From NCBI RefSeq assembly GCF_009914755.1, contig NC_060947.1: 64,000 nucleotides of DNA; one strand, written 5' to 3'. This stretch comes from the human T2T-CHM13v2.0 reference genome, Homo sapiens. Position numbers and translations under genes: made by a program. A model generated the notes under the pieces. It was not told where the DNA came from, searched no databases, and saw only the letters and a list, made by a program, of their open reading frames with translations. This document shows, one piece after another, positions 1 through 64,000 of the stretch (the first letter of the stretch is position 1; each line of letters begins with the position of its first letter).

Positions 1-240
1 TCAAAGCAAGTTTCTTTCTGTACAATAATTTCCCCTTCTTCTGAACTTTCACAGTACTTAGCACATTCTTCTATTAGCATTTCTCATATTGGCTTGTGAT
101 TATTTCTATATGTGTCTGTGTTGCCCGCTAGACTGTGAGCCCTTGAGGACAAGAATTTTGTTGTCTCAGTCTCTGCATTCTGTGGGCCTACCATATACCG
201 AAAACAGAATAAATGCTCAGAAAGTGTTTCTTGAAATTAA
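1..240 (+). mobile_element. L2 LINE 3' end fragment
   Basis: CTAGACTGTGAGCCCTTGAGGACAAG...AATAAATGCTCAGAAAGTGTTTCTTGAA resembles the L2 3' terminus; boundaries approximate. Confidence 0.6.
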
Positions 241-1179
241 TTATTGTCAAGTCTCCCTTAAAATAGTGAGGTAGATTTGATGCCAATTGGTACTTGATAC
301 CTCCTCCTGCCATAGAAACATGTGGGATTTGGAGATGGTGGTAGAATACGTTGATTTGAGCCTATCTTAGTGAATTACTTGCCAATTGTCCTTTCTCAAA
401 GCCTGTAAGCTCTTTGAACCTTAGTTTCTTCACCCTCACAATAAAGACAATTATAAATGTACTTTGTGAATGTAATGTCTTGTGAAAAAGTGTATTTATA
501 ACATAACTTAATTGAAGGAGGGTTTTTTTCCATAATTATTTTTGCCTAGGGATAAGTGGGGATTCCTTCAGAGCTTTGCAGAGATTGCCATTTCACATAC
601 TGGATGTTCCCTGTGGAGTTTTTTTGTGGCAATAAACCTATTCTGCTTCCTCCATTAAATAATAAACAACTTTTATCCTTCCTTAGTCCACCTCCTTCAG
701 CAGTGTTCAAGGTGGGCAAATGGCAGTAGGAACAACCCAGAACTGCACAGAAACCAAAAGCCTCTTAGAATCAACTCTAGAACGGTGTTCTTGCAGATGA
801 GAGCCACACTTTAGTTAATATTAACACCAATTTATGTTTCCTGAGCACCTGCAAGCTGGATAGTGAAAGAAGTCATCTAGGAACAGAGATGATGATAGCA
901 AAAATGTCACCTTTGAATGCCAAACCAAGCCTGCCAAATCGAACTACTCATTGCTCTTCATACATGCCTTATGACTTTTCTACCTTTAGATCATTCCTCT
1001 TGCTGGTACAGAGGTCTTAAATGGCCTTCTACACTTTTCCTAATGTCAAGTGCTAACTATCTTTCAAGGCCTGGCTCAAATTCTACCTTTATAAATTTTT
1101 CCTTATATACCAAATTCCTTCTTTCACCTACAAATTGTTTCTCCTTCTTTCATGTTCTTCTGAAAGCACTTGGCTTCTG

Positions 1180-2245
1180 GCAATTACTACTTTTCTATCA
1201 TCTCTCTCAGTTAATGTCTCTCCAATTTATCTTCTCCTCCTAGGTACCTGTCATCTCTTGCCTGAAACATTATAGTTACATACTAAGCAGTTTCTCTGCC
1301 ACCGGTCTTTCATTCCTCCAGCCTATACTCCACGTTATTGCCAAGTACAGCTTTCTAAAATACTTACCCTACCCTGATTTAACATTTCTGGTCATAGGAG
1401 AAAAATCTAAATTCAGCAACATGATACACCATAGTAGCTACAAAATACAGGCCCATGAACTCACTACATCAGAATCATGGTCAAGGGGGTGGGGATAGTT
1501 TGTTAAAGACATAGATTCTCAACCAGATTCTATTTCCTGAAAATCTGTAACTTTAAAGGCATTACAGATCAGCCAAGGATGGTAAATATGTTTCATCTTA
1601 TGGATCAATTCAAATTGACTACAAATAGCCATTTGCGGTTCTCTGTTTTGAATGATTCTAAGTCATATCCAGGCTTATTGGGAAGAAAGATTATGCCTGA
1701 TTAGCAATTTCTGATGGGCATGGGAGGAACTTATAGTGGTGATCATGCAGGCATTTTTTATTCCGGCTTCAGGCACAGAACAACTAGCAATTTCCCAGGC
1801 AGGTAGGCAATTCCCACCTTTGTGTACTGTTTCATTCATCTAGAATGCCTCCCTCTGCCCACACCCTCAACTCCTGAGTTTCTAGAAAATTTCTAATTAT
1901 CATCTAAGTTCAATTTAAATATCACCTAGTCTGAGAAGTTTTCGTTGACTCTCTGCATCATTCCATCTCTCATCTGGGTTCTGATAACAATTTTTTCTCA
2001 TAAGCAGAACTTGCTGTATTTGACACTTTAAATCCATTTTTAAATAAAGATGAATATAAATAAACTAATTTTCCTAAAAATACTAAATTATGTTGTAAAC
2101 CTCTGTGTATATCTGTCCTATTAGACTCTGACCTACTCGAAATAAATGACCATACCTTATTCATCTTGTTTTCTTTAAATTCCAAGCCCCTTGCTCAGTT
2201 CCTAGTATCCACGGGGTGCTCAGTAAACATGTATTGAACTGAGCG
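1180..2245 (+). mobile_element. Fragmented L2 (interrupted by a probable MER5-like piece ~1430-1570)
   Basis: TCATCTCTTGCCTGAAACATTATAG... and 3' end TTAGACTCTGACC...GTGCTCAGTAAACATGTATTGAACTGA; highly diverged. Confidence 0.5.
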
Positions 2246-2449
2246 TAGATCTCATTGTGGGGTGTGGGGAAGAGAAAGGAAGAGACCTGGTAACTGCATC
2301 AAATGCATCACCCTTCCCTAGAGAAACATGGAGATAGGGTCAGGTCCATGGATGCAAATGAACACTTCTGAATGAAAGAAGACAAAAAGCACTGACAGGA
2401 ATACCCTGTGAAATAGGTGCAAAGATGTCTCCTTTCCCACATAATGTCT

Positions 2450-2690
2450 TCTGGTACTTCTTTGTCAGCCTCTTATGGTTTCCCACTCTTCTCAACAGTG
2501 TTTATTGTCTGTATCTCACAATTTGGTATATGCTTGTTTCAGGCTGGTGAGCCTTACCTCCATTGTTAGATTGCTCCTACAGACCAAGAAACAGGGCTGA
2601 ACATCTTCAGAGCTTCCTAGGCAAGTAGCACAGGTTTAGGCACATGTTAGGTACTTAAAAAGACTTGTTAATTGATTTATTGAGTGATGA
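2450..2690 (+). mobile_element. L2 3' end fragment
   Basis: TAGCACAGGTTTAGGCACATGTTAGGTACTTAAAAAGACTTGTTAATTGA resembles the L2 3' terminus. Confidence 0.55.
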
Positions 2691-2899
2691 TGTTTTTTAT
2701 GATTTAAGAGGTCAAGTGTTTGTGTGATATTTATTACAGTTGTTATTGCACTCCAAAACCAGAGAAAATGTTCAGAGAAACTCTTGTTTGTGGGAAAGCA
2801 AAAACCTCCCACCTCCACATTAATTTTCCCAGCGCTTACTTCTCCAGATTAACAATGCCTTACCTGTGCCCTGTAGTTGGGAAATAAGACTAATTTGTG

Positions 2900-3085
2900 A
2901 GTCTAGCATGGCATAGAAAAAGTTGTGGAGCTAGAGTTAGATGATTTGGATTCTTATTCTGACTCTGCCAACAACTTTCTGTATGACCCTGGGCAATACG
3001 CTTCCATCCAGCTTTACTATCTATTAACTGAGGAAGGCAGACTCCAAGGTCTCTAAGGGTTCTTTCTGTTTTAAGTTCCATTGTT
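2900..3085 (+). mobile_element. MIR-family SINE
   Basis: GATTTGGATTCTTATTCTGACTCTGCCAACAACTTTCTGTATGACCCTGGGCAA MIR core and MIR3-like 3' end. Confidence 0.55.
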
Positions 3086-3167
3086 TGATTAAGGCAAGTG
3101 TGTTTAGCATGAGGAACATGAATAGGGGACATTGAACAGTGCTTGTCCTCAAGTATTTTATGGAGTT

Positions 3168-6100
3168 GTTTATTTTTCCAACAGAATTTCTGAATGTCTA
3201 CTATATGTCAAACACTGTTCTGGAGACTCAAAATGTAACCTTGAACAAAACAAAGTCCTTATTCTCAAGTGCTTATGTTCTAGTAAGGAAAGGTAGACTA
3301 TAATCAAATAAACAAGCAAAATCATAATATGTCAGTGAATGCAATGGAAAACAAAAAAAGCAGAGTGAATTAGTCCGTTCTCACATTGCTAATAAAGACA
3401 TGCTTGAGACTGGGTAATTTATAAAGGAAAGAGGTTTAATTGACTCACAGTTCAGCATGGCTATGGAGGCTTCAGGAAACTTACAATTGTAGTGGAAGGG
3501 GAAGCAAACATGTCCTTCACATGGTGGCAGCAAGGAGAAGAACCAAGCTAAAGGGGGAAAAGCCCTTTATTTAACCATCAGATCTCATGAGAACTCACTC
3601 ACTATCATGAGAACAGCAGCATGGGGATAATGGCCACATGATTCAATTACCTCCCACTGGGTCCCTCCCACGACACATGGGAATTATGGGAACTACAATT
3701 CATGATGACATTTGGGTGTGGACACAGCCAAACTATATCATTCCACCCCAGCCCCTCCCAAATCTCATGTCCTCATATTTCAAAACACAATCATGCCTTC
3801 CCAACAGTCCCCCAAGGCCTTAACTCATTCTGGCATTAACTCAAAAGCCAGACTCCAAAGTCCCACCTGAGACAAGGCAAGTCTCTTCTGCCTATGAGCC
3901 TAGGGCTGATGAGATCAAAAGCAAGTTAAAATCAAAGATGTAAAATCAAAAGCAAGTTAGTGACTTCCTAGATAGAGTGGGAGTACAAACATTGGGCAAA
4001 TACGCCCATTCTAAATGGAATAAAATTGGCCAAAACAAAGGAGATAAAGGCCTCATGCAAGTCCAAAATCCAGCAGGGAAGTCAAATCTTGAAGCTCTCA
4101 AATGATTTCCCTTGAATCCATGTCTCACATCCAGGTCATGCTGATGTGAGAGGTGGGCTCCCACAGCCTTGGGCCATACCACCCCTGTGGCTTTGCAGAG
4201 TAAATCCCCCCTCCTAGCTGCCTTCACAGGCTGGCATTGAGTGTCTTTGGCCTTTCTGGATGCACAATGCAAGTTGTCAGTGGATTTACCATTCTGGAGT
4301 CTGGAGGATGGTGGCCCTCTTCTCATAGCTCTACTAGGCAGTGCCCCAGTGGGGACTCTGTGTGGGGTCTCCAATCCCACATTTCCCTTCTGCACTGCCC
4401 TAGCATACGTCCTCCATAAGGACTTCACCCTGTAGCAAACTTCTGCTTGGAGATCCAGGCATTTCTGTACATCCTCTGAAACTGGGGCAGAGGTTCCCAA
4501 ACCTCAATTCTTGACTTCTGTGCACTCACAGGCCCAACACCACATGTAAGCCACCAAGGCTTGTGGCTTGCACCCTCTGAAGCAACAGCCTGAGCTGTAC
4601 ATTGGCCCCTTTTAGCCACAGCTGGAGCTGAAGCAGCTGGTATGCAGAACATCATGTCCTAAGGCTGTATAGAGCAGGGATGTCCTGGGCCTGGCCCATT
4701 AAACCATTTTTTCCTCCTAGGCCACAGGGCCTGTGACGGGAGGAGCTGACATGAAGGTCTCTGACATGCCCTGGAGACATTTTCCCCATTGTCTTGGTGA
4801 TTAACATTTGGCTCCTCATTACTTATGCAAATTTCTGCAACTGGCTTGAATTTCTACCCAGAAAATGGGTTTTTCTTTTCTATTGTATCACCAGGCTGCA
4901 AATTTTCCAAACTTTTCTTCTCTTCTTGCTCTTGAATGCTTTGCCACTTAGAAATTTCTTCTGCCAGATACCCTAAATCATCTCTCTCAAGTTCCAAGTT
5001 TCACAGATCTCTGAGGCAGGGGGAAAATGCCACCAATCTGTTTGCATAGCAAGAGTGATCTTTACTCCAGTTCCCAACAAATTCCTCATCTCCATCTGAA
5101 CCACCTCAGCCTGGATCTTATTATCCATATCACTATCAGCATTTTGGTTAAAGCCATTTAAGTCTCTAGGAAGTTCCAAACTTTCCCACATCTTCCTGTC
5201 TTCTGAGCCCCCCAAGTCTCTACGAAGTTCCAAACTTTCCCACATTTTTCTATCTTCTTATGAGCCCTCCAAATTATTCCAATCTCTGCCTGCTACTCAG
5301 TTCCAAAGTCACTTTCACATTTTCAGGTATCTTTACAGCAGCACCCCACTCCTGGTGCCAATTTAATGTATTATTCCATCCTCGTGCTACTAGTAAAGAC
5401 ATATCTGAGACTGGGTAATTGACACAGAAAAGATGTTTAATTGACTCATAGTTCAGCATGGCTGGGGAGGCCTCAGGAAACCTGCAATCATGGTCAAAGG
5501 ATAAGCAAACAGGTCCTTCTTCACATGGCAGCAGCTAGGAGAAGTGCCCAGCAAAAGGGGGGAAAGCCCCTTATAAAACCGTCAGATATTAGAGAACTCA
5601 CTATCATGAGAACAGCAGCATGGGGATAACTGCCCTCATGATTCAATTACTTCTAACCAGGTAAATCCCTTGATACATGGGGATTATCAGAACTACAATC
5701 CATGATGAAATTTTGGTGGAGACACAGCCAAACCATATCACAGAGCAAGAAGAAAAGGGAGTGCTAAGGTATATCTAACTATCTTACATACAGTAATAAA
5801 AAAAGACACCTTTTATAAAGTTACATTGATTAGAGACATAAGAGAAGTGAGAGAGCCAGCCCTGTAGATATTGGGAAAAGATAATTTAAGCAGAAGGAAC
5901 AGAAAGTACAGAAGCCTTGAGAAAGAATGTACTAGATGTATTCCAGAAAAAACAAAGAGGCTAATGTAGTTGGAGCAGAGCTAGCAAGGGGAGTAATAAG
6001 AGAGGAAGTCAGACAGATACCAGTCAGGCTAAAGAACATGAAAAGGCCCTGTAAGCCACTGTTAAGACTTCAGATTTTATTCTGAGTGAGATTGGGAACT

Positions 6101-6260
6101 ATTACAAGGTTTAGCTCACAGGAAGTGACATCATCTGACTTGTTTCTCAAAGAAGCAAACTAGTTTCTGTCTTCAAAATAGACTGTAGTAGGGAGGGCAA
6201 TAAGAGTTGGAGCAAGGAAACTAGTTACGGAGCTATGTTAGAGATGATGGCTTTTTTAGG
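3168..6260 (-). mobile_element. L2 fragment, host of the THE1 provirus (3168-3365 and 5746-6260)
   Basis: TTTCTGAATGTCTACTATATGTCAAACACTGTTCTGGAGACTC... before the provirus; GGCCCTGTAAGCCACTGTTAAGACTTCAGATTTTATTCTGAGTGAGATTGGGAAC after it. Confidence 0.65.
3366..5740 (-). mobile_element. Complete THE1C/THE1D MaLR provirus (LTR-int-LTR)
   Basis: Two ~375-bp LTRs (3366-3740, 5367-5740), both ending ...GACACAGCCAAAC(T/C)ATATCA on +; THE1-int between them (ORF 3946-4500 is a decayed MaLR ORF); exact 5-bp TSD CAGAG at 3361-3365 and 5741-5745. Confidence 0.93.
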
Positions 6261-7678
6261 GTACACAAATATCTACAATAGAGTATAAAAAAATAATAAG
6301 TGGCTACACACAGAATATAGAGTTTAAGTACTGTGGTTGGTGAGCAGTGACAGGATCAAGTATGTGGATGAAATTATCATAAAGGAGGTGAAGCTTGAAA
6401 CAAACGTTACAGGATAAAGAGATAGAGTCTTTATCTCTCACATGAGAGTAACAATCCAAGCCCTATAAACTCCACAGGATTCTTGTGAAACTCAGCTGAG
6501 AGCCTGGATTAAAGAACACTATGTAAGACACAATGTAGAATACAGAGGTAAGGAATTATTATTCCTGATTCTTGACCTACCTATCCCCTATTTTTCACAA
6601 GCAACTAGAGAAAAGGAACTGGTAACAGTTTAAGACAGCCTGGCATGATAAAATCACACTGATGAATTGACTGTCAACTCAAAAGACCATTATATGTGGT
6701 AGCCCATATGTGTTGCTCTATTCCTATGGATAGATAGGGCAGCCCTGACATGCTAACTAAAGCCTGATAGTTCTGCAACATTTAAGCCTGCAAGCCAAGA
6801 CTAAACAAGTGGAAAATATTAGCAATATTTGAGATTGGCCCAATTGGAAAGGACCAATGTTCAATAATCAGCACAGCAGAAGTTCCTCCAACCCAACCTC
6901 CAAGCCTGAGGAGTCATCATTCGCACTCTGTATTGTCACTAAGAGAAAACTCCCAATGCCACAGGCTACAACTCTCTCCCTTTAATTTTTACTCATCCTT
7001 GTGACACCCATATCACTCAAGGAACCACCAAAAATTCTTCAATAGACTATAAAGAAAGGTGAGCAGAGCTCCCCAGTGCTGTCGCCAGGCAAGCAGAGTC
7101 ACAAAGGATCTGAACTGGCAGACACCCAAATACCAGGTAGTTTTCTGATTGATTTAGATAAAACAGAGGAGTAGTCAATAGACCTGGCTGCTTTTCCTCC
7201 CTGCATCTCTACCTCAATAGCCCCTGACAGCGTTTTCCATAGCTCAGTGTGCCACAGAGCATCTACTCAACCAAGTATTAGTTGTCCAAATGAGTATTCT
7301 CATTCTTAGATAAGAATACTGGGACAAAGAGAGAGAAAAAGTTGCCCAGTAACAAACCAAGTTTGTGGTCCAAATCCAGGTGTCCTAATTATCCTCTCCA
7401 TCCTTTTCTGCTGTAATCAAGCTGCCTTGTTTCATCTAGGTTTGCACACTCATTTCTCTCATAGGTTCATCATTTTCACCTATGGATCCTATATATTTCC
7501 ACAGCTCAAAGACATCATTTGTATCATGTCATCATTTTTTAGCCTTGGACACATTTAAAAGACGGTTTGTATGCTAGGAGGAGATGTGGTCTAAAACACC
7601 CAAGTTACTTTATTATCTTTGGTAGATGAATCACCAATTTGCCAGGCTCAAAACCCTGAAGTTTTTTCTGCCTCTTCC

Positions 7679-7762
7679 TTTTTTTGAGACAGGATCCCCT
7701 CTGTCACTCAAGCTGAATTACAGTGGTGCAACCATGGCTCACTGCAGCTTCAACATCCTGAA
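7679..7762 (-). mobile_element. Truncated AluJ/FLAM-like fragment
   Basis: T-run + GAGACAGGATCCCCTCTGTCACTCAAGCTG...CATGGCTCACTGCAGCTTCAAC, cut abruptly at the L1 junction. Confidence 0.8.
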
Positions 7763-7763
7763 C

Positions 7764-12065
<4,302 letters not shown>

Positions 12066-13074
12066 AAAGACAGAATTTTAAAAGCAGCAAGAGGAAAGTG
12101 TCAAGCGACATATAGGGAAATCCTTATTAGATTCTAAGCAAATTTCTCAGCAGAAATCCTTATAGGCCAAGAGAGAATAAAATGATAAACTCAAAGTCAT
12201 GAAAGATAAACTGACAGCCAAAAATACTATACCCAGCAAAGCTGTTATTCCAAAATAAAGGAGAAATATTCTTTCCCAGACAAGCAAAAGTTGAGAGAAT
12301 TCACCACCACTAGACCTTCTTTACAAGAAATGCAGCAGGAAGTTCTTAAACTGGAAACCAAAGGACGCTAATTACTAACATGAAAGCACAAAACTATAAC
12401 ATTCACTGATAAAGGTAAATATATAGTCAAATCTGGAATACTCCAATACTGTTAGAGTGCTCTGTACATCAGATAAATCTCTAGTATAAAGGTTAAAAGT
12501 CAAAACAGTCAAATATGATAGCTACAATAACTTCTTAAGAAATACATAATACAAGGAGGAGAGGCCAAGATGGCAGACTATAGCAGCTCATGTATGCCAC
12601 TCTCACAGAGAGGAAACAAAATGGCTAAATAACACTGATCCTGCCAGCCAATCATCTGAGAAACCACATCAGAATCCATCAAGGCAGCAATAGGACAAAG
12701 AGAGCAGAGAGGAGTGAAGCTGGTCTCCAGCCTCTCTGGGCTCAGCACGGAGCCAGGAGAACCTCTCCAGCATGGGAAAGGGTGAGTGAATGAGAGTCCC
12801 CTAGGGGAGTCACACTCTTCAGAGGGACCAGTACAAGACTAGGAATGGGAGAATCCCTCTGGACCCCTGCACACTCCCCACTGCATTTCTAGACTGAGGC
12901 AGAGAGCCACCTGGATGTTTTGCAGAGGCAACTTTCAAGTGCAAGGGAATCTCTATAAGTCTTGGGCCCCAGAGCAGACCAGTACCAGCACCATAGTCCC
13001 AATAGAGGCTGCAATCACAGTACTGGGAGTAGTAAGATTGCTCCACCCACCCCTCCACCCCTGCCAGTCAGGCC

Positions 13075-14700
13075 TTCAGCACCAACTTCCAGCCCAGTGG
13101 TCCAGCTTCTGCCTGAATTCAGCTGGCAGTCACAGCCTCCTGTTGTCCTGAGAAGTACACAGACAACAGGAAAAGCAACTCTACCCACCTGCATCACTGG
13201 TAGTCAGGTGAGTAACACCTGCTAGAAGTTACAGCCCAGTGTTTCCACTTCCGTGTGAACTAAGCAGGAGGGCACAGCCTCCTGTTGTCCCAGAAAACAC
13301 CCTGATGGCAAGATGAGTGACCCCACCCATCCTTAGCACTGCTAGCCAGGCAGCAATACCTGCTAGAGCTTCCAGTCCAACAGTCTCACTTCTGTGTGGA
13401 CTCAGTCAGCAGATGCAGCCTCTTGTGATACCAGGAAGCACTTGGACAGCAAAGCAGGTGACCCCCCCCCCATTGCCACAACTGGTAGCTAAGTGGGCAA
13501 CACCTGTTAGAGCTTCCAGCCCAGCGATTGAGCTTCTTTGTGAACTCAGCGAGAGGGTTCAGCCTCATATTGTACCAGGAAACACCAAGAAGGCAGGGTG
13601 GGCAACATTATCCACCCCCACCACTGATAACAAGGCAATGATGCCTTCTAGATTTTCCATTCCAGTGGACCCACTTCTGTGTAGACTCAGTTGGTGGTCA
13701 CAGTCTCCTGTTTTCCTGGGAAGCACTTAGATGTCAGGACAGGAAACCCCACCTACCCATGCCCCTGGTAGCCAGTAAGACAATGTCTGCTACAGCTTCC
13801 AGCCCAGCAATCCCACTTCTGTGTAAACTCAGCCAGAGAGCTCAGCCTCCTGCTTTCCCAGGAAACACCCAGACAGCAGAGCAGGAGTCCCCACTGATCC
13901 CTGCCCCAGGTAGCCAGGCAAACAACAACTACTAGAGCTTCCAGCCCAGTGGGCCTGCTTCTGTGTGAACTCAGCCAGACGGTGGAGACTCTTGTTGTCC
14001 CAGGAAATACCTAGATGGCAGGGTGGTTGACCCCACTCACCCCTGCCACTGGTAGCCAGGTGAGCAATGCCTGCTAGAGCTTCCAGACCGGTGGTCCCAT
14101 CTCCATGTGAACTCAGGCAGACAGCACGGCCTCCTGTTGTCCAGGGAAACACCTGGATGGCAGGGCAGGTGACCCCACCCACTGTCAACACTGGTAGCCA
14201 GGTGAGCAATGCCTGGTAGAGCTTCTGGCCCAGTGGTTCCAGTTCTGTGTCAACTGAGCCCGAAGCACAGCCTCCTGTTGTCCCAGGAAACTGATCCTCA
14301 TCACCGCTAGCCAAGTGGGCAAAGCCTGCTAAAGCTTCTGGCTCAGTGGTCCTATTTCTGTGTAAACTCAGCCAGAAGGTGCAGCCTACTGTTGTCCCAA
14401 GAAGCACCCAAATGGTAGGGTGGGTGACCCCTATCACCCCCATCTATCATAAAAAGATAAGCCATTCCTGCTAGAGGTTCCAGGCCAGTGGTCACTCTTC
14501 TTCCTGAATTTGATGAGGAGTGCAGATTTATATTGTCATGAAAACACCCAGGAGGCAGGGCAGGTAACTCCACTCACCCCTGCCTCTGGTAGCCCAATGG
14601 GCCCAAAGCACTAGAGCATCCAACCCAAGTGTACCACTTCTGTCTAAATTCTGCAGGCAGGTGCAACCCCATGTTCTTTTGGGAAGCATGTAGACAGCAG
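13075..14700 (+). repeat. Tandem array of ~12 diverged ~142-bp monomers in an L1 5'UTR
   Basis: Anchor (TAGAG)CTTCCAGCCCAG recurs at 13086, 13228, 13369, 13513, 13654, 13796, 13938, 14080, 14222, 14335, 14477, 14617. Confidence 0.93.
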
Positions 14701-15362
14701 ATTAGAGCTGAATCATCAAATATATATGGCCTGTTTGCCAATTGTAACCACTGCCTGAGGGAGCTCTGTGGCCCAAAGTATCCAAAAAAAGAAAAATGGG
14801 CATGGAGACATTAATAGAAAGACACTAATAGGAAGGGTTTCCTCCAAGACCCAGTACCAAATTAAAATCAAAGCCTGTTGAACGAATCCACCTTATACCA
14901 TGATCAAAATCCAAAGGATATCAAAGATTATAAAAGCAAAAAAAAATTCACCAAAAGAATACCAACTGCAATGATTAAAAAAACATCAGCCCACACAGAT
15001 GAGGAAAAACCAGTGCAAGAACTGCAGCAACTCAAAAAGCTGGCCTTATCTGCAAATGACAGCACTAGTTCCCCAGCAATAGTTCTTAAGGATGGCATGG
15101 CTGAAATATCAGAGATAGAATTCACAACATGAATACGAATGAAGATCATCAAACTTCAGGAGAAAGTCAAAACAAATTCCAAAAATTCTAAGGAATTCAA
15201 TAAAAAGATGGAGATAAAAGACAAAAGGACCATTATAAGAGAGAACCAAACTGATCTGAAAGAGCTGAAAATCTCATTTCAACCAAGTTGAGGAAAGAAT
15301 CTCAGAGGTCAAAGACTGATTCTCCAAAATAAATCAGCCAGACAAAAATAAAGAGAAAAACA

Positions 15363-15768
<406 letters not shown>

Positions 15769-15944
15769 CTACGACTCATTGACATCCCAGAAAGAGACAG
15801 AGAGAAAGCAAGCAACTTGGAAAACATATTTTGGGATATAATGTATGAAAACTTCCCCAACCTCACTAGAGGCCAACATGGAAATTCAGGAAATGCAGAT
15901 AACTGCCATGAAATACTATACAAGACCAGTATTAGCATCCCCAA

Positions 15945-16786
15945 TATTAGGGGAACCCACCCCCAATATTTCAATGTAGGTTCTTTCTATTTTCCATAAG
16001 TGTCGGCTGGCTGAGAAATAAAGAGAGACAGTACAAAGAGAAGAAATTTACAGCTGGGCTGGGCAAAAGCAGAGCCACTGATAAGGGTCTATGTTCAGCG
16101 GTGCATGTATTGTCTTGATAAACATCTTAAACAACAGAAAACAGGATTCAAGAGCAGAGAACTGGTCTGACCACAAATTTACCAGGGTGGAGTTTTTCCC
16201 CACCCTAGTAAGTCTGAGGGTTCTGCAGGAGACCAGGGCATATCTCAGTCCTTATCTCAACTGCATAAGACAGACATTCCCAGAGTGGCCGTTTATAGAC
16301 CTCCCCCAAGAATGCATTCCTTTCCCAGGATATTAATATTAATATTCCTTGCTAGGAAAATAATTTAGTGATTTTTTCCTACTTGCACATACGTTTATAG
16401 GCTCTCTGCAAGAATAAAAATATGGCTTTTTTGCCCGACCTCGAAGTCAGTCAGAGCTTATGGTTGTCTTCCCTTGTTCCCTAAAAATCGCTGTTATTCT
16501 GTTCTTTTTCAAGGTGCACTGATTTCATATTGTTCAAACACACGTTTTGCAATCAATTTATTTGTACAGTTAACACAATTATCACAATGGTCTTGAGGTG
16601 ATGTACATCCTAAGCTTACAAAGATAACAGGATTAAGAGACTAAAGTAAAGATAGACATAAGAAATTATAAAAGTATTATTTGGGAACTCATTAATGTCC
16701 ATTTAAGATGAAATCTTCACAATTTATGTTATTCTGCCATGGCTCCAGCCAGTCTCTCCAATCAGGGTCCCTGACTTCCTGCAACA
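15945..16786 (-). mobile_element. MER11 (HERV-K11/HML-8) solo LTR, probably internally deleted
   Basis: Minus-strand start TGTTGCAGGAAGTCAGGGACCC and end TGAAATATTGGGGGTGGGTTCCCCTAATA; L1 ORF1 resumes afterwards; TSD not cleanly conserved. Confidence 0.82.
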
Positions 16787-18318
16787 CTGAAGACACATAG
16801 TCCTCAGATTCTCCAACGAAGAAATAAAAGGAAAAATGTTAAATGCAGCTAGCAAGAAGGCGCAGGTTATGTACAAAGGGTGCTTCATCAGGCTAACAGC
16901 AGAACTTTTAGCAGAAATGTGAAAAGCCAGAAGAGACAGGGGTCCTATATTCAGCATTCTTGAAGAAAAAAAATTTCAACTAAGAATTTCATATCCAGCC
17001 AAGCTAAGCTTCATAAGCAAAAGAGAAATAAAATCCTTTTCAGATAAGCAAATGCTAAGATAATTTGTTACCACCAGACCCGTCTTACAAGAGGTCCTGA
17101 AGGGAGTGCTAAATATGGAAAGGAAAGGCCATTACTGGTCACTAGAAATCACACTTAGGTACATAGGTAATTGTCTATGGTATATTGACAATGTTCTATG
17201 TACCTAAATGTGTTTTTGCAGTGCACATCTTAAGCAACCATACAAACAAGTCTGCATAATAACCAGCTAACAACATGATGACAGAATCAAACCTGCACAT
17301 ATTAATATGAACCTTGAATGTAAATGGGCTAGATACTTTAAATTAAAAGCCACAGAGTGCAAGTTGGTTAAAGAATCAAGATCCAACTGTTTAGAAAAGA
17401 CCCATCTTGTATGTAATGACATGCATAGGTTTAAATTAAAGGAACAGAGAAAAATCTACCAAGTAAACAGAAAGCAGAAAGCAGGAAAAGGCAGGTGTTG
17501 CTATTCTAATTTCAGGAAAAATAGACTTTAAACCAACAATGATCAAAAAAGACAAGGAAGGGCATTACATAATGGTAAAAATTTCAATTCAACAAGAAAA
17601 CCTAACTATCCTAAATATGTATGCACCCAACACAGGAGCACCCATATTCATAAAGCAAGTTATTATAGACATACAAACAGACTTAGATAATCACACAGTA
17701 ATAGTGGGGGACTTCAACTCCTCACTAACATTATTAGAAAGATAATCGAGGAGAAATCCAACAAAAATATTCGGGGCCAGAAATCAACATTAGACCAAAT
17801 GGGCTTAACAGACATCTACAGAACTATACATGCAAACATAACAGAAATTACATTCTTTGCATCTGCACATGGCACAAACTCTAAAATTGACCACATAATA
17901 AGCCATAAAACAACCTTCAGCAAATTCAAAAATAGAAAAATTATATGGCACTCACACACAGAGTACAGCACAATAAAAATAGAAATTAATACTAAGAAAA
18001 TCACTCAGAAGCATACAATTACATGGGAATTAAACAATCTGCTCCTGAGTGATTTTTGGATAAGAAATGAAATTAGAGCAGAAATCAAGAAATTCTTTGA
18101 AACTGACAAGAACAACGATTCAACATACCAGAATCTCTGCAACTCAACTAAAGCAGTGTGAAGAGGGAAATTTATAGCACTAAGCGCCAACATCAAAAAC
18201 TTAGAAAGATCACAAATTAGAAACCTAACTTCACACTAAAAGGAACTAGAGAAGCAAGTGCAAACTAATCCCAAAGCTAGCAGAAGACAAGAAATATCCA
18301 AACTCAGAGCACAACTAA

Positions 18319-20591
<2,273 letters not shown>

Positions 20592-23500
20592 GGGTCAACA
20601 AATCCAAGAACTAGTATTCTGAAAGAATACATAAGATTGATAGATTGTTAGCTAGAATAATAAGGAAAAACAAAAGAAGATCCAAATAAACACAATCACA
20701 AATGACAAAGTGTTTCTGATCACACAGAAATACAAAAAAAAAACTCCTAAGAAGTAGTGTGAATAGCTTTATGCACACAAACTAGAAAACCTTAAAATGG
20801 ACACATTTCTTAAAACATATAATTTTCCATAATAAAACCAAGGGGAAATTGAATCCCCAGACAGACCAATATCAAGGTCCAAAACTGAATCAATAATAAA
20901 AAGCCTACCAACCAGGAAAAGCTCAATACCAGATGGGTTCACAGCCAAATCCTACCAGACATGTAGAGAAAAACTGAAACAATTCCTACCGAAACTCTTT
21001 CATAAAATTGAGGAGGGACTCCTCCCTTACTCATTCTATGAGGCCAGCAGAATCCTGATACCAAAACCTGGCAGAGGCACAACAAAACAAGTTTAGGCCA
21101 ATATTATTGATGAACATAGGTGCAGAAATACTCAATAAAATATTAGCAAAACAACTCCAGCAAAACATGAAAAAATCTAAGCCTCCAAGATCAGGAAGGC
21201 TTTATCCTTGGGGTGTAAGTTTCGTTCAACATACACAAATAAATAGATGTAACTCACCACATAAACTGAACTAAAAATATAAACATGATTATCTCAATAG
21301 ATATAGAAAAGGATTTCAATGAAATTCAACATGTATTCATTTTAAAAGCCATCAACAAACTAGGCATTGAAGAAACATATCTCAAAATAATAAGAGCCAT
21401 GTATGACAAACCCATAGTCAACATCATACTGAATGAGCAAAACACTGGAAGCATTCCCCTTGAGACCTGTAATAAAACAAGGATGCCCATTCTCACAACT
21501 GTTATTCAACATAGTACTGGAAGCCCTTGCCAGAGCGATCACACAAAGGAAAGAAATAAAAGGCACCCAAATAGGAAGAGAGGAAGTCAAACTATCTCTT
21601 TTTGCAGACAACATGATTCTACACCAGGTAAATCTCACAGTCTTCACTCAAAAGCTCCTAGATCTGATAACCAATTCCAGCAAAGTTCCAGGCTACAAAA
21701 TGAATATACAAAACTCCATAGCATTTCTTTCAACGAACAATCTCTAAGCTGACAGCCAAATCAAAAATGCAATCCAATTAATAATCATGATAAAATGAAT
21801 AAAATACCTAGAAATATAGCTAACCAGGGAGGTGAAAGATCTCTACAATGAGAATTACAAAACAGTGCTCAAAGAAATCAGAGATGACACAAACAAATGG
21901 TAAAACATTCTATATTTATGGATTGGAAGAATCAATATTGTTAAAATGGCCATACTGACCAGAGCAATCTATGGATTTGACACTGTTCCTATCAAACTAC
22001 CAATGTCATTTTTAGCAATTGAAAAAACTATTTTAAAATTCATATGGAACTAAAAAAAGAGCCTGAATAGCCGAAGAAATCCTAAGCAAAAAGAACAAAG
22101 CTGAAAGTATAACATTACCTGACTTCAAACTATATTACAAGGCTAAAGTAACCAAAATAGCATAGTACCAGTGCACAAACAGACACACAGAACAATGGAA
22201 CAGAATAGATATCCCAGAAATAAAGCTACACACATAAAACCAGCTGAACTTTCATAAAGTTTATATAAACAAGCAATGGGGAAAGGGCTCACTATTCAAT
22301 GAATTGTACTGGGATAACTGGCTAGCCACAGGCAGAATATTAAAGCTGGTCTCCTTCATTACATCATATATAAAAATCAACTCAAATGGGTTTAAGACTT
22401 AAATGTAAAACCTACAAATATAGAAACCCTGAAAGCTAACCTAGGCAATACCATTCTAGACATAGGACCTGGCAAAGATTTTATGATGGGTTGCCAAAAG
22501 TAATTTCAACAAAACAAAAATTGATAAAAGGGATCTAACTAAACTAAAAAAAATTTCCTCACAACAAAATAAGCTATCAACAGAGTAAGTAGACAACATA
22601 CGGAATGGGAGAAAATATTTGCAAACTACAAGTCTGACAAAGATCTGACATCCAGAATCTATAAGATACTTAAATGAATTAACAAGCAAAAAACAAACAA
22701 TCCCACTAAAAAGTGGGCAAAGGATGTGAGCAGACACTTTTCAAAAGAAGACATACATGTGGCCAACAAGCATATGAAAAAATGCTTAACATCACTAATC
22801 ATTAGGGAAGTGCAATTCAAAACCACAATTAGATGGTATCTCATACCAGTCAGAACGACTACTATTAAAAGTCAAAAAATAGCAGATGCTGGTGAGGCTG
22901 TAGAAACATAGGTAGGCTTATACAGTGCTGGTGAGAATGTAAATTAATTCAACCATTGTGGATAGCAGGATGTTGGTTTCTCAGAGACGTAAAAACAGAA
23001 GTACCATTGACCCAGCAATCCCATTATTGGGTATATATCCAAAGGAATAAAAATCTTTCTACCATAAAAATCCTTCTGCCATAAAGACACATGTTCATTG
23101 CAGCACTATTCACAATAACAAAGTCGTGGAATCAACCTAACTGCCCATTACCGGTGGTCTGGATAAAGAAAATGTGCTATATTTCTTTATCCAGCCATAA
23201 GAAAGAATAATGAGATCATGTCCTTTGCAGCAACATAGATGGAGCTAAAGGCTATTGCCCTAAGCAAACCTATGCAGAAACAGAAAACCAAATATCACAT
23301 GTTCTCACTTTTAAGTGGGAGCTAAACATTGAGTACACATGGACACAAAGAAGGAAAAAACAGACACCAGGGTTTACTTGAGGCTGGAATGTGGGGGGAG
23401 GAAGTGGATTGAAAAGCTACCTATTGGGTACTATACTTAATACCTGGGTGATGAAATAATCTGCACACCAAACCTTTATGACATACAATTTAGTGATATA

Positions 23501-26500
23501 ACAAACCTGCGTATGTAGCCCTGAGCCTAAAATAGAAATTTAAAAATTAAAATAATAAGATAAAATTTTAAAAAAGAAATATATAATACAAAAACATATA
23601 AACTCTGGCACCAAAATGACAAATTATCAGGCGGAAGGTAACATTCTAGAATTTTTGTATGCTACTGAAGTTAAGTTGTTATTGCTGCAAAATATTCTAT
23701 TATAACTATAAGATATTTTATGTAAGCCTCGTGGTAACCATAAAGCAAAAACTATAGCATATACACAAAAAATTTAATGAAAGGAATCAAAACAGCACTA
23801 CAGAAAATAACCAAATCACAAAGATAAACAACAGGAGAAGAAACAAAGGTTCTACAAAACAAGCAGAAAATAGTTAACAAAATGACAGTAGTAAGTCCTT
23901 ACATGTCAATTACTCTGAATGTCAATGAGTTAAATTCTCCAATCAAAAGATATAGAGTGGCTGAATGGACTTAAAGAAACAAGACGCAACTAACTATATG
24001 CTGCCCACAAGAGATCTACGTTAGCCTTAAGGACATAGGCTGAAAGTGAAGGGATGGAAAAAGATATTCCATGACAATGATAATCAAATGAGGGTAGAAG
24101 TGGCTATAGTAAAATAGACTTCAATTCAAAAACTGTCAAAAAAAACATGGTCATTATTTAATGATACAGGGCTCAATTCATCAAGAAAATATAACAACTG
24201 TACATGTAGATCCACTCAACATTAGAACACCTAAGTATATAAAGCAAACATTAATGAACATAAAGAAAAAATAGATATCAATACAATAATATTGGGGGGC
24301 ATTAATACCCCACTTTCAACAATGAACAGATTAACCAGACATAAAATTAATAAGGAACTGCTGAAAGTAAACTGCGCTTTAGACAAAATGGACCTAAAGG
24401 ATATATACAAAACCTTCTATCCAAATGCAGCAGAATACATATTCTTCTCTAGTGTATATGTTACATTCCCCTTGAAAGACCGTATAGTATGTCACAAAAC
24501 AAGTCTTAACAAATTTAAGAAGATCAAAATTGTATCACATACTGTTTCCCACCACAATGACAGAAAACTAGAAATCAGTAACAATTTTGGAAAATTCACT
24601 AATGCGTAAAAATTAAAAAAAAATGCTCCTGATTAACAAATGTGTCAAGAAGGAAATCAAAAGGGAAATTTTTAAAACCTTGAGAAAAATGACAATGGAA
24701 ACATAACATGCCAAAACCTATAGATGCAGCAAAAGCAGTTCTAGGAGGGAAATTTATAGTGATAAGTGTCTTCATTTAAAAAGAGAAGATCTCAACTAAA
24801 TAGCCAAACCTTACGTCTCATGGAAATAGAAAAACAAGAACAAACTAACAGAAAGTGGATAAATTACAACAAACAAATTAGAAATATAAAGGGTCATATG
24901 GTCCTTCTGATCTCAGCTGGGCAAATGAAAAAGGGTTATATGAAACTGTCATAAACAATTATATGCCAAAAAATCTGATAACCTACAGAAAATGTATAAA
25001 TTTCTAGAAAAAATACAACCTATCAAGGTTGAATCAGGAAGAAACAGAAAGCCTGAATAAACCACTAGCAAAGAGATTGTAATATTAATTGTAAACCTCC
25101 CCTCAAAGAGAAGCCCTGGACCAGATGGTTTTACAGCTGAAATCCACCAACAATTCAGAGAAGAATTAATACTAATATTTCTTAAACTCCTCAAAAAAGT
25201 ATTGTTGGAGAGAATGCTTCCCAACACATCTTATAAGGCCAGCATAACATTGAAACCTAAGCCAGACAAAGACAACACAATGAAAGAACACTAAAGGCCA
25301 ATATTTCTTATAAACGTCGATGCAGAAATCCTTAATACCATGTTAGCATACTGAATTAAACAGCACATCAAAAAGATTATACATCGTGATCAAGTGGGAT
25401 TTACCCTGGTATGCACAGCTGGTTTAATACATGCAAATCAATCAATGTGTTGCATCACATCAACAGACTGAAAGACAAAAACAGCATGATCATCAATTGA
25501 CATAAAAAGTGTTCAACAAAGTTTAATATTCTTTACTGACAAAGACCCTTAACAGTTTAGATATGGAAGGAAAATTCCTCAGCATAATAAAGGCCATTTA
25601 TGAAAAACCCACAGCTAACATCATAATCAATGAGGAGAAACTAAAAGCCTTTCTTTCCTCTGCTACCTGATGCAAAACAAGGATGGCCACTTTTGCCACT
25701 TCTATTCAGCATACTAGTGGGAGTGCTATCAAGAGCAAATAGACAAAAATAAGACCTAAAAAAACAAATCAGAAAGAAAGAAGGAAAATTATCTCCATTT
25801 GAAGATGACATGATCATATATGTAGAAACCCCCAAAGACGCCACCAAAAAACTATTAGATCTAATAAACAAATTCAGCAAAGTTGCAGGATATAAAATCA
25901 ACATACAAAAATCTGTGGCATTTGTATACACATAAGGAATTAACTGAAAAGAAAACCAAGAAACCAATCCCATTTACAATAACATCAAAGAAAATAGAAT
26001 ACTTACAAGTAAATTTATCCAAGGAGGTAAAAAACCTGTACACTGAAAACTACAAAACATTAATAAAATAGGGGGAGGAGCCAAGATGGCCAAATAGGAA
26101 CAGCTCCGGTCTACAGCTCCCAGCGTGAGCAACGCAGAAGACCGGTGATTTCTGCATTTCCATCTGAAGTACCGGGTTCATCTCACTAGGGAGTGCCAGA
26201 CAGTGGGCGCAGGTCAGTGAATGCGCGCACCGTGCGCCAGCCGAAGCAGGGCGAGGCATTCCCTCTCTCGGGAAGCCCAAGGGGTCAGGGAGTTCCCTTT
26301 CCTAGTCAAAGAAAGTGGTGACAGATGGCACCTGGAAAATCGGGTCACTCCCACCCGAATACTGCGCTTTTCCGACCGGCTTAAAACACGGCGCACCACG
26401 AGATTATATCTGGCACCTGGCTCAGAGGGTCCTACGCCCTCGCAGTCTCGCTAATTACTAGCACAGCAGTCTGAGATCAAACTGCAAGGCGGCAGCCAGG

Positions 26501-26977
26501 CTGGGGGAGGGGCGCCCGCCAATGCCCAGGCTTGCTTAGGTAAACAAAGCAGCCGGGAAGCTCCAACTGGGTGGAGCCCACCACAGCTCAAGGAGGCCTG
26601 CCTGCCTCGGTAGGCTCCACCTCTGGGGGCAGGGTACAGACAAACAAAAAGACAGCAGTAACCTCTGCAGACTTAAATGTCCCTGTCTGACAGCTTTGAA
26701 GAAAGCAGTGGTTCTTCCAGCACGCAGCTGGAAATCTGAGAATGAGCAGACTGCCTCCTCAAGTGGGTCCCTGACCCCTGACCCCCGAGCAGCCTAACTG
26801 GGAGGCACCCCACAGCAAGGGCAGACTGACACCTCACACGGCACAGTACTCCAACAGACCTGCAGCTAAGGGTCCTGTGTGTTAGAAGGAAAACTAACAA
26901 ACAGAAAGGACATCCACACCAAAAACCTATCTGTACATCACCATCATCAAAGACCAAAAGTAGATAAAACCACAAAG

Positions 26978-27992
26978 ATGGGGAAAAAACAGAGCAGGAA
27001 AAACTGGAAACTCTAAAAAGCAGAGCCCCTCTCCTCCTCCAAAGGAACGCAGCTCCTCACTAGCAACAGAACAAAGGTGGACCGAGAATGACCTTGACGA
27101 GCTGAGAGAAGAAGGCTTCAGACGATCAAATTACTCCGAGCTATGGGAGGACATTCAAAACAAAGGCAAAGAAGTTGAAAATTCTGAAAAAAGTTTAGAA
27201 GAATGTATAACTAGAATAACCAAAACAGAGGAGTGCTTAAAGGAGCTGATGGAGCTGAAAACCAAGGCTCGAGAACTACATGAAGAATGCAGATGCCTCA
27301 GGAGCCGATGTGATCAACTGGAAGAAACGGTTTCAGCGATGGAAGATGAAATGAATTAAATGAAGTGAGAAGGGAAGTTTAGAGAAAAAAGAATAAAAAG
27401 AAATGATCAAAGCCTCCAAGAAATATCGGACTATGTGAAAAGACCAAATCTACCTCTGATTGGTGTATCTGAAAGTGACGGGGAGAATGGAACCAAGTTG
27501 GAAAACACTCTGCAGGATATTATCCAGGAGAACTTCCCCAATCTAGCAAGGCAGGCCAACATTCAGATTCAGGAAATACAGAGAACGCCACAAAGATACT
27601 CCTCGAGAAGAGCAACTCCAAGACACATAATTGTCAGATTCACCAAAGTTGAAATGAAGGAAAAAATGTTAAGGGCAGCCAGAGAGTAAGGTCGGGTTAC
27701 CCTCAAAGGGAAGCCCATCAGACTAACAGCAGATCTCTCTGCAGAAACTCTACAAGCCAGAAGAGAGTGGGGGCCTGTATTCAACATTCTTAAAGAAAAG
27801 AATTTTCAACCCAGAATTTCATATCCAACCAAACTAAGCTTCATAAGTGAAGGAGAAATAAAATCCTTTACAGAAAAGCAAATGCTGATTTTGTCACCAC
27901 CAGGCCTGACTGACAAGAGCTCCTGAAGGAAGCCCTAAACAAGGAAAGGAACAACCGGTACCAGCCACTGCAAAATCATGCCAAAATGGAAA
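26978..27992 (+). pseudogene. L1 ORF1p remnant (frameshift and stops)
   Basis: ATG GGG AAA AAA CAG at 26978; fragment KRPNLPLIGVSESDGENGTKLENTLQDIIQENFPNLARQ; no continuous ORF; end approximate. Confidence 0.85.
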
Positions 27993-28054
27993 GACCATTG
28001 AGACTAGGAAGAAACTGCATCAACTAATGAGCAAACTAACAAGCTAACATCACA

Positions 28055-31880
<3,826 letters not shown>

Positions 31881-33405
31881 AAAATGAGAACACATGGACA
31901 CAGAAGGGGAACATCACACTCTGGGGACTGTTGTGGGGTGGGGGGAGGGGGAGGGATAGCATTGGGAGAGATACCTAATGCTAGATGACGGCTTAGTGGG
32001 TGCAGCACACCAGCATGGCACATGTATACATATGTAACTAACCTGCACATAGTGCACGTGTACCCTAAAACTTAAAGTATAATAATAATAAATAAAATAA
32101 AGAAAAACAAACATTAATAAAATAAATTGAAGAGGATGCAATTAGATGTAATTATATTCCATACTCAATGATCAAAAGAAGAAATATTGTTAAAATGTTT
32201 ATACTACCTAAAGCAATATAAAAATTCAATGCAATCTGTATCAACATTCCAATGGCATTCCTCACAGAAATAGGAAAAGCAATCCTAAAATTCAAATGGA
32301 GCCACAACACAAAAGACTTCAAATAGCCAAAATAATTTTAAGAAGAAAAAACGAAGTTGGAGGCATCACACTTCCTGATTTCAAGTTATATTACAAAATT
32401 GTAATAATCAAAACAATGTGGTACTTGTATAAAAACAGACACATAGATCAGTGGAATAAAATAGAGAGACCAGAAATAAATTTTAAAAAATCATCAACTA
32501 ATTTCAACAAGGGCACCCAAAAGACACAATGAGAAAAGGATAGTCTCTACAATAAATGGTGCTGAGAAAACTGGATTTCCATACACAAAAAAAATGAAAT
32601 TAAACCTTTATCACTCACCATATACAAAAGTTAATTCAAAATGGATAAGAGACCTAAATGTGAGACCTGAAACCATAAAATTCTTAGAAGAAAACATAGG
32701 AGAAAATCTCCTTGACATTGGTCTTGGCAACAATTTCTTGGATATCACACCAAAATCTGAAGCTACAAAACAAAAATAAATAAATAGGTCTATATCAAAC
32801 TAACCTTCTGCATAGCATCAAAAACAGCCAAAAAAATGAAAGGGCAACCTATATATTTGAAGAGAAATATTTGTAAACCATAAGTAAAATGAGGTTAATA
32901 GTCATGATTTATAAAGAACACATGCAACTCAATAGACAATATATAACCAAATTTTAAAATGGGCAAAGAACTTAAATAGACATTTTTCCAAAGACGACAT
33001 AGAAATGGTCAACAGGTACATGAAAAGATGCTCACTATTATTCATTATCAAGGAAATGCAAATCAAATCCACACACCCATAAGGATAGCTATTTTCAAAA
33101 AGACAAGCAATAACAAGTGTTGGTGAGGATATGGAGAAACGGGAACTCTTGTATACCACTGGTGGGAATGTAAATTGGTGCAGCTATTAAGGAAAATAGT
33201 ATGGAGGTTCCTAAATAAATAAAATTAGAACTGCCATATGACCCAGCAATCCTTATTCTGGGTACATACCAAAAGGAAGTGAAATCACAACTTCATAAAG
33301 ATGTCTGCGCTTTCATGTTCATTGCAGCATTATTCACAATAGCCAAGATATAAAAACAACCTAGGTATCCATCAGCGGACAAATGAATAAAGAAACTGTG
33401 GTATA

Positions 33406-33738
33406 CAGTTATGCATTGCATAATGGACTTTTGATCAACAATGAACTGTATATACAATGGTGGTCCCATAAGACTTTAATACCTTACTTTTACTGTACTT
33501 TTCTATGTTTAGATACACAAACACTATTGTGTAACAATTGCCTACAGTACTCAGTACACTTCCAGGCTGTACATGTGTATGGCCTAGGAACAATAAGTTA
33601 TACAATATAGCTTAAGTGTATAGTAGATTACACCATCTAGGTTTGTGAAAGTACACTCTATGTTGTCCCCACAATGATGAAATCACCTAACAACACATTT
33701 ATCAGAATGTATTCCCATCATTAGGTAATACATGGCTG
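33406..33738. mobile_element. Tigger3a/MER7-type DNA-transposon MITE inside the L1MA8 3' region
   Basis: Ends CAGTTATGCATT...AATACATGGCTG (imperfect TIRs) with TA duplication at 33404-33405 and 33739-33740; internal GGTGGTCCCATAAGA. Confidence 0.85.
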
Positions 33739-34269
33739 TACATATACAATGGAGTATCATTCAGCCTTAATAAAGGAGAAGATCCTGCCATTTCCCACAA
33801 CATGGATGGACCTGGAGGACATTATGCTAAGTAAAATAAGCCAGACACAGAAAGAAGAATATTGCATAATCTCATTTATATGTGGGATTAAAAAAATAGG
33901 TCAAGTATATAGAGATATAGAATAAAACAGTGGTTACCAGGGTGAGAAAGAAGTAGGAAATAGGGAGATGTAGATCAAAGGATACAAAGTAGCAAATATG
34001 TAGGATGAATAATTTGAAAGATCTAATGTACAACATGAGGACTATAATTAATAATAGTGTATTTTATTCAGTACTTTAGCTAAATGAATAGATTATAGCT
34101 GTTCTTACCAGGGGTAGAGGGGGAAATGAGTAACTACGTTAGATGATGGATAGGTTAATTTGTTCCACTATAGTAACCATATATCTTATTACATCTTGTT
34201 GTATATCTTAAATAAAAACAACAAATTTATTTTTTAAAAAAAGAGGAAGTAAAGAAAGGCAATGCAAAA

Positions 34270-34430
34270 GTTGTAAACATCACTGGCACTGGCCAGAACA
34301 TAGTCAAATGGTAACACCTAGCTGCAACAGAGGCTTGGAAACACAGTCCTGAGCTGGGCTGCCTTGCATTCAGTTAAAATTTTCATTACTACAGAATAGA
34401 TGAACTAATATTGAGCAGGTAGCAGACTAT
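34270..34430. mobile_element. Old MLT1-type LTR fragment
   Basis: CACTGGCCAGAACATAGTCAAATGGTAACACCTAGCTGCAACAGAGGCTTGGAAA resembles MLT1J/K. Confidence 0.5.
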
Positions 34431-35169
34431 ACCTCACACAGCAAAGAAAGTAAAAAACTCATGCTTGGTTTACAAGCAGTCTACAGCCTGACTCTTCCAC
34501 TACTTGTCTTCTAACACACATATAGCTGTGAGAAACAGCCCAGCCTCTCTTCCCAGCAAATTATTATAAGCCCAATAAAATTAAGTCCTTCTATTTGTGT
34601 AGTCTTTTTTAGAGTTGAGAAACCTATAAATCCCAGTTTTGTGTTACCTTAACCAAGCGACACGGTATCTTTGAGCCTGTTTCTTCACCCATCAAATGAA
34701 GTTCTAAGTTTCAAATACAATAAGAGATATAAAAATTATCTGTAAACTGTATTTCCTTATACAACTGAGAGTCATTATTATAATAAGAGAAAATCTCAGT
34801 CGGATCCTTATAGCCAAGCTCTGAGAAAGGCAGCCCCAGCCTTTCCTCTGCAGCTGCCCCCTAAGATAGGGTTCAAACATGGAATTTCCATTATACTAGC
34901 CTTTTTTTCTGTACTGGCCTCTATTACAAATTTCTATTTCAGCTGCCAGGAGAAGAGGACTAAGATAAGGCAGTGCATAGAAATTTGTTCCATTCTGTAA
35001 ATCTATGAACTGCTGAAAAGCTATTGCCTTAATGAGTCATTGATAACATCATTATTTAAGTGTTAATCTTTTGTTGGGTATCCTATAATGCAGAGAATAG
35101 GGAACAGATCTTGTTCTCAAGTAACCATAGTCTGGGTTAGTTCAATACAGCAGGTATGTTTTAGAATCA

Positions 35170-35430
35170 CCCAAGGTTAGATTCAAATCCCAGCTTCTGA
35201 GCTTTACCACTTAAATCCCAGCTTTACCACTTAAATCCCAGCTTTACCACTTAATGGTTGTGTGGTCTTTGGCAAATGACTTAGCCTCTCTGATCTTCAG
35301 TTTCCTAATCCATAAAATAAGGATAATCATAGTTTCCACTGGCATAGGGTAGGTACTAAAGATTTAACTGGTGAATGAATGCATTGTATGTGGATAGTTT
35401 AGGGGTGTGCCTGGCACACAACAGATGCCA
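35170..35430 (+). mobile_element. MIR SINE with an internal 20-bp tandem repeat
   Basis: GGTTAGATTCAAATCCCAGC...GGCAAATGACTTAGCCTCTCTGATCTTCAGTTTCC. Confidence 0.7.
35201..35254 (+). repeat. Perfect 20-bp tandem repeat x2.7
   Basis: GCTTTACCACTTAAATCCCA GCTTTACCACTTAAATCCCA GCTTTACCACTTAA. Confidence 0.95.
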
Positions 35431-35584
35431 GGCCTCTTCCTCCAAGATTAAGGCCCTATTACTAGTAAACGTGCCCTAAATATTCACTGAGAATGATAAC
35501 CAGAAGGCGAAATGACTATCTTTTTATTCCAATATGTTGCTTCCAAGTAGAAAAAACACTAGGGTGCAGGGTGGGTGACATGGT

Positions 35585-36325
35585 ATTCATCATTCATTTA
35601 TTCTCACATTTCTTCATGCACTCATTCATCCAATTAATCAAGAAATACCTATAAGCATCCATTTTGCACCACACCCTATGCTAGCTGCTGAGGAATTGTT
35701 GACAGTTAAAATTGACATGGCTCTTGATCTCATGGTACTCACAATCTACTGGAAAATACATATCAATGGATGATTATAATATGGCATAATAACAGCTATA
35801 TTAATAAGAAGTTCTGGGTATCATGGAAGTTCAGAGAAGGAACACTTAACTCAGCTTGGGTAGAAAGAAATTTCAGTGAAAATTTCCCTGAGAAGGCAAT
35901 GCTGGAGATAGGTCTTGAAGGACAAGTAAAAGGTTGCCAAGTGAAGAGGAGTGGGGAATAGAGCATGGTATGCAGAGGGAACAGGAAGTGCACAGATTGG
36001 AGTCAGAAGAAAGCCAAGAATCTTCAAAAACCTTAAAAATGTCAAAGTTATTGAACAGAAGAATGCAAAGGAGGGATGGAAAGAGATAGGGGTGGAGAGC
36101 TAAGTTAGTAATACCATGTGGAGATGTATAGGCTGGGTTCAAGAGATTGTTCTTTATCCTAAGAGCAACTGGAAATGTAATAAATAGGAGAGTGTCATGA
36201 CCAGCTTTACATATTAGAAAGACTATTCTGACTGCTGCATGGAAAATAGATTGAAGGGTGGATTGAAGGGCTTGGGACACAGTGACAATGATGATGGAGA
36301 AAAGTAGACTGATTAAGACAAGGTA
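35585..36325 (-). mobile_element. L2 fragment
   Basis: (CATT)n-like tail, then typical antisense L2 body (GAAAGACTATTCTGACTGCTGCATGGAAAATAGATTG). Confidence 0.65.
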
Positions 36326-36329
36326 GGTA

Positions 36330-37062
36330 CACAGTCAGAATAGCTATTATTAAAAAGCCAAAAAACAACAGATGTTGACAAAGATGCAGAGAAAAGGGAA
36401 CATTTACACACTGTTGGGGGAAATGTAAATTAGCACAACCTCTATGGAAAACTATATGGGGATTTCTCAAAGAACTAAAAATAGAACTACCATTTCGTCC
36501 AGCAATCCCACTACTGGGTATCTACCAAAAGGAAAACAAATTATTATATCAAAAAGGTATCTGCACTCACATGTTTATCACAGCACTATTCACAATAGCA
36601 AAGATATGAAATCAAACTAAGTGTCCATCAATGGAGGATTAGATAAAGAAAATGTAGTATATGTATACCATGAAATACTACTCAGTCATAAAAAAGAATA
36701 AAATAATGGTTTTTGCAGAAACACAGATGGAACTAGTGGCCATTATTTTAAGTGAACAACTTAGAAACAGAAAGTCAGATACCACATTTTTTCACTTATA
36801 ATCAGGGGCTATATAGGTTGGTGCAAATGTAAGTGCAGTTTTTGCCATTAATAGATAATGTGCACACATGGACATAGAGTGTGGAATAGTAGACATTGGA
36901 GACTTGGAAGGGTGAGAGGTGTTGAGGGATAAGAAATTACTAACGGTATAATGTACACTATTCATGTGATGGTTACACTAAAAGCCTAGAGGTCACCACT
37001 AACAGTATATCCCTATATCAAAACTGCATTATACTCCCTAAATTTATACAAAAAAAAAAAAA
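36330..37062 (+). mobile_element. L1PB4-like 3' fragment
   Basis: GACATAGAGTGTGGAATAGTAGACATTGGAGAC...GATGGTTACACTAAAAGCC...polyA. Confidence 0.8.
36814..36851 (+). mobile_element. Solo Hsmar1/MADE1 terminal inverted repeat
   Basis: TAGGTTGGTGCAAATGTAAGTGCAGTTTTTGCCATTA resembles the Hsmar1 TIR TTAGGTTGGTGCAAAAGTAATTGCGGTTTTTGCCATTA; interrupts the L1PB4 at a TA. Confidence 0.8.
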
Positions 37063-37571
37063 GCAGAACAACAGAGGAAAGGGAATCATCCAGACTTGAC
37101 AGTAGACTGGAAATAGCGGGAAAGGAGGAAAGCATGCTGTCCAAATTTGTTCAATTATCAGCCTGATGTTATCATTTAATAACTAGGGGCTCTTCTCCAT
37201 CACTTTATCTTGCTAAGCATCAGTATCTTTATGTGTCAAATAAATATGATAAATCTGGTCCTATTTCTCTTCACAATATTGGACAACTCAAGTGAAAGAA
37301 GGGCTATGAATGCTCTTTCCAACATACAAAGTGCTATGAACCAGGCCAGAAGATAACCCATGGGCTTACCGTCACTGCAAAAGTAAGCATGTGCTCAACA
37401 GAAAACATGAAACCTAGTCCAATCAGACTCTCCCAGGTTTTCTTTTCTTTCTTTTTTTTTTAAAACAAAGATTCATAAAAGAGTTCTTGTAAAGAATAAG
37501 CACCTTACTCTACTCCTGGGAGGATATGAGCTCTCAGATCTCACAGAAAAGCTGTACTTTCTTAAGCCATC

Positions 37572-39260
<1,689 letters not shown>

Positions 39261-39462
39261 ATGGCACCCTAGCTTTCACCTCTAATTCCAATATCTAGTT
39301 TCTCATTATCACAGGACTTTGTTTCCAGCTGGCTGTAATCATTTCCCTAATAAGATTTTAGGGTATCCTCACTTTCATTCCAGGTTATGTTACCACTTTT
39401 ACAACCATGTTTCCCCTTGCCTTCTGACCATTTAAATCTCTGGAGAGTTTCCCATACCCTGC

Positions 39463-39970
39463 TGTCTTAGTTGACTTTTCATTGCTGTAAAGGAATACTT
39501 GAGACTGGGTAATTTATTTTTAAAAAGAGTTTTATGTGTCTCACACTTCAGCAGGCTGTACAAGAAGAATGGCACCAGCATCTGCTTCTGGTGAGGGCCT
39601 CAGGAATCCTCCACTTATATTGAGGGAGGGACCCTGGACTGGAAATAAAGAGAAATGTGGTCTCCTGGCTTTGTCCTTTCATACCTCAACCTGGGCCATG
39701 TCTGAAACCTGAAGGAAAAGCAGAGAGAAGCCAGCATGTTACATGGTGAGAGGAAGGAAGAGAAAGAGGAGGGAGGTGCCAGGCTCTTTTTAACAATCAG
39801 TTCTTGCAGGAACTAACAAAGAACTCATTTATTAGTGCAAGGATGGCACAAAGCCCTTCATAAAGGATCTATCCCTATGACTCAAATACTTCCCACTAGG
39901 CCCCACCTCCAACATTGGGGATCAAATTTCAACATGAGATTTGGAGGGGAAAAATATCTAAACTATATCA
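39463..39970 (-). mobile_element. MSTB-like solo LTR with a ~95-bp foreign insert
   Basis: TGTCTTAG...AAACTATATCA ends; 5-bp TSD CCTGC/CCTGA. Confidence 0.82.
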
Positions 39971-42900
39971 CCTGATATTCTGCCAACACCATGGGACAGT
40001 GTGAAAGGAAAGAAGTACAACTAGTTTAGTTCCCTGGGTCAGGAAGAGAGGTAAGAATACATTCCTGATATTCCTTCATTTCCTCTAGCACATTCATCAA
40101 TGTCCCTCACACTCTGTTCTTACTCCATATATGTGAACGGCAGGTATTAGTAGTTCCACTTTAAAGGGAAGAAGCTGAAATACAGAGAGGTGATGGCTGA
40201 CTTGCCTAAAGCCAAAATGCAAGTTGATGGCAGATCCAGGACCTAAACCCACTTCTCCTGCAACCTAGCCAGCTAGAGTCTCTGTCCAAGGAAATCTGCT
40301 TCTTCATCAGAAGATGACTTCTTCCTATTGGAAGCCAATCAATTAAAGAAATACAACCAGCTGCAAGCAGGGATCCACCCAGCAGGGTCCTGTTCCATGA
40401 GCCCCTCTTCCCTACCTCCGACCCCAACCACAGAGATCCAATTCAAGGCCAGAAAAATGTAAGCACCACCCAGGCTTGGAGAGGGTGGCAGTACAGAATC
40501 TGGTCCTCTCCTCCTTTTTCCCTCCAAATCCCTGGAGCTTGAGCCTTGGAAGAACCATGCACTGCAGGGAGGGGGCCGCCCCATGACAGCTGCAAGCAGG
40601 TTATTCCAGAGAATGTTGAGATGGCAGGAATATTTTCCAGTTGAAATCAACTCAATTCCCTTTGCATTTGAGTCTTGGGAACATTCATGATGAAAATCTA
40701 GACAGCATGACATTGTATGAACTCTGAAAGGCAGGCTGATGCTACTCTGGTTGGTGTTGCCTTTGGCTCACACTGAAGACACAGTCAGAGTCCTAGAAAA
40801 GATCAGCCAAAGCAGCTTAAGCCAAAGACCCTGTGCCATCCATATTTTAAAAGCTATCTGTGTGTAGTGCTGACCTGGTCTCTGAGTTAATGACTGACTT
40901 TTTATACTGCCCAAGGAAGATCTGGGATTGTGAGCCTCACCACTTAGAGTAGCCCAGGGAAGGGGGGCCCCTTGGTTGCACCCTTGCTCCAGAGACCCAA
41001 CACAAAGGGGAAAATTGTAAAAAGGAAACTGCAGACTAAGGTGACACATTCTCACCTAGAGTATCACTGGCATCAGACAGGGGGAGGGCACAAGGATGTG
41101 GGCAGGCAGGGCCAAGGGTTTTTTCACCAAGGTCAAGGGAGGCAATATGATATTGAGGCAAAGGACCTGGACTGGAAATAAAGAGAAATCTTGCCTCCTG
41201 ACTTTTTCCTTCCATGCCCTGTCAGAAATCTGAGACAACTTTTGGTATGCTCATAAAAATGACCACCACAACCCCAACAACACAAAAGGGTGCATGGAAT
41301 ATTGCCTGGAAGGCAGAAGAAGTGAGCTGTGCCACTCACTGGGCTGCATGACAGTTTACTTAGCTGACCCTGGTATTCAGTTTCATTCCATTAAATTATG
41401 AGTATAAGTCTTGCCCACCTCACAATACTGTTGTGAAAACCAAATGAGATTATAAGTGAGCCTTAGAAGCTGTGAACTGTAAGGCCCTTTGTTGTAGCTA
41501 GGGTTTCTTGGAGCAGACTAGGTGATGAAACTGGCATGATGACATGTACAAGCAGTCTCCCAGGGCCTGGGGCTTTGTGAGAGAAGTAAAGGGCGGAGCT
41601 CTGTACTCCCTAAACTTTGGCCACTGGACTCATATCCCATAGAAACTTAAGTGCAAAATGAAACCAGAGAGCAGCACTGCGCTTTAGCAAGGGCTCGTCT
41701 GAGTGTAGTCCAGGGAGGAGAAATCCACAGCATTATATTCCAGGGCAGGAAGGCTCCAGCTCCCACATATCCCCATCACTAATGGCTGAAATCCCAGAAG
41801 GAAAGCTGGATTTTTCAGCTAAATCATTTCTTCCGTTAAAAATATAAATGCACACATGGCATGGAAAAGGGGAGCAGGTCTGTGTCATTTCCACCCACAT
41901 CTGGGGCTACTTATTAGTTGCTTTACTCTCTCCAAGTACTTTCCCACTCCAGTCTGTCAGGTACTGCTGCCTACCTCCATTAGAATAATCTTCCTAAATT
42001 GTAGATGGTGCCACACCTCAGCTGCAGAATCTTCAACAGCATCTCATTACCTACAGGAAATAATTCAAAAGCTTCAGCTTGGCATTCCAAGTTCTCTATA
42101 GTCATGCCTTAGTCTCCTTCCAGCTGTACCTTTGTATTTTCACCAAACTGCTTCATTCCAGAAGCCTCAGAGCAAATACAGATTACAAGGGAAACATACT
42201 AGACCAGAAGTCAGAAGAACTGGGTTTCAGTCCCAGCTCATTCATTGACTTTCTCTATGACTTTATATAAGTAATTCATTCAACTATAATTTGGGGAGTA
42301 TTTACATTACTTAGGAAGTGTGTCAAAATCAATTTGTTACTAAATTAAAGTATAAATGTTTTTTGAGTGACTTCTAGATTCTCCATATAATGTCAACCAT
42401 ATTCAATTTTTAAAAAATATGTTTTCCAGAGTGGAAAAAAATGACTGGAGTTACAGCCAACACCCACATAATCACCCAGAATTTTTGATAAATGTAAGGC
42501 TCCTTCCATATTTAAGACTATAGTATGCTGAGGTCACATGCTTTTTTCTGCCACTGCGCCTTCTCCTTTACATTCACTTCTTCTAACATTCTCTTGCCTT
42601 CCTGAAAAGTGTTTAAATCTTCCCCATACTTCAAGACCTAACTCAAGACCCTACCACCACCACTAATACTAGGAATTCTTTCAAATGCCACAACTCCCCA
42701 GCCCACAGTGAGAATTCACTTCCCTTTAATCTCTAACACTAGCTGTGTCTATTTACTGGCTGTTAAAGAGTCATCTTGTGACTTCCTCTCTGTCAACCAT
42801 CTGGAAGAGCTTGCCTTATCTAGCTTACCTATTCATACCATGTATAAGCTCCCTCCTGAGGATATCTCTCTATCTTATAGGCTTTGAGAGAAACTCCATA

Positions 42901-43159
42901 GGGGATGAGGAATGAAGGGAGCTGTCCTGCCCAGCTGGCAGTGATGGAGCGCAGTGCCATGACAGGTGGGCAGGGTAGGCATAGAGTAGGAACCTGGCTG
43001 CTAAGGTATGGCACAGTCAACAGCAACATCATTTTATCATCCTCATCATCACCACCATCATCCCTGAAATATTTAGGGTGTGATTTAAAATGTATTTGTA
43101 CATTTGTTATCTTACACATTCAGATAATCAAAGCTACAAAGGCATTAGATGATTTCAGT

Positions 43160-43329
43160 CCAGTGGCTCACCTTGCCTGGAGCATTTGTTAAAACATACA
43201 TTTCTGGACCCCACTCCCAGAGCATCTGATTCACTTGGTATGGGATAAAGCTTGAGAATTGGCATTTCTAAAAAGTTTGCAGGTGACTCTGCTGCTGCTG
43301 CTCTGAGGATCACACATTGAGAACCACTG
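43160..43329. mobile_element. MER5A (hAT MITE)
   Basis: CAGTGG...GGACCCCACTCCCAGAGCATCTGATTCA...CACATTGAGAACCACTG. Confidence 0.75.
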
Positions 43330-44044
43330 ATCTGATCCAATCTTATTATCTTACTTTACTGGTCCACGTTACCAGTGAGTCACAGAAAGAGGAAGAGGGT
43401 TCTCCAAGGTTACCTCACAAGTCAGTGACCAAGCTGTGACTCCTGACTCTTAAGCCAGAGGTCCTTTTTCACTACCACAGCTAAACCTCCTCCTTTTCTT
43501 TCTTCCCTCCCAGTGGTGCTGTGAAGACAAATTACATGCTGTCTGGAAAAGCTCTTTGTATTCTGCAAAACTAAGATACTCATAACCAGGTGGCAGTGTT
43601 ATTGCTCTGTGGAGACGTCTGATAGCAATTAGGTCTCCTCTCTTCTTTGCCTGGAGTCTGATATTTGTATGATCCCATTTGCCCCTCCCTTCTCCCAGCT
43701 GTGTGGAAAACCAAGAGCCACTTCCTGGCCCCAAGACAGTTTGGGCCACTGTAAATAGCTGTGCCTTCCCTAAGGCTATGTGCCCATGAAATGGCCCAGC
43801 TCAGCCAAGGAGATTGTGGGGGAGGGGCATTAGGTTGCTTCAAGCATAGTCCCAGAGGGGCCTGAGGCTCAGAGTCCACCAGTGAACTGCACCTACTCCA
43901 TCTCCAGGCCCATCCAGGAATAGCTTGGAAACTACAGGCTATACACAGGTCTTATTGGGGATCAAGGATGGTCTACACTCTCCCCACTGTGCACCTGGTC
44001 ATGTGTACAGGGGTCTTAGTTCTTGGGTCACACCATAGATTATC

Positions 44045-44280
44045 TAGGAATTGACAACTTATGGCCCACAGGTTGAATTTTGTCTAAGTCCTTGTTTTGT
44101 AATGCCTATGAGCTAAGAATGGTTATTTACACTTTTAGTAGAATTTTAGGAGGTGGAGGAGGAGGAGTAGAATGGGTGGAGGAAGACAAGGCAGCAGCAG
44201 TGATGAGAGACACATAATGGCCCACAAAGCTCATATATTTACCATACTGCCCTTTGCAGAAAATATTTGCTGACCCCCTG
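44045..44280. mobile_element. MER58-type hAT MITE
   Basis: TATGGCCCACAGG...GAGCTAAGAATGG...ATATTTACCATACTGCCCTTTGCAGAAAATATTTGCTGACCCCCTG. Confidence 0.7.
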
Positions 44281-45150
44281 GATCAGCAAACTGATCAGCA
44301 AATTGGATCAATAAACTGATGCCAAGGGAACCCTCAAACTACAGAATATCAGAACTAAAAGGAGCTAGAGAACCAAGTTGAGAATCAAACTGCATTCCTT
44401 GGTGTCATGGGGTTCTAGAACTGATTCAGAGGATGACTCTGAGGTGGCCTGAGCTTCCACACCCTCCCCCATCTACTCAATCTGCTTTTCCAACCAGAGA
44501 AACTAAATGAATTTCATTTTTAATGGGTTTCTCCACTTTTAAAAATATTGAAAGTCACTGGCAGAAAGCAAAGTCCCTCACTTTATAGATGTGAAAACTG
44601 AGGACCAAAGAAGATAAAGGTCAGATTCAAGGTGGCATATCAACTCAGAGCCAGAACCAGGAGAGGAACCTAGATGTGCTGACTCCCCAGTCAGTGCTCT
44701 TTACACATCAATATCCCACAAATAAAGTAGGACATAACCATAGCAATGGCAGTTCTATACCATTCGCATAGGATTTGTCTGAGAAGTTTTGCAGAACTCT
44801 CTTTTCTCTATACACTTAGTCCCTAATTTATCTCATCTGTTCTGACAGCATAAAATGCCGTCTATTTGCCAAACACTCAAAAATTATATCTCCAGCCAAA
44901 ACTGTTTCCAGATTCTAGATTCATATATGCAATTTCCGATTCAATATTTCCATTTAGATGTTGAATAGACTTCAATTCAACATGTCCAAAACTAAACTCC
45001 TGATCCCTTCCACCTTCCAAAAAGAGCACCTGCTCCACCCACAGGGAAGAAACACCAATAACTTGGAGGCCATTTGAACCAACCCAAAGAATAAAAGTTG
45101 TTGGTAAGTACAATGACAATGAGAGGTTGACTATATGGTATAAGCTAAGT

Positions 45151-45156
<6 letters not shown>

Positions 45157-45181
<25 letters not shown>

Positions 45182-45718
45182 AGTTATACTTTAAGTTTTA
45201 GGGTACATGTGCACAATGTGCAGGTTAGTTACACATGTATACACGTGCCATGTTGCTGTGCTGCACCCATTAACTCGTCATTTAACATTAGGTATATCTC
45301 CTGATGCTATCCCTCCCCCCTCCCCCCACCCCACAACAGGCCCCGGTGTGTCTTGTTCCCCTTCCTGTGTCCATGTGTTCTCATTGTTCAATTCCCACCT
45401 ATGAGTAAGAACATGCAGTGCTTGGTTTTTTGTCCTTGTGATAGTTTGCTGAGAATGATGGTTTCCAGCTTCATCCATGTCCCTACAAAGGACATGAACT
45501 CATCCTTTTTTATGGCTGTATAGTATTCCATGGTGAATATGTGCCACATTTTCTTAATCCAGTCTATCATTGTTGGACATTTGGGTTGGTTCCAAGTCTT
45601 TGCTATTGTGAATAGTGCCGCAATAAACATAACTGTGAGTGTGTCTTTATAGCAGCATGATTTATAATCCTTTGGATATATACCCACTGGGTCAAATTCC
45701 TCAGGGTTCCAAAACTAA
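45157..45718 (-). mobile_element. Short L1PA3/4-like 3' end with a tiny 5' inversion
   Basis: polyT, 3'UTR and ORF2 end (...LLIGGN*); TSD AAGCTAAGTT(C/A)TTTT at 45142-45156 and 45719-45733. Confidence 0.9.
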
Positions 45719-45883
45719 AAGCTAAGTTATTTTCCAAAAAAGAAGCTGGCCTTTAGTTGTCTCCTTTCTCCACCAGAGCATTCTGGGAGAGCACAAAATC
45801 AATTAATTCCAAACAGCATGAAATAAAAGCAAATGCAAAAGTGGTTTGTGAGATGTTTTGCTCCTTTTAAAGTAACTATGGTC

Positions 45884-46542
45884 GCCCGGCCACCCCGTCT
45901 GGGAAGTGAGGAGTGCCTCTGCCTGGCCGCCCCATCTGGGATGTGAGGAGTGCCTCTGTCCGGCCGCCACCCTGTCTGGGAAATGAGGAGCGCCTCTGCC
46001 TGGCTGCTGTTCAATCTTCCAAGTGTGAAGTGACAGCCTTTCTGCAGGTGTACCCAACAGTTCCAAAGAGACAGCGACCATCGAGAAAGGGCCATGAAGA
46101 CGATGGCTGTTTTGTCAAAAAGAAAAGGGGGAAATTTGGGGAAAAGAAAGAGAGATCAGATTGTTACTGTGTCTGTGTAGAAAGAAGTAGACATAGGAGA
46201 CTCCATTTTGTTCTGTACTAAGAAAAATTCTTCTGCCTTGGGATGCTGTTAATCTATAACCTTACCCCCAACCCCATGCTCTCTGAAACATGTGCTGTGT
46301 CAACTCAGGGTTAAATGGATTAAGGGCGGTGCAAGATGTGCTTTTTTAAATAGATGCTTGAAGGCAGCATGCTCCGTTAAGGCCGCAGGGACCTCTGCCT
46401 GGGAAAACCAGAGACCTTTGTTCACGTATTTATCTGCTGACCTTCTGTCCACTATTATCCTATGACCCTGCCACATCCCCCTCTCTGAGAAACACCCAAG
46501 AATGATCAATAAATACTAAAAAAAAAATACAAAATAAAAAAT
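45884..46542 (+). mobile_element. 5'-truncated SVA (SVA_A-type)
   Basis: Three VNTR units (CCGTCTGGGAAGTGAGGAGTGCCTCTGCC), SINE-R (CAAGTGTGAAGTGACAGCC...GAGAAACACCCAAGAATGATCAATAAA), A-tail; exact TSD AAAGTAACTATGGTC at 45869-45883 and 46543-46557. Confidence 0.93.
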
Positions 46543-46554
46543 AAAGTAACTATG

Positions 46555-46675
46555 GTCTATGGCCGTACTACCCTGGATGTGCCCAATCTTGTCTGATATC
46601 TGAAACCAAGCAGGGTCAGGTCTGTTTAGTACTTGGATGAGAGACCTCCTGGGAATACTGGGTGTTGTAGGCTTT
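46555..46675 (+). pseudogene. Full-length 5S rRNA retropseudogene
   Basis: GTCTATGGCCGTACTACCCTGGATG...TTAGTACTTGGATGAGAGACCTCCTGGGAATACTGGGTGTTGTAGGCTTT is colinear with human 5S rRNA, with many CpG transitions; (TAAA)n tail and TSD AAGT(A/G)ACTATG. Confidence 0.95.
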
Positions 46676-47788
46676 TTAAATAAATAAATAAGAAGTGACT
46701 ATGAGGGATGTTAATAAAAAACAGGTAAACCAGCCCAGAGATTGATGATATCTGAGAGTAGAAGGAGGTGGGCTAGGAATGGAGGCAGTTATGAGAAGAG
46801 AGACAGTATGATCAGGAAGCAACTAGAATGGAAGAAAGTGAGAATAAAGAGTCCCTGAGCCCCCACACATCTTGGGGCTTAGGCCCAAGGAAATCTCCAA
46901 AAGACTCAGATGGGGTGTGTGGAGACAACTGCAACCCCCTTCCCTCAAAGCTTTAAACCCTCCTCCCTCATAATGGCCATCTGCAAACACTCTGGCCTAT
47001 CTTAAAACTGTACTCTATTTGTAGCAGATTCCTGAGCTTTTAATCCTTTTGGAACTGCCCTCAACAGGACATACCCAGCTCAGTGAAGCAGTATGGGTGC
47101 ATGGAAAGTACTGGGCTTAGAGTCAGAAGACCTAGGTTCTAGACCCAAAGCCTCACTAACATTCTGTGAAAATTACTCCCACTCCCAGCTCAGGTCTCAG
47201 TTTCATCACATTAAAAATAAGATGGTTGCACTGGGAAAATGTATCTGTTCCTAAGCCAGTAGGAAGCCTTCAGAGTCTCAGTGCCCACTATGTTTTTTCA
47301 CCACTTTCTAGCAGGATAGTTCAGATTCCTGTACTTCACTACAACAATTGTACAAACAAGTGAAGCTACTATGAAAACTAGTGGCTCTGTGCTCCTCTTG
47401 ATAAGGCTTATATATAAAAATCTATTAGTTAACTCCCACTCATTTTAGATGGAGAAACTAAGAACTAAGGTCCAGAGAAGAAATGTAATTTTCCTAAAGT
47501 CACACAGAGAATGGCAATAATCACACAGCTAGTGGCAATAAATATTGTTGTCTAGAATCAAAAGGGAACCACTGTGAGTGAATTGAGGTTCGTGGGATTC
47601 CTCACAGGAGATAAAAGGGGCAATTGGGACATGCTAAGGCCACAAAGCAGCCTAGTAAAAAGGTCACTGGAATGAGAGTTCAAGAGTCTGTCTACTTCTG
47701 CTACTAACTAGCTGTGTGGCCTTGGACAGTTCCCTTCACCTTTTAGGGTTTCAGATTCCTCATCAGTAATATAAATGATCTAGACATT

Positions 47789-48400
47789 TGCTAAAAGAAA
47801 TAATGTATACAGTGATCCATTTCCAAGACAAAGTGCCTTGAATTGGCTTAGGTCAGCAAACTACAGAAGAAACAGGATATACTACACCCCTGCTTGGATA
47901 GCCAATGCCTGCTTGCCGACCTCCCCATTCCCTCCACCTTAGTTGCCTTCACCTGAACCAAAGAAGTTTAGTCTAAGATGGAAGTTTACTGGCCTGCAAA
48001 ATAGTTCATTTTTTCTGTCCTTATCAGCCTGCCCAGCTACTTAGGTCACAAGTCAAATACTTGAAGAGCCCCTGAGCTAGCTAGGATTGCAATGCATTGT
48101 GGGCTGCAACAAAATGCAGCTAGACAACACCCCCCCCCAAAAAAAAACACCTGAAGCCCCTACCCAACAATCAATAGACGACATCTGGGAAGATTGTGAC
48201 CCCATAGTACTCAGCCTATGAGGAACCGGGAGAGAGACCTGCACACTAGGAGATAAATTGCTTGTTGAAACTGTGCTGGGTCTACCTGCTCATCAGACAC
48301 CCAATCTTGCAAGATAATCATTAAAAGTCTCGCTTTCACTGTTCTCGGAGTCTCTCTGAGTCCTTTCTTTGGGTTTGGATGGATGAGTTTGTTTCTCACA
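47789..48400 (+). mobile_element. 5' LTR (LTR10-type) of a HERV-I/HERVIP10 provirus
   Basis: TG...CA ends, ATTAAA polyA-like signal, followed by an Ile PBS and gag. Confidence 0.8.
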
Positions 48401-48403
48401 ACC

Positions 48404-48423
48404 TGGTGGGCCATATGGGGATC
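48404..48423 (+). promoter_or_regulatory. Primer-binding site, tRNA-Ile
   Basis: TGGTGGGCCATATGGGGATC vs the tRNA-Ile(AAU) complement TGGTGGCCCGTACGGGGATC. Confidence 0.85.
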
Positions 48424-48754
48424 TCTCTGCCTTTGTGGAGTGAGACTCCGACTGAGAGGGGAGATGCGTCCCAGCCAATTTAGGTGGCCCACTCTGCCCA
48501 GGTGTGCCAGCCCCCCATAGAAGCCATAGAAAAAGCCAAGGCTGTTATTCAGGAAATAACGAAAGTGACACCTGGAGAAAAGCAGGTGCCATGGCAACCA
48601 GGCAACCTCGTGCATGAGCCAAGGTAGGAAAATTGGACTATAAGTACTGCCTTGGTGGTTGGGCATTCTTGGAGGTTTCAGGGTGTGCAAGAAACCTCCA
48701 GTTAGGGGGGCTGATTACACAGGGAAAGACTCAGACACAGAGACTAACAAAAAA

Positions 48755-50040
48755 TTGGGAAACAGGAATTCTAGGCCTAAGGGAACAAAGGAAAGAGGGA
48801 ACTAAAAAGACCCCCTCTGACATTCTCCCAGATAGTCCATTGAGGAGAATGTTGCAGATTCGAAGGGATAATCCTCAAACCAGGGACAAGAAAAAGCAAA
48901 AGATGATAAAATATTGCTGTTTTATCTGGCCCAAAAAGCCCATTCATCAGCCCTTGGTCTTTTGGCCTGAGTTTGGCTCAGATGAGGATTGGGTGTGCCA
49001 AGCTTTAATTCTCTATGTGAATACTAAAACCCCATCCTCACAAGAGGAGATGGGTTATGCTCTTTGCTGGATTAGTGAATTAACCCCCATGTTCCCCCTT
49101 AAAAAGAAAGAAAAAGAGCATAGTAAAAAGCCCTCACACAATATAAAGCCCTGGAGTCTCCAACATACTTTCTCCCTCCCCCCATACATCTCACAAAGTA
49201 GAGGACAGGGAGATCGGAGGGCATCAGAAAGGTCAGAGAAACAGGAATCTGGGGGTCATGAAGGAGCTAAACCCAATGCTTTCTTAAATCCTTTTCCAAA
49301 CTTGAGGAAAGAATTAGAACAATATAAGAAGGACATTACAAATTTCCCTATTCCTTCTAAACCGCAGGTATCTAACATGTACCCTCTTAGAGAAGGCCCT
49401 ATGGGACAGGGAGAAGTTGGATTTTTGAGTAACAAGTAGTGAGGTTAGGAACTTGAAAAAAGGAAGTGAGGCCACTCTTGGAAAATCCCCTCAGTTTAGC
49501 AGAGCAGATAAATCAGTTTTTAGGACCCAATTTTTATACTTGGAATGAGATGATGTCAATCGTGAATATTCTGTTTACTGGGGAAGAGAGGGGAATGATT
49601 AGAAGGACAACCATAACCATTTGGGAGAGGCAGCATCCTCTGAGGCAAGGAGTCCTGCCAGCTAAGTAGAAATTCCCAAATGTGAATCCCAGATGGGATA
49701 ACAATAACCCCAGAGATCGGGCCCAAATGCAGAACCTAAGGAAACCAATGATTTAAAAGATTAAAAAGTCCACTCCTAGGACACAAAATGTCTCAAAAGC
49801 ATTTGAGACCCAACAAGAAAAAGAGGAGACTCCCTCTGCCTTTCTGCAGAGGCTCAGAGATCAAATGAGAAAATATTCAGGATTAGATGCAGAGGACCAA
49901 GTAAGGCAAGGCCTTTTAAAGGTTAATTTTGTGACTGAAAGCTGGTCTAATGTTACTAAGAAACTGCAAAAGATTGATTGATGGAATGAAAAACCGATTA
50001 AGAATTACTGAGGGAAGCCCAAAAGGTTTTTGTAAGAAGA
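48755..50040 (+). pseudogene. gag: HERV-I gag remnant (MA-CA)
   Basis: DSPLRRML...KMIKYCCFIWP...WPEFGSDEDWVCQAL; CA fragment EQINQFLGPNFYTWNEMMSIVNILFTGEERGMIRR; MHR-like QQEKEETPSAFLQRL; start ATG apparently mutated to TTG. Confidence 0.8.
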
Positions 50041-51097
50041 AAGAAAAGAGAAACTGAGAAAGAAAGAAAAAGAAAAAGTAAAAAAGGAAATTGGAAAGAG
50101 AAAGAGGAGGAAACGGCAAACACAGAGGACAGAGAGAGAAAGAGGTAAGCTGCTGATCCTGAAAGCAGCGGAGAGCTGGCCATGCAGCTGCAGGCATGGG
50201 GCTGGCAGAAGCTGCAGAGCTGGACCAGACAGTTGAGATAAAAGTGGACAGTGTGAGAAAGCTGTTAATAAAAGCTGCTGCTGAACCTTTGTCATTTCGG
50301 CAGAGCTGTCTGTCTTTGCAGACAGATGGGAGGAGCCAGGTGCCCAGAGACAAAAAGAGGAAGAAACTAACTAAGGGAGAAAGAAAACAGGGGTTGACAG
50401 AGAGAGATAGAAAAAGAAAATGAGCAAGAGAGAGACTGGGAAAGACAGAGATCAAAGAGAGACACAGAAGGTGAGACTGGGGAGAGAGATAATGTAAAAG
50501 GAAGAAAGAGTACAAGAGGAAGTGAGAGGATGCAGAGAGGCTGGCAGGGCTGAGAAAAGGATCTAGAGGCTCAAGCAACAAGGAGGTGCAGGGAAAGGGT
50601 GGAGCATGGCCACTGAGGAGAGACAGAGCCAGAGAACTGGAGGATGCAAGTGAGAAAGGGATGTGGAGGAGAGTGTAGAATCAGGCTGCTTGAGGAATAG
50701 TAGGCTGCCTACAGCAAAGACTAGATGGCTGTATGTCAGGAGGTAAATAGAGAGGATTCAGGTTATGAAAGGGTAAACCGATAAGATGACCGTTAAGGTT
50801 TTGTTGTTTTACTGAGAGGCTGTAAATCCACCAGGGGAAGCTGTCACTAAGGCTGCAGAGGGGCTGGAGAGCTACACAGGGAAGATCAGAACTACTGTTG
50901 TAAACAAGTGAGTATAGAACCGGCAAATGATGAGGAGGGCTGCAGGGCTGTGTGGGGACTGTGGCTAACTGAAGAGGGCACACCCTGAAGAGGGGCCATG
51001 GCTGCTCAACTGTTTCTACAGTAATGGCCCTGTGTTACCAAATTGCATGCTTTGTCAGAGGCCAGAGTTCTGATGTTTTATGTGAAATTGGATTTTT

Positions 51098-54000
51098 TTT
51101 CTTTATTTCTTCTAAAAAAAAAGTGGCAGTTACACATGCAGCATGTGCAGGTTTGTTACATAGGTATACATGTGCCATGGTGGTTTGCTGCACCTAATGA
51201 CCAATCCTCTAAGTTTCCACCCCTCATCCCCATCCCCCAACTAGCCCTGGTGTGTGTTGTGCCCCTCTCTGTGTCCATGTGTTCTCAATGTTCAACTCCC
51301 ACTTATGAGTGAGAACATGTGGTGTTTGGTTTTCTGTTCCTGTGTTAGTTTGCTAAGGATAATGGCTTCCAGCTTCATCCATGTCCCTGCAAAAAAATAT
51401 AATCTCATTCCTTTTTATTTCTACACAGTATATCATGGTGTATATGGACCACATTTTAATTATCCAGTCTATCACTGATGGGCATGTGGGTTGGTTCCAT
51501 GTCTTTGCTATTGTAAATAGTACTGCAGTAAACATACATGTCCATGTGTCTTTATAGTAGAATGATTTATATTCCTTTGGATATATACCTAGTAATGGAA
51601 TTGCTGGGTCAAATGGTATTTCTGGTTCTAGATCCTTGAGGAATCGCCGCACTGTCTTCCACAATGGCTGAACTAATTTACATTCCAACCAACAGTGTAA
51701 AAGTGATCCTATTTCTACATAGCCTCTCCAGCATCTATTGTTTCCTAAATTTTTAATAATCGCTATTCTGACCAATGTGAGATGGCATCTCATTGTGGTT
51801 TTTATTTGCATTTCTCTGATGATCAGTGATGTTGAGCTTTTGTTCATATGATCGTTGGCCACGTGTTTTCTTTTGAGAAGTATCAATTCATATCCTTTGC
51901 CCACTTGTTGATGGAGTTGTTTTTTTTTCTTGTAAACATGTTTAAGTTCCTTGTAAATACTGGATATTAGACCTTTGTCAGATAGGTAGATTGCAAAAGT
52001 TTTCTCCCACTCTGTAGGTTGCCTGTTCACTCTGATGCTGGTTTCTTTTGCTGTACAGAAGCTTTTTATTTAATTAGATCCTATTTGTCAATTTTGACTT
52101 TTGTTGCAATGACTTTGGTGTTTTTGTAATTAAGTCTTTGCCCATGCCTATGTCCTGAATGGTATTGCCTAGGTTTTCTTCTAGCTTTTTTTAATGGTTT
52201 TGTGTTTTACATTTATGTCTTTAATCCATCTTGAGAAAATTTTTGTATAAGGTGTAAGGAAGGGGTCCAGTTTCTGCTTTCTGCATATGGCTAGCAAGTG
52301 TTCCCAGCACCATTTATTGAATAGTAGATCCTTTTCCCATTTCTTTTTTTTGTCAGGTTTGTTGAAGATCAGATGATTGTAGATGTGTGGTGCTATTTCT
52401 GAGGTCTCCATTCTGCTCCACTGGTCTATACATCTGTTTTGGTACCAGTACCATACTGTTTTGGTTACTGTAGTCTTGTAGTATAGTTTGAATTCAGGTA
52501 GTGTGATGCCTCCTGCTTTGTTCCTTTTGCTTAGGATTGTCTTGGCTATGTGGGGCCTTCTTTGATTCTGTATAAAATTTAAAGTAATTTTTTCTAATTC
52601 TGTGAACAATGTCAGTGGTAGTTTGATGGGAATAGTGTTGAATTTATAAATTACTTTGAGCAATATGGCCACTTTCACAATATTGATTCTATTTATGAGG
52701 ATGGAATGTTTTTCCATTTGTTAGTGTCCTCCCTTATTTCCTTGAGCAGTGGGTTGTAGTTCTCCATGAAGAATTCCTTTACATCCCTCGTTAGCTGTAT
52801 TTCTAGGTATTTTATTATCTTTGTAGTGATTGTAAAGGGGAGTTCATTAATGATTTGGCTCTCTATTTGCCTATTGTGGGTGTAAAGTAATTCTTGTGAT
52901 TTTGGCACATTGATTTCATATCCTGAAACTTTGCTGAAGTTGTTTATCAGTTCAAGAAGTTTTTGGGCTGAGATGATACAATTTCCTAAATATAAAAGTA
53001 TGTCATCTGCAGAGACAACTTAACTTCCCCTCTTCCTATTTGAATATCTTTTATTTCTTTCTCTTCCCTGATTGCCCTGGGCAGAACTTCCAATACTATC
53101 TTGAATAGGAGTGGTGAGAGAGAGCATACTTGTCTTGTACCAGTTTTCAAAGGGAATGTTTCCAGCTTTTGCCCATTCAATATAATATAGACAAGGTGGG
53201 TTTGTCATAAATAGCTCTTATTATTTTGAGATACATTCCATCAATACCTAGTTTATTGAGAGTTTTTAACATGAAGGGATATTGAATTTTATCAAAGGTT
53301 TTTTCTGCATCTCTTGAGATAATTATGTGGTTTTTGTCTTTGGTTCTGTTTATGTAATGGATTATGTTTATTGATTTGCATATGTTGAACAAGTCTTGTA
53401 TCCCAGAGATGAAGCTGACTTGATCATGGTGGATAAGTTTTTGATGTGCTGCTGGATTCAGTTTGCCAGTATTTTATTGAGGATTTTTGCATCGATGTTC
53501 ATCAGGGATATTGGCCTGAAATTTTTTTTGTTGTGTCTGTGTCAGGCTTTGGTATCAGGATGATGCTGGCCTCATAAAATGAGTTAGGGAGGAGTCCTTT
53601 CTTTTCAATTGTTTGTAATAGTTTCAGAAGGAAAGGTACCAACTTCTCTTTGTATTTCTGGTAGAATTCAGCTGTGAATCCATCTGGTTGTGGGTGTTTT
53701 TTTTTTGTGTGTGTGGTAGGCTATTAATTACTGCCTCAATTTCAGAGCTTGTTATTGGTTTATTCAAGGATTCAACTTCTTCTTCCTGGTTTAGTCTTGG
53801 AAGGGTGTATGAGTCCAGGAATTTATCCATTTCTTATTCATTTTCTGGTTTATTTGCATAGAGGTGTTTATAGTATTCTCCGATGGTAATTTGTATTTTT
53901 GTGCAGTCAGTGGTGATATCCCCTTTATCAATGTTTACTGTGTATATTTGATTCTTCTCTCCCTTCTTCTTTACTAATCTAGCCAGCAGTCTATCTATTT

Positions 54001-57000
54001 TGTTAATTTAAAAAACTAGCTCCTGAATTCGTTGATTTTTTTAGAGTTTTTTATGTCTCTATCTCCTTCAATTCTTTTCTGATCTTGGTTATTTCCTGTC
54101 TTCTGCTAGCTTTTGGATTAGTTTGCTTTTGCCTCTCTAGCACTTTTAATTGTGATGTTAGGGTGTCAATATGAGATGTTTCTAGCTTTCTGATTGAATA
54201 TTTAGTGCTATAAATTTCCCTCTTAACACTGCTTTAGTTGTGTCCCAGATATAGGGGTATGTTGTCTCTTTGTTCTCATTGGTTTCAAAGAACTCCTTGA
54301 TTTCTGCCTTAATTTCATTATTTATCCATGAGTCAAACAAGAGCAGGTTTTTCAATTTTCATTAAATTGTGTGGTTTTGAGTGAGTTTTTAAATACTGAG
54401 TTCTAATTTGATTGCACTGTGGTCTGAGAGACTGTTATAACTTCAGTTTTTTGCATTTACTGAGGAGTGTTTTACTTCAAATTATGTGGTCGATTTTAGA
54501 ATAAGTGCCATGTAGCACTGAGAAGAATATGTTCTGCTGATTTGGGGTTCAGAGTTCTGTAGACATCTCTCACTATTATTGTGTAGGAGACTAAGTCTCT
54601 TTGTAGGTCTCTAAGAACTTGTTTTGTGAATCTGGGTGTTCCTGTATTGGGTGCTTATACATATTTAGAATAGTCAGCTTTTCTTGTCAAATTCTTCCCT
54701 TTACCATTATATAATGCCTTCCTTTTTTTTTTTTATCTTTGTTGTTTTAAAGTGTGTTTCATCAGGACCTAGGATTGCAACCACTGCTGTTTTTTTGCTT
54801 TTCATTTGCTTGGTAAATATTCTTCCATCCCTTTATTTTGAGCCTGTGTGTGTCTCTGCATGTAAAATGGGTCTCCTGAATACAACACACTGATGGGTCT
54901 TGACTCTTTTATCCAGTTTGCCACTCTGTGTCTTTTAATTATGGCATTTACCCCATTTACATTTAAAGTTAGTATTGTTATGTGTGAATTTGATGCCATC
55001 ATCCTGCTGCTATTTGGTTATTTTGCACACTATTTGATGCAGTTTCTTCGTAGAGTCATTGGTCTTTATATTTTGGTGTGTTTTTGCAGTGGCTGGTACA
55101 GGTTTTTTCTTTCCACATTTAGTGCTTCTTTCAGGATCTCTTGCAGGGCAGGCCTGGTGGTAACAAAATACCTCAGCATTTGCTTGTCTGGAAAGGATTT
55201 TATTTCTCCTTTGTTTATGAAGCTTAGTTTGGCTGGATATGAAATTCTAGGTTGGAAATTATTTTCTTTAATTGTTGAATATTAGCCCCCAATCTCTTCT
55301 GGCTTGTAGTTTCTGCAGAGAAGTCCACCGTTAGTCTGATGGGCTTCCCTTTGGAGGTGACCTGGCCTTTCTCTCTAGCTGCCCTTAACAGTTTTTATTT
55401 GATTTCAACCTTGGAGAATCTGATGATTATGTGTCTTGGGGTAGATCATCTCATGGAGTATCTTAATGGTGTTCTCTGTATTTCCTGAATGTGCATGTTG
55501 GTCTGTCTGGCTAGGCTGGGGAAGTTCTCCTGGATAACATCCTGAAGTGTGTTTTCCAGCTTGTTTACATTCTCCCCATCTCCTTCTGTTACTCCAATCA
55601 ATCGTAAGTTCAGTCTTTTTATGAAGTCCCATATTTCTTGGAGGCTTTGTTCAATTTTTTTCATTCTTTTTTTCTCTATTACTCTCTGCACTTCTTACTT
55701 CAGTAAGGTGGTCTTCAAACTCTGATATCCTTTCTTCTACTAGGTTGATGTGGCTGTTGATTCTTGTGTATGCTTCACAAAGTTATCATGCTGTGTTTTT
55801 CAGCTCCATTAAGTCATGTATGTACCTCTCTAAACTGGTTATTCTAGTTAGCAATTCCACTAACCTTTTATCAATGTTCTTAGCTTATTTGCATTGGGTT
55901 AGAACATGCTCCTTTAGTTCATCATAGTTTTTTTATTACCCATCTTCTGAAGCCTACTTCTGTCCGTTCATCCATCTGATTTTCCACCCAGTTCTGTGCC
56001 CCTGATGGAGGGATGTTGCAATCATTAAGAAGAGAACAGGCATTCTGGCCTTTTGTGTTTTCAGAATTTTCTCATTGATTCTTTCTCATACTCATGAGTT
56101 CGTCTAGTTTTGGTCTTTGAGGTTGCTATCCCTTGGATGGAATTTTTGTGGGAGTCTTTTTGTTGTTGTTGTTGTTCTTGTTGTTGATGTTGTTTTTGTC
56201 ACTTTCTGCTTGTTTGTTTTTCTTTCAATAGTTAGGTCCCTCTTCTGTAGGGCTGCTGCAGTTGGCTGGGGGTTCACCTCAGGCTCTGTTCATCTGATTC
56301 ACGCTCATGCTTGGAGATGTCACTCAAGGAGGCTGGAGAGAAGCAATGATGGATGCCTCCTCCTTCTTGTGAAACCTCTGACCTTGAGGGGCACCAAACT
56401 GATGCCAGTAGGATTTCTTCTATATAGGTCGTCTGACAACCCCTGTTAAAGTGTGTAACCCCATTGGGTGGCACAGGGAGCAGGACCCATTTAATGAAGC
56501 ATCTTTTCCCTCAGTGGAAAGGATCTGTTTCTCTATGGGGAAACTCACTCATCTGGGCTGTCTAGATTTCTCAGAACTACTAGGAGGATAGGCTAAGTCT
56601 GCTCATCTGCACAGACTGCAGCCACCCCTCCCTCTAGGGGCTCAGGCCCATTGAGATCCAAATTCTGTCCCTGAGCCTCTGGCTGGAGTTATTGAAGATT
56701 CTGCCAGGAAGGCTCACCCATTGAGGGAGGATGGGTCAGGGTTGGGCCTGAAGAGTCACTCTGGCCACAGACTGCCACAGCCTGTTTGCTGGGCTGTGGG
56801 GACAAGCCTTAGGGCCAAGCAATCCAGCCTCCCTGGCTCTAGCAGGGGAAAAGCACAGCCTGGAGTTATAGAAGTGGGTGCCACCCTTCCCCCACCCAGT
56901 GAGCCTAACGTGTTAGGCAGTTGCCAGTCCCAGTGCTGGCTGCTGCCCCTCCCCCAAGGAGCTCAAAGGGCTTAGACAACTGGCAGCTGCAGCCTGTGCT

Positions 57001-57452
57001 GGTCACAGGCTAGGGTCCCTCCCCACAGGAGTTTGGTATGTTTTAGCAGATTCCAGCTGAGAGGCTGTAAGAATCTGTGCATTCTTACACAGATTGGGAC
57101 AATAGGTCACGGGACACTAAACCATGGTGGCATGGGTTCATGGGTGGGATCTTCCAATCCATGGGTTGCACAGTTCCGTGGAAAAAGCAATTTTCCTGAC
57201 TGGGTAGTGCACTCACTCACCACCTCCCTTGGCTGGGGGGAGGGGGTTCCCCTTCCCCATGTGGCTCTCAAGTGAGCCACCACACCACAATGCTCTTCCT
57301 TCTCTCCATGTTTCATGCCAGCTTTCTAGTCAATTTTGATGAGAGAACCTAGATACTTTGGTTGCCAGTGAAACATTCACATGCTTATTAAGGTTTTTTT
57401 TGATGGGAGTCTCTGAACACTGCAGCTTCTGGTTGGCCATCTTGGCCCCACC
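51098..57452 (-). mobile_element. Full-length L1PA8A-like LINE-1 (ORFs disrupted)
   Basis: polyT at ~51093, 3'UTR ...CCTCTAAGTTTCCACCCCTC; ORF2 start MMASNSHITILTLNVNG (55002); 5' start GGTGGGGCCAAGATGGCC; TSD GAAATTGGATTTTT at 51084-51097 and 61879-61892. Confidence 0.88.
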
Positions 57453-58115
57453 CATGACCAAGTGAGGTTCATTCCAGAGAAGGATGTTGGGAACAGGTCC
57501 CCCAAAATCTGGCCATAAACTGGCCCCAAAACTGGCCATAAACAAAATTTCTGCAGCACTGTCACACATTCATGATGGCCATAATGCCCACACTGGAAGG
57601 TTGTGGGTTTACCAGAATGAGGGCAAGGAACACCTGGCCCACCCAGGGCGGAAAATTGCTTAAAGACATTCTTAAGCCACAAACAATAGCATGAGCAATC
57701 TGCTCCTGCTGCAGTTAACTAGCCCAACCTATTCCTTTAATTTGGCCCATCCCTTCATTTTCCATAAGGGATACTTTTAGTTAACCAAATATCTATAGAA
57801 GCAATGCTAATGACTGGCTTGCTGTTAATAAATACGTGGGTAAATCTCTGTTCAGGGCTCTGAGCTCTGAAGGCTGTGAGGGCCCTGATTTCCCACTTCA
57901 CACCTCTATATTTCTGTGTGTGTGTCTTTAATTCCTCTAGTGCCGCTGGGTTAGGGTCTCCCCGACTGAGCTGGTATCGGCAAATGGCATCCATCATGGG
58001 GACTCAAATCCAGGTCAAAGGTTTGCCAGAGGGATGGTTGGAGAACATGGAACTAGCTAGAGGACACCTGAGTACTCTTAAAGCAATCCCTGTGGTGAGT
58101 AAGAAGGGGAGTTTG

Positions 58116-59000
<885 letters not shown>

Positions 59001-59079
59001 AACTGGGGCATTTCCAGCTGAGGCCATTCCCTCACCCCTGTACGATGTCTGTCCCCCGCCTCAGCCAGTAGTGCCACAG

Positions 59080-59720
59080 TAGATTTATGCTGCACAAAAG
59101 TTGTGAGTCTTCTGCCTGGGGAACCCCTGAAAAAGGTCCCAACAGAAGTCTGTGGACCCTTGCCAGTGGGGACAATAGGATTACTTCTAGGCAGGTCTAG
59201 TTTAAGTTTAAAAGGGGTACAAATACATAGAGGAGTCATTGATTCAGATTATAATGGGGAAATTCAAATCATTATATCTACTTCTGTTCCCTGGAAAACA
59301 GAGCCAGGAGAGTGCACAGCACAGCTCCTGATTGTGCCATATGTGGGAATGGGAAAAGTGAAATTAAATGAACAGGAGGATTTTGAATCACAAATAAACA
59401 AGGCAAAGCAGCTTACTGGGTACATCAAATTATTGATAAATGTCCTGTCTGTGAAATAACTATTCAGGGAAAGAAATTTAAAGGTTTGGTAGATACGGGA
59501 GTGGACATTTCAATCATTTCTCTACAGCACTGGCTGTCCATGTGGCCAATTCAACCACTCAATTTAACATAGTTGGAGTTGGTAAAGCCCCTAAAGTGTA
59601 TCACAGTAGTTATATTTTGCATTGTGAAGGGCCTAACAGACCACCTGGAACTATTCAACCAATCATAACTTCTGTACCTATAAATTTATGGGGGAGATAT
59701 TTATTACAACAATGGAGAGC
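59080..59720 (+). pseudogene. pro: Betaretroviral dUTPase-protease remnant
   Basis: dUTPase motifs LLGRSSL and GVIDSDYNGEI; protease active site GLVDTGVDISII (~59483) and INLWGRYLL. Confidence 0.85.
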
Positions 59721-59724
59721 ACAA

Positions 59725-61250
59725 GCCAAGCTCTAGCTACATTTTTCTGTATGTCAAATATTAAACACATTACTGGTATCCCATACAATTCTCAAGGACA
59801 AGCCATAGTGGGAAGAATGAATATTTCCCTAAAACAGCAGTTGCAAAAGCAGAAAGGGGGAAATAGAGAATATGGAACCCCACAGATGCAACTGAATCTA
59901 GCATTATTAACTTTATATTTTTTGAGCCTGCCCAAAAGCCAGATGCTATCAGCAGCTGAACAGCATCTACAGAAACCAGCTGCAAAGACAGAAGCAGAAC
60001 AACTGATTTGGTGGAGAGATCCAATAACAAAAAGTTGGAAAATAGGTAAAATCATAACTTGGGGTAGAGATTATGCTTGTGTTTCTCCAGGCCAAAATCA
60101 ACAGCCAATTTGGATACCATCAAGACAAATGAAACCTTATCATGAGCCAGATTCTGGGAGGATCCCGAGGACCCCTCAGTTGAAGCCATGTCAAGACTGA
60201 CGTTGAGGAAGACCCCAGCTTTCACGAGCAACACCCGTTTAACACAGCCACCCACCTGGGGAGAGATCACGAAGCTGTCACAGATTGTGGAAGAAAACCT
60301 GAGAAAAGCAGGACAACCAGTCACAATGAGTAATTTAATGGTAGCTATGATAGCAGTTATCACCCTGCCATGAGTATTCCTTCAACAAGGGCTGACACAG
60401 AGAACAATTATACTTACTGGGCATATATATCAATCCTGGATGGTAATAATGCCTGAATATAATCACTCTATGACACAGTTACACATGCTTTCTGATCTCA
60501 GTATTTACCCTAATAAATTTGTTCCTATAATTGAGGCATACCACCTTAAAAAACCTATTTGTAAACAAAATAGAACCTGGCCAGAAATAATGAATGTACT
60601 TGTTTAGGAAGATTGCTTTACAGAACAGGCAGAGGGGCTGCATAACGATTCCTATGGAATCTTTATTGATTGGTCCCCTAAAGGGATGTTTAACCTAAAT
60701 TGCACCTCTCAGTCTGCATGCCATGGCCACACTATGCTCAGCTGATCTAAACAAAATGGTCAGATGGTAGAAATGATAAGAAGTATGGCAAAAGTTCCTA
60801 TTATCTGAAACCATGGCAGTATAGTGGCACCTCAACCTCAAATGATATGGCTTATTGTAGGAGGTAAACATGAAGGATTTGTGGAAACTATTAATAGCTC
60901 TTAATAAGATCAAAATTTGGGAAAGAATAAAAAAGTATCTAGAAGGACACACTACAAACTTGTTTTTGGATATGGCAAAATTAAAAGAACAAATATTTAA
61001 AACATCTCAAGCACACATGGCCTTAATGCCAGGAACTGGAGTGTTTAAAGGAGCTGCAGACAGATTAGCAGCTAGTAACCCATTAAAATGGATAAAAATA
61101 CTTGGAAGCTCTGTAATTTCAATGATGATTGTGCTTTTAATCTGTGTTGTTTGTCTTTGTATAGTCTGCAGATGTGGATCCTGACTCCTGTGAGAAGTAG
61201 CTCACCATGACAAAGCTGCCTTTGCTTTTATCGCTTTGCAAATCAAATAA
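59725..61250 (+). pseudogene. HML-3 integrase C-terminal half and env remnants
   Basis: HITGIPYNSQGQAIV...WWRDP...TWGRDYACV; env leader PPTWGEITKL; TM ...NPLKWIKILGSSVISMMIVLLICVVCLCIVCR. Confidence 0.8.
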
Positions 61251-62434
61251 GGGGGACATGTAGGGAACAGGCCCCCCCCAAAATCTGGCCATAAACTGGC
61301 CACAAAACTGGCCATAAACAAAATCTCTGCAGCACTGTATCATGTTCATGATGGCCATAACGCCCACACTGGAAGGTTGTGGGTTTACCAGAATGAGGTC
61401 AAGGAACACCTGGCCCGCCCAGGGTGGAAAACCTCTTAAAGGCATTTTTAAGCCACAAACAAAAGCATGAGTGATCTGTGCCTTAAGGACATGCTTCTAT
61501 TGCAGTTAACTAGCCCAACCTATTACTTTAATTTGGCCCATCCCTTCGTTTCCCATAAGGGATACTTTTAGTTAATTTAATATCTATAGAAACAATGCTA
61601 ATGACTAGCTTGCTGTTAATAAATATGTGGGCAAATCTTTGTTCAGGGCTCTCAGCTCTGAAGGCTGTGAGGGCCCTGATTTCCCACTTCACACCTCTAT
61701 ATTTCTGTGTGTGTGTCTTTAATTCCTCTAGTGCCGCTGGGTTAGGGTCTCCCCGACTGAGCTGGTCTTTGCAGATGGAAGGTTGGATCAATATTTAAAA
61801 ATCAATCAACAGAAATCATGACATAAGGCAAAAAGGATGAAGGCATGTCTTACATGGCTGAAGCAAGAGGAAGAGCAGGAAATTGGATTTTTAAATGCTG
61901 GTAATCAGTTCAAAAACCTTTAAAACCCAATACAGACAAATGACGATGTCAGTTTGCCATCCCTGAAGTAGAGAGGGCCTGTGTTGGGGAGATATCAGCC
62001 AAAATGCCTTAAGTGGGATCTATGAAAGTTCTGTTTCCCAGAGCCTGGCTGGGCTGGGGGAGGATCCTTGCAGCTGAAGAGGAGGAAAAGTCACTGAGTC
62101 ACCTCCCAGAGTGGGACAAACTGGAGACCCTTTGCAGTTGCTGGGTCACCATCAGGGGTGGCATGGAATATTAACAGTGCAGCTCTCAGTCTGCCAGAAA
62201 GATGGATGGTGGATTCAAAGCAAAAAAAAAGGAAGGGCAGGCAGAGCCAGGGATGCCTTTGCTGATAAGAGTGCCTGTCAGGGGAGTCACCACAGGCTGG
62301 TAGCTCTTCAAACCAGCAGCTCTTGGCTCAGAGCCAGACCCAGCTGGGTTTGGTCCAAGGCATCCTGGGATGCCTGCTGGTCAGTCCCTTGCCTCCCCAA
62401 GTTCCTCCTGGAGTCAGTGGGCCCTGGGGAGGTT

Positions 62435-63950
62435 CCTAACCTAAATCCAGCTGGTTTCTTATGGAAAGAAGAGGAGGATAAGAAGGTATCAAAACATAAT
62501 TGTTTAAATGTCATAGAACATCAAACTAAAATTAAAACAGACCTTAAAGAAACTCCACTATGTAATGGGATGAGGCTGCTTGTGAATGGGTCATCCCAAG
62601 TAATACATGGTAAAAGACACAATAGCTATGTTGTCATTAATAAAGACAAACAATCCTTATGTGAAAAAAGTAAATTACCCAATAACTGGTGAGCACAAAC
62701 CTGTGAATTACATGTTCTTAACAAGGCCCCCAAGCTCCTAAAAGGCCAAGAAGTTACTATATATACTAATTTCCAATATGCCTATGTAGTAGTACACACC
62801 TTTGGAAAGATCTGGACAAAACAGGGCATACATAAGTAGCAGGGAAAAGAATTGGTACATGGGGAGCTGGTCAAACAAGTTTTAGAAAGCCTCCTGCTTC
62901 CAGCGTAGATAGCCATAGTTCATGTAAATGGCCATCAGAAAGGAAACACTATAGAAGCTGTGGGAACAGGCTTGAAGATGAAGCTGCCAAGCCAGCCTCC
63001 CTGGAGGAAGAAGTTAGACTGTTTAGCCTAATCCCAGATATCCCTAAAGTGGTATTAAAACCCCAATTTTCTAAAGAGGAGGAGGAACAGCTGGGCAAGA
63101 TAGGGGCCATTCAACCTGAAGATGGGAGGTGAATGCTCCCTGACGGGAGAGGAATGACAAGAAAAGCCATAATGACAGAACGGATGTCCATACTGCATAA
63201 GGGAAGTCATTGAGGTCCCCAGGCCATGTGTAATGCAATACTCAAGAATTATGGCTGTAAAGGGATTTATACCCTTGCTAAACAAGTGTGTGGGGGTTGT
63301 GGGACCTGCCAGAAAATAAACAAAAAGATAGTTAGAAAACAGACTACTGGAGGGAGACCTCCTGGGTTAAGGCCATTTCAAAGCGTTTAAGTAGATTTTA
63401 CAGAAATGTCCAAAATAGGGAGACTAAAGTATCTACTGGTAATGATACACCACCTCTCTGGCTGGGTGGAGGTCTTCCCCCTCCTAACTGCCACCACCAG
63501 GAATGTGGTCAAAATAATCTTAGAACAAATTATACCCAGATTTGGCCTGGTAGAAAATATTGATTCAGACAGTGGGAGCCATTTTGCCTCAAGTGTGCTA
63601 AGGGGAATTATGAAAAGTTTACACATTAGATGGAATTACCACTCCCCTTGGCATCTCCCTTCCTCTGGAAAAGTCAAAAGAATAAATCAAACTCTCAAAA
63701 AGCATATTACTAAACTAATCTTAGAAACTAAAATGCCTTAGACCAAATGTCTCCCAATAGCACTCTTTAGGATTAGGACATCCCCAAGGAAAGACTAGGG
63801 GATTGTTCCCTTACAAGTTATTATATGAACTCCCATATTTAGGTAGGACTACTGACCTTCCTACTATGGAAACAAAAGATCACTTTTTAAGACATTATAT
63901 ACTGGCCATATCCTCCACCCTGTCATTTCTTAGGTTAAAAGAACTTCTAA
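62435..63950 (+). pseudogene. pol: HERV-I pol remnant (connection, RNase H, integrase)
   Basis: LNPAGFLWKEE...HNCLNVIEHQTK...LLVNGSS; CxxC near 63298; VDFTEM...KYLLV...SGWVEVFP...IDSDSGSHF...SSGKVKRINQTLK; runs toward the window end. Confidence 0.85.
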
Positions 63951-64000
63951 GACCAGGCAAGGTGGCTCATGCCTGTAATCCCAGCACTTTGGGAGGCCAA
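63951..64000 (+). mobile_element. Alu 5' start (cut by window end)
   Basis: GACCAGGCAAGGTGGCTCATGCCTGTAATCCCAGCACTTTGGGAGGCCAA. Confidence 0.9.

What the first reader, a model, noticed from the sequence alone, without database searches (positions are those of the whole stretch)
51084..61892. Fossil L1 apparently retrotransposed from a spliced, MSTA-LTR-promoted transcript (5' transduction hidden under a HERV-K)
Seen: the L1PA8A-like element's 14-bp TSD (GAAATTGGATTTTT, followed by AAA = EN site TTTT/AA) is not at the L1 5' end (57452) but 4.4 kb further, at 61879-61892, where HERV-I resumes. Removing the HML-3 provirus via its own TSD (GAAGGA/GATGGA) leaves ~130 extra nt. In L1 sense these read: CTGCTCTTCCTCTTGCTTCAGCCATGTAAGACATGCCTTCATCCTTTTTGCCTTATGTCATGATT | TCTGTTGATTGATTTTTAAATATTGATCCAACCTTCCATCTCTGGAATGAACCTCACTTGGTCATG | GGTGGGGCCAAGATGG (L1 start). 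Known: block 1 matches the MSTA LTR from just downstream of its TATA box and stops exactly at CATGATT, where MST/THE1 LTRs continue GTAAG, the MaLR splice donor (see the THE1 LTR here: CAATT/GTAAG on the minus strand at ~3478-3489). Block 2 resembles antisense old-L1 ORF2, ending where that sequence continues GT. Inference: a source L1 was transcribed from an upstream MaLR LTR promoter and spliced through a cryptic exon onto its 5' end. The chimeric mRNA was then fully reverse-transcribed. This would be an LTR-promoter route to germline L1 mobilisation that bypasses the L1 promoter; MaLR LTRs are known DUX4 and early-embryo promoters.
Basis: partly seen in the sequence, partly recalled or inferred. 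Interest (0 to 1): 0.82.

Follow-up and report, generated by a model that had tools for sequence, protein, structure and literature searches.

The report
Fossil L1 carrying an LTR-derived spliced leader
An ancient full-length L1 jumping gene on the human X chromosome was copied from an RNA that appears to have started at the promoter of an unrelated LTR element and been spliced, a rare but already described way for L1 to be mobilised from a borrowed promoter.

Summary
An exact 14-bp repeat at 51084-51097 and 61879-61892 is a true L1 target-site duplication. Four paralogous copies of the host ERV carry it once, with both flanks contiguous.

Inside it lie three things:
- A decayed L1 on the minus strand (51098-57453) with family-typical 5' and 3' ends.
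- A 130-nt non-L1 leader.
- A later betaretrovirus-like provirus (57485-61773) that splits the leader.

Leader block 1 (65 nt) is an MST-type MaLR LTR segment. It starts 25-31 nt after the LTR's TATA-like box and ends exactly where LTR copies continue GTAAGT. Block 2 (65 nt) is an antisense piece of an old L1 ORF2.

Best reading: an LTR-initiated, spliced chimeric RNA was retrotransposed in one event. The first splice is well supported. Plain contiguity with the source L1, or a template switch, fit equally well. No source locus or sibling copy was found.

Spliced 5' transductions of gene first exons onto near-full-length L1 are already published (PMC13174262). This is therefore a TE-promoter variant of a known kind, and of moderate interest.

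The parts
51084..51097 (-). Target-site duplication, the copy next to the L1 poly(A) end
   Evidence: Exact 14-mer. It is single in paralogous ERV copies.
51098..51122 (-). L1 3' terminus. In L1 sense it reads a T-run, then AGAAGAAATAAAG, then a short A tail that merges with the A-rich start of the TSD.
   Evidence: 11 of 11 other copies inspected share this tail. 39 other scored matches reach query position 199-209 of 217.
51098..57453 (-). Full-length, decayed L1 of 6356 bp. Its 5' UTR of about 1.5 kb starts GGGTGGGGCCAAGATGG.
   Evidence: Pfam finds ORF1 domains at 55066-55694 and RVT_1 at 52693-53473 on the minus strand. In 26 of 29 inspected copies the match starts within 0-6 nt of 57453, and the upstream DNA is unrelated.
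57454..57484 (-). Leader block 2, the part next to the L1. It includes the left copy of the provirus 6-bp duplication (57479-57484).
57485..61773 (+). Internally deleted betaretrovirus-like (HERV-K-type) provirus with an Alu inside, inserted later into the leader. The LTRs lie at about 57485-57983 and 61262-61773.
   Evidence: The LTR pair shows 93% mean column identity. Pfam finds dUTPase, RVP and IN_DBD_C, plus a weak GP41, on the + strand. The flanking 6-mers are GAAGGA and GATGGA.
61774..61813 (-). Leader block 2, the distal part: an antisense fragment of an old L1 ORF2 (RT region). It includes the right 6-bp copy (61774-61779).
   Evidence: Local alignment scores are 33, 33 and 27 against three in-window L1 ORF2 regions. 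The best score in each of 20 shuffles was 13-17.
61814..61878 (-). Leader block 1: the exon-like piece of an MST-type MaLR LTR, from about the transcription start to the splice donor.
   Evidence: 39 other scored matches show 83-92% identity, and none passes query position 66. In 19 loci, GT follows in 14 and GTAAG in 12. A TATA-like heptamer lies 25-31 nt upstream in 17 of 18.
61879..61892 (-). Target-site duplication, the copy at the 5' end of the insertion. It is followed by AAA, so the nick site reads TTTTT/AAA.

Best explanation
One L1 retrotransposition event copied a chimeric RNA. I infer that transcription began at the TATA-directed start site of an MST-type MaLR LTR lying upstream of a full-length source L1.

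The LTR's own GTAAGT donor was spliced to an acceptor inside an antisense fragment of an older L1. The transcript then ran into the source L1 and ended at the L1's own poly(A) site.

The simplest version has the acceptor 65 nt upstream of the source L1, so block 2 is just the source's upstream flank. That needs one intron.

The L1 proteins made from this RNA nicked a TTTTT/AAA site in the pol region of a gammaretrovirus-like ERV. They reverse-transcribed the RNA to its 5' end, leaving a 14-bp duplication.

Later a HERV-K-type provirus integrated into the leader with a 6-bp duplication, and an Alu inserted into that provirus.

Shown here: a single insertion, the leader's make-up and boundaries, and the order of nesting. 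Inferred: LTR-driven transcription, splicing, and the layout of the source locus.
For: - **TSD and empty site.** The 14-mer is exact twice. 4 of 6 paralogous ERV loci show it once, with the flanks contiguous.
- **Leader is not L1 consensus.** None of 39 other scored L1 5' ends (485 candidates) reaches into the leader. 26 of 29 inspected start at query positions 32-38, that is at 57453 to 57447.
- **Block 1.** 39 other scored matches of 195 candidates all stop at query position 52-66 of 114, and 33 of them stop at exactly 65. The LTR copies go on with GT in 14 of 19 and GTAAG in 12 of 19. A TATA-like heptamer starts 25-31 nt before the leader's first base in 17 of 18.
- **Block 2** is antisense L1 ORF2, so both of its ends are internal to a repeat. 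A simple nested insertion would not place it against the middle of an LTR.
- **The L1 is complete** from a family-typical 5' end to a family-typical 3' tail.
- **Literature (passages read).** An MSTD LTR has its major start site 35 bp after a TATA box and a splice donor in the LTR (PMC5513427). MaLR LTRs carry donors near the 3' end of the LTR (PMC5538554). ORR1A0 has a TATA box at -30 and an intact donor (PMC4056533). MSTA LTRs start spliced transcripts in human and macaque oocytes (10.1101/723254). 17 L1 insertions carry gene first exons, 6 of them ending at donors, and the L1s are mostly near full length (PMC13174262).
Against: - **No source locus was found.** The 34-nt and 31-nt pieces of block 2 match only themselves at up to 3 mismatches. 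Junction-spanning queries of 62 and 65 nt match only themselves. None of 55 fetched loci has the leader parts in a source-like arrangement. These searches would miss a copy about 83% identical, which is the identity expected at this age.
- **The acceptor cannot be seen.** In three antisense L1 homologues the two bases before the block 2 start are AT, not AG.
- **GT is not universal.** Of the 19 LTR copies, 6 are near-identical duplicates of one another. Counting those as one, the independent count is about 9 of 14 with GT.
- **The block 2 / L1 junction is ambiguous.** It shows 2-5 nt of possible microhomology (GG, or GGTGG with one indel). That also fits a template switch.
- **No orthologues could be examined.**
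Confidence: 0.6

Rival explanations
1. Template switch or RNA joining. The reverse transcriptase copied a normal, self-promoted full-length L1 RNA to its capped 5' end, then jumped to an internal site of an unrelated LTR-initiated, already spliced RNA and ran to that RNA's 5' end. Alternatively the two RNAs were ligated or trans-spliced beforehand. No LTR need lie upstream of the source L1.
For: - The L1 part begins at the family's canonical first bases, as expected if the template ended there.
- The leader runs to the LTR start site, as expected for run-off on a second template.
- There is possible microhomology at the junction.
- No source locus was found.
- PMC13174262 lists template switching, ligation and trans-splicing as possible routes. 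It notes exons joined to the first 10 bp of L1 without an acceptor.
Against: - Known switch or ligation chimeras (the U6/L1 type) mostly carry small structured RNAs and 5'-truncated L1s (PMC13174262). Here the L1 is full length and the partner is a Pol II transcript.
- The published gene-exon/L1 class was read by its authors as favouring splicing.
- It requires an extra, independent RNA to be at the integration site.
Confidence: 0.22
2. Block 2 is a free-standing cryptic exon in an antisense L1, with AG before it and GT after it, and it is spliced precisely onto the first base of the source L1.
For: - Antisense L1 homologues have a GT within 0-1 nt of the block end in 2 of 3 cases.
- PMC13174262 reports exons that end at donors and are joined to the first 10 bp of L1 (MAP3K13, FHIT).
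Against: - The inferred donor (GTGGAT or GTTGGA) is weak, and it is absent in 1 of 3 homologues.
- An acceptor would have to sit exactly at the L1's first base.
- Contiguity explains the same junction with no extra assumption.
Confidence: 0.12
3. Unspliced 5' transduction. At the source, the truncated LTR, the antisense L1 piece and the L1 were already contiguous genomic DNA after earlier rearrangements, and the LTR promoter simply read through.
For: The leader starts at the expected LTR start site under this reading too. No source was found to exclude it.
Against: The LTR piece stops exactly at the base before the family's GTAAGT. A random deletion breakpoint would land there about once in a few hundred positions. 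Both sides of the join are internal to repeats, which a simple nested insertion does not produce.
Confidence: 0.05

Closest known systems
Spliced 5' transduction chimeras of gene or lncRNA first exons with near-full-length L1 (PMC13174262, Cell Genomics 2026; section 13 read in full)
   Same: - One TPRT event with a TSD, an EN motif and an A tail.
- A sense-oriented 5' piece that starts at a transcript start and ends at a splice donor.
- An L1 that is close to full length, and a source L1 that was usually not found.
- Some junctions fall in the first 10 bp of L1 with no acceptor.
   Different: Here the leader is made wholly of repeats: an MaLR LTR exon plus an antisense L1 piece. That screen reported 'unique (non-repetitive)' 5' pieces. 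This locus is not in its Table S5 by coordinate prefix, although my hg38 position is an estimate. A provirus now splits the leader.
Classical L1 5' transduction from an upstream genomic promoter (as defined in PMC6681178; passage read)
   Same: Extra upstream sequence lies between the 5' TSD copy and the L1 5' end, and transcription starts outside the L1.
   Different: The leader is not one contiguous genomic stretch. Its first join sits at a splice donor.
5'-transducing SVA families carrying a spliced host exon (SVA-F1/MAST2; recalled, not looked up here)
   Same: A non-LTR retrotransposon gains a foreign first exon by splicing and is retrotransposed with it.
   Different: That SVA lineage went on to amplify. 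No sibling of this L1 leader was found.
LTR-initiated transcripts from MaLR/MSTA LTRs in oocytes and other tissues (10.1101/723254, PMC5538554, PMC5513427; passages read)
   Same: The LTR's TATA-directed start and its own donor are used to make a first exon that is spliced to downstream sequence.
   Different: Those transcripts splice into host genes. Here the downstream partner is an L1 whose RNA was then retrotransposed.
U6/L1 and other small-RNA/L1 chimeras (PMC13174262, PMC6789731; listing and passages)
   Same: Foreign RNA is fused in sense to the 5' side of an L1 within a single TSD.
   Different: Those partners are full-length small RNAs and the L1s are mostly 5'-truncated. Here the partner is a Pol II LTR transcript fragment and the L1 is complete.

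Membership tests
Endonuclease-dependent L1 (TPRT) insertion | Target-site duplication flanking the whole insert | tested here: met
   Exact 14-bp repeat. It is single in 4 of 6 paralogous ERV loci, with the flanks contiguous.
Endonuclease-dependent L1 (TPRT) insertion | Nick at a TTTT/AA-like site and an A-rich tail at the 3' end | tested here: met
   The + strand reads TTTTT/AAA at the empty site. The family-typical tail ends in AATAAAG plus a few A that merge with the TSD.
Endonuclease-dependent L1 (TPRT) insertion | Orthologous empty site in an outgroup species | not testable with these tools
   No other primate genome was held. Only paralogous ERV copies were used.
L1 5' transduction | Non-L1 sequence between the 5' TSD copy and the canonical L1 5' end, in sense | tested here: met
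   The leader is 130 nt. 0 of 39 other scored L1 5' ends extend into it.
L1 5' transduction | A source locus where the transduced sequence lies upstream of a progenitor L1 | tested here: inconclusive
   Only self matches were found, and no such arrangement exists in 55 loci. The searches are too insensitive for a copy about 83% identical.
Spliced exon-L1 chimera (the class in PMC13174262) | The 5' piece starts at a transcript start and ends at a splice donor | tested here: met
   This holds for block 1. It starts 25-31 nt after a TATA-like box in 17 of 18 LTR copies, and GT follows its end in 14 of 19. For the end of block 2 the answer is inconclusive.
Spliced exon-L1 chimera (the class in PMC13174262) | Splice acceptor at the L1 side of the junction | tested here: not met
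   The L1 part begins at its first canonical bases, so there is no internal L1 acceptor. The paper reports the same for some of its own cases.
MST-type MaLR LTR (block 1) | Sequence homology to the LTR region between the TATA box and the donor | tested here: met
   83-92% identity to 39 other genomic copies. Their flanks show the LTR context. That the context is MST rather than THE1 rests on my recall of the consensus sequences.
MSTA subfamily specifically | Best match to the MSTA consensus over other MST or THE1 subfamilies | not testable with these tools
   No Dfam or Repbase library was on hand.
Twin-priming 5' inversion of the same L1 RNA | The inverted piece derives from the same element and sits beside a truncated L1 | tested here: not met
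   Block 2 is no closer to this element's own ORF2 (score 27) than to other L1s (score 33). The L1 is full length, and block 1 would be left unexplained.
   LTR pair. The 6-bp duplication matches at 5 of 6 positions and is validated by a gapless ORF2 alignment. dUTPase and RVP were found. The HML-3 subgroup itself was not testable.
   Gag_p30 at 49757-49981 and rve at 63391-63741, both on the + strand. The family name was not testable.

The most novel reading that the evidence does not exclude
Germline-active MaLR LTR promoters (oocyte and early-embryo LTR-initiated transcripts) were a recurrent, overlooked way to express and mobilise L1s whose own promoters were silenced. Such events hand L1 a ready-made foreign first exon. 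This could be one source of the repeated replacement of L1 5' UTRs in primate evolution. Published screens that look only at non-repetitive 5' pieces would miss these cases.
Probability: 0.15. Interest if true: 0.7.

Novelty: new variant of a known kind. Interest (0 to 1): 0.42.

Why it matters
L1 is normally thought to depend on its own internal promoter, which the host silences in the germline. A heritable insertion copied from an LTR-started, spliced RNA shows that another repeat's germline promoter could do that job at least once.

It also suggests that screens for L1 5' transductions should include leaders built from repeats. As a single fossil without a source locus it is an illustrative case, not proof of a general route.

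Tried and rejected
**Leader as part of the L1 family consensus: rejected.** None of the other copies carries it.

**Leader as part of the host ERV: rejected.** Paralogous copies are contiguous across the site.

**3' transduction as a handle on the source: rejected.** The odd 3' tail is family-typical in 11 of 11 copies.

**Twin priming: rejected**.

**Sibling copies with the same leader: none found.** None appeared among the 39 scored block 1 matches. The block 1/2 junction query found only itself.

**Source hunt: nothing found.**
- Pattern searches at up to 3 mismatches (one search failed on a parameter limit).
- Short junction queries.
- A scan of 55 fetched loci.
- Comparing by eye the places listed, I saw no LTR match near an L1 5' end on the same strand.

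**Block 2 against the window:** blastn-short gave no hit. A local alignment with shuffled controls did.

**Literature:** searches listed no paper on an LTR-exon-led L1 insertion. The phrase 5' transduction cannot be searched as written, because the prime sign is not accepted. Subscription papers are not covered.

**L1PA8A dating:** PMC3525338 gave nothing usable for dating.
Full report
**1. The observation**

The 14-mer GAAATTGGATTTTT occurs exactly twice, at 51084-51097 and 61879-61892. A one-mismatch copy lies at 49413. Shuffles give 0.10 matches on average at up to one mismatch, and 0 of 100 shuffles reached 3 (family D11).

To test whether it is a target-site duplication, I searched the window's own assembly with the left flank. 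I then compared both flanks with the six paralogous loci found.
- In L053, L054, L055 and L056 the left-flank alignment ends, and the right-flank alignment begins, on the same 14 nt. These copies read straight through with a single 14-mer-like stretch followed by AAATGCTGG.
- L058 agrees when its alignments are extrapolated.
- L057 is disturbed near the site.

So everything from 51098 to 61878 was inserted as one piece, or into that piece later. The + strand nick site reads TTTTT/AAA, the usual L1 endonuclease site.

**2. What lies inside**

*The L1.* Pfam finds L1 ORF1 domains at 55066-55694 and reverse transcriptase at 52693-53473, both on the minus strand and both broken by stops.

A 231-nt query over the L1 5' end and the adjoining leader gave 39 other scored matches out of 485 candidates. 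None reached the leader. I inspected 29 of them:
- 26 start at query positions 32-38, which correspond to 57453-57447. They typically begin GGG(T/C)(G/A)GGGCCAAGATGG.
- 3 start a few bases earlier.
- All 29 have unrelated DNA upstream.

The 3' end (a T-run, AGAAGAAATAAAG, then A's) is shared by 11 of 11 inspected copies. There is therefore no 3' transduction. The L1 is complete and canonical at both ends. The label L1PA8A could not be checked.

*The provirus.* Two LTRs (about 57485-57983 and 61262-61773) align at 93% mean column identity. Between them lie dUTPase, retroviral protease, an integrase C-terminal domain and a weak GP41 match on the + strand. An Alu also lies there (families D4 and D12). 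This is a deleted betaretrovirus-like provirus. It is flanked by GAAGGA and GATGGA.

*The host ERV.* It has Gag_p30 (49757-49981) and an integrase core (63391-63741) on the + strand, so it is gammaretrovirus-like.

**3. The leader**

Without the provirus and one 6-mer, 130 nt separate the L1 5' end from the TSD.

*Block 1* (61878 down to 61814, 65 nt) matches many genomic LTR copies at 83-92%. There were 39 other scored matches out of 195 candidates. None goes past query position 66 of 114, and 33 end at exactly 65.

In the 19 loci fetched:
- The LTRs continue after that point with GT in 14 and GTAAG in 12, followed by typical LTR sequence.
- A TATA-like heptamer starts 25-31 nt before the position of the leader's first base in 17 of the 18 copies that have one.
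- Six of the 19 are near-identical duplicated copies. Counting those as one, the independent count is about 9 of 14 with GT.

From recalled consensus sequences, this context is MST rather than THE1.

*Block 2* (65 nt), read on the + strand, aligns to the RT-coding part of ORF2 in three L1s of the window: 7912-7972, 29737-29797, and the element's own 53365-53427.
- The scores are 33, 33 and 27. The best score in each of 20 shuffles was 13-17.
- It is therefore antisense to the L1 that carries it.
- The alignment is gapless across the provirus site once one 6-mer is removed. This independently confirms the 6-bp duplication.
- Block 2 is no closer to the element's own ORF2 than to other L1s, which argues against twin priming.

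**4. Reading the two joins**

*Join 1 (block 1 to block 2)* sits exactly before the LTR family's GTAAGT, and both sides are internal to repeats. A nested insertion would not give this, and a random deletion would hit that base rarely. Splicing from the LTR donor is the natural reading.

It fits what is known of MaLR LTRs:
- An MSTD LTR with its start site 35 bp after a TATA box and a donor in the LTR (PMC5513427).
- Conserved donors in MaLR LTRs (PMC5538554).
- ORR1A0 with a TATA box at -30 and an intact donor (PMC4056533).
- MSTA LTRs starting spliced transcripts in human and macaque oocytes (10.1101/723254).

The acceptor cannot be seen. Antisense L1 homologues have a pyrimidine-rich run and then AT, not AG, before the block start.

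*Join 2 (block 2 to L1)* is open.
- Antisense L1 homologues continue GGTGGATAAG, GTTGGATAAG or GGGGGATACG.
- The first bases overlap with the L1's GGGTGGGG.
- Three readings fit: block 2 is simply the upstream flank of a source L1 that had inserted into an older L1; a second cis or trans splice; or a template switch at the end of the L1 RNA.

I favour the first, because it needs no acceptor at the L1's first base.

**5. Source and siblings**

None was found. Only self matches came back for the 34-nt and 31-nt pieces at up to 3 mismatches and for the 62-nt and 65-nt junction queries. None of 55 loci holds a source-like arrangement.

At the identity seen between copies of this age (82-89%), these searches would probably miss the source. 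This is absence of evidence only.

**6. What is known**

5' transduction from an upstream promoter is textbook (PMC6681178).

PMC13174262 (section 13 read in full) reports 17 L1 insertions with gene or lncRNA 5' exons.
- 15 are in sense, and 6 end at donors.
- The L1s are mostly near full length, and no source L1s were found.
- Some exons are joined to the first 10 bp of L1.
- It dealt with non-repetitive 5' pieces, and its text does not mention LTR-derived leaders.
- Its spreadsheets hold no row with this locus's estimated hg38 coordinate prefix in the 5' transduction table. My hg38 estimate rests on a recalled gene position, and the PDFs could not be read.

Searches listed no paper on an LTR-exon-led L1 insertion.

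**7. Verdict**

The finding is a repeat-promoter variant of a published kind of event, known here from one fossil without its source.

Noticed in passing
window 50445-50907, 57941-58094, 60091-61699 (+): The predicted lncRNA LOC105373254 (from the annotation supplied) is built from repeats. Exon 1 lies in the host ERV. Exon 2 starts at the end of the provirus 5' LTR and runs into the Alu. Exon 3 runs from the provirus interior into its 3' LTR. Its first intron spans the whole L1.
   Followed up: partly
window 58070-58424 and 63953-63997: Alu sequence lies inside the provirus, and another Alu lies near the window end (families D4 and D12). This adds a further layer of nesting: ERV, then L1 with leader, then provirus, then Alu.
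   Followed up: no
It is too diverged from block 1 for blastn at E 0.01. By recalled consensus features it looks MST/MLT-like rather than THE1.
   Followed up: partly
window 57449-57458 (-): At the block 2 / L1 junction, the bases that antisense L1 homologues would continue with (GGTGG...) overlap the L1's first bases (GGGTGG...). This gives 2-5 nt of possible microhomology.
   Followed up: partly
window 49413-49426: A one-mismatch copy of the 14-mer (GAAGTTGGATTTTT) lies 1.7 kb upstream in the host ERV. No role is apparent.
   Followed up: no
L025 (G000:C2:74954831-74958028) and L027: Two other L1s with the same type of 5' UTR sit directly against MaLR-like LTR sequence. In L025 the LTR's 5' part is in sense; in L027 it is antisense. 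These look like ordinary insertions into LTRs, not leaders, but their TSDs were not checked.
   Followed up: no
L014-L018 and L008 (G000:C5, 21-72 Mb): Six of the 19 LTR loci are near-identical copies with the same flanks. They probably belong to a segmental duplication family, so they are not independent counts.
   Followed up: no
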